A DNA stretch of 59,003 nt, filler included, from Basidiobolus ranarum (Eukaryota), in assembly GCA_040143965.1 (NCBI GenBank). It is 9 parts of 9 records of this genome, joined end to end, with 100 filler letters (N's around TTAATTAATTAA, not from the genome) between each part and the next. Parts side by side here need not be neighbours in the genome. Positions count along the whole stretch, not along the records: positions 19,763 to 26,234 come from JASJQH010001310.1; 8 more parts are not named here. One strand, given 5' to 3'. Both the position numbers and the translations under genes were made by a program. The notes beneath the pieces were generated by a model. The model searched no databases. It had not been told where the DNA came from and saw only the letters and a program-made list of their open reading frames with translations. Shown here one piece after another: positions 1 to 59,003 of the stretch (the first letter of the stretch is position 1; each line of letters begins with the position of its first letter).

Positions 1-122
1 AAGCGGAAGCGGGGGGAAGGTTTTACCAACCAAGTATCGCTTGTTAATCCAAGAGAAATTTTGGTACATAAATCGTGCCTAATGATTCATTACATATACT
101 GAGAATTCGATAAAGAGTAAAA

Positions 123-217
123 CCACACCACACCACACTACACTTACCACCCCATCTCATGCCATGCCATGTCACGCCCGCCACGCCACGCCACGCCACA
201 CCACACCCCATCATACC
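123..217 (-). repeat. Degenerate pentanucleotide repeat (CCACA/CCACG/CCATG on +; G-rich GGTGT/GGCGT on the transcript strand) in the 3' UTR of the epimerase gene
   Basis: ccacaccacaccacactacac...catgccatgccatgtcacgcccgccacgccacgccacgccacaccacacccc, read directly. Confidence 0.85.
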
Positions 218-228
218 GTAAGTGAATC

Positions 229-1905
229 TCAATTTTGAGGCCATAGATTCTGCCCCTGGAATTCATGTATCACCTCTTTCACTCGTTCAGCAGTGATAAC
301 TGGTACTTCATACTGAAATCCGGTCACTTGAGTGATTTTAGTGCCATCCACCGCAATACCATGGGGATAAATGAATTCTTGGTCGAGGTATGGAGTCAAT
401 GGGGTATGATGAATACCAGATGCCTTAAGGAGTTCAGCCCAGGGTTTCAAATGTTTCTCATTGATCTCGTCCAAAACTACATCCAAGTTGCTCTAAAAAA
501 TGGGGAAGAAAAAAATGGTATGAGCTCAAAGAGTAGTGACAATGGAGAAACAGATGAGATATTTTCAAACTTACCTTGGCAAAGGTAGAGATTAAAGCAT
601 TTTGAAAGCCAGTCTTAATCCCAAATACCTCACCAAGTACGTTGTTCAATGAGAATTGGTCTAAAGAGTAGAGTGAAGGAAAGCGAGTTAATTCAATGGT
701 TTAACTGTGACCACACATATCTATTCCTTACTGGTATCTCCATGATCAGCAAGGTTAAAGATCTCAATCCCTGATTTGTTATTGTCCAAATACCAGTGAG
801 AAACATGCCAGAAAGCACGGGCAATATCCAGAACATGAACTGAATTGATGCGCATATCTTTGTCCCAAAGCATTGTCATTTTCTCGTTAAGATGTTTGTA
901 AACACGGCCAATTACAAACCGAGGGGCTAACAGATATAATGGTTAGTAAAAGTGTACAACTTCTGAACATAATGTAAATGCTACATACTAGAGAATGTCA
1001 TATCACCAGGCCCGTATATATTCGCTGTACGTAAGATAACCATGTTCAACCTTCAAATTATGTTAGATCATTGATAACTGGACTCGAATAGGAGAAGATG
1101 CTGTACCCGGATATCTTTTGAAGATCTTCTTCCATCATGGCGAAATACTTGCCCATTGAAGTCCAAGGATTCAATTTACCATCTTCCTTGTTAGGTTTCT
1201 GTCGTATTACAAGTGTGAGTTTAAGTATTTCCCATCATTCATTGGAATATCAATTTGTATAGTAGCCCACAAGCATACCTTATCACTCTCATAAATCGAG
1301 GCAGTGGAGAGCTGAACAAACAACTTCACATTGTGTTTGACTGCTTCATTGGCACAGTTTACGGAATAAGTATAAATGCGGTCTTTATAAATCTTGAACC
1401 AGAGAGTAGTTGTATTAGTATTACTTCAAGTATAAGATATGGTTGCTATGTCATTGTCATCACAAGTTCAACAAGATAATAGTGAGAAATAACTTACAGC
1501 CTCATTATGACCAAAGCCAGTTTCGGTTCCAACATTGAAGACCAAGTCCCAAGTGCCATTCTCTCTTTCAAATACTCGATGTAGGGATGCTAAAGAAAGG
1601 TACAGTACACAGTTTTAAGTAGATGGTTAGTGAAGTCTTCTGTACCTTGAAGATGGACTCGAGTCTTTTCTTCGAAACGCATAGATGATGAGAAAGATGA
1701 AAGTTTAAGTACCTGGATTGTATAGGTTGGCTTGCATATATTGTACTTTGGAGAAGGCATCCTTGCAACGCTTAGAGAAGTAAGCGGTTTCAGGTAATAC
1801 CTTGTCGGCTACTCGAATCTCACTTGCCAATTGGTTCTCTACCAAGTAAGTAACAATATTGCGGCCAACACAGCTACCACCACCAAGGACGAGTACCGAA
1901 ACCAT
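229..1905 (-). CDS. NAD(P)-dependent epimerase/dehydratase (extended SDR-like) family protein, multi-intron
   Basis: N-terminal Rossmann start MVSVLVLGGGSCVGRNIV...IRVADK. Exon 1 (1905-1713) splices in phase to ASLHRVFERENGTWDLVFNVGTE; later exons include FRTANIYGPGD and a last exon ending QGQNLWPQN* at 229. GT-AG introns throughout. Confidence 0.8.
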
Positions 1906-3425
1906 GTTTCTATCGATGATAAGCTATAATAAACAAAGATGTGGACTCTGGCCAAGAGAGAATGTAAATTTAGATATAGGAATAGCTGGTGTTTTCCAAG
2001 TCAGAATGAGCTAAATTAGCTCAGAACCCTCCATACGAGTACCATTTCCCAGTCTGATTGGCATATGAAGGATGTAATGTAATATCGTAGATTCAATGTA
2101 ATTGGGGTAAATTACTCTGGAAGTAGCGTTAAATCATGCATATTGAAAAAGGAAACTGAAATGGGGAGTGGTCCAGTTGGTGGTTGGCGATCTTGATCCA
2201 ATCTCAACCGTCTCCTAAATAGCAACTATGTAATGATATTCGGGTGAAATGTCATGCAATGATTGGTCGGTATCGACGCCAAAGTGTGGGTCTCATTAAC
2301 AGAGATCTCCAGTTCAACGATGAACTTTGGGCATGATGAAACAATAGGATCTTTTGAGGAATATCGATAATATTAAATAGTCAATGTAGCATAATCCTAG
2401 GGCTCGCAACTGTGGTTACGCAAACATGTATGGCGCTTTGAAATGCGATTAAATCTGAAGGCCTTCCATGACCAAGTCTAGACTTCCAATGTTCGGCAGG
2501 TATTTCCTTCTCTTGGGCGAAAAGCAATCGCCTCATTTCTTTTCGATGCTCGATATTTAAGTGCCATGTTGTATATACGTCAAGTGACAGATCTCACTGA
2601 CCAAATAATGAGCCAATCAATATTAATGCGGGTTATCCTCTTCAATGTGGCTGAAAATCTACGGCAAAGTGATCGTATGGAAATGCTCATGTTGCAAGCA
2701 CTTCAGTTGCTCACAATAAAAAATTCATTCCAGAGGATTGCTCATATCTCATGTTCTAACATTGGCAGTAGTATCATCCGAATCTAGTAGTCAACTTTAC
2801 CATCCCCAACACTGCTAGATCCCCAAATGAGTACAGGGGACACTGCTCCCTCATCGCATGTCAAGAGTGCCTCTACTGAAAGCGTCTAGTTTTAATAGTA
2901 CTACTACACTCCAAATACCGAAGGTAGGGCAGCCTTTATGATGGTAGTGAAATTTTACTTTCAATATCAAATGCTGATAGTTATGCATTGTAATGTGTGG
3001 ATATTGTCATTAGTCATGGGCAAGGTCAACAATTACACTTCTGCCATTGTATTATTTAGTTACTTGATTAAGCCACCATTAGGGTCGAGTAGAATCGTAC
3101 TTTTCATCCGAGTTGTGTATACAAAATACATGCAAATGGGGTGAGATAATGCCGATATCCGCGCTATTTCTATTACAGGGTTGAGAAATAATCAACGCTA
3201 TATTATTCAGGATCCTAAGGATGTGGTCGCAGTTGCTCATTGGATTGTATCAAGCCAAATTCAAACCTTTGAGCTAACTTGAGAATACATGCTATTTATC
3301 TAACAGCTTCTCAAATCTTAAATATGACATCATACATGTGTCCAAGACAGTAAACAATGACATCAATTCATTGTTGCCCAGGTACCGCAAAAGTAGTCAC
3401 AGTCATACAACTTTTACGTGAGTTC

Positions 3426-3772
3426 TGTTAAAGTATTGGGGAGCCTGTTGGAAGTGGTTTGGAGAGTTTGAGAAATTGGTGGTTTTCACTGATTGATTGA
3501 TTGAGTAGAAGTTTAACACATATAGCTTTATCATGATATAAGCAAATCAATGTGTAGAATATTTCAAGAAAGGTCCCAAAAACATGTGTGCAAAGCTTGG
3601 GTCTTCTAGCACAAGTTTGAAAAATCTACATATCTGAGAACTTCCAAGTTGGTAGAAATATTTTAAGTAAATTCAAATGAGAATAATGGGTCATATCTTA
3701 GCGAAATATAAAATAGCTAAGTACTAAGTTACATATGACTATATAGGTGCTTAGGCAATGCTAACTTCAACA
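3426..3772 (-). mobile_element. Copia LTR family A, solo/partial copy (reverse orientation)
   Basis: TGTTAAAG...TTCAACA termini; matches about a dozen other copies in this window; flanks do not form a TSD. Confidence 0.85.
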
Positions 3773-3857
3773 AAACCTAATATAATGAAACCTTGATAAG
3801 TTGGCAGACTTGCATCTGTTGAAATTAGCATTGCCTAAGCACCTATGTAGTAATATA

Positions 3858-4062
3858 TGTTGAGGTATTTGGGAGCCTGTAGGAAGTGGTTTGGAGAATT
3901 AGAGAAATTGGTGGTTTTCACTTGTTGATTTATTGATTTGGTAGAAATATTATAAGTAAACTCCAATTGAGAATAATGGATAATATCTTAGTGAATTATA
4001 AGATAACTAAGTAATAAGCTATATATAACTATATAGGTGTTTAGGCAATGCTAGTTTCAGCA
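3858..4062 (-). mobile_element. Internally deleted 205-bp family A solo LTR inserted inside a family A LTR, TSD ATATA
   Basis: ATATA (3853-3857) TG...CA ATATA (4063-4067); host LTR resumes seamlessly after it. Confidence 0.85.
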
Positions 4063-4835
4063 ATATATAGCTTAGCACTTAGCTACCTTATTTTTCACTA
4101 AGATAATACGCATTATTCTCAATTAGAGTTTACTTATAACATTTCTACCAAATCAAAAGTTCTAAAATATGCAGATTTTAAAACTTGTGATAGAAGCCCC
4201 ACACTTTGTGCACATATTCCTAGGACCTTCCTAAGCATATTATACATGATATTTTGCTTATATTTTGACAAATTATAAATGTCATCATTCTATTCAATAG
4301 ATCAATAAGTGAAAACCACCAATATCTCTATTTCTCCAAACCACTTTCAACAGACTCCCAAATACTTTAACAGTTTATGCATCCCAAGCTTACACTCTTT
4401 GTAATGTCTACTTCTCAAATTTCTGGAGCTTTTCACCATTATGAAAAAATGGATGGAACCAATTATCAAGTATGGTGAATCAAAATGAAAATGCTGCTGC
4501 AAGAAAAAGTACTTTGGGTCACTGTTATAGGAGAAGAAAACAATGTAAAGCTATCTGAAATCAAAGTTGTACTCCATGTTAAAAAAGAACAAAGCACCTT
4601 TGACACAATTTTTCTTAATGTTAAAGACAAGTTGCAAATTCAATGTTCAAGAGCTAAAACTGCCAAGAAGATGTTGAAAGCCTTGGAAGACATCTACCAA
4701 ACATATTCTGCTACCAACATGATCTTTCTAAGAAGACAATTCTTTAACTTAAACATGAAGCTAGGAGAAGACATTAAATCACTAATTAAAAGTCCCTACT
4801 TTGGATGAAATTGAATGCATTGGAGTACCTATTAC

Positions 4836-5314
4836 TATTGGAGGATCTTGACATAATGAGGGGAGACTTTGTATATTAGAGGCAATTTATTATAGTGTTT
4901 TTTAGCTACTCAATTCTGAAGGGAATATTGTAATTTATGTAGTAGAGAAGTAAATCAATTGTTTCAGATATACAGGAGTTTGTGTAATAAGATATAATAG
5001 ATAAGTCAAGGTAATAAGACATACTTATTATATTGATATTGAGATATTCATGTTTAGAATATAGGGGCTATAGATACATTGCTTTCTGTTTAAGATATAT
5101 GTATCATAACTAAAGTCTATTAGGATGTTGAATAGAGATTAATTATCCAACAGAGATATATTATAATGACTCAGTAACTATTATACACACTATGGAAGTA
5201 AGTAAGTTTTTAAAACCAGAATATATGGGTTATAGATACATTTTTTTCTGTTTCTGATGTATATATCATAATTAAAGTTAACTAAGATGTTGAATGGATG
5301 TTAATTTTCTAACA
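4836..5314 (-). mobile_element. LTR family C insertion in gag, with a duplicated LTR end (ends at 5152 and 5314)
   Basis: TATTGGAGG...TCCAACA / ...TCTAACA; inverted match to 5884-6200; degenerate TSD attac/actgc; gag resumes on both sides (compare 14724-15035). Confidence 0.75.
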
Positions 5315-5824
5315 ACTGCTGATCATAATATTGTAGTTTCCATCCTGAATTGCCTGCCACGCAAGTTTCAGAGCCTAGTAATGGCTCTAGAATCAACAAC
5401 TGAAAATTTGACCTTAAATTATGGATTTGGCAGACTCCTGGATGATTGTATATGCAATCCGGGATCCAACCAAAAGAATGAAAAAAATGCCTTGATAGGT
5501 TACAGGAAACCTTCTTACAAAGGTCACAAGCACTTTATGATGAAAAGTAACACATTCTGTGATTACTGTAAAATAACTGGCTTTATTAGAAAAGATTACT
5601 TTAACAGAATTGCAAAATAAGAAAAATATACTGAACCTTGAAATGAGGTTATAACAGAAGATCACTTGTTCATTTCTGCTCTATCTATGACTACCAACAA
5701 GGATTCTCAGATATGGTATATTGATTCTGGAGCCTCCCAATATTTCACAATTGAAGAACATGGGTTTATGAATTATGAAGAAATCCCAATTAGAATGGCT
5801 TTCATAGGAGATGATGGTACATTG

Positions 5825-6497
5825 TGTTGAAATTAGCTTTGCCTAAACACCTATATGGTAATATATAGCTTGGTACATAGTTATATTGGATAATTAATCT
5901 TTATTCCACATCTTAGTTAACTTTAGTTATGATACATATATCAGAAACAGAAAGCAACATATGTATAGCCCCTATAGTCTAAATAGGAATATCTCTATAT
6001 CTATATAACAAGTATGTCTTATTACCCCCACTTATCTATTATATCTTATTACACAAACTCCTGAATATCTCAAACAATTGACTTACCTTTCTACTATATA
6101 AGTCACCATATACTCTTAAGAATAAAGTAACTAAAACACACTATCATAAGTTGCTTCGAATACTCAAAGTCTACCCCCATTATGTCAAGATCCTCCAACA
6201 GGCACAAATCAAATCATCAACTCCAGAGATACTATATTCATTGAAGAAAATCTCAAATCCTCTAATCAAGGGTATTTGATTTTGGCTGAAAATCAATTTC
6301 TCAATAACTCAAATTCTGAGTTAATCCAAGTTTAGAAAATATCACATCTGGCACAAGGTCTAAAACATCAGCCACCAATGAATATATGACAAAACTTAAA
6401 TCATTACCAATCCCTGTGGTGAATATTCCTAGCAGAAAACCAACAAGCAATAATCCTGTCTCAAACTTCACTATGAGTACTGAAACCAAGGAGAACA
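5825..6497 (+). mobile_element. Nested LTR A start (5825-5883), LTR C (5884-6200) and probable pol spacer fragment
   Basis: TGTTGAAATTAGC start of LTR A; TATTGGATAATT...CCTCCAACA for LTR C. Confidence 0.7.
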
Positions 6498-6597
6498 NNN
6501 NNNNNNNNNNNNNNNNNNNNNNNNNNNNNNNNNNNNNNNNNTTAATTAATTAANNNNNNNNNNNNNNNNNNNNNNNNNNNNNNNNNNNNNNNNNNNN
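6498..6597. other. Artificial contig linker N44-TTAATTAATTAA-N44 (also at 13089-13188, 19663-19762, 26235-26334, 32802-32901, 39361-39460, 45915-46014, 52465-52564)
   Basis: Identical 100-bp spacer with stops in all six frames; segment lengths fall monotonically 6497, 6491, 6474, 6472, 6467, 6459, 6454, 6450, 6439. Confidence 0.99.
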
Positions 6598-6638
6598 TCT
6601 CCAAACCACTTCCAACAGGCTCCCAGAATACTTTAACA
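6598..6638 (+). mobile_element. 3' end of a family A LTR at the contig start
   Basis: CCAAACCACTTCCAACAGGCTCCCAGAATACTTTAACA. Confidence 0.8.
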
Positions 6639-7221
6639 ATTTTACCAGTTGTAGCTTAAAGTTTCATTTTCACATTTACAGAAGAAATAAATAAGCACAT
6701 GAATCCATACTTCAAATGGCTCATGCTTTGGATTTGTGTTCAGTCATTGAATGGCAAAATGAGTAGAAATATCCAGAATTAGAAGATAAACTGCAAATAT
6801 CTCTTTTGAGAAAAGGTCAACAAAATAAACACATACATTGACTTGCTTGGTAATGGAAGACATTTACATGCTATAGTTAGTACAAGAAACGAAGGAAAGT
6901 GAGTTGATAAGATCCTTAGCACTAATACTTCAAACTACATCACTGTCCATTGTAAGATGAAGATACACGCAAAAGAATAACCACCAAATTAGATTCTCGA
7001 TTTCCATTCAATGCGATCGAAATCCATTCACTCATCAGAAATATCCAAAAGGTCATTTCTAATGTTAATAAATAACTATATTCAAGCCAATTAAGGGTAA
7101 TGTAGATTTTAATAGGTCCAAGTATTTTCATTATCCAACTTGTAAACAAAAGGTATCGTTGACCCAGAGAATATCACTTTATGCCCAAGTCATTTAAACG
7201 GAAAAGTGGAGTTACAGACCA

Positions 7222-9955
7222 ATGAATCACCAAGCTAGGGAGTCTATACTAGCTCCATTAGGAAGATGCTTTGATGTGTTGAGTATAAAAGTACCTCTTT
7301 ACATTTGAATATTATTGTTTTACTCTTTTCTGAAGTTCACCTTTCGCGTTTTATCCTAGAATTTCGAGATTGGAAGATTACTGGGTACGGGAGCTTTTGG
7401 ACATGTCTACAAAGCAGTTGGAAAGCCTGGTCCCTACGAAGGAAGGAAAGTCGCAATAAAAATGGTTAGTAACTATATACACCTTTGTAGTTTACTACAT
7501 AGAATTACTTGTGATTAAATACGTGCTTCTAGATTAATAAATCAAAATTAACCGATGATCTACGAAGACGCGTTGTTAACGAAGTGGAAATCCAGTGGCA
7601 ATTGCAGCATCCTTCAATATTAGAGCTGTTCGATTATTTTGAAGACGAAAATAAAGTCTATTTGGTTATGGAACTCTGTTCTGGAGGAGAGCTTTATCGG
7701 TATTTGAAAGAACGAAAGTGTCCTTTAACTGAATCCGAAGCTCGTTGCGTGCTGCGTCAATTAGTGGATGGTTTATTGTATATGCATTCCAACGGAATAA
7801 TGCATAGAGATCTCAAACTCTCGAACATTTTACTTACTGATGAGTTTCATGTGGTAACAAAAAAGTTACTTTCTTTATTGGTTGGTATCACTCTTCTAAT
7901 TCTACTTGATATGCACTTCGTGTTTCCTGGCAAAATAGAAAATAGCTGATTTTGGTTTGGCAACAAGAATCGATGGTAGAGAGGGTGAGCAGAAGACAAT
8001 GTGTGGAACCCCCAACTATATATCACCGTAAGCACAGCTTATCTTCTATGAAGATTGATAGTTTACTTATGACCGCTTATATAGGGAAATCATATCGCGA
8101 CAACCATACGGATTCGCCTCAGATGTATGGTCCCTAGGATGTATTCTATTCACATTCTTAACCGGAAAACCGCCGTTCGAGGTATGTAAAGACCATCTGA
8201 CTATCATCGTTGATTTTCTCTAAGTGGTTTTGTATTAGAGCCACAAAGTAAGAAATACCCTAGATAAGGTGGCTAAAGGGGATTATATACTTCCACACGG
8301 TCTCTCACCAGAGGCACAGGATTTAATTCAAAAGCTACTACAAATAGTAAGAAGTCAGACTTTTCTAAAGTGAATCGACAGTGAAACTAACGTCTCCCTA
8401 GCAACCCCATGCAAGAATACAGTTAGATCGAATCCTCCATCACCCTTTTCTCAGTCCTAGTCTACCGACTCAATCTTTGCAACGATCGAAAATGCCAGTG
8501 GTAAGACACAGCCCTTCAACAGTCTATCTGGAAGCCAAGGTGCCGCAAGAAGCACCGAAGACAGAGGAAGTTTACCAACGATACGTGAAGGATGGAGGTT
8601 AGTTTTGCCATAGAATGTGACAGTGAAACTGAGCTAATATTCTGATTCATGCTGGCGTTGAATAGAGGAGAAAGATTACCCAAAGGCTACTTCACTTCAG
8701 CCGATCAATGGCGAGAGGTTAAAGCCCATCAAGCAAAAGACAAAACATGGGACTATTGAAATCCTCTCCTCAGGAACCATCGTCCTAGATCTGGATGGAG
8801 AGAAAAACATCATGGCCATCAGCAAATCCGGAGATCAGGTACGCGTAAAGAAATGGTGCGACTCATCCAAAAAAGCCTACTGACTTCGTTGTTACAAATT
8901 AGATCCATTTTTTTGAGAAGAAGTCTAGCCATCTGCCTCACGAGCATTTGACTGTTCCCGTCAAATCGTTCACCCTTAAATCACTGCCCGAAAAATATGA
9001 AAGTAGATATCGCTACGTGTATCGGTTTGTTGATTTGATCCGATCGAAAACACCTAAAGTTGGTCTACTCTTCTTGTCAAGTCAATGATGCATGCCACTA
9101 ACCGCTCTTTCGTTGGCAGATCATTTTTTATTCCTCACAAGCTAAGTGTCTTTTGATGGAGAATGGGCCGCTGGCTGATTTTGAAATGGACTTCTATAAC
9201 GGAATCAAAGTACAAAATTCCGCTTCCCGAGGAGTTCTTCAAATCAGGAATGTCCAAGAAGAAGGCTCTGCTCGCGACTACAATTTCGATACAAACTCCA
9301 ACGCCAAGTTCGTAATACCCACTGGCCTGAAGCCTATCTTTCGACATATTCAAGAATGTCTAAAAACATGTCTGGACATTGAACAAACCCACCAGCATAC
9401 TTCTGACTATCCTATCATTATCAGCCATTCAGAAACCAGTTCTTCCCTGAAAAAACCCCAAGAAGCACCCTCGACGGATCGATTCAACACAAAGGCGAAG
9501 TTAAACAATTATGACAATCACGCGAAGAGTGACTCGGGCAAAGGGAAACTTCTTCAGCACGACATTCTTCCAAAAAAACCTATGACTGTAGAGAGGAGTG
9601 GGAGCTCAAGTAGCCAGGCCTCCTCTGGAGGAGTCCCCTCTTCTGAGCATATGCAGTTTATTCCCAACGTTGGATGGTGTCAGCGTTCAAACAGCGGGGT
9701 GTTTATGCTCCTGTTTTTCGATGGAATCCAGATGGTGGTGGAGGCCAAGAACCAACTGATTATATGGTCGGATCACAATACCCCCTACGTGGAGCCGCAA
9801 AGGTTAGTATCCATGATATTGTCCATGAAACGCTTAATTTGACTAATTGCTTTGACTCTAGGTTTACCATTGACAAGAATCTACCAAAGTCTGTTAAAAC
9901 CAAGCTAGCTTATTTACCCAAGTTTATAGGACTCTTTGAGGCACGGCCGTGCTAA
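7222..9955 (+). CDS. PLK4: Polo-like kinase 4 (PLK4/SAK) orthologue, about 11 exons
   Basis: Kinase [56 protein letters not shown]. Cryptic polo box PB1 [22 protein letters not shown]...[27 protein letters not shown]2 [30 protein letters not shown]3 FIPNVGWC...FFDGIQMVV...[12 protein letters not shown]. All match recalled animal PLK4 motifs. Confidence 0.9.
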
Positions 9956-10133
9956 TTATTCCTATATGTACATATTTATACATATCTCTCTTTCCGTTTA
10001 TATCAATTTTGTCTTGTAAATTCCTTTTTCTTTTAATCATTCTGTGTTCAAATTATCAAGTTTTGAGAGGTTCATTTTGGAAATATAATATGGTATCATT
10101 TCATTCGTCAACGAGTTCCTTTCCCAGTGAAAT

Positions 10134-10865
10134 TCATGCACCTTTGAGTTTATATTTAGCTTTCTCTAGTTCTCCCAACTGTTGTTCCGACTCTCTCATC
10201 CACTTTAAAGCTATTGTTTGTACACTAACAAGTAAGAGTGGTAATCCCCATATTAGCCAATCTTGAACCGAGCTGGGTTTCATCAGTAAAGGTGGAAGCA
10301 AAGAAATCACCAAGTATGCCCAAAAGAATCGAATGGTAGGTTGACCCATATGAAGGATATATAGTGAGAGTGATAGCGAAGTCATACATAATAGAATGGA
10401 GAATGGAACTGGCGTGGTCACATATGGTTCATCTATTAAATAAATATAATCCCTAACTGAGGCGTAACCTGAGTACAAGTAACTTGAAAAGTCATCAAAG
10501 TTGTAAAGCTTTAGTAAGTTTCGAAAGCAACCCCTTTCCCTGTAGATTAGAACTTACAAGATAAGAAGTGTAGAGGGTAAGACATGTAAGGCTACCTAAA
10601 ATGCGTAGAAAAATGGAATAAGAGCTGAGTTCAAGGTCATATTACCGTGTATATGCGCACTTACAAAGAAGATCCAATCTGCTTGACTGTTCTCTTTTCT
10701 TAATTCCTCAATCAAACGCTCCTGCTCTTTATAGTGGGAAATAAGGTTGGAGTGAGAACGAAGAAGGCGAATTTACAAACCAAAGGTACCTTCCTCATCC
10801 AAAAACTCTATTACATCGTCAGTGTGCTTTTCTACACTACGGAAAGTGTTCAATACTCGACGCAT
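10134..10865 (-). CDS. Small conserved multi-pass membrane protein of unknown function (4 exons)
   Basis: MRRVLNTFRS...FLDEE|EQERLIEELRKENSQADWIFF|...hydrophobic segments...LGELEKAKYKLKGA*; GT-AG introns keep the frame. Confidence 0.7.
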
Positions 10866-11133
10866 AGTAGTATATAGGTCATAAACAACATTGAAGCGCT
10901 ATGCCTCTCTGGTTACTTATTGGTTCTAGAATAGGGCATGATGATAGGAGTGGTGGTACAAACTGCTTCACATTATTGATCCTGCAACTATGATGTAATA
11001 CTTAATCTTCGCCAGACTGAAGGCACTCTCAACAAGACCCATCAGCCAGCTTTACCGCATTGGTGCATCAATCAAGTAATATTAATATTGCTAATTTGGA
11101 TCATTTAAGCATACTAGTTCAACAATGTGTATT

Positions 11134-13088
11134 TGTTGATATTAGCATTGCCTAAACACCTATATAGTCATATATAGCTTAGTTTTTAATTATCATATAT
11201 TGAACTAAGATATCACCCACTATTCTCAATTGGAATTTACTAAAAGTATTTTTACCAACTTTGAAGTTCTTGTTAAAGTATTTGGCAGCCTGTTGGAAGT
11301 GGTTTGGAGAATTAGAGAAATTGGTGGTTTTCACTTGTTGATTTATTGAGTAGAAAGTTGAAAGGTATGGTTTTGTCAAGATATAAGGAGACTGACATGT
11401 AGAATGTGTCAAGGAAGGTCACAGGAACTTGTGTGCCAAGTTTGAGACTTCTAGCACAAGTTCAAATAATGCTATATATCTGAGAACTTTTAAGTTGGTA
11501 AAAAATATTCCAAGTAAATTGCAATTGAGAAAAATGGGTAATATCTTAGTGAAATATAAGATAACTAAGTACTAAGCTATATATGACTATGTAGGTGTCT
11601 ATGCAATGGTAATTTCAGCCCTCTCTCAACTACATAGTCATGTAAACTAATCCTAAGGAAGGTCTAAACATCTCAAATTTCTGTCTAGCCAATGGTGTGA
11701 TTAATATATCACCTATTATGTCTTCTGCAGAATAATAAGTTAAGTCAATAAACTTATTCTCTATAGTCTCTCTAATGAAGCAATGTATAAAATCTATGTG
11801 TTTGCTTCCATTATGAGACATGGGATTTTTAGCTAATTTGATACAATTTTGATTATTTTGAAATGTCAAAGTTGGCAAAATTTGAGAATAACCTAAATCT
11901 GTTGAGAGTTTTCTTAACCATATTGCTTCTTTTGTTGCTTCACAGGCAGTCATGTATTCAGCTTCAGTTGTTGAAAGTGCTATGTTAGGTTGTTTCTTTG
12001 AATTCCAAGAAATAGCTCCATTACAGCAAAGTAGTAAGTATCTTGTTGTAGATCATCTGTGTTCATTATATCTTTTGCAATTTGCATCTTAACATCCCAT
12101 CAGATCAAAGGTTAATCCAGAATATTTGTACTTTGAACACAGATCCACAGTACCTTTCAAGTATCTGAAAATCAACACAACTTCTATGAATTAATCTGAT
12201 CCATGATTTTGAAGATATTGGCACATAGCTCCCATGGAATATTTAATATCTGGCCATGTACCAACAATGATATACAGCAATCAACCAACCATAGATTGAT
12301 AAGGAAATATGTGGCTTTCATTTGATTCAAAGAAGGTCTGATCTGTGCCATTTTTGTTCCAGTTAAGATTTGTCTCCATTTGAGTAGATACTGGATTATA
12401 TTCTTCCTTTTTAAACTTCTTGAGTATATCTAGGATATACTTGGACTGGTTTAAAGTTATTGTTTTGGTAGTTCTATCTATCTTCATTTAGATTCCAACA
12501 TAGTGTGTCAGTTCACCAAGATCAGCCATTTTGAATTTGTTCAATGAGCTGTATTTTGTTCTCTCTAGAGTCTCTACGTCATTGGTTGCTATAATAAGAT
12601 TATTGAAATATAAGAATACTAAAACTGGGCTTTGTTAAAGTATTTGGGAGCCTGTTAGAAGTGGTTTGGAGAATTAGAGGAATTGGTGGTTGTCAATTAT
12701 TATTTTATTGAATAGAAAGTTGACATTTATAGTTTGTCAGGATATAAGCAAACTAACATGTAGAATGTGTTAAGGGAGGTCCCAGGAACATGAGTGCAAG
12801 GTTTGGGGCTTCTAGCACAAGTTTGAAAAATCTATATATCTGAGAACTTCTAAGTTGGTAAAAATATTCTAAGTAAACTCAGATTCAGAATAATTGATAA
12901 TATCTTAGTGAATTATAAAATAACTGAGTACTAAGCTATATATGACTATATAGGTGTTTAGGCAATGCTAATTTCAAACTCTCCCTCAACTAAATAGTCA
13001 TAGAAACTAATCCTAATAAAGGTCTAAATTTCTCAAATTTCTGTCTATCTAATGGTTTGGTTAACATATCAGCAATCATATCTTCTGT
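11134..13088 (-). mobile_element. Copia family A nest: forward LTR (11134-11270) interrupted by the 3' end of a reverse element (LTR 11271-11620, PPT, RNase H/RT 11630-12632), itself interrupted by a second reverse element (LTR 12633-12978, PPT, RNase H)
   Basis: RNase H ...AEYMTACEATKEAIWLRKL...SKHIDFIHCFIRE...DILITPL; RT KMADLGELTHYVGI, LNQSKYILDIL; PPT GTTGAGAGAG / GTTGAGGGAG next to the LTRs. Confidence 0.9.
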
Positions 13089-13229
13089 NNNNNNNNNNNN
13101 NNNNNNNNNNNNNNNNNNNNNNNNNNNNNNNNTTAATTAATTAANNNNNNNNNNNNNNNNNNNNNNNNNNNNNNNNNNNNNNNNNNNNGAGCCGGATCAA
13201 ATCGATTTTATTTTTGTTAGGGCTTTCTC

Positions 13230-14344
13230 TATATTGAAGCAGCCATATCTGGGAATAGCAAGAAACAACCCACTATAGCACATTCAACAACTGAAGCAGA
13301 GTATATGGCAGCATCACATACAACAAAGGAGGCTATGTGGCTAAGGAAACCATTCAAAGACTTAGGCTTTTTTCAAAGTTCACCCACCATAATTTTCAAG
13401 GATAATCAAAGTTGTATTTCTTTAGCTAAAAATCCCAAATTCCATGCTAGAAGTAAGCACATAGACATTTTACATCACTTTTGTTAAAGTATTTGGGAGC
13501 CTGTTGGAAGTGGTTTGGAGAATTACAGGAATTGGTGGTTTCATTTATTGATTTATTGAGTAGAAAGTTGATATTTTTAGTTTTGTCAATATCTAAATAA
13601 ACTAATATGTAGAATGTGTTACAAAAGGTCCCAGGAACATGTGTGCAAAGTTTGGGGCTTCTAGCACAAGTTTGAAAAATCTATATATCTGAGAACTTCT
13701 AAGTTGGTAAAAATATTCTAAGTAAATTCCAATTGTGAATAATGGATAATATCTTAGTGAATTATAACTAAGTACTAAGCTATACATGACTATATAGGTG
13801 TTTAGGCAGAGCTAATTTCAACAACTTTATTAGGGAAGCTATTGAGAATAAGCATCTACAACTACAGTACTGTCCAACTGAAGACATGCTTGCTGACATC
13901 CTTACCAAGCCATACCTCAAGCTAAAATCGTAGATTTAAGATTTAAGTTAGGATGAAGATATATGAGTATGTAGTGAGTAGGAGTGTTGAAGTTTATTAT
14001 CTTTATCATATTTGTTATCTCCATCTTTATACACCTAACTATTTCATATAGCATATATAAGCTAGTTAATATTACTTAGGCAAATATCACTTAACTGAAA
14101 ATCAGAACATATATTATATATATATATGAATATTGTGATAATTAACAATTCCATATTGGAAATTTCAAACTCATCCAAATTGCCTCAAAGATTGCTGATT
14201 TTACTCCCACAGCTGTTCTGAACACAACCCCAGTGTTAGTTTTCTGTATTTCCACCAAGATGTATAAATGCTTTATTTCTGGATAATAAATAATTATCTC
14301 ACAAAGCTATTCCCAACTCCACTTTTCTTAAGTTCCTCCAAACA
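13230..14344 (+). mobile_element. 3' end of a different copia (family B): RNase H, PPT, 3' LTR 13985-14344
   Basis: ISGNSKKQPTIAHSTTEAEYMAA...RSKHIDILHHF|IREAIENK...DMLADILTK; purine tract GAGTAGGAG, then TGTTGAAG...CCAAACA. Confidence 0.85.
13482..13823 (-). mobile_element. Full-length family A solo LTR (342 bp) with perfect TSD ACTTT inside the family B RNase H
   Basis: ACTTT (13477-13481) TGTTAAAG...TTTCAACA ACTTT (13824-13828); removing it restores HIDILHHFIREAIENK. Confidence 0.95.
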
Positions 14345-15676
14345 GCGCATATTTTCCCAATACCAATGGCATGCAATGTGCAGTCTTCTCCCATGAAAAC
14401 CTTTCTAATTGGGATTTCTTCATTATCCACAAACCAATGTTTTTCATTTGTGCAATGTTGGAAGGCTCCAGAATCAAGATACTATGTCTGAGAATCCTTG
14501 TTGGTAGTCATAGATAGAGCAGATATGAACAAGTGATCTTTTATTGTAACTACATTTCCAGATTTAGTATATTTTTCTTCTTTTGCAATTGTTTAAAAGC
14601 AAACTTTGTTTAAAAGGCCAGTTCTTTAAAGTAATCACAGAATGTGTTACTTTTCTTCTTAAAGTGCTTTTGACCTTTATAGGAAGGTTTCCCATAGCCT
14701 ATTAAAGCATTTTCTTCATTCTTTTAGTTGGATCCTGATTTGCATAAATCTTCATCTAGAAGTCTGCCAAATACATAATTTAAGGTCAAATTTTCATTCC
14801 TTGATTCTAGAGCCATTACTAGGCTCTGAAACTTGTGTGGCAGGCTATTCAGGACTGTAACTGTGATATCCTGATCAGTAGTAGGTACTCCAATGCATTC
14901 CATTACATCCACTAAAATAGTGACTCTATTAATTAGTGGTTTAATGTCTTCTCCTGGCTTTATCTTTAAGTTAAAGAATTGTCTTCTTAGAGACATCTTA
15001 TTGGCAGCAGAACTTGTTTGGTAGGTGTCTTCCAAGGCTTTCCATATCTTCTTGGCAGTTTTAGCTCTTGAACATTGGACTAGCTATTTGTCTATAACAT
15101 TAAGACAAATTGTGTTAAAGACACTTTGTTCTTTTTAACCTGGAGTAAAACTTTGGCTTGAGATAGTTTTGCATTGTTTTCTTCTCCTACAACAGTGTCC
15201 CAAAGTACCTTTTCTTGCAGCAGCATTTTCATTTTAATTTTCCAAACTTGATAATTGGTTCCATCCAATTTTTCAGAAGAGGGAAAAGTTTCAAAAATTT
15301 GAGAAGTACATATTACAGAGAGTGCAAGTTTGGGGCACATAGCCTGTTAAAGTATTTGGGAGCCTGTTGGAAGGGGTTTGGAGAATTAGAGGAATTGATG
15401 GTTTTCACTTATTGATTTATTGAGTAGAAAGTTGACATATATTGTTTTGTCAAAATGTAAGCAAACCGGTATGTTGAATGTGTTAAGGAAGGTCCCAGAA
15501 AAAAGTGTGCAATGTTTGGGGCTTCTAGCACAAGTTTGAAAAAAAATCTATACATCTGAGAACTTCTAAGTGAATTCCAATTGAGAGTAGTGGATGATCT
15601 CTTAGTGAAATATAGGATAACTAAATTCTAAATTCTATATAGCTATGTAGGTTTTTAGGCAATGCTAATTTCATCA
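14345..15676 (-). mobile_element. Decayed copia family A 5' half: LTR 15345-15676, PBS, gag, protease
   Basis: MCPKLALS...EKLDGTNYQVWKIKMKMLL; LNSLPHKFQSLVMALESR; YLDSGA protease motif; homologous to 3817-5824. Confidence 0.9.
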
Positions 15677-16043
15677 ATATCAAGCATTAGGTTGAATATA
15701 AGCAGCAATAGAAGTTAAGAAGTGACATTGAGCTTTTGTACTTCCACTCAACTAATTAAGAAATTAAACCAAAATCTTTGATTTTCATGAATAGTTGTAA
15801 ATAGCAAATGAGAATTGTTTCCATGTATTTTGATTAAAGTGAACAGAAATTTTAGGCCTTAGCAGAATATGGAGAAAATTTAGATTGGAGAATAATTATT
15901 GTTGAAGTTGATTGGTAGAGATGAAGATATTGTCCGATGATATTTGACCTCCGCAACTAAGCGCCAGCAAGTGGGCTAATTGGGCTTTTATTCATTCCCA
16001 GGATTTTCAGACTTGAAGTAGATCAGCAGATAAATGCTCATTG

Positions 16044-16082
16044 ATGGGTGAATTATGGGTGAATTATGAGTGAATTCATGGG
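16044..16082 (+). repeat. Short tandem repeat (ATGGGTGAATT)x3.5 upstream of the Lgl/Sro7 gene
   Basis: atgggtgaattatgggtgaattatgagtgaattcatggg. Confidence 0.7.
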
Positions 16083-16438
16083 ATCAGGATAGTCATATTC
16101 GGAAGCGATCAAAATACTCAGATTAGATTAATAACAAATAAATAAACACTTGGATTAAATATCAGGGTTCTAGAATGTGGATAAGATCCCAATTTCTGCT
16201 CGAATGTAATCCTGGAGGGCTTAGGAAAAGTATTCATACTCAGTTTGACGGTGGAGAACAGATATAATTTCGGATTCTCACTCCCTTTCAGCGATTTGTT
16301 TAGCCCAAGCTTTTGAAATACCTATTCTATTCAATTCTTCTTCTCAAACTTTAAACTCTACTTCCACTTGTTCATAACTATTCACAACAACGACCTGAGC
16401 ATTCCTAAATCTATCGTATTTTTCTGGAAAGAAGTGAC

Positions 16439-19400
16439 ATGTCCTTATTCAGTAAAATCAAAAATGTCATTCAAAAGGAGCAGCACAAGTATACTGCTCC
16501 TTCCATGTCTTCGTCACTCACTCCTGACTCTTTTGATTTGACTGAAGTAAGTTAAGAAAGAGTCTGTACTTACTTTTACTCTATCAGTGACCCGTACTTA
16601 TGAACACATATGAATACTTTTGCTCTTTGCTAGTTAGCCTTATATGGTCTTCCAAGTACCGTATCCACCTTAGCTTACGACCCTGTTCAAAGTTTACTTG
16701 CCGTAGGTATGTATATGAATAGGTTTATTTGGCTTATGTAACAGAGCGTATGGCTGACTAGGTTATATGAATTCTGAAGGGACATTTCAAGGCACCATTC
16801 TACTTTTTGGCAAACCTGGGATTACTGCACATCTGGCTTTACCGGAGTCTGCTGCTATATTATTTCTATCTTTTCAAGTAGGAGAAGCTCGACTTGTATC
16901 AGTTGATAGTCATCAGAATCTTGTTGTGTTCAATCTCGAATCTTTCGAACCTAGTTTTGTACACAAAGTTGCATCACCCGTTAGCTGTATGGACCTATTA
17001 CTCGGCACCGAATATATGTTACTCGGTTTGAGAAACGGCTATATAGAAATGTATAATATAAGCAGAGGATTTAAGTCAGGCTATGTGATTGAGCCAATTT
17101 CTATCGAATCCGAAAACAACAACTCTCCTTCACTCTGCGTAGTAGCGGTGCAAGTGCATCCTATTGATACCAACCAACTACTTATAGGCTATTCTTCAGG
17201 ACTAATAGCACTCTGGGACTTGAGGTCGCGTAGAGTTGTAAGGTATTATCAGTATGGGGGTCCCTCAACTGTGGTGGCACCCAAATTCTGGAATTTCAAG
17301 GAAGATGATACCTCTACCAACTACGGAGGACATTTAACGGTGATTGCTTGGCGACCCGATGGCGCACATTTTGTTTCAGGTTACGACGATGGAACAATTG
17401 TATTTTGGGATATTAAAAATGACAAGAAGCCGTTACTTGCCCGTACCATTTCGGAGCCTGATTTGAGTACGAATTATGACGGAAGTGCCAAGGCCCCCGT
17501 GCCAGCTGGCTCTGTGAAGCGCGAGCCTATCTTTAAAATCCTGTGGTGCTCTGTGTCCGATTCTGAGGATACCCATATTGCTATTGCTGGAGGTTCTTTG
17601 AATCAAGATTTACGCGGTATTAGAGTATTTGACTATCAAGGCAAGGATTATCGAGCCCCCCGTCGGTTGAGAATGCTAGCTGTTTCAGAAGATTTGGCAG
17701 ATATGTTTGTCTTCCCAAGGGAATCTCCATGGTACAATGGGACCCGCGATCCTGCAGCGATTGCAATCATCATTCCCAGTGGGGCTGTGAAGCTGCATGA
17801 ATTCAACGCAGGCTTTTCGCCGTGCAGTATTCCTTCAGAGCTCCAATGGTTAGATCCACGCATAAGCTCTGCTAAGCTAGTTGTGAATTGCCCCGACTAT
17901 CTATACAAGAACCTTGTATTCGGCTATGAGCATCCCACATCCTATGGTGGTATAGTCAAAGGTGGAATTCAAGCATCTGTAGATTCGGAAAATTTGAAGA
18001 AACTAATGCTAACGATACACCAAGATGGATCCCTACGAATCTGGAAATGTAGTCATTCGAATTTGATTCTTTTAAAGCATATCACCTTTGTGCCAGGAAG
18101 TATCCATCCCACCATATCTAAATCCCAAATCTCATTTGTTGACCCATGCTTTGAGAATGGTCAGTTGGTGATTGGTTTTAATTCAGGTCACGTACTTCAA
18201 TACTGGTTCAAAATGAATGAAGATGAAACCTCCTATTTCAATTTCATAGTTGAGAGCGTGGAGAATCTTGCACCCACTCAAGAGAACATGAACGGAACTG
18301 AATCAAATGGGCATTTACCACTGAAAAAAGCCACCACCATCGCCACTCGTACCTATATGCCTGAGCCGGCTTCTTCGGCAAATAAATCCATAGCTAATGC
18401 ATCATCTCAAAACAGACTTAGATCTTCTTCTCAACCTGCACCCGATACTTCGAAAGAAATTCCCTCAAAAGCACAAGCCACGAACGCTCCACCGCGTACA
18501 ACATCTCTTTCGTTAGAATCACCCTCCTCCGAGATTGTGGTAGCAGACACATCGAAGGAAAATATGTCTCCCAGAGAGCCCACGAAACTGAATATTATGC
18601 AAGGGCCTCTCCACTCAGAGCCTCAAACAAAGGATACTATGGTCATGAGCCACCAGGACTCTGTAGATGTTTCAACAAGCTCTTTGACAGATGACATACG
18701 TGACTTTGACTCCCCTAGGCCTATTCAAAACAACATATCTAACACGACTCCTCATTCAAGCCCCAAAAGCAATTCAGAATCACTTAAATCCGAGGCTTCC
18801 AACTCAACTCTTGAGGACAAGTTGGATGATACAAGCTTGCAATCATCGCGAAAGAACAGTGATATCAGACAAGGAGATATACCCACAAATGGACAGGATT
18901 CTATCTCTAATCAAGACGAAAATCATCCAAACAACTCTCCATTATCTCATCCATCTAGAGACCTTGACAACGGTGGTGTGAAGTCAGAGAGCACAGATGA
19001 GCATAGATCGCATGAAGGCTTAGCGGACTTTAGTGGGGAAGCTAACACCAACAATGGAAACTCCGCTCCTACCCTGCCCTACAGCGCATCTGAAAAAAGT
19101 GTTAACGATGATGATAAAGAGTTTACTAATCTTCTGAGGCTCTCGCCTAATTACCTTAACATGGGATCATATCCTTTGGTCCCATCCCTGCTCATAAGAT
19201 GTCATCAAGGAACTGTTAACAACATTGTTTCTACCGAGATAGGACTGTGAGTATCCATTAGGCTACCATTTTAAAAAACCAACTCTAATGAAGCAATTGC
19301 ATAACAGACTTGCATTAAGTGACGAAGAAGGAACCTTGAGTATCGTAGATACTATTGGTCAAAAGCTAATTTTCTACCAGGACTATAGTGGTATGGTTTC

Positions 19401-19662
19401 AAAACAAGTAGTTAGTCGTATCTGATGTGGTTAACCATCCTATTTTTGCAGATCAATCGCACCCAAGCGAGGCAGAGGTTGGCGCGGAAGCTTACAGTGT
19501 AAATAGTGTGACTGTGGATAGAATTACTGCTATGATGTTTGTCGAGTCGTACACTAAAGAAACCGGTACATTTACTCAATGTTCAAGCATCCATATGGAG
19601 AGAACTAACCCCTTTTACTTAGATCACATGAGTATCAAGCTAGTCACTGGTTCGTTCCGTGG
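16439..19662 (+). CDS. Lethal giant larvae / Sro7 / tomosyn family WD40 protein, 3' truncated at contig end
   Basis: YGLPSTVSTLAYDPVQSLLAVG|TFQGTILLFGKPG, QLLIGYSSGLIALWDL, AWRPDGAHFVSGYDDGTIVFWD, REPIFKILW, SPWYNGTRDP; long Ser-rich insert. Confidence 0.9.
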
Positions 19663-19762
19663 NNNNNNNNNNNNNNNNNNNNNNNNNNNNNNNNNNNNNN
19701 NNNNNNTTAATTAATTAANNNNNNNNNNNNNNNNNNNNNNNNNNNNNNNNNNNNNNNNNNNN

Positions 19763-20584
19763 TTTAGTGGTGCTCCAATGGATAAGATCTCATCTACCGT
19801 AGTTTTTATCTGATTTATATGATTAAGCATAGAATCATCAGGATTCATCTGAATTGAGAACAATTCTCACCTAAGATATAGCCTATTAGCCAGACTTTTA
19901 GCTTCATATAGTCCCTCAAGTGTTTTCCCAAGCATTTTGGATGTTTTTGGCTGATTGTATGTGCCTCAATGGAGAATCTCTGAGATGTAGACAAAGTGTA
20001 GAGAGTGCTTTCCTCTGCTTCTTGTGAAAGGCAAGGATAGCTTCTGGTGGTTCCTTTGGCTCTATTTCTTCTCCTGGAACAAATCCCCAAAGGTCCTTAT
20101 CTTCTAGCACCATTTGCATCTTGAACTTCCAAAAGTGAAAGTCTTGAGCATCAAACTTCTCTGTGGATGCAAAAACGTTGGTAATAGTACTGGTAGACAT
20201 TCCATTAAGAGCTAGCTTGGGGCTCATAACCTGATAAAAGTGTTTAGGGGATTTGGAAGTGCTTTGGACAAGATTTGGATTTGTGAATTGGACACTTAAG
20301 TTTTATTGAATTGAATATGTCCTATTTATAGTTTACTATGAAATAGGACTATTGGACATGCTTAGATCATAACAAACATGCCTATTAAGCATGGGTGAAA
20401 ATTTGAGATGATTTGGAGAAGTTTTGAGAAAATAGTGAAAATTGGTAAAAGTGATCTAATTGATATTTCTTTCAATTAGAGCAATAGACACACGTTTTGG
20501 AATAACAAAATTGAGTGCTAAATAATCAGAATATGTAAAAACTCACTACTAAATAATGAGTTGCTATTACACCTAATTTCAACA
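19763..20584 (-). mobile_element. Copia family D 5' end: LTR 20232-20584, PBS GGTTATGAGCCCC, gag
   Basis: MSPKLALNGMSTS...EKFDAQDFHFWKFKMQMVLEDKDLW; LTR homologous to 20661-21010 and 49940-50291. Confidence 0.9.
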
Positions 20585-21010
20585 TAGTTAAACCAAAATT
20601 TGATTTATTAAGATATTAATCAGGTAAAAGATATATACAAAATGATTAGTTGAGTGGGAATGTTGACATAAGGCCAATAGCAATTTGTTGTTAAGTAGTT
20701 AGTTTATTCCTATTCTGATTAGTTAGCAGTCAATTTTGATATCCAAAAATGTGTGTTATTGCCCTAATTCATCAAAATATCAATTAGATCATTTTAACCA
20801 ATTTTCACTATTTCCTCAAAACTTCTCAAAATCACCTTGTACTTTTACCCATGCTTAACAGGCATGTTTTCTATGAACTAAGCATGTACAATAGTTCTAC
20901 TTCATAGTAAACTGTAAACAGAAAATACTCAATTCAATAATACTTAGGTGTCTAAATAAAAATCCAAAGATTGCCCAAAACACTTCCAAATCCCCTAAAC
21001 ACTCTTATCA
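20585..21010 (+). mobile_element. Copia family D 3' end: pol tail, PPT and 3' LTR (20661-21010)
   Basis: TTGAGTGGGAA then TGTTGAC...CTTATCA; inverted copy of the adjacent LTR. Confidence 0.85.
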
Positions 21011-22750
21011 GTTTGTTTGTATATACAGTCTCTTCTTCTGATGTGAAGCCCTCACTGAATGGGTTAACCAGCCATTGCTGCTGGTGAATAGTTGAACATG
21101 TCAATGCAGAATGTCTCACTGAGGTTTGTGCATGGGATTTGTTGCTACTTCAACATCATTAGAATCCTCATCTCTTTTAAGTGGCTTTGGTCATGGTTGC
21201 ATGGCAGTATGTGTTTGAGCTAGTTGTTTACCCTGTGGTTTGTGTTAGGCAGTCATTACTTCTTAAACAACTAAAGAAGCCTCATTACTTTCAACTGGTT
21301 GTTGCCATGGTCAAATGGCAACACAATTTGTAGCAAGTCTTCTGCCTTGAGGTTTGCTTTTGGTAGTCCTTTCCTCTTCAACCATAGTGGAAGCTTCTTC
21401 TCTTTTAACAGGCCATGACCTCTGTTGCATGGCAGAATACATTGGCAGAGATTGTCTACCTTGAGGATTGTGTTCAGCCATTGTGGCTTCTTCAAGCTCA
21501 GTAAGAGCTTCACTATCTCTCTCAATTACCCATAGTCTTGATCTCATGGGAATATGAGTTGTAATGGATCAAAACTCAGTACTTTGTTCTCAGATATCAA
21601 ATCTTAATCCAACAAGGTGGGAGGTGCAATGTTTCTTGCAGTTGGTCTTTTTTACTGTTCGATGGTAGTACAAGTTAAACTGATATGCCTGTCTGGTGGC
21701 ATGTTGCTTGGAGCAGACTCTTCTCCTGATGTATAAAGCTCACTGGTTGGTTTGGTGAGTCAAGTCAATAGTGCACAATGATCTGTGATGGTGTGGCTCA
21801 TCCTCTTTATGGTTCTTCAGCAACTGCTTGCTCTTCATCAAAAACAGAAAAATATCATGGACTCTTCAAAGCAGACTTTGCTGTCAATGTGTTTTACTAG
21901 CAGATGAACCAACTTGTTGGGCTCTTGATATGTACTGCTAGCATATGAAGTAACTCTTTGGGCTCTTGCCCTTGTTGGAGGTGTGACCTTAATTCTAGTG
22001 GGGAGTGATGTAGATTCATTATCGGAAATAGAATTTATTGTCAGGAGTCTCTTTGATTGGGAGTGTTCTAGTATGTCTGTGCAAAGGTCAAGACTGCTGC
22101 AATTTGCCTTTGGGAATATCTTTTAACTCAATATGTTGTCTTGCTTTTGTTTTGACTTCTCTGTTGATTACTCTTGGCTAAGTGTCCTGAAATGTTGATT
22201 TGAACTCTGAAACCTCCAACAACAGTTGCTGCAGAGTCTCATTGAATAGTGGTAGATATCTTTCTAGAGCATTTTTTGCCGCTAAAGCCCAGGTTGGAAT
22301 GGCTGCTTCCTGTCCATAGAGGCAAAAAGGCAACTGGAATTGCAACTTTTTGCACTCAAAATCCAAGTTCCTAATTTTCCATTCACAAGTTCTAGCATCA
22401 AGAGTTTTATTGTATATTTTGTTGCAGACTTCTGAAGGCATGAAGATATAGCATTCCCTCCAAAGCAGATTCAAAAGTTTCTTTGACTTTTGTCTAATGG
22501 CCCCTTCCCCACCTTTTGTCAAGTTTATCAATAACTCCCATTTATCCATGCAAGAAGTCATAGTGGACACCGGCGCATCTGTAACATTGTTATGCACATG
22601 CTGCTTTGCACCACAAACACCTTGATTCTATTGTGTGTGCATAATGTTGATAGTGGTAGTTTCTGTGTCAAAGTAGGTAGTGAATCAGTGAGACTCTGTT
22701 TCAACATGATATCTAGCCCCCATATATATCTATGATATTAAATCTCATTG
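21011..22750 (-). mobile_element. Decayed accessory ORF region downstream of the CACTA transposase, with ~117-bp (39-aa) tandem repeats
   Basis: ORF fragments 22178-22597 and 21311-21547 (PQGR...WPVKR repeats); homologous to 51750-52464 on another contig; CpG-poor. Confidence 0.55.
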
Positions 22751-22799
22751 GTTGCCATCAGAATTAGGGATCTTTTTATTTTATTGGCAAAAATATCAA

Positions 22800-25700
22800 A
22801 ATTAATTTCCTACATTGTGATCAAGCATAATACATTCCACATTGACCCTATTCAATATGCAAGTCTAATAAATTGATTCAGATCGAACTATGATTACCTT
22901 TGTTGGAGCAGTGCATATAAAATTTTCATGCAATTTCACATGATTCCAATAAGTAGGTTTGTTAACACAAACAAAAATTTTATTATGGAGAATGCGAGGA
23001 ATTTAACCCTGGTATTTAAATTCTTGGATAAATATCTTACACAAGCTAGTGCAATCTCTATTGATCCAGCCCAAAATAAGATTAGTGTCATGCTCTTCAT
23101 CTACTCTAAAAGGTCTTTCCTCATTAATCCAAAAGTAAATACTCACTTTCCTATGACCACCTTAGAAACTATATTTGAGAAAAACTCTGGCTCATATTCT
23201 CTGATACCTACCAGTAAGCAGCTAGTCAATTTGTTTTGTTACTTCAAAATATATTGTCCAATCAGTTTTCAGTGCTCTATTATTGGGTGTAAAAGTGGGA
23301 AAAGCTTCTGTACCAGGCTTTGTGTAAGTGAGAATTTTCTAGCTTCAGTGGTGAATGACTCCTAATTCCTTCCATTTCCTGCAGTTTTTCCCGATAGAGT
23401 TCATATCACAAGTATTCTTGACACATTTGCTGTGAGAGTTAATAGACCCAAAAGTAATCAAAAGCTATTCAATTCTATCAAGTACAAAGCTTACTGTGTT
23501 AAGTTCCAGGCTTTGACAGATTTGGAGGCAAACATCATTTAGTTTGAGAGGCAACACCCTGGGAGACACCACCAAACATCTGAAATTTTGTATAGCACTG
23601 AGACTTGGCAAATGGCTGACTATTGTTACTGTTTGCAATGAGAATAAGCTCTTGGATTTTGGCAAATATCCTTATAGAATTCTGCTAAAATATCCCCAAT
23701 GTGCAAAAAAAAGTGTCCTGCCACAAGTAGATGAGTCATCGTTCAAATAGATTACCCCATGGACAATATAATAATACAGCATATGTTGATCTATCTCACC
23801 AAGAAGTCCGTCTTGCAGCTTTCCTTGAAATACCATCAGATTATGACACAAATAAATTAGTCCATACTATGGAGGTACTTACTCTGTGTCCATGGATTGG
23901 GTTTTGTTGCTGTTATTGTGCTTAAACAATGTGAAAACCCATGAACAAGTTGCAAAGAGCCCCTTGTTGGAAGGTTAATATACTCTGGAGTCTCCTTAAC
24001 CCTTCACCTTACATCCATCACCGATTTGGCTGCTACATTTTAAATCAGATTAGCATATGGTAACACTGACAATTTCTCATGGAGTATCATTTCACTGCAT
24101 GTGTGCTCCATTGGGAACTCCTAGAATGTATAACCAGGGCTTATAATCCCTAAGCATTGTGAAAGATACAGAAGGAAATTATTGAATACCAGCATAGATT
24201 CAGTTTATCTTCTTCAAACCTGTAATAAAGTTTTTTGTATCCAATTACAAAAAATCTTTGCACAGTTGCTATATATGCCTGAGATCTGCCAATGTGAGTT
24301 GATGCCAAAAGAATATATTAACAATATCCACAAACAACTCATAGTGATGCCAATACTCATCAGGCAGAAATCTTTTCAACATTCCACTTGAATATATACA
24401 AAACCAATACTTCCAGTCCTTACATTTAAATAGATGCCTAGATGAGTGCATGTTGATGGGAGTCCTGGTTAAATATGATGGTATCTTGACATTTTCAAGA
24501 ATTTTATCCATCAATTCCAATTTTGGTCCCACTACAAATGGCTAAGTCATATTAAATTTTCCACTGATAGCTGAGTAAATAGTATTGGAATGTTGTTGAA
24601 TAATAAGTGCATAGTCCCTATTGGGAAGCTGTGGCTTCAGTCAATCCTCTTTAGCAATCTAATCTTAGGCTTACAGCTACTACCAAGGTTGATGTTAGAT
24701 TGACTATTTGGTATATTGCTATCAGCAATTATGTTGAAATATGACCAAAGTCTGGATGGTAAAATGAAGGAGTTTAGTTTCGTATTTGGATAGTAGCAGT
24801 GTGAATGCCTGCTAGAGAAGACTCCATTGATTTGACAAAATCTCCAGCAAGAAAGTGCATTGTGCCCACAAAAACCTCCAACTTTACTGATGGCAGGAGT
24901 GTCACCAATATATACAATGACATTAGCTTTAACAAAATATTCACCCATATGAAGTCCAATAGATAACCATTCAAATTTGGCAATCAATGGCTCCAAGAAG
25001 CTATCTATAAGCACTGGTGATTTTGGTCTGGATATGATGGATAGTATCAAAATATTATGACTCTTATACTAATCAGAAGGAGGCAGATTTAAGTTGATTA
25101 AAATTATTGGCCAGCAAGCCTTTTCAACAGTATATTTGTTTAGTAAGAAACCATCCAGAACCAATGAAAATGCATTATCATATGTGTTCTCAAAGAAACC
25201 TTGACCTTTCAGATTCTGGTAGCAATATACATCAAGTACATTGGTAAAACCATCAGCTTTATGGTGAGTCTTTGTTATGCAATCAATGATCTATGAACTT
25301 GTTCTTGGTGATAGTTCCAGATTGTGCTGTATAGAACATATTGGATAAAGTATTCTAAAATTTATGTGGCACAATTTGGCACTATCCAGTATCCCAAATG
25401 GCTCATTCATATTGAATTTTCCACTATATAGCTGATTAAGCAGTATTGGAATGTTGTTGAATAGTAAGTACATAGTGTCTATTTCGAAGCTGTGGCTTCA
25501 GCCAGTCCTCTTCAGCAATATAATCTTAGGCTTACAGCTACATCAAGGTTGATGTTAGACTGACTATTTGGTAAGTTGCTATAAGCAATCATGTTGAAGT
25601 CTGACCAAGGTCTGGATGGTAAAATCAAGGAGTTTAGTTTTGTATTTGGATAGTAGCAATGTGCATGCCTGTTAGAGAAGACTCCATTGATTTGACAAAA

Positions 25701-26234
25701 TCTCCAGCAAGATCGTGCATTGTGCCCACAAAAATCTCCAACTTTACTGATGGCAGGAGTGTCACCAATATATACAATGATATCAACATTAATAAAAAAT
25801 TCACCCATATGAACCCCATTAGATAACCGTTCAAATTCCACAATTAAAGGCTCCAAGAAGCTATCAATAAGCACTGGTGATTTAGGTCCAGATATGATGG
25901 ATAGTATCAAAATATTAGGACTCTTATACTGTTCAGAAGGGGGAAGATTTAAGTTGATTAAAATTATTGGCCAGCAAGCCGTATCAGCAGTATATTTGTT
26001 TAGTGAGAAATCATCCCAAGCCAATGTAAATTCATGATCATATGTGTTCTCAAAGAAACCTTGACTTTTCAGATTCTGGTAGTGATATCCATCAAGTATA
26101 TTGGTAATACCATCAGCTTTACAGTGAGTACTTTGGTATTGGATCAATGATCTATATTTGGGTGATTTCATCAAAACTTTAAGACGGGGAATCAATGGTA
26201 TGTAAGCCAAATATGAGTGATATTTACCTGATTC
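22800..26234 (-). mobile_element. CACTA/En-Spm (Tnp2/Transposase_21-type) transposase pseudogene with internal duplication
   Basis: AYIPLIPRLK..DG..WPIILINLNLPPSEQYK..NILILSIISGPKSP..DSFLEPLI.E..GDTPAISKV..F.GHNA..CRFC-like; downstream FKCKDWKYW and EFPME; many stops. Confidence 0.85.
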
Positions 26235-26492
26235 NNNNNNNNNNNNNNNNNNNNNNNNNNNNNNNNNNNNNNNNNNNNTTAATTAATTAANNNNNNNNNN
26301 NNNNNNNNNNNNNNNNNNNNNNNNNNNNNNNNNNACTTGCTGAAAACGTATCAAAAAAGCAGCCACCATAGTTGCATTGCTGGTATTAGTTACTGAGAAT
26401 GAACCTGTCTACTCTACTGAACAAAGTAAAGAGTCATTGTTTGCTTCTATACTCCTCAATTGGATTAGGGTGAAGAGAATAAAGGCCATAGC

Positions 26493-26903
26493 TGCAGAAA
26501 TTAGCATAGCCTAAATATCTATATAGTCGTATATAGCTTAGTATTTAGTTGTTCCATATTCCACTAAGATATCACCCACTATTCTCAATCGGAATTTACT
26601 TGGTTCTCTGATAAATAGATTTCTCAGACTTGTGTTAGAAGCCCCAAACTTCGCACACATGTTCCTGCGACCTTCCTCAACACTTTCTACACATTTGTTT
26701 GTTTACATCCTGACAAAACTATAAATATCAACTTTCAACTCAATAAACCAATAAGTGAAAACCACCAATTTCAAGTCAAGTTTGAAAAATCTATATAACT
26801 GAGAACTTCTAAGTAAATTCCGATTGAGAATAGTGGGTGATATTGTAGTGAAATGTGGAATCACTAAATACTAGGCTATCCCCTAACAATGCTAGTTTCA
26901 ATA
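26493..26903. mobile_element. Fold-back structure made of two oppositely oriented family A LTR pieces
   Basis: Forward LTR 26493-26772 followed by the reverse 5' third of the LTR, 26775-26903. Confidence 0.75.
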
Positions 26904-27367
26904 AAATTACAAAGTTAATTCATTTTACACAGAAATATGAGCTTTCCAAGCACATGTGGAGATCACCTACTAAAAACAAATTCAAGGCCATCTGGAATAG
27001 CACTTTGTTAGGTACTAGGCAATGGTAATTATGGCTGCTCTATGATTATGTTGCTTGACATGAAAAACTTACTACAAAGTAAACGCTAACAGCTATATCT
27101 GTCGCCATTGTGATCCTAGTACTCTTAAAAATGCTGCAAGTTAAATAAATTTATCTTGCCCCACATCGTGAATATATATATACTAAATACTTGTGCATAT
27201 TATTAATGACCAAAGGTAAAGTTTCCCCATGGTTTTTAGATATGCCATATACCCAATGATAACATGTGACTATTCGATGTGGCTTTGGGAAATAAAACTG
27301 AGGAAAATACAAGTGTTGTACTCTATTGGTTAGTCAAAGATTATTGATACAGAAATAGCGAGAAACT

Positions 27368-28163
27368 ATGCAACGGACACTCCTTATGACTCCTCTGGTG
27401 CCTTTCAGCGTGAAAAAATTTATCAAGCTCGAGGCATTTCATAAGATAAACAAATCTTCATATTCTACGAAAGATAATATTAGGGAGTATTTCTATCATA
27501 TTGATGTTCATGGTCAGTTGTACTTAGAGGATACGAAGCCTAAAAATTTCACCACTTGTAAGTTTCAACTTGTCTCGTCATATGTTTTCTGTAATTACTC
27601 TATCTTAGGAATGGAAATATGTTCTTTTTATTGTACTCTGACTGAAACCAGTTTTTAGGCTTCAAAGATAAGCGATTTTTGGACTTCTTTTTTCAGAGAT
27701 TGCGTACCAATAATACAGGCCGTAATGATAAATATCCCTACATAAGCCCGTGTGGTAAGGAATGGAACTTTATAGCGAGCGAGGACGCTCCAATAGTATT
27801 CACTGACTTCGCTGCTGATGGTGAGAGAGTTGTAATCTTCATAGAACTGTTCTTTATTTTTCTCTATAGGATTTTCAAAGTGCAAGTAAAGCTAATCTTC
27901 GCAACGTTATAGAGAAGCACCTCATCTGGGCTGGTGATAAACAGTTCCTCTTTGCTCCCGACAAAATAGTTGTTTCTAACAAGACAGGTAGAATATATCA
28001 CCCAACACCTAAAGCGCTCCCTGGTCGACATGATTACGAAAATATTGCCTTGTTGAAATCCTCTCTAGTTCTATCCAAATTCGCTGAACACTTGGATTTA
28101 GAGAAACACTCGTTTGTCTGGAAAGGTACAACTTACCCAATTGAACTAAGTGATCAATTTTAG
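27368..28163 (+). CDS. UPF0598 / C8orf82 (DUF4505)-like protein, 3 exons, possible mitochondrial presequence
   Basis: REYFYHIDVHGQLYLEDTKPKNFTT|CFKDKRFLDFFFQRLRTN..YPYISPCGKEWNFI..EDAPIVF..GRIYHP. Confidence 0.85.
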
Positions 28164-28357
28164 CTTACTTCCAGTAACTTTGGATTTTCAAATACGAACT
28201 TGAATAAATTCCAAGATCATTTCAAACTAACATCACTACACCTGATTCTAATGAGATCCTGTAATCGCCCTATGTCAGAAAGCATGAGGGGCTGCGAGTT
28301 TGTGGTCAATGAAAGTTGACTAATAGCTAAACGCTACTGTTAGGATGTGTTGGATGG

Positions 28358-30358
28358 TTAATGGCTGGATTTATTAAAATTGGGAATTTCAATTGTCCAG
28401 TTATGAAATATTCGGTTCATTTCAGAGCGACTTTTTTCGGAATGGACATTGACTGTAGGTATGATTTTCCTTGGTCGAACGATTTGTACAAATTCTTGAA
28501 GTTCTAAGTAACTAGAGTGCTCTGAATACGGTACATCGTAAATGGATATATTTCCATGCGTTCTAGGCTTAATATCGTTTAGCCCAGATCCTTTAAAGGC
28601 CCATCCGGTTGGTCGGATTCCTATGATGGCATTAAAATGCGTTGAATGGTCCTTAAGGTAGTTGCTTAGCGTCTATGGATATGCAAGAGGTTGTTAGTTA
28701 CTGAAAAGCCTGTGCTCGATGTGGTTTATACTAACTCCGGGATTCAGTGTTCGCATAGGGACAATGTGTACATTAGTACTGGCTGGCTCAGAGGTGAGTA
28801 GACCTTGTAGCTCTGACCATTCGAGCTGGCTCAGCGTGTTTCGCTTTCTTTGGTCTCCATAAATCTTCTTCTCTATTGCCTTAGCGATTCCTAGAGTTCA
28901 AATATTCCATACATTAGTGGGAGGCCTACAACTACCACTAGAATCGAGCTTTACCCAAGACAATTCGTTCTTTTCCAATCAAGTAAGTTCCAACTGCAAT
29001 TAAAACCTTGGGATTTCTTTGAAATCTTTCTCGCATCAAGTTGGAAACATGTCTTACAACGTCTAATTGAGGTGGAAACTTGTACTGCTCTTTACAATAA
29101 GTAGTGTCTAAATATAGAATATCTATGAAACTTCGATTGAAGCTGTGTGCTCCTTGTGGTGATGCCTTCAGAAATGGGTTCAATGCCAATTCCTTTGAGG
29201 CACGGAAATCCCCGGTATGAAGATACGTTTTACCGTTCATTAATTTGAACAAGAAGACTGCCGAACCAGGGCAATGGTTAGCATCTAATAAAATCACTTT
29301 TACTCCTTGAACATCTACCTCTTGGTTGAACGGTAACCTCACAATCATATTGTCAGGTACTCCGATATGCAATCGAAGTAGATTTCCAGTTACCGAAGAG
29401 CAATAGATAGGTCCATGGTTAAATCCCTTGGTAATACCACGATAGTGATCCGAATGATAATGACTAAGGAAATAACCAGTGCAATTCTCAATCTTTCCGT
29501 AGCAAAAGGCATCCATTGTAAAACTAGTATCCGGTAGTTTTTTATAGAATGGGCAACTGCGGGTTTTACTCGCTTTTCCACCTTCATTTTCGACTCGTGG
29601 TTTTTTATCCTGGGCTTTGGCGTCCGCATTTGAAATGCGTTTTCCCGTTGATTCACCATTGGTTGACTTTCGTGAATTACCATCCAGTAGCTGTTTCCAT
29701 AATGTAACTTGTTCGTGTTTTGGAGTGATATTAGATTTCTCAACTTTAAGACTTTCATTATTAGGTGTCAATTCTACTCGAGTCAAGGAAGCCCCGACTT
29801 CCTGGCAATTTGAATTGGTATGTGATTGTGTTGGTGAAGTTGGAGGAGTAAAACAAGAATCCAAGCACTCATTGACGTGAGTTTCTCGCTCCTGTTAAAT
29901 CATGCAAGGTTGAGTTGAAGTTTTTGTTTGGGATATACAGCTTGAATTACCTGCAAGGTAAATTTTAACAAATTCTGTTTACAGAGTGGACAAGAAATTT
30001 CCTAGAAAAAAACAAGCGTCGAAAGTTAGTACAAAAGCAGGATAATCTTTTAAAAATCACTATATTCGGAAGAGAAGAATTTTACTTGGTTTAGAGAGAC
30101 TTGGTGAGATTGAATGGAGATTTCTTCCTCCATAAGAGAGTTAAATGTTTCTTGATTTTTCTGATTCGCATCCTTTTCTTTACTCAAAGTCACTGCTTCC
30201 TTTGTGACATCACTGGGAGATTCCCATTCTTTGCTTGAAATAGTGGGGATTTCTCGGTCACTTTTTGAACTTTGACTATTAGATTGAGCTCTATTTTTCT
30301 TCTGGGGTGTGACTAGAATTGTGTCTTGACTAAAATCGTCATCTGACCAAGCTTCCAT
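28358..30358 (-). CDS. PSO2: DNA cross-link repair nuclease SNM1A/Pso2 (metallo-beta-lactamase/beta-CASP)
   Basis: CPFYKKLP..DAFCYG..FLSHYHSDHYRG..LDANHCPGS..LHTGDFR..LYLDTTY..IGKER..RPTGW..VPYSEHSS..IPTVN. Confidence 0.92.
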
Positions 30359-32544
30359 ACTTCGGTGATACGTTGTTAGTGAGAGTTTCTGCCCAATTTC
30401 ATGGAAAAAAGAGTGTGACTTTCATCTCAGTGATATTCATCAATTGCCGCAATTTGTTGGTTCGATCTGAAGTAGGTATTGGTTGATCGCCTATTATTGC
30501 ATAGAAATACGGTGTCCATATAGAAAAAAGTGATGAGGTCTAACCAATGGTACATGAAAGATAATAAAATAGAGCTACACATGGACATCCTCCAGATCGT
30601 GGTCTGCTATCTGAATTAAGATGGTAAGATGCGCCTAAATCGTAACAACTAATTGAATGAGCTGAGTTCATGCGAATCTACATGATCTTTAGCACTCATA
30701 GTATAGACATTTATTTCAGATCCTTGGACGTTACAGCTTTGGCTTATTTAAAGTTTTTGAATTTTTTGGGCATGAAGATAAGCTTAGATATCAGGTTCAC
30801 TAGTACATCTGTTTGTATTTGGTTAGCATCAAGTGCCCACAGTTAAAGTATGTTGTACCGCATGACTGCACGCTTGTAGATGTTGAGTATTTGTTGTCGG
30901 TGACTGGTAGTGCATCAAATATCCCTCAATGCTAGCTACGCATTTGGTAATGTCGTGAAACTTATCAGGTACCGTAGTGATCCTTAATGATGGATTATAA
31001 ATAGTATGCAGCGTGGAATGACTCCCTCTTGGCTGTAACTCTGGTGGATAATGGGATAGCTATAGAAGCGTCAACGCTTAATAGTAGTTCGGAAATTGCT
31101 ACGCCAAGAGCTTGATCAGTAACTTGAAAGCAATAGTTAACAAACAGCTCTTATCCACCAATATTTTATGACCATTTCTGCTTCAACAAACAAAGTGGAG
31201 TATTTACCAGTAGCTTGCAGGCATGAGGCAATTTCATTACAAAGCTTTAGTGGACATGTAAAATGAAATATGCAGTTAGTTACTTAATGCACTATGTAGC
31301 AACCAATCAACATTCTCTTGTGCCGTAGCTCTTAAGATGCTGCCCACATCAGGAATAAAGAAACCTGATTTAGATCTTTCTAAATAAAGTGATTGGTCTT
31401 AAAATGTTGCCAAAGACTTGCTGCTAAGATCTAAGTTCTGGGCACACAATGTGGGACAAGGAGACTTCTTTTGCTACAAATGGTCTATGCTGAAGGCGCG
31501 AAGATCCAGCGAATCGGCCCACGATTTGTAATATCCAGAGCTGTAGCCTTGGTACAGAAATCTGCGTAAAATTCAGCGATGATCTAATATGCCGAACACA
31601 CATTGTGTGCAGAAACACGTTCTGTGACTGCTAGAGTATTATATAGCCTTGACACACAGATTCGCCCATTTCTGTTACTATCTCATACCCCCATCCCTGT
31701 AGACGCTCGTATACATAAGAAATAGCGTAAACAAGTATTTGATGAAAAGTTGGCAAAACAAGTGATATGCATTGGTAGGGGCCATGAGAACAAGGCATCA
31801 GTTCTTAATTTAATGTATTATGGTTTAGCTAATGAACATGCGAAATTAAAATATGTAGGAATGCGGAGCAAAGTCTCAGAAAACATTTACTTGGAGAAGT
31901 GGCACAAAACGATATGAAATTCTGGGATCCGAACTACGAACATATTGCAAAACATTGCCCCCTAAATTAGTGCATAACAAGTTGTATGGTTTATTGAAAT
32001 TCCGCTTTAAGATATCCCATTCGTCAATTCCTTCTCCTGGTTCCTATATTAGGTACTCATCTTTGAACATGTTGCGCAGGTGTTTAGAGGTGTACTATAT
32101 ACTGTAGGTCTCGATCCCACTATTCCACTCCTTCATCATTGTTTCCTTTGATAACACGTACTTTTACCTTAGATATCCATCGTTTCTTCATCTTTAATTT
32201 CATGTTTGTCCATCTTCCTTGGAGTCAATATTCTTATTAAACCGTTTCGTCTCAAGTGGGTCTACTCGTATTTCCTTGTATTGCAGTTTTGTTCGATATA
32301 CCTTTGACTGACGCATAGAGCTTCGCAGTCTTAACCCTTCGTACCTTCACCTTAGATCTAAAGCGTAATATTCTGAACACCAGTAATATCTCTGATTTCG
32401 TGTACTTCTTTTCTTTGGCTTCCAGTTTTATCGTAGAGGCACATCAAAGAGCCCTATCTTGTGTAAGACAATAGGGACCTCCGGATATATAGTTTCTTCT
32501 ACGGGAAGTCTTAAAATCGATAGTGTTAATTATTCTCACTTACT

Positions 32545-32769
32545 ATGTATTGCAACGAGTCACCAGTATCTGCGACTCGTGAGGCCCGCTCTAGACATAT
32601 GTCAGTTCCTGCATCTTTGATGCCGCCAAAAAACTTACCAAGTCATTCACAATTCAAGCCACACCGTAGACCCGGTCCTATGTTTGGGCCTTACATAGTT
32701 TTGCAAACTCTAGGCGAAGGGGAATTCGCTAAAGTAAAGTTGGGGATTCATACTCAAACAGGACGAGAG
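32545..32769 (+). CDS. First exon of a CAMKL-group Ser/Thr kinase (KIN4/Ppk1-like), truncated by contig end
   Basis: FGPYIVLQTLGEGEFAKVKLGIHTQTGRE followed by a GT donor. Confidence 0.75.
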
Positions 32770-33764
32770 GTATAACTAGATCTAAAATAAGGAAAATCCA
32801 GNNNNNNNNNNNNNNNNNNNNNNNNNNNNNNNNNNNNNNNNNNNNTTAATTAATTAANNNNNNNNNNNNNNNNNNNNNNNNNNNNNNNNNNNNNNNNNNN
32901 NACGTAATCTACTTTTGGTGGGACAAATTTTATGTCCTGACCAAATTTTTCTTTAAGTTTGTGTTCGAATTTTTGTAATACGTAATCGTGGGCATGACAA
33001 ATGTTAGTAAAGATACGGAATACATCAGTTTTTGTAAATCAAATTCCAATGTTCATCGACAAATACTCTCAAATCCGATCCAGAGCTACGAGATGAAGTT
33101 GTTATCGAAGGTTGGGTCATCAAGTGCATGACTCTTAGACACTCATGCTAAGGAATTGCATGTAGTACCGATACCAGCCATACTCATGGTTACCATTATA
33201 CCGTCAGTTTCAGCTACATCTATGATCCCGCCATATACAACTCGGTGTTTTCACAGGTCGGAAGCAAAGGTACTTGTTACTATGTCTAAAGCTTTCCTCG
33301 CTAAAACTTAGAATGCTCGTGATGGGAAGCTTTTACTGACTGTCTTCGCTGACTTCATTCCATTAATTGGCGATGAAGTGATTAAACCGGGATTGGATTT
33401 GGCCCGTCGCTAAATAGGAAAATCGTCCAGGGTGCTATGATCCACAATTTGATAAATAAGGGTTCAGGATGCAATGACGAGAGAAAATAGGCCCATTTTC
33501 CATGAGTTTTCTCGAGGGTAAAGACAGGTGGCATATCGGTAAGTAAGGGTAAATAAAAACTCTCTCACGGTTAGGGTATATTCCTAAAGTGAAACGGTTG
33601 TATATTTCAACTTGATATGAGTAATATATATCTACAATCAATGACTGAATACTATGGCTCACTAAACATGGTCACACGTGAATTGGTAGCCATTTTCTCC
33701 AAAACCGTAGTTCTTATATATATATCCATTCTTCCAGGCTTTTACCTCAGTACTCTGTAAGAAT

Positions 33765-36371
33765 ATGTTTGCCAAACTTAGACACGCCCCGCGGTTTTCC
33801 GCTAACGTATTGTTGGCTCGCCAAACTGCACTTACTCTTCGTCCTGCCTCCTACCAACTTATTCATACCACAGCTACCGTTTTCAAAGCTAGTGTCCAAG
33901 AAAACATTGACTATGGAAAAGTAAGGTTCTTCTCATATTGCACTTCTTCTTGCTCTAATAAACTAAACGGTTCATTTTAGACATTCGACAAAATTCTAAT
34001 TGCAAATCGCGGGGAAATCGCTTGCAGAGTCATTCGTACTTGTAAAAAAATGGGTATCAAAACTGTGGCCATTTACTCGGACGCCGATGCCAACAGTCTT
34101 CACGTTAAGTTAGCTGACGAAGCATACAACGTGGTATGTATGCATAGAAAGAAAATTCAAGTCTAAAAGTTATATTGAAACCTTTCGTTTTTCTCTCTTA
34201 GGGGCCCGCTCCAACCAACCAAAGTTATTTAAATGTCCCCGCCATTTTAAAAGCTATCAAGGATAGTGGTGCTAAAGCTGTTCATCCTGGTAACAAACTG
34301 AAAAGTTTTCGTACTAGACACAGACCACATAATTAAACTTCATTTACCGTCACAAATAGGTTATGGCTTTTTATCTGAAAATGCCTCTTTCGTCCAGACG
34401 TTAGAGAAGGAGGGCGTCACCTTCATCGGTCCTGGTGAATACGCTATGGGTGCTATGGGTGACAAAATTCAGAGCAAAATCATTGCTAAAGAAGCTGGGG
34501 TTAGTACCATTCCCGGTTTCAATGGAGTGGTCAGAGATGCCAACCATGCTTTGGAAATTGGTAAGAGTCTTGTCTATTGCTAGTATGATGGTATATACTC
34601 TGACATTTGAATCCTATCAGCACATGACATTGGCTACCCTGTGATGCTGAAGGCCTCTGCTGGTGGAGGTGGTAAAGGAATGCGTATTGCCTGGTAAGCC
34701 ATGGAGAGCTCTTTTTCAAAGTGGTGTGCTGTTACTAACTCCATATTCTTTCATCGTATTTAGGAATGATGAAGAAGTTATCTCTGGCTTTAAGATTGCC
34801 TCCAGCGAATCTATGTCTAGCTTTGGCGATAACAGATTGCTGGTCGAGAAATACGTAGACAACCCACGTCACATTGAAATCCAACTTCTAGCTGATAAAC
34901 ATGATCATGTTGTGTACTTACCCGAAAGAGAATGCTCTATTCAACGTCGTAACCAGAAGGTTATCGAAGAGGCACCTAGTACTCATATAGATGAAGCCAC
35001 CAGAAAGGCCATGGGCGAACAAGCCGTCGCATTAGCTAGGAAAGTTGGGTACTCCTCTGCTGGTAAGTTATTTACGAATGCTCCATTGATAATAGTCGTG
35101 CTCATTCATTTGCATCATCAGGTACTGTTGAATTCTTGGTTGATTCTCAAAGAAACTTCTATTTCTTGGAAATGAACACTCGTCTTCAAGTCGAACATCC
35201 CATCACAGAATACATCTCTGGCGTTGATCTTGTTGAACAGATGATTCGAGTTGCTGCTGGCCAGAAATTGGCCCTAAAGCAAGAAGATCTTACTATCAAT
35301 GGTTGGGCTATTGAGTCTAGAGTGTATGCTGAAGACCCTGAAAAGTATCTTCCTTCCATTGGTCACCTAAGCAAGTATATCGAACCCAAGAGCTTGAAAG
35401 GCAAGAATGAGGTTAGATGCGACAGCGGTATTGTTGAAGGAAGTGAAATTAGCATTTACTACGACCCCATGATTTGTAAACTTTGCACCCATGGTGATAC
35501 CAGAGATGAAGCTATTGAGAATATGAAGAAAGCTCTTGATTCCTACGTCATTAAGGGTGTTACTCACAACATTCCTTTACTTCGCGAGGTTGTTTCTCAT
35601 CCTAGATTCGCCAGCGGTAATATATCTACCAAATTTTTGGCGGAGGAGTATCCAGAAGGATTTAAGGGACACTCCCTCAACCCAGATTCTTTATCTGAGC
35701 TTGCGACGGTGGCTGCTCTTGTTTATGCCAAACGTGACATTCGCAATAGGGCGTTCGGCGAACATATTAACCTTACTGAACTTGAGTCCAAGGTACCTCA
35801 AGAATGGGATCTGTTTGTGAATCCTACTCCCACCCAGAAGGATCAGGCTGTTAAAGTCAAGATTATGAGGGACGGACCCGTTTCACTTGATTCCGACACC
35901 AAATTCTTGATTTCCATCAATAACCAAGAAGCAGTACCCGTTGAAGCCTCCTGGGACCTTGAATCACCTCTAGTCAATGCCCGTGTCAACAGCAAAGAGG
36001 TATCTGTACAATACCTTGACTCACTTCCATTAGGTTTCAAACTCCAACACTATGGCACAAAGTTCGACGTTTCTGTTCTCAACGAGGCTCAACAGAAGTA
36101 CTCCGTTCACATGAAGGAGAAACCCAAGCCCGATATGGCTAAATTCTTGATCTCACCTATGCCCGGCAGCGTCGTCAGTATTGCCGTCAAGCCTGGAGAT
36201 GTTATTGCTGAAGGAGCGGAATTAGCAGTTGTCGAGGCCATGAAGATGCAGAACGTCTTACGTGCCACCCGTGTAGGCAAAGTAAAGAAAGTCTATACCC
36301 AACCTGGCTCAAGTGTTGGTGCTGACGAGGTCCTCATTGAGTTCGAGGATGACAAAGCGGAAACCAAATAA
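33765..36371 (+). CDS. PCCA: Propionyl-CoA carboxylase alpha subunit, mitochondrial (biotin carboxylase + BCCP), 7 exons
   Basis: Arg-rich presequence; [53 protein letters not shown]-type [11 protein letters not shown]...[16 protein letters not shown]; biotinylation motif EAMKM. Confidence 0.92.
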
Positions 36372-37122
36372 GTAGCCCAACTCATACAATCACAAACCAA
36401 TTCATTCGCAACAAGATTCGTTTGATGGCAATGATACACAATTTATTCGTCAATTGATTTACGATCAACAAGTAACCTCCCAACATCTGAATACCTCTTC
36501 ATTCACTAAAGCCCTATTTTCCCCATGACTTCGGTCATTTCACTTCGCTATCTTCTCTTTCTTACGATCACCTTGGTTGCACAAGTGTATAGCATTTTTA
36601 GACACATTTTGTTAAATAAAAATGACATTTTCAAATTGCCAATAAGCGCATGCCAAACTTGATAGCTCCGGTATTAAACATTTGGGTAGCGTCGAAATTA
36701 AACACGAACAAACTCAGCCGCTTTATAGCCCTGTCATGTGGTGACTTTTAATGAACTGATATGTCACGGGCGTCATCCAACTTGATTAGTGATGCGATGG
36801 AAGCAGGCCAAAGCCAATGTTTTAAGTGAATTTATGGACAACAAATAGCTAGTCGACCAATTTTATTGTGAAGAGTCTCAAGCAGACATGGCCATTCGCG
36901 CGTTACTCTCGAAATCCGATTCCAATACAAAGAGATTAAATATATTGATCCATGTGTAATTGAATGGACGTAAAATATTGGAGTTCGAAAAAAATCCTTG
37001 ATCAATGGTCAGAGATCCAATCAAAACTTTCTCTCGGTAAGACTAATAAAATGAATGTTTGCACTGAAAATTTCCCTCTCTTTCACACCCCTTTGAAGTC
37101 GTTTTGATAACTTTCATCCATC

Positions 37123-37496
37123 ATGGTATGTGGTCTCCATCCATTTGTTCACGCCATCATGAAGCGTTGATTCCAATTAGTTAACTTACTTACACTTTAT
37201 TTGGTTCTGGTTGTCTTTAGACTAAGGGAACCCAAAGTTTTGGTAAGCGCCACACAAAGTCTCACACCCTTTGCCGTCGTTGTGGTAAACGTTCTTTCCA
37301 CAACCAAAAGAAGACTTGCGCTGCTTGTGGCTACCCTGCCGCTAAGCTCCGTAGCTTCAACTGGGGTCAAAAAGCTAAGCGTAGAAAGACTACTGGTACT
37401 GGTCGTATGAGACACCTCAAGAATGTTACCCGCCGCTTCAAGAATGGGTTCCGTGAGGGTACTCAAGCCCAAAAGCAAACCCCTACTGCTGCCTAA
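37123..37496 (+). CDS. RPL37: 60S ribosomal protein L37 (eL37); ATG-only first exon, intron 37126-37220
   Basis: [68 protein letters not shown]. Confidence 0.98.
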
Positions 37497-38316
37497 GAAG
37501 GCATATTCTCTTTCATTCAATTGACTCTTTATAATCAACTTAGATTGGCGTGCTCTTATTGGGGAGACTCTTCTATCTCAATAAAGTGCGCATGTTTTCA
37601 TTGAGATTAACCTAATTCTGTTACGATTGTTTTTGAGTATTTAAAAATGGTTGCACATACACAAGCGTTGATTTCAACTTTGCCAAGGCCAACCGTGCTG
37701 AGTGTACCACGTGCGAAATTACGTGATCGGCGTCACAGTATTCAAGAAATACCAGTTTGGATTTCGTACGGTTTGTGTACAATGATAGGGTTCGCAACGT
37801 AGTATGTTTATCCAATAGGACAGTATGTTTCCTGGAAACGAGGCAACTATTGTCTGTAGTCGCTAGTATCTATGAAGGCACATTCATCTCGAGTAGAAAT
37901 GACTTTGGATCAAGCGACCTCTAAACCATCATCTGGTGAGAAAATATACATGCTTTCGAGCTCTAATGGTAGGCAGGTTTAAGTGATCAAGTGACATCGA
38001 TCACTTCCTTTCATAGACCTAGACATATAGGCTGTCCCAGCATATCGCAATCTTCATCCAACACATTTTACTATTTTCGGTTCCAAATGACTGTTTCTTG
38101 AACCAACTATATTAACATTGTTATCGTATGTAATTTATTATATGGATCCGCGCTGGTTAGTGCCAGAAAGGAATTGATCGGAAGGTTTGGTCAGATCGGT
38201 TTACGAATAGACTCGGATGGCAACAACTTTTATAGAATAGAGGAATTCCTAACTCTAAATTGTATTTAACTAGCTCATAAGGGCTCATCAGCATTCCTGT
38301 CAACTTCAAAGTATTC

Positions 38317-39360
38317 CTAGACGTGTTGTACCATCCATTTCTAGACCAAGAATATGCTGGGATTAGCCGAAGAAGCAAAGACGCATTGCTAATGAGGAGA
38401 GAACCCACCTACTGGGATTTTCAAGCTCACCTTGATGCGCTCGGCCTTCCTCCCAATGTTCATAGAATATAAAGTTTTGGATATTAAAGCTTGTATTTGG
38501 ACAAACTCCTGGCATTGCCGGTACCATTTTGAGACTAAGGGTACTCATGACAGAGCATTACGAAGCTTGAGTCAAGGTTGTCGGAAGCTCTACGGGCGAA
38601 AGGTTACATCATTATAACTATTCAGGCCACTTCTTTTCGGTTCAGATACATCTCTTCAATAAACAATTGATTTTGGATTGGCCTTGCTCTCACATATGCC
38701 ACTTAGTCTTTCACATTGCACATCCCCTTAACTCCAACAAACCATATTATCCTTCATGACCAGGTGTGTCTGCATAATTCAATGTGAGACCCCGAATGGA
38801 TTCTCATGTGAAAAAGTATGTTTGCTTTTCTATCCATTTTGAAGTTTATTTGTTCTTTCCAAACCATAGATTACCGCATTTTGCATTGTCAGGTCCCGGT
38901 AATGTCTAGACAGATCAATGAGTTCATGATGGCCGTAGAAGTTGTCGTTCGATTGACTTTAACGGAAAGTTACACATATAGAGGGGATTTTGGGGATTCC
39001 TTCGTCAAGCACGATCATGAGTTGTTGCATCTTTGATGAAAATCTCCCCGCACGTAGGAGTGGTTTCATTTGTGTCTACTTAAAGGCGGAACTTTAGTGG
39101 AACTTGAAGCTCAAGTAGATCATGTCGTAATTTGAGCTGATCGGTATTTGAGCCTGCTATAGACCGTAGGGGTAACTTAAGTTTGGGAACTTTATATCTG
39201 GGTATCAAGCGTGGAAGTAAACCTTGAGGGTGTGTGGCGGAATCGTTGGGAGTGTATGGTCGTGTGTTCTTATCGCTAGACCCCCGGGGGGTTGAGATGG
39301 GTGGTAGTTTGATCATTGCTTGAGGTTGGGTTGAGTGCAAGGAATGTTCGGGAGGTTGCG
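38317..39360 (-). CDS. Probable 3' part of an unidentified multi-exon gene
   Basis: Exon-like blocks bounded by AG/GT, e.g. SKWYRQCQEFVQIQALISKTLYSMNIGRKAERIK|KWMVQHV*; no family recognised. Confidence 0.3.
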
Positions 39361-39469
39361 NNNNNNNNNNNNNNNNNNNNNNNNNNNNNNNNNNNNNNNN
39401 NNNNTTAATTAATTAANNNNNNNNNNNNNNNNNNNNNNNNNNNNNNNNNNNNNNNNNNNNTTTTTTGCT

Positions 39470-40966
39470 TTACGTTTCTGTAGTGTCAGTTGATTCGTTT
39501 GTTGATTCTGTTGTGTTATCTTTTGTGGTTGGTGTTTCTGTAGGACTAGAGGACTCCGTTGAAGCGGCAGTTGAGCTGGTAGATTCGGTCGGTAGGTCAG
39601 TAGGACTGGTGGACTCAGTTGAAGCAGTTGTTAAGATTACCGATTCAGTTGGGTCCACTGTCGAGTTGGAAGAGTTGGTGGAATTATCAGTAGGACTGGG
39701 AGACACAGTTGAATCAGTAGTTGAGCTTACAGATTCAGTGGGAGTCGCGGTCGATTCAGTAGACTCAGTTGGGTCAACTGTTGAGCTAACAGACTCCGTG
39801 GGGGTCACTGTAGTTTCGGTTGGGGCAATGGTCGAGTTGAAGGATTCGGTAGAATTATCAGTAGGACTGGGCGACTTAGTTGCATCAGTCGTTGAACTAG
39901 CAGATTCAGTCGGTACGTCAGTAGAACTGGAAGACTCTGTTAAATCAGTTATCGAGCTTGCAGACTCAGTCGGATTAACAGTCGAGCCAGCAGATTCGGT
40001 AATAGTAGATGTTGCTGTAGTAGACTCTGTTTGAGTAGTTGCTGAGCTGGTGGACTTGGTAATTGTGTCTGTAGCGCCAGCAGATGGAGAACTCGTTATG
40101 GAGGGTTTGGTGGAAGTTGAGTTGCTTGTAGTTGCATTGGAGGTGGTTGTGTTGCTTGTAGTGGGCTTGGTAGTGGTCGACTTGCTTGTAGTGGATTTGG
40201 AGGTGGTCGACTTACTTACAGTGGATTTGGTGGTAGTCGACTTGCTTGTAGTGGGCTTGGTGGTAGTCGACTTGCTTGTAGTGGACTTGGTGGTGGTCGC
40301 CTTGCTTAAAGTGGATTTGGTGGTAGTCCCCTTGCTTATAGTGGGCTTGGTGGTGGTCGACTTGCTTGTAGTGGATTTGGTGGTAGTCGCCTTGCTTGTA
40401 GTGGGCTTGGTGGTGGTAGACTTACTTGTAGTTGACTTGGTGGTAGTCGCCTTGCTGGTAGTAGATTTAGTGGAGATTGGCTTAGTGGTTGATTTGGTTG
40501 TAGTGAGCTTGATTGATGTAAACTTGCTGGAAGTTGGCTTTTTGGAGGTAGTTTTTAATGAAGTCCTAGCTGTGGTAGATTTCGTCTGCGTACGTTTTGT
40601 AGTTGTAGCCTTTGTAGTGGTACGCTTAGTGTAAGTACGCTTGGTTGTAGTGCGTTTAGTAATCGAGCTTTGAGGCTTCTTACATTCTGATTTGCAGCGT
40701 GTTACGCAATGCTCCTTTGTGTTTCCGCACCTTTATAAAAAATGTAGCTGTATTAGTCCGCTGAGCACAAAATGAGCTTTATTGATTGCCACTAAGAACT
40801 TTGACTCTACTTACCATCCATAAATTGAGCAACACGTATTTGAAGGGCAAGTATAATTCACTCCTTTGATGACCCCGCATCGTCCATTCCTCGAGACAAC
40901 GGCTTGAATTGATACAACTTGAAGTAGTATTGCAACAAATACCAAAGCCCTCCTTGAGAAGAGCAT
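39470..40966 (-). CDS. Secreted hevein/CBM18 chitin-binding protein with long Thr/Ser mucin-like tail (about 470 aa, 2 exons)
   Basis: Signal peptide MLFSRRALVFVAILLQVVSIQA; 8-Cys hevein CGVIKGVNYTCPSNTCCSIYGW|CGNTKEHCVTRCKSEC; intron 40731-40814; in-frame T/S repeats to stop at 39470. Confidence 0.88.
40150..40470 (-). repeat. 30-bp coding tandem repeat (TTTK[S/P]TTSK[S/A])
   Basis: cttgcttgtagtgg(a/g)(c/t)ttggtggt(a/g)gtcg repeated about 10 times. Confidence 0.9.
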
Positions 40967-42999
40967 GATGAAAAGAATCTACTGAAGATGACTATAGCCT
41001 ATGCTTTAGTTATATACTCTTAATTCCCATCGGTAGTCGTTGTCTGATTCCTGTTTTATTGTAGACGAGGACAAAGACTAGAATCACAGAATTAGTAACC
41101 GACTGTATATAACATTTGCCACAGAGCACCTATAGTACACTAGAAAAGATTCTCAAGTACGACCTTAGTTGGTTACAAATATCCAATATTGAGTACAGTA
41201 CATCGTAGAACACACTTCTAGCTAGATCAGTAATTATTGGTAAAATACATCTAGATACGTTAACAGTCCAATCAATCTAAATTTGATATCAAGCATTACT
41301 CCCAATACGACTCTCTAGATTTCGGCAGATGAATCAAAGTCGAAAATCAGGATATCTCTAACCTGAATACCCCATAGATGCAACTACGCATACTTGATCT
41401 CTTTCCAATTCCAGAAAGAGGGTCATGATACTGAAGTTTGATGTGTTGAGTGTTGAACTAAAACCAGATACTTCCGAAAGTATATCTTTACAATATACTA
41501 ATAATATCATTGTTGTGAATTTGCTACACTGTGAGTTTTTGGGGTAGTTGCTCGATGGTGATATCATTTCTATACCATTTTGGGCACAATGCACGAGAAT
41601 TCATCAACATGAGTAACCTTTCTAGGAAAACAACTGACACATAAGATTCACTTCTCGATTGGATCTAGATATACTTGCTTGATCAGGTTTTATGTTAAGG
41701 TATCATCGAGCACAATTCAAGAGATGGTATAACTTGGTCTTTGCTACGAGAAGGGTAAATATTGTCGTACAATTTCCTTCAGCCTGTATTAGTTCAAGTG
41801 AGTTTTATAAGAAGAATCCTTGAAACGCTGATATTATTGGTGTAGGCTTTCTTCTGGCGAGAATATTCTGAAGCGTAAATCGATGATGAAAGTTCCCAAT
41901 CTGAACACATGGTTAAGCCATCCTAAACTACTTGACGAGCTTAAAACACATCATCTTAAACCACATCAACTGACGACAATAGTGGGATCATGCTGAGTTA
42001 CTATATTGCCAGAGAATACTTATCTATTCAAAGTTCAAATTCTAGAGCTGGCGAATAAGTTATGACAAAGGAAGTTTTCTCAAGCCATTAACACAGTATC
42101 TCTATCATATCGTCAATGATACACATTCCCACTGATAATATTCTGCTCTCACTGGATTAGTCTTTGTGATATCAGCAACACCAATTACCCGTTGTAATTA
42201 TCCGTTATAATTGCACGTTGTACATAGTAGAAATGTTTGCTATGCAACCCAGATTAAATATACTATTTATTACACAGATTCTTTTATCACGTTAGAATGA
42301 GTCACAGCCCAAGCTAGAAGGGGGCAAGCCTAATTACTAACCCGACTAGAACTAGGTCTGCTTATTATCGTAATAGTCTCAACCTGACAAAATCATTTAT
42401 TGAACACAGTGATCTTAACGCAAACATGTGAATAGAATGATATGTTAGAGAATTAAACTAAAGTTTGTCGTATAATCATGAGATGATGGAAGTTTCCGTT
42501 GTGTGACCTAGTGTGGTATCGCGATTCGTAATAGCTCAATATACCATTCTCCACTAAATATAGCAAGCGGCCACCAAGTTATAGGTTCCTGTGCTCCATT
42601 TCGACTAAACAGCTTAGTAAGTGTACCTTGGTTTAACTGCAAGTGTCTAATATGAGATCAATCATGATATATATAGCTCTTGAGCTAACTAAAGCCATTT
42701 TAGCATTACTTACAAGCCAAATATATCAAGTCCCCTGACCTCATTGCATTTCAGTCTTTACTCACTGAATAGATGCTCGGTAACTATACCATAGTAAGAG
42801 AATGCTGGTTTCGATGTGGAAGGCCACAGAATAGTCCACATGAGTTTGGAAGACTTTCTCGATTACCTGGATTGGCAATCTTGAAATATGTCCATGGCAT
42901 GAATAGGTTCTTCTGACCGAACTAGGGCCTATTTTATCTTAAATACAGAGCTTAGGATCGGGCGCTTACTAACCGCTACAAAATAAGCACTCATCCTCC

Positions 43000-44240
43000 T
43001 TTGCCTAGTTAATACTATCAGAGTAAGTATGGGATTTTTATAATATGCCACTCAGTGTTATTATCAGGATATTACTTTATTCAAAAATCATCTAAACTAT
43101 CAATACGTTGTTAAATCCAAGGCAATAAGATATCACTAATCTTAAACTGGTACTGACTGATCTTACATAGCTGTAAACTGCAACAAGCTATCCAGGCAAA
43201 CTATCAATAAAAGTTTGGCAAGTCCTATTTACGCAAAGTTCACTCGGGTTATTTGATTGAATTGAATATAGTCCAAGCATACTTTTAAGATAAATCCATA
43301 TATATGATCACCTAGTTATGATTTCATGACTGAGATGACCATATAAACAGTCATCCATGCTTCAACGTCCAGTAGCTGTTATTGATCCAAGCTCACCTTC
43401 CAGGATCAAACAGACCCTTATAAATCGATCATCACTGGTCACTCTCTGGTAGGTTGAATTAATTTAGAAAAGGACTTTCATTTCCTCGTCAAACTCCTTC
43501 TATTCAGGGAGCAGTTATTGCAACATTTTGTGCAATGGATATCAAGAGAATTTATCTGAATCCCGGCAGTGGAAGATCCTTCAAGTCTGAGCTGTTAATT
43601 ATCGATCGTTCCCAGATTTTTTTGCACACTTACGGCCAACCAAGAGCCGGAAATTTGGATTTTGCTCAACTGGTGTATATTACCTTTGGATTAGGGACTA
43701 CCAGTTTAACATTGGCAAGAATTACTAATAAGAGTGACTCAGTGACTAGACTTCCCCCTCAAGACATGGTTAATGGGAAAGTCAAAGAGGATCCCAATTG
43801 TATTCTGGAGTGACTCTTCCTCTTGGTTTTAGTGACCATGCTAAATACTGGGACATTCAATTTGGCACTGGCTGTTAAGAACCTTGTAACTCTTATTTCT
43901 TGCCTGACATCTCTAGTTATACGGATACTACATCTCTTCAGCACGGATACGATGTCCCTTCAGTAATAAAGTCACCGATTTTACCTGTCATTAGAGTACA
44001 GCTCGTCCATGTATTTGGTAGAATTAGATCCTACTTAGTAACTAATGGATACCAGTAATGGTATTAGTGAAAGTAACCCTAAGGTTTGTCGAATGCATCG
44101 TAGATAGTGATTATTATTACAAATGATTTCAAGCAGTGTGGGTGGGCAAGCGGTATTCCACAAGGATCATAATTGGTCCACGTTTAATATTCTCGGATAT
44201 TCATTATTCCTATGCCGTAATTGGACATACTTAAGTTGAA
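43000..44240 (+). pseudogene. Class 3 lipase relic
   Basis: KVHSGY, IITGHSL(V)G nucleophile elbow, TYGQPRAGNLDFA, RITNKSDSVTRLPP; stops and frameshifts; boundaries approximate. Confidence 0.65.
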
Positions 44241-44691
44241 AGTGAGCCTAATCCGTGATTAGTTAAGCGCTATACAAAACACAATTCTCCCAGCTACAAT
44301 GAAATCTAAAGAAAGATAACGTAGGTATTCTCGACCTACCAGCGCTGATACAATACAATTTAGGTTACTATGTTTGCAGGAGATGTACTCACTTTCCTAT
44401 GACCTCTGTTAGTGCGTTGAATGATGTTGGAAGCTAGCTATAACCTGTACAACTTGTAGAAGAAGAGAGGTTAAGCAAATAAAAGTCCTCCAGCTTTTCA
44501 TGTTGCATAATAGGGTATGGAGCCCCAAAGTTTTGGGCTTTAGTGAGCCATCAGAGAAAGGTTTCGTACAGGCTTATTCATTAAGAGTTGAATTGAATGA
44601 CGGTGCTATGTAATTTCTCATAGGCTAGTATTATTACTGTCAGTCGAATTTCTCAATCTTATGATATCAATTATGCTTTACCAAAGGAGTC

Positions 44692-44982
44692 TCACGACTC
44701 ATTACAGAAGATGCTGCCACCAACAGCAGTGTCTTTAGTGATACAGCCATTATCTAAATAACCAACAGATCCTGTTGAGCCATGTGGTTGAATAACACAT
44801 ATCATGGCATCCACGCTATCCAGAGTAACACACGTGCTACCAGCGATGATTTTCTTGAGTATTGCTCCAGTTGGCTGACCATTAGCGCCACAGATCTGAT
44901 ACCTTAACTCGTAAGTCTGGGCGGTAGTGGTTTAATGCTACAATTCGGAAGCAGAAAATTTGGAAGAGATTTTGAAAAGCAT
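44692..44982 (-). pseudogene. Possible decayed small secreted Cys-containing protein
   Basis: MLFKISSKFSASEL*H*TTTAQTYELRYQICGANGQPTG...STCV...MICV...NGCI...IFCNES*; about 79 open codons after a disrupted leader. Confidence 0.3.
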
Positions 44983-45140
44983 ATCTGATGGCAAATGAGC
45001 TGATGAGGAATAGTCACTATTCAAGTGGATTTCGCCGCAAATAGCAATATGTAAGTATAGCTCAAACATGATCACCATGTTGCAAACGATTTACTTCAAG
45101 AGTCCCTGACAACGGCATTTATTGATTCAAATGCATATAG

Positions 45141-45198
45141 GCAATAAGCGCAATAAGGGCAATAAGGGCAATAAGCGCAATAAGGGCAATAAGCGCAA
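45141..45198 (+). repeat. 9-bp minisatellite (GCAATAAG[C/G])x6
   Basis: gcaataagcgcaataagggcaataagggcaataagcgcaataagggcaataagcgcaa. Confidence 0.9.
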
Positions 45199-45310
45199 GA
45201 TTTACAACAATGTTTTACTGGTTCGATGTTTTATCTACTTGTTTTGCACCTCATTACTGATAGCTTAAACGTAGTTGATTGTAACTGATCCATCATTTTA
45301 GATCCATTTC

Positions 45311-45914
45311 GATTGAAATCAGCATAGCCTAAACATCTATATAGTCATATATAGCTTAGTATTTAGTTATTCCATTTTGAACCAAGATACTACCCACTAT
45401 TCTCAAGAGGAATTTATTTGGAATATCTTGAGAACTTGTCCTAGAAGCCCCAAATTTTCCTTCCTTAACACATTCTAAAAGTTTGCTTGTCTACCTCTTG
45501 ACAAAACTATAATTGTTAACTCAATAAAGCAATAAGTGAAAATCATCAATTCTTCTAGTTCGAAAACCCCCTTCCAACAAACTCCCAAAATACTTGCACA
45601 TTTTCAACTCGATATTTGTAACATAGCTTAAATAGGAGGCCGAATACCTATCTTTATTATTCTGAAATCAGTAGTGGCTAGTAGTCTAAGTAGTATGATA
45701 GTATTGTGATGAAACATTGTGTGAGTGTAATAAATGTTTCTATCCAGACTTGATACAAGTAGGTAATATAATGATTATTTTCGTTGAAGTATTTGGGAGC
45801 CTGTTGGAAGTGGTTTGGAGAATTAGAGAAATTGGTGGTTTTTACTTATTGAGTTGACATTTATAGTTTTGTCAAGATGTAAACAAACTAATGTGTAGAA
45901 TGTGTTAAGGAAGG
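45311..45914. mobile_element. Two family A LTRs: degenerate forward solo LTR 45311-45600 and reverse LTR 45782-45914 cut by the contig end
   Basis: Matches to the LTR A consensus (TTGAAATCAGCATAGCCTAAAC...; GTATTTGGGAGCCTGTTGGAAGTGG). Confidence 0.8.
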
Positions 45915-46014
45915 NNNNNNNNNNNNNNNNNNNNNNNNNNNNNNNNNNNNNNNNNNNNTTAATTAATTAANNNNNNNNNNNNNNNNNNNNNNNNNNNNNN
46001 NNNNNNNNNNNNNN

Positions 46015-46555
46015 CTTATTCCTTGGCACCATACCCTTTCGTTAACTTTCATTGTTTCCAAGTAGTCTTTACATATTCAAGGTTTTTTCCACAATGATCA
46101 TCACTGTATCCTGCAAAATTTTGTGCATCTGGAGTGCTAGCCTATTTCAGAACTAGATTTAGAGTTCCACTCAAATACCTGAATGTTTGTTGTGCTGCAC
46201 TTTTGTGCTTGGATCAGGCATTTGGGAGATATTCACCAACAATTTCCACTCCCACAGCAATGAGTGCTTTATTTAATCCATACATAAATTTTTGCAGCTT
46301 ACAGGCCATATCAGAGTGTTTTGGGGCAACAAATCCATATGGTTGCTCCATATATATCTCTCTTCTAGATCTCCACTCAAAAAGGCTGTATTTACATCCA
46401 TTTGATGTAAAACAGGGCTTGGCATGGCTGAAACTGCCAGGATTGATCTAATGGAGCTAAACTTATCTACTGGAGCAAAGGTTTGATTACAATCCTGTCC
46501 TTGAGTCTGGGAATTACTTTTTACAGTTAATCAAACTTTATATCTTTCTATATTC
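46015..46555 (-). mobile_element. Copia reverse transcriptase fragment
   Basis: TFAPVDKFSSIRSILAV..MDVNTAF...EEIYMEQPYGF...CKLQNLCM; antiparallel homologue of 49200-49450. Confidence 0.8.
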
Positions 46556-49500
46556 CAAACTACTTCCAATACCCCTAAGCACATTTATCAAGAAATGGGC
46601 CCCAAGCTAGTAGTTAAAGGTTTGTCTACCAGTACTGTTACCAATATTGATGTATCAACAGAGAAGTTTGATGATGAAGACTTTACACCTTTGGAAGTTT
46701 GAGATGCAAATGGTGCTGGATGACAAAGACCTTTGGGACTTTTTACAAGAAAAGAAATAAAGCCAAAGTGACTCACAGAAGCTACCCTTACCTTTCTCAA
46801 GATGAAGAGGTAAGCACTCCCTACCCTGTGTCAGCATCCTAGAGACTCTCACTTGAGGCACATACACTAAGTCAAAAGAAATACAGACTGCTTGGAAATA
46901 CTTAGGAACTAGATGAGACTAAAAGTCAGGATAACCGGTTATATTTTAGATTAAATTAATGCTCAATTCAGATGAATATTTATTATTCTAAGGCTAATCA
47001 TATAAGTTGGAGAAAAGCTATGGCAGATCAGCTTGCATCCATTAGGGCATCTCTAAATGCAGATGACTTAGTCACAACTCTGCATGGGAGCATGCCAGAG
47101 AGGTTTGTGGACCTTATAATTGCCTTGGAATCAAGATCAGAGCCATCAACAATGGAATATGTTGGTGCTAGGCTTTTGAATGAGGAATTAAGGAGATCTT
47201 ATTCTCTGCAAAATAATGCAGATCAGGCATTATTTGGAGCTGTAAAATGACCAACAAGCTTCAATGATGGCGTCCTTAATAGAAAATCAATCATCTGCAA
47301 GTTTTGCAAGAAACCAGGCCATTTAATCAAAGATTGCAGAAGTTGGATTTTGCCACTAAGCTAAAATTGGAACAAGCAAATCAAGTAAGCACTGATAGGG
47401 ATCATTTATTTGTGTCTGCCTTCTCAGTAACCACTATGGAAGACTCTGAAATATGGTACGTTACTTCACAAGCTTGCCAGCATATGTCAAAAAAGAAAGA
47501 TTGGTTTTCCAGCTTAAAGCCCACCCCAATAACAAAAGTTAACTTGAATACTGACTATGAACTAGATGCAGCTGGTCAGAGCACAGTTGTGCTCAATTTA
47601 GGCCAAAATTCAGCCACACCATCTGCAAAATTTGAAGATGTACTCTTTGTACCAAATATAGCTAAAAATCTACTCTGTGTCAGCAAAGTGACAGCTTAAG
47701 AGCTAAATTTTGTGTTCAGCAAGGCAACAACTCAAGGACTAAATTTTGTTCTCTGCAAGGCTGGATGCACTATCACAGATAAAGATGCCACCAAATTAGC
47801 TGCTGGGACCAAAACTTGAACCTCATACAAGCTAGATAATAACAACTTGCATTCTGAACATGCAAAATTGGCCAAAAACAGTGAAACAAGTTGCCAAACA
47901 TAGCATAGATGATTTGGCCACATTGGGGAACAAAAATAACCAAAATGATCCAAAGCACTTTGTTTCAGGCTTAGAAAACAAATTATCACCAAATTGGATC
48001 TGTCTGAAGTTTGCATACATGGAAAACATCACAGACAGCCTTTTTCAAAATCTGGAAAGATCAAATCCACTCAGAATTTTGCCTTGATTTATTCTGTTCT
48101 ATGTGTGCCCATGTAAAACATCTTGCTATATGGCTATTAGTTCTTTGCCACTATTAAAGAAGACTAAACAAGATTTACTATGGCTTTTTTCCCAAATCAA
48201 AGTTTGAAGCCGTAAGTACAATAAAGCACTACAGAGCAATGGTACAGAATGAGTTACTACAAAAAATAAGGGTACCAAGGAGTGATAATGATGGAGAACA
48301 CTGCTCTAAGGACTTTGCTAGTTTTTGTTCTAAGCATGGAATTGAACAACAAACTACAGAATATTTTACCTGACAGCAAAATGGAATTGCAGAATGTGCT
48401 ACTAGGACTATAGTGGAGATGGCAAGAGCAATGTTACATGATCAAAAGTTAGACAATCAATATCAGGTTTGAATCACCCTCCATTGCAATCTTTATCAAA
48501 AAAAATGCTAAACAAGATTATTACAAAATTCTACTCCATTTGAAGCTTTATAGGGATCAAAATCATGGGCTGATCATCTCAAGATCTTTTGCTCCATAGA
48601 ATATTGCTTAAATGTGGCTCAAATATTCTCTAAATTGGAACCCATAAGCAGAAAAAGCACAAATCTTGTTTATCATGATGGATCTAGAGTCCATTAACTG
48701 TTTGATACTATGAGGCAGAAGTTAATCAAGGGCAGATATGTGATTTTTGATGAGAAGCAAATATTTCATCTAGGATCACAGTTCTTAATCCAGAAACCAC
48801 AATCAGCACTATTCCAGAATTGTCTGGCTAAATACCAGTTTTTTGTGAGCCCAATTCACCCAACTTCCAGGTCCAACTATATTAGAAGATGACTGAGGAC
48901 ATAGAAGATTGTCTAGAACAAGAAATCAGCCAGGGGACTGGTGGAACTTTCTGTGACAAGCCATAGATTCTAGGTCAAGCTCTGGAGTGTCCAAAATTAG
49001 TATCAAGGGAAAAAGAAATGTCAGATGATTTTTCCTTGCTTCATGACATTCAAAACATGGGGTTTAAGTCCTCTATCATCAGGAATAAAGCCAATAAGTT
49101 GTTAATGGATCTACAAAGTCAAAAACCAAATTGATGGAACCATTGAAAGGTACAATGCAAGATTAGTTGCATAAAGTTATTTCCAGACACCAGAGTTGAT
49201 CTAAATCAAACCTTTGCTTTAGTGGCTTGGCTTAGTTCCATTAGATTGCTCCTGGCACTCTCAGCCATGGAAAACATTCATTTATCTCAAATGGATGCAA
49301 AAACAACCTGTCTGAATATAAATCTAGAGGAAGAGATATGTATGGAGCAACCAGATGGATTTGTTGAACCAAAACACCCTGATATGGTCTGCTAGCTCCA
49401 TAAAATGCCATAAGGATTCTAGCAAGCACCCAGAGTATGGTACAACAAGATTGATATCTATTTGGATTCACTGGATTTCAAAAATGCTGAGCAGATCACA

Positions 49501-50291
49501 GTATTTAAATCAAAACAACTGGAAATAGAATTGTTATCTTGATTCAATGCATGAATGACTTGCTCATAGCCACACTCAATCCAGAAGCACTTAATCAGAA
49601 GAAAAGAAGCATACTGAACCAATTTCAGTAGACACATATGGGTGCAAGGAAGTTACTTACAGACTCAGGTTACATGCAAATGCATTACTGCATTTGAAGA
49701 TTATCAAAGTTCTATTTCATTAGCTAAAAACCTTTCATTTCATGCTAGACCATAGCTTATAGATGTTAGGCATCATTTTCATAGAGAAGCAATAGAAAAT
49801 GATATAATCAAGCTGGTCAATTGCCCTTCTGAAGAAATGATTGTGGATATCTTAACCAAACTTTAGCTAAATATAAATTTGCATCATTAACATATAAGTT
49901 AGGTTTGATGAAAATACAAAATAATCAGCTGGGTGTGCATGTTAAAATTCAATAAATGGCAACTTATCATTTACTTGTTATTTTATTCATATTCTTACTG
50001 TTTAGCACCCAATTCTGACACACAAACACATATGTTTATTGGTCAGCTTGATAGGAATATCAATTAGATCACTTTTACCATTGTTTGATTTTTTCTCAAA
50101 ACCTCTCCAAATTACGTTGAATTCTTGCCCATGCTTAACAGGCATGTTTGTTATGACCTAAGGATATCCAATATTCCTATTTCATAGTAAACTATAAGTA
50201 GGACATATTCAAATCAATACAACTTAAGTGCCTCATTTACAAATGTAAATCTTGTCTAAAATACTTCCAAATCTCCAAAACACTTTAATCA
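46556..50291 (+). mobile_element. Near-complete decayed copia family D: LTR end (46590), PBS, gag-PR-IN-RT-RNaseH (internal deletion), 3' LTR 49940-50291
   Basis: CKFCKKPGHLIKDC knuckle; DVLFVPNIAKNLL; RSDNDGE and QQNGIAE integrase motifs; ERYNARLVA; EEICMEQPDGF; HARP*LIDVRHHF; copia domain order. Confidence 0.9.
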
Positions 50292-50850
50292 GTTTATGAG
50301 CTCCAAGCTAGCTGCAAAAGGAATTTCTACCGGTACTATTACCAATGTTTTTGAATCCACAGAGAAGTTTAAAAGTAAAGACTGTCATTTTTGAAAGTTC
50401 AAGATGCAAATGGTGCTAGAAGACAAAAACCTTTGAGGATTTGCTACAAAGAAGAAATATGGCCAAAGGGACCACCAGAGGCTATCCTTGCTTTTAACAA
50501 GATGCAGTGGAAAGCACTCTTTACTCTTTTTCTAGATCTCAGAGACTCACAATTGAGGCTCATACGCTCAGCCAAAAATGTCTAAACTGCATGGGAAACA
50601 CTTGAAGAACTATATGAGACACAAGGTTGGGCTAATAGGCTAATTGTTAGGCAAAAACTATTTTCAATTAGGATGAATTTGATAACTTTATGGCTGATCT
50701 TATAAATTGAATACTACTATAGCAGATGAGCTCTCATCCATTGGAATTCCTCTCCATGAAGATGACTTAGTAATGACACTACTTGGGAGGCTGCCAGACA
50801 AGTTTGGGAATCTCCTCAATGCCCTAGAATCAAGATTGGAGCCATTAAGA
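50292..50850 (+). mobile_element. Second family D PBS + gag directly after the 3' LTR (tandem element sharing an LTR)
   Basis: ATCA|GTTTATGAGCTCCAAGCTAGC then MSSKLAAKGISTGTITNVFESTEKF...DDLVMTLLGRLPDKFGNLLNALESR. Confidence 0.85.
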
Positions 50851-51749
50851 TGCTTCAATATTGGAGCCCCTAGTATGAAATCAACTATCTGCAGTAATAG
50901 ACTTGTTCCATTAGACCAGGTCAGACTGTGCCATCCAATCCAGCCTGATATCACACCATCTGGCACAATCTGTCAGTTACCATGGCTAGGTCGTATAACA
51001 CTCAATCAGACACTATAAGGAACAATATGGCACTATTCCACCATAATTGGTCACAATAATTTTTTTGGAGTTACTGTGCCAGCCTGTACCAAGCTACCCA
51101 ATTTAGTATTACCAAATTAAGATTATGGGTAACTGACAAAGCAAGTTCATCCCCTAGTTTGTAACTTACCAATCACTGTATTTGCAACAATAAACAATTT
51201 ATACTATAACTTACCCAATCAAATATAAAACCAAGACATTGATATTGTTTTGGGCAAATCATTTGTCACTAACTAACACAATATCCTGATATTTGATTGG
51301 GCCCAATGGCTCCTGTATTATGAAATACCGGTAGTTTTGCCACACTGGTGACAAGTTACATCACTTGATGATGGACAGATCTGCTGTATGTCAGTAACAA
51401 TCTTGATTGCTTAATTCATCATTTTTAGATCAGCAAATTATTCATTCAATCATGTAGGCTTCTAATTGGGTGACAATGTGAATGGATTGAGCTGTATTGA
51501 GCTAATACAGCTGCACAAGCCTTTTATTGACAGACATTTTTCATTCAATTGTAGTGAAATTGCTTCTATTAATAGGCTATCATTACTTTTTTTTGATATG
51601 ATAATTTCACACTATCAGTGTTTGATAAAGATATCAGCAATCATGATCCAAATAAAGAAACTTATGCCATATTTAGCTGTAATCCATATCAATTTTGTAT
51701 GATGTACTAAACAGTAAAGATAGGATAATGTAGGTATTGACAGGAGCAT

Positions 51750-52464
51750 TCAGCAGTTGCCCAGGTTTGAAGTCATACATGCTGATTTGCTTCTGTTATT
51801 TTTGTTTTCTCCTTGGTATTTCCACAAAAGAAACTCTGCTTCAACCTCTGCACTGAGCATGCATGTGTCTGCAGTCACATGGCAGTATGTGTTGGAGCAA
51901 GTCATCTACCTTGTGGTTTGTGTTTGGTGGTTATTGCTTCTTCAACCACAGTGGAAGCTTCATCTCTTTTGACTGGCCATTGCTGTGGTTGCATTCCAGT
52001 ACATGTTGGAGCAAGTCATATACCTTGAGGTTTGCATTTGGCAGTTTCTGCCTCTTCAACCATGGTAGAAGCTTCATCTCTTTTGACTGGCCGCCATGAC
52101 CTCTGTTGCATGGTGGAATGCATTGGAGCATATTGTCTACCTTGAGGTTTGTGTTCAACTGTTGTGACTCCTTCAAGCTCAGTAAGAGCTTCACTCTCTC
52201 TCTAAAGAACCCATTTGTCTTGGTCTCATGGTGGTACAAATTGTAATGAATTGCTGTCTTAGTAGATTGCTCTCAGGTGTCAGATCTTCATCCAACAAAG
52301 TGGAATGTTCAATAATTCTTGCGGTTTGCCTTTGTTGCTGTTGTGCGGTAGTATGCATTAAACTGGTATGTCTTTCTGGCGGCATGCTCCTTGGAGCTGA
52401 CTCATCTCCAGATGTAAAAAGCTCACTGGTTGGTTTGGTTGAATCAGGTAAATTGCATGCTATG
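51750..52464 (-). repeat. Second copy of the CACTA-associated repeat ORF region
   Basis: Colinear with 21190-21790; ~117-bp internal tandem units. Confidence 0.75.
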
Positions 52465-53764
52465 NNNNNNNNNNNNNNNNNNNNNNNNNNNNNNNNNNNN
52501 NNNNNNNNTTAATTAATTAANNNNNNNNNNNNNNNNNNNNNNNNNNNNNNNNNNNNNNNNNNNNAATGGCAATAGTACATAGATTCTGGCAATGGCAATA
52601 GGAATATTTCAGAATCAATGCGTTTAAGTCTCGGCTATTTCTAGATTTGTCATCCCATATCAATGTTTGGTGCGTGCTGATAAGGAATAAAAAAAAATAT
52701 AGGATTTTTTGCCTATTTGGATTAAGCTAAAATTAACTTAGCTCATAGGTTGACCTGTGATTTGATAAGGAGTTGTGGTATTAAGCTCAAACCAATAAAT
52801 CCAAAGCATATACAATAAATCAATGGGCAATTAGCAAGATAATGGTCCACCAACAACGAAGCTAAAGTGAAAACAACGTTGCGATAGGGAACGCTTCCGA
52901 CCTGGCTAATCGGAACCAACTTGCTGATAAATCAAGCAATGGGATAGAACCTCAACTCCACACCGGTCGTATGTTATGATTGCAAGTGGTTTGTTTGATG
53001 GTAAGATAACATACCTACGGAACTACTAAATAGCCGATTGTATCTGGATCATGTTATTCTGACTACTAGCTTACAAGCTTAAATTTAAGCTAAATTGAAG
53101 CCAAACCCCAAAGCTTAATCTGAAACGTCAGCTGTAATATATCAAATGATACAATTTAAACCTCTCTCTACGCAGAGTAAGAGTAGAGTAATTTTATCCG
53201 AATAGAAAACTGAAACGGCTAAATACGGACATTACATTCACCATAATCGAGATTGAGGAGTAGCTATAGCCATGTTCTTGGGGGCTAGGACGGGATTGGG
53301 CGGTTTATTATAATTAGTCATTCCAATTGGCTATACTAATTGGATCTCTAAAGTAGAGATGGTTGTATGACTTTTATGTACTGCATCTTAATAAATAAAT
53401 TATTACGAGGATATTGAATGACGAAATGAACCTCTATAGTCTATATTATCATTGATCACATCCGAACGGCCCGTAACGGAAATCTCTGCCGTGTTATTTT
53501 CAACGTGGGACTCAATTAACAGAAGCTAGTCTTCGATCAATTGGCGAAAAATATCCTCGGTGACGGGATTGAGTAGGACCGAGGTCTGGTTCTGCTTTAG
53601 AATAAAAGCACAACGAAGATCCTCTAAACTCCATATCACATTTCTTAGACCTCTTTCAGAGATTCCCCTCATACATACATCTGCATCAGCTTGATTAACA
53701 TATCATATACCAATTGTCCTAGAGGGCATCTTTCGTATTACTATACCTATAAATTAATTATTTG

Positions 53765-56700
53765 ATGGACCGCAACAACAACTTATCGACTACTGACGAT
53801 AGTCACAGTGCCCATAGCGAAGGCACTGCTACATCAGAGATATTCGACGCTACTAAGGAAAAGAATCCTCGTGCTCATTTCGAACGCCCTACAAGTGATT
53901 GGGGTGAAGGTGAACCTAATATCGATGTTCTAGGAGCCACTGGTGACTATGAGGATCTTAGACGCGAGCTTTCTCGTATCTCTACTATACATCGGGTCAC
54001 CACCGCTCATTCTTCAGAAGCTACTCTTGAAGAGGGTCCTGCCGGAGACGACTTCGACTTGGATGATTTCCTCCAATCAGTAGTACTTAAGAGTGATGAA
54101 GCCGATATCAAGCAAAAGCGAATTGGTCTCACTTTCAAAAATCTTACTGTTGTTGGTGATAAAGTCGGAAAAATTTACGCACCTGATTGTGGTACTCCAT
54201 TCCAAGGTATCGCCAATCTTTTCAATCCTTCAGCCTGGAGGAAAAAGGAGAAGGTTGTCTCGGAAGACGAGGGCAGAGTTATCTTACATGATATCGATGG
54301 CTTCTGTAAAGATGGTGAAATGATCTTCGTTCTTGGTAGACCTGGTGCCGGTTGCTCTACTCTTTTAAGAGTTTTAGCTAACGAACGCAAACAATACAAG
54401 AAGATCACCGGTGAAGTAAGTTATGGTGGTATTTCAGCTGAAGAATTCAGCAAGAAATACGTAGGTGAAGTTGCCTACAATCCAGAAGATGATTTCCATT
54501 TCCCTACTTTGACGGTAAAGGAAACCATGGACTTCGCTCTCAAGTGTAAGACTCCCGGAAAGCGTCTTCCTGACGAAACAAAGAAATCTTTCGTACAAAA
54601 CGTTCGTGATACTTTACTGAAGATGTTCGGTTTGTCTCATACCTTGAACACCTTGGTTGGTAACGAATATGTTCGTGGTGTGTCTGGTGGTGAACGTAAG
54701 CGTTTATCCATCGCTGAACAGATGGCTGCTCGTGCTGCTATCAATCTTTGGGATGGTAGTACTAAGGGTTTAGATGCCTCATCTGCTTTGAGCTACGTCA
54801 AATCTCTTCGTATCATGACCAACATCATGCACAAGGCCACTTTAGTAACCATCTATCAGGCTTCCGAGAGCATTTATCAGGAATTCGACAAAGTTCTCCT
54901 ATTGGATCAAGGGCGTTGTGTGTACTTCGGTCCTGCTCAAGAGGCTCGTGAGTACTTCACCAAACTCGGTTTTGAGAGCAATCCTCGTCAGACCACATCT
55001 GACTTCTTGACAGCTATCACCGACGCTCATGAACGTAAAATCATTCCAGGTATGGAGAAGATTGCCCCACAAACTCCCGAGGAGTTGGAGAGAGCTTACA
55101 AGAACTCTAGCCTTTGCCAAAGAATGCTCCTAGAAAGAGCTGAATACGAAAGCTATTTGGCAAACAATTCACCCGATAAGGAGTTCCGTCAGCATGTTTC
55201 TGAATCAAAACAGAAGAATGTCCCCAAAAAATCCCCCTATACTACCTCATATGCCCAACAAGTCAAGGCCTTGACTCTTCGTCAGTTCCAATTGACTTTT
55301 GGTGATCGTGCGGCCTTAATTTCTCGTTATACCTCCATTGTGGTCAAGTCTGCTATTGTTGGTTCTGTATTCTTGCTACTACCCACTGATACAAGCGGTG
55401 CTTTTACTCGTGGTGGTGTTCTGTTCTTTGCCCTTCTGTTTAACTCTCTCGTTGCCCAAGCCGAAATTCCAACTGCCATGAGCGGTCGTTCAATTCTTTA
55501 CAAACACAAGTCATTCGCTTTCTACTATCCAAGTGCTTTCTACATTGCTCAAATGGTTGCTGATATCCCCTTCATGCTGGTTCAAATTCTTTTATTCTCA
55601 TCGGTTTTATACTGGATGGCTGGTCTTCAAGCAGATGCAGCAAAATTCTTCATGTTTATGTTTATTTTGTTGATATCTAGTTTCAGTTTAACCGCCTATT
55701 TCCGTATGTTTGCTGCATTCTCAAAGGACTTCGATACTGCATCTCGTTACTCTGGCTTGGTTTTAATGGCCTACCTTTTGTACACCGGTTACTTGATTCC
55801 TAAGACTCAGATGCACCCATGGTTCGTTTGGATTTTCTGGATTAATCCTCTTGCCTACGGTTTCAAGGCGTTGATGTCAAATGAGTTCAAGGGATTAAGG
55901 TTTATCTGTCAGGATAGCGCACTGGTTCCCCACGGCCCTGGATACACCGATATTAACTATCAAGCTTGTACCCTAGCTGGAAGTCGTCCTGGTGAAAACT
56001 TTGTCGATGGCCCTGCCTATATGGATAAAGCACTTGGATACAATGCTGATGATATGTGGATTGATTTCGTTGCTGTTCTCTGTTTCTGGATTTTGTTCTC
56101 TATTCTTGCCATGCTTGCTATGGAATTCAAGACATTCGGTAAGGGTGGTTTCACCTTAAACATGTTCAAACGTTCCAAAGAATCCGATTATACTAGCAAA
56201 TCCGTTGGACCCGAATCCCATGTCCAAGTTGAAGCTAAAATGGAAGACATTGCTCTTGAAGGAACTACCTTCACTTGGCATGATATTGACTACGTCGTTC
56301 CAGTCAAAGGCTTCCCCGATGGTAAACAGTTACTTCACAAAATTGATGGATGGGTTAAGCCTGGTCAACTTACTGCTTTGATGGGCTCCTCTGGTGCTGG
56401 TAAAACTACTTTGTTGGACGTTTTAGCTCAACGTAAATCTATTGGTAAGGTGACTGGCCAAATTCTAGTAGATAGCCGTCCTCTTGGTGCCGATTACCAA
56501 CGTACTACTGGTTATTGTGAACAAATGGATGTCCATAACCCTGCTGTTACTGTTCGTGAAGCACTTCAATTCTCTGCTACTCTTCGTCAACCCCAAGAAG
56601 TCCCTCAATCTGAGAAAGATGCTTATGTTGAAGAAATTATCCGTCTTCTGGAAATGGAAGGTATTGCTGAAGCTCTCGTCGGTGAAGTCGAAACTGGTAT

Positions 56701-58147
56701 TGGAATTTCAGTTGAACAACGTAAACTCTTAACCATTGGTGTTGAGTTGGTAGCGAAGCCCAAACTTCTTTTCCTCGATGAACCTACCTCCGGTCTTGAC
56801 GCCCAAGCTGCTTTCAATATCATCCGTTTCATGCGCAAATTGGCCGACCAAGGACAAGCTGTTCTTTGCACCATTCATCAACCTAGTGCTGTTCTCTTTG
56901 ACTTCTTCGATCATTTATTACTTCTCGCTCGTGGTGGTAAAACCGTTTACTTCGGTGACTTAGGCACTGATTCTAAGATTTTATTGGATTTCTTTGAAAA
57001 GAATGGTGGACCCAAATGTTCTCCTAGTGCCAATCCCGCTGAATATATTTTGGATGTTGTTAACGACAAGAAACGTGGGTTAGACTGGCCTTCTATCTGG
57101 CAAAACTCCCCCGAAAAGCTAGAGGTTCAAAAAACTTTGAACTCTATTAAGCCTACCGAATTGACTTCACAAGAAAAGCATGATCAACATGAATATGCCA
57201 CACCTTTGAAAACTCAGTTACGTGTTGTCGGTCGTAGAATGTTTACATCCTGGTGGCGTAATCCTACTTACAACTTTGGTCGTACTATGTTCTGTTTGAC
57301 TTTCTCCCTTCTCCTTGGTTTCTCGTTCTGGCAACTTGGTAACACTCAAATGGATCTTCAACTTCGTAATTTCGCCATTTTCCAATCTCTCGTCATGGGT
57401 GTCATCTTTATGAATTTGGCTCAACCTAGATACATTGATGAGCGTAATGTTTACAATCGTGAGAACTCCAGTAAAATGTACGGTTGGAAGCCTTTCTGGA
57501 TCTCTATCATGACTGCTGAGTTACCTTTCTTACTTGTGACCGTTACCGTATTCTGGCTTGTCTTCTACTGGGTTAGTGGATTCAATGGTGATTCTGGTCG
57601 TGCCTTCTACGCCTGGATTATGTACGTCATCTTCGGGTTCTTCTGCGTATCCTTGGGACAAATGATCTCTTCATTCTCTACATCGAAGCAGATGGCAGCT
57701 CTCCTCAATCCTTTCTTCTTCTCTATGTTGAATTTGTTCTGTGGTGTTGTTGTTCCATATAATGCCCTTCCAGGTTTCTGGAAAGCCTGGATGTATTGGA
57801 TCGATCCATTCCATTACTGGGTTGAAGGTTTGGTTGTCAATGAACTTCATGGTCTTGAAGTCCGTTGTGCCAGTAATGAGTTTGTGACATTCAACTCTCC
57901 AGCTGGTCAAACATGTGCCCAATATGCTGCCAACTTTTTGAGTCGTGCACCTGGATATCTAAGCAATCCTAATGATACCACTGGTTGTCAATACTGCTCT
58001 TACTCTCTAGGAGATACTTTCTACGAACCACTTCAATGGAGTTTCGATCACCGCTGGCGTAATTTCGGAATTATGGTCGGATTTTGGGTGTTCAATCTTT
58101 TGTTCACCGGTTTCGTCATCTCGAAGTTCCGTAGTAACCGTCGTTAA
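53765..58147 (+). CDS. Full-size pleiotropic drug resistance (PDR, ABCG) transporter, intronless, 1460 aa
   Basis: NBD1-TMD1-NBD2-TMD2; degenerate Walker A GRPGAGCST with VSGGERKR; NBD2 GSSGAGKTT, SVEQRK, FLDEPTSGLD; NPAEY and Cys-rich extracellular loops. Confidence 0.97.
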   Translation: MDRNNNLSTTDDSHSAHSEGTATSEIFDATKEKNPRAHFERPTSDWGEGEPNIDVLGATGDYEDLRRELSRISTIHRVTTAHSSEATLEEGPAGDDFDLDDFLQSVVLKSDEADIKQKRIGLTFKNLTVVGDKVGKIYAPDCGTPFQGIANLFNPSAWRKKEKVVSEDEGRVILHDIDGFCKDGEMIFVLGRPGAGCSTLLRVLANERKQYKKITGEVSYGGISAEEFSKKYVGEVAYNPEDDFHFPTLTVKETMDFALKCKTPGKRLPDETKKSFVQNVRDTLLKMFGLSHTLNTLVGNEYVRGVSGGERKRLSIAEQMAARAAINLWDGSTKGLDASSALSYVKSLRIMTNIMHKATLVTIYQASESIYQEFDKVLLLDQGRCVYFGPAQEAREYFTKLGFESNPRQTTSDFLTAITDAHERKIIPGMEKIAPQTPEELERAYKNSSLCQRMLLERAEYESYLANNSPDKEFRQHVSESKQKNVPKKSPYTTSYAQQVKALTLRQFQLTFGDRAALISRYTSIVVKSAIVGSVFLLLPTDTSGAFTRGGVLFFALLFNSLVAQAEIPTAMSGRSILYKHKSFAFYYPSAFYIAQMVADIPFMLVQILLFSSVLYWMAGLQADAAKFFMFMFILLISSFSLTAYFRMFAAFSKDFDTASRYSGLVLMAYLLYTGYLIPKTQMHPWFVWIFWINPLAYGFKALMSNEFKGLRFICQDSALVPHGPGYTDINYQACTLAGSRPGENFVDGPAYMDKALGYNADDMWIDFVAVLCFWILFSILAMLAMEFKTFGKGGFTLNMFKRSKESDYTSKSVGPESHVQVEAKMEDIALEGTTFTWHDIDYVVPVKGFPDGKQLLHKIDGWVKPGQLTALMGSSGAGKTTLLDVLAQRKSIGKVTGQILVDSRPLGADYQRTTGYCEQMDVHNPAVTVREALQFSATLRQPQEVPQSEKDAYVEEIIRLLEMEGIAEALVGEVETGIGISVEQRKLLTIGVELVAKPKLLFLDEPTSGLDAQAAFNIIRFMRKLADQGQAVLCTIHQPSAVLFDFFDHLLLLARGGKTVYFGDLGTDSKILLDFFEKNGGPKCSPSANPAEYILDVVNDKKRGLDWPSIWQNSPEKLEVQKTLNSIKPTELTSQEKHDQHEYATPLKTQLRVVGRRMFTSWWRNPTYNFGRTMFCLTFSLLLGFSFWQLGNTQMDLQLRNFAIFQSLVMGVIFMNLAQPRYIDERNVYNRENSSKMYGWKPFWISIMTAELPFLLVTVTVFWLVFYWVSGFNGDSGRAFYAWIMYVIFGFFCVSLGQMISSFSTSKQMAALLNPFFFSMLNLFCGVVVPYNALPGFWKAWMYWIDPFHYWVEGLVVNELHGLEVRCASNEFVTFNSPAGQTCAQYAANFLSRAPGYLSNPNDTTGCQYCSYSLGDTFYEPLQWSFDHRWRNFGIMVGFWVFNLLFTGFVISKFRSNRR

Positions 58148-59003
58148 GTTCAACGAACATTTAGAGAACATCTATACATCCCTTAATCCATCCATATTTT
58201 CCATTAATTTGCATATCACCTTTTTGGAGTTTCATTAATGTACCCCACTATTATTGGAAATTATATCATTGTATTTTCCATATAAATTAATTTTGGAATA
58301 AATATTTCATATCTGCAAATCTTTTCGTGAATCTTGACCAATCCACTCGCGCTAGTAATGTACATGACATCTCCAAATATGGCAATTAGAATACAATGAC
58401 ATATTGTATAGATATATCGGGAGCTACACCGGATTTAGATATATTGAGCTTCGGATAAGTTTATCCTTCATTTACTAATCAAATAGCTCTAAATAACTTC
58501 TCACTTGAAAACTGCTACCATTTACATGTTTGGTCGAGTAATTCTAAGACATACTAATTATACTTTAAAATTCCGCCGAAAATTTTCCCCATTTTGTCAT
58601 GGTATTCTAGTTCTTGTCCATTTTAAAATAGTTTGTTTCTTGGTTGATATTGAATTGTATACATTCTTCTTGCTTGTTAAAAGATTTTTTATCCATCGGG
58701 AGTATTATGATTGTCTCCATAGTTTTATAGATACTGTTGCTTCATGTCACAGTTTCTGCACATTTTGGAGGAGTTACAGTAAGTAAAGTAGTAATTAGCA
58801 TACTTGATATTACTTGTATTTTAGAATCTCTGCTACACTATTACATATGTAGAGCAAGGCCCTGGTATTATTGCCTAGTATGGAGTTGTGTTGTTTATGT
58901 CGAAGTTTAGTATCTTTATTGTATTTTTTATCTCTATCTTTATACATCTCACTATTCCCTACTTCACATCTAAGTTAGGTAGCATTATATAGTCAATTAT
59001 TGC

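Follow-up and report, generated by a model that had tools for sequence, protein, structure and literature searches.

The window, by which we mean the whole 59,003-nucleotide stretch of Basidiobolus ranarum DNA analysed here, harbors five LTR-PBS-gag junctions of Ty1/copia elements, which fall into two LTR families, designated A and D. These are ordinary Ty1/copia elements of a known kind, namely, those with what is probably a half-tRNAiMet primer-binding site (PBS). The features on which the analysis is based are listed below, with the type of evidence in brackets where applicable.

20232 to 20568, minus strand: 3' part of a family-D 5' LTR, ending ...TTTTATCA at 20232 (self-BLAST and comparison of LTR ends)
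20324 to 20330, minus strand: TATAAAT box, 103 nt 5' of the PBS ATG, with an AATAAA about 20 nt downstream of the box (motif)
20215 to 20231, minus strand: PBS GGTTATGAGCCCC(AAGC) matching the half-tRNAiMet (anticodon stem-loop) type, the sole intact copy in the window (motif search)
20225 to 20227, minus strand: ATG within the PBS, preceding all other in-frame ATGs of Gag; G at -3, A at +4 (translation)
20198 to 20200, minus strand: Met10, the second in-frame ATG and a possible alternative Gag start, kept in the related proteins P0003, P0005 and P0115 (alignment)
19919 to 20227, minus strand: Gag remnant of this family-D copy, 103 codons open from the PBS ATG, with DUF4219 and the N-terminal part of Retrotran_gag_2 (translation and Pfam)
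4063 to 4372, plus strand: family-A 5' LTR, ending ...ACTTTAACA (self-BLAST and LTR ends)
4373 to 4475, plus strand: degenerate PBS (GTTTATGCATCCC) followed by a Gag remnant, ATG at 4377 with 33 codons open, in-frame TAA at 4368-4370
15345 to 15677, minus strand: family-A 5' LTR (self-BLAST and LTR ends)
15095 to 15344, minus strand: degenerate PBS (GGCTATGTGCCCC) followed by a Gag remnant, ATG at 15340 with 82 codons open
46554 to 46699, plus strand: 37-nt LTR remnant, degenerate PBS (AGAAATGGGCCCC) and Gag remnant, ATG at 46595 with 35 codons open
49864 to 50291, plus strand: family-D LTR, serving as the 3' LTR of the copy at 46595 and as the 5' LTR of the copy at 50296 (self-BLAST, LTR ends and tblastn)
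50292 to 50391, plus strand: degenerate PBS (GTTTATGAGCTCC) followed by a Gag remnant, ATG at 50296 with 32 codons open

All five copies are dead, with ORFs of only 32-103 codons from the ATG. At the copy with its ATG at 20227, only about 450 bp of gag are left, and a pair of N runs at 19663-19762 cuts this remnant. For the copy at 46595, tblastn returned collinear matches to a 1316-aa relative (P0031, residues 17-677 and 805-1271) over positions 46677-49860, which apparently represent gag-pol remnants. The other copies retain gag only. As the window contains no active element, the local biological consequence of the arrangement described below is nil.

The surroundings of these copies are complex. 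The family-D LTR at 20232-20568(-) is interrupted on its far side by an LTR on the opposite strand at 20585-21011(+), which ends in ...TATCA followed by GTTTG, without an ATG. Head-to-head LTRs are found beside a 5' LTR in both families, at 3425-3773(-) / 4063-4372(+) and at 20232-20568(-) / 20585-21011(+). Two D copies are arranged in tandem over 46554-50848 with the LTR at 49864-50291 common to both, and an inverted RT fragment (46265-46551) occupies the place of most of the 5' LTR of the copy at 46595. Four family-A LTRs in the same orientation (-) are located at 11270-11617, 12633-12977, 13482-13824 and 15345-15677, with an RT/RNase H remnant (12625-11648) and a gag piece (15340-14350), both on the minus strand, between them; the region 11270-15677 is either a tandem array of LTR-internal-LTR units or a set of nested copies with deletions. 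Elsewhere, the window, which looks fungal, encodes a PDR/CDR ABC transporter, a WD40 protein and the C-terminus of a propionyl-CoA-carboxylase in long ORFs without introns, and decayed LTR retrotransposons are scattered among these. A tandem array with a 15/30-nt periodicity spans 39494-40545, and a 178-aa ORF of V/L/D/E repeats at 40098-40634 had no Pfam match. A direct repeat of about 760 bp with 89% identity is formed by 24535-25294 and 25395-26155, and since a 219-aa ORF at 25512-26171(-) matches Pfam Transposase_21 (tnp2, E 3.4e-13), we assigned the region 24535-26171 to a DNA-transposon remnant. Paired runs of 44 N, 12 bases apart, recur about every 6.56 kb (6498-6597, 13089-13188, 19663-19762 etc.), amounting to 16 runs and 704 N, and have the look of deliberate masking, not of assembly gaps.

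At all five junctions, namely, 4377(+), 15340(-), 20227(-), 46595(+) and 50296(+), the ATG begins at the fifth base past the LTR-terminal CA, with four bases between them, which reproduces both the positions and the spacing given in a preliminary description of this DNA. The 3' CA terminus was fixed independently by 10 LTR copies, which are nested or truncated: the family-A terminus ...ACTTTAACA occurs in six copies, two of which continue into PBS and gag and four into unrelated DNA, and the family-D terminus ...ATCA occurs in four copies, three followed by PBS and gag and one by other DNA. The five ATGs are all in the reading frame of the Gag remnant (MHPKL.., MCPKL.., MSPKL.., MGPKL.. and MSSKL..), and their translations (MHPKLTLFVMSTS, MCPKLALSVICTS, MSPKLALNGMSTS, MGPKLVVKGLSTS and MSSKLAAKGISTG) continue into the copia Gag N-terminal domain; the alignment of the five copies shows no indel from the ATG as far as the DUF4219 motif. 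In a Pfam search with a 99-aa D remnant, PF14223 (Retrotran_gag_2) was matched above the cut-off with an E-value of 1.9e-9, and PF13961 (DUF4219) slightly below it (E 1.5e-5, 25.0 bits versus a cut-off of 27 bits). Translations and Pfam matches thus agree with the earlier claim that all five ATGs share the Gag frame. Since tblastn with two Gag-bearing relatives as queries detected no further Gag N-terminus in the window, the count of in-frame junctions is five out of five; at each of them the PBS ATG is in frame with Gag, open into Gag and without an earlier in-frame start. The in-frame TAA of the LTR end (4368-4370), which had been taken to exclude an unspliced start further upstream in family A, is present in both A copies as codon -3, in support of that argument. 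On the other hand, the LTRs of the two families had been described as unrelated, and this has to be corrected, as their last ~45 nt can be aligned with two to three gap columns. Families A and D therefore share ancestry, and we dropped the idea of five independent coincidences: the arrangement is common to A and D by descent, so the five in-frame copies represent one inherited arrangement rather than five independent events, and the junctions are not independent trials.

We searched the window for the 12-mer PBS motif with up to two mismatches and found seven sites, compared with 3.99 expected from shuffled sequence; only three of the five junctions are among these seven. The motif alone is therefore not significant, and it is the position right after the LTR terminus that counts. 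The perfect GGTTATGAGCCC is found only at 20220-20231(-), and the four other junctions are degenerate, with four mismatches in the copy at 4373 and three in that at 46591. Accordingly, the motif GGTTATG(A/G)GCCCC reported before for all five copies holds for each of them as regards its position, but as a perfect sequence for one only. We take GGTTATG[AG]GCCC to be the complement of the anticodon arm of tRNAiMet; a search of the window by ARAGORN returned no tRNA genes. The position of the PBS ATG within a PBS that appears to be of the half-tRNAiMet type is supported. Because such a PBS pairs with the anticodon loop, it must contain the complement of the anticodon CAU, and the PBS ATG is in this sense a by-product of the priming mode. 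Half-tRNA-Met PBSs are reported by Neumann et al. 2019 (PMC6317226) for the plant Osser and Bryco lineages and part of Gymco-II, and for about 2% of the plant elements surveyed there.

We then considered the leader upstream of the PBS ATG. Upstream of the PBS ATG, none of the five copies has another in-frame ATG before the first in-frame stop is reached, at codons -3, -3, -26, -31 and -13. We ruled out a Gag start upstream within the LTR, as in Tca5, because the frame is interrupted by these stops (codons -3 to -31) and no ATG is met on the way to them. If all frames are considered, the nearest upstream ATG is at -98, where it overlaps the TATA box, or further away in four of the five copies; the D copy at 50296 has one of its own at -53. 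In the A copy at 4377 (4274-4280) and the D copy at 20227 (20324-20330), a TATAAAT is placed exactly 103 nt 5' of the PBS ATG, and it is degenerate in the other copies; this spacing is equal in one copy of each LTR family despite the diverged sequence between box and ATG. Folding of the RNA from -70 to +50 was no better than that of dinucleotide shuffles in four of the five copies (z +1.0 to +1.4), the fifth having a z of -0.9. The PBS AUG is flanked by G at -3 and by A or G at +4. Given TATAAAT at -103 and the lack of an ATG between them in four of the five copies, transcripts very likely have the PBS AUG as their first AUG, if transcription starts where the TATAAAT would place it. According to the scanning rules laid out in PMC5902531, a first AUG in such a context should capture a large share of the ribosomes.

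Relatives of the window Gag were collected by a HMMER search with the 103-aa D remnant against 1.84 billion representatives, which gave 528 matches; the counts that follow are from the 150 matches listed. Seventeen of the 145 Met-starting Gag proteins among them begin with MSP or MGP, in records whose N-termini come from gene callers favouring the first ATG of an ORF, and this is an excess over the 0.39% background of [SG]P in the same proteins (binomial 5e-20); another three begin with MNP. ATG AGC CCN and ATG GGC CCN are the PBS read in frame. Five further proteins among the matches listed, with an open upstream frame, contain an internal Q-[VI]-M-[SGK]-x, in four cases with Q-V-M, which is the translation of CAG GTT ATG, that is, of the LTR-CA followed by GGTT and ATG. 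The distance from the PBS-type Met to DUF4219 ranges from 11 to 31 codons between clades and is always in frame in these matches. Eight of the 20 listed proteins starting with MSP, MGP or MNP, including a full-length 1348-aa polyprotein (P0066), lack any further Met ahead of the conserved Gag domain, and the other 12 have a second Met there. A homologue search with P0066 yielded three further proteins, none with an MGP start, one of which (P0152) reads QQV-MGS and has an upstream ATG.

The closest relatives among the matches listed are P0003, P0115 and P0005, with 76%, 82% and 44% identity, respectively, to the window Gag. All three keep the pattern M-x-P-[KE]-L-x-x-x-G-M-S-T with the same 9-codon spacing as in the window. 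By their source names, P0003 and P0115 are Basidiobolus ranarum records, and two Gags with an MSP start, P0036 and P0136, are Phytophthora ramorum and Aphanomyces astaci records; MSP-start Gags are thereby on record from Basidiobolus, Phytophthora and Aphanomyces. A search with P0005 against longer proteins found no homologue. These results support the PBS ATG as a genuine ORF start in several lineages, with confirmation at the DNA level that MSP or MGP would be encoded by the PBS coming from the window and from two metagenome loci (L002 and L006) only.

These loci were obtained by searching metagenome contigs with an alignment of 17 Gag sequences, and we considered the best 80 of 277 confirmed loci, most of which belong to one long-leader family. 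In L002, ...TTTCAACA (LTR end ...CAACA) is directly followed by GGTTATGAGCCC, the PBS ATG starts an ORF of 764 codons that is still open where the contig ends, and the 153 nt upstream of this ATG contain no other ATG; L002 thus apparently carries the fused arrangement in a clean and intact form. In L001, an 11-codon uORF begins at the PBS ATG, and the gag start, 20 nt downstream, is in a different frame. The PBS ATG of L004 heads an 8-codon uORF (MGPGKENT followed by a stop), with the gag start at +64, again in another frame. In L006 (69-100), the PBS ATG is in the gag frame and heads an 8-codon uORF closed by TAA, after which a single codon precedes the gag ATG of a 399-codon ORF, a spacing that suggests termination-reinitiation. 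These are the four loci with a half-tRNA PBS and a short leader, taken regardless of their N-terminus: a fused, open frame is present in one of them, another is in frame but stopped, and the remaining two are out of frame, so that the fused share is about the chance expectation, with no excess. About 60 further loci among the best 80 of 277, mostly of one large family, carry GGTTATGGGCCC with zero or one mismatch 270-2672 nt upstream of gag. The Gag proteins of this large family, found within L003-L080, start with MSSFQMESLKVMEKFDG..., and the PBS is 270-1005 nt 5' of gag in most loci, the distance in L042 being 2672 nt. In this family, a short uORF begins at the PBS ATG, e.g., MGPHQVRERTLC followed by a stop in L007. 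Because the PBS AUG is out of frame or opens a terminated uORF in L001, L004, L006 and the long-leader family, in-frame fusion is optional and not intrinsic to half-tRNA priming. No relatives were found among viral contigs, and a single weak, irrelevant match (L081) was found among genome contigs.

What we observed is the anatomy, the common reading frame, the lack of starts further upstream and the reappearance of the arrangement in relatives; from this we infer a transcription start site, initiation at the PBS AUG and priming by cleaved tRNA, and on balance we think that the PBS AUG was probably a Gag start in use in the live ancestors of these copies. The dead Ty1/copia elements of the window would once have been primed by the 5' half of initiator tRNA-Met, whose PBS would force an AUG with a fair initiation context (G at -3, A or G at +4) into the leader. 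The leader would be minimal: its TATA box is at about -103, its R-U5 is poor in G and folds weakly, and it would contain no further AUG, so that the PBS AUG would be the first to be met by a scanning ribosome. Fused in frame, this AUG would give Gag a short N-terminal extension, M-S/G-P-K-L-x-x-x-x, the first three to five codons of which would be the PBS itself, and the second in-frame Met nine codons downstream would probably yield a shorter isoform by leaky scanning. Such a fusion would neutralise an unavoidable upstream AUG. It may be one of two solutions, adopted in very compact elements; the other, seen in relatives, would be a short terminated uORF, with gag being reached via leaky scanning or reinitiation.

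An alternative is that Met10 is the only real Gag start, the PBS AUG being skipped by leaky scanning or masked by the primer, and its frame being a tolerated accident of a short leader. The triplets at codon 10 are ATG, ATA, ATG, TTG and ATT in the five copies, and as those other than ATG are each a single base from it, Met10 is probably ancestral; its presence in P0003, P0005 and P0115 favours this alternative as well. The preliminary description had rightly recorded that Met10 survives in two of the five copies; its loss from dead copies is uninformative on function, and Met10 was probably ancestral rather than dispensable. The preliminary description had also pointed to a change confined to third positions in the LAL codons, which is true of the pair chosen (15340 and 20227) but not of all six A x D pairs: over codons 6-9, these differ at rates of 0.54/0.67/0.67 at codon positions 1/2/3, without a third-position excess. 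Both arguments are therefore weak, the copies being dead and the pair having been selected. The dN/dS check of the leader proposed at that stage could be carried out by the Nei-Gojobori method on the same pair, which comprises the best-preserved copy of each family. We obtained a dN of 0.27 and a dS of 1.29 for codons 2-9 (eight codons, four of which overlap the PBS), and a dN of 0.62 and a dS of 1.74 for codons 25-82. A dN lower than dS at codons 2-9 of this one pair agrees with what was expected, but the lack of a third-position excess over all pairs does not, and the values may be taken as weakly compatible with translation of the extension.

The Met10 start is further favoured by this lack of a third-position excess, by the second Met in 12 of the 20 relatives listed with an MSP, MGP or MNP start, and by L001, L004 and L006, in which gag demonstrably begins at a downstream ATG. 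However, eight of these 20 relatives offer no alternative Met, and the extension keeps its residues and its spacing at Gag identities of 44-82%. Moreover, for an AUG with a purine at -3 behind an unstructured, AUG-free leader, scanning theory as given in PMC5902531 predicts substantial initiation. We therefore consider it rather unlikely that Met10 alone served as the Gag start, and keep initiation at the PBS AUG, probably with a shorter isoform from Met10, as the preferred reading.

A more far-reaching alternative, already raised in the preliminary description, is that the use of one AUG by both Met-tRNAi and the half-tRNA primer is a selected device, by which the RNA is partitioned between translation and replication. 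A primer duplex of 13-17 bp on the start codon would be expected to exclude the ribosome, and mutual exclusion between the primer duplex and a scanning ribosome is plausible; moreover, the fused arrangement recurs in several clades. However, regulation of this kind is speculative, and other elements with this primer type do with a PBS AUG that is not fused to gag or is located far upstream of it. In Ty1, the PBS is already part of the GAG ORF, and no codon is shared in this way (PMC4974528), so competition between translation and priming would be general rather than AUG-specific. We thus regard a selected switch as improbable. The same low probability applies to its extension to half-tRNAiMet-primed copia elements widespread among fungi and oomycetes, in which the supply of tRNAi halves (e.g., under stress) would titrate the RNA between translation and replication, and the second Met would provide Gag from primer-occupied RNAs.

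Finally, the sequence 3' of the core PBS might be kept for nucleic-acid reasons, such as pairing with the D-arm side of the tRNA or assembly of the RT initiation complex, coding conservation being a by-product. CCCAA.CT after ATG-N-G/C is indeed invariant in the alignment of all five decayed copies, and additional complementarity to the TPsiC and DHU arms of tRNAiMet 3' of the PBS is described for Ty1 in PMC4974528. However, such a constraint would cover codons 3-5 only. It would leave unexplained why the frame is kept and free of stops, why the extensions of other clades vary in length (11-31 codons) but are always in frame, and why some ORFs have no other Met; we consider this the least probable of the alternatives, and very improbable as a full account.

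Should Gag truly begin at the PBS AUG, the sequence of a host tRNA would dictate its first codons (M-S/G-P). This would be an unusually tight overlap between a cis-acting replication signal and a coding start, and would explain the MSP/MGP signature at the N-termini of copia Gag proteins. This signature could aid the annotation of element boundaries, primer types and true starts in fungal and oomycete genomes. More generally, every half-tRNAiMet-primed element would face the same design problem, a forced upstream AUG in a decent context, for which fusion and a short uORF would be the two solutions. In the literature searched, which left out the primary Ty5, Tca2 and copia papers, we found no description of a Gag start codon inside a half-tRNA PBS. 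Any novelty would lie in the coincidence of the start codon with the complement of the anticodon in the PBS, together with the MSP/MGP signature.

Several known systems can be compared with the window elements. Ty1 primes with the 3' end of the intact tRNA, so that its PBS has no AUG, and its Gag start lies upstream, in the LTR. Drosophila copia has a PBS of the GGTTATGGGCCC type and a long leader, with the gag start well downstream of the PBS. This long leader resembles that of the long-leader metagenome family, in which the PBS is 270-2672 nt upstream, and not the fused arrangement of the window. As the type member of Hemivirus, copia uses half-tRNA priming (PMC5371799), as is presumed for the window elements. 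The tRNAiMet PBS of Ty1 is located within the GAG ORF (PMC4974528), so that translation and primer annealing share the same RNA, as they would in the window elements. The plant Osser, Bryco and Gymco-II copia elements have the 1/2tRNA-Met primer type presumed here (PMC6317226). Ty5 and Tca5, the half-tRNAiMet-primed Ty1/copia elements of Saccharomyces and Candida, are similar to the window elements in their fungal hosts and in a compact layout with an ORF that reaches the LTR boundary. For Tca5, the ORF is reported to start inside the left LTR and hence upstream of the PBS (PMC4139406). This comes close to the window elements without matching them, as such a start is excluded there by an in-frame stop or the lack of any ATG.
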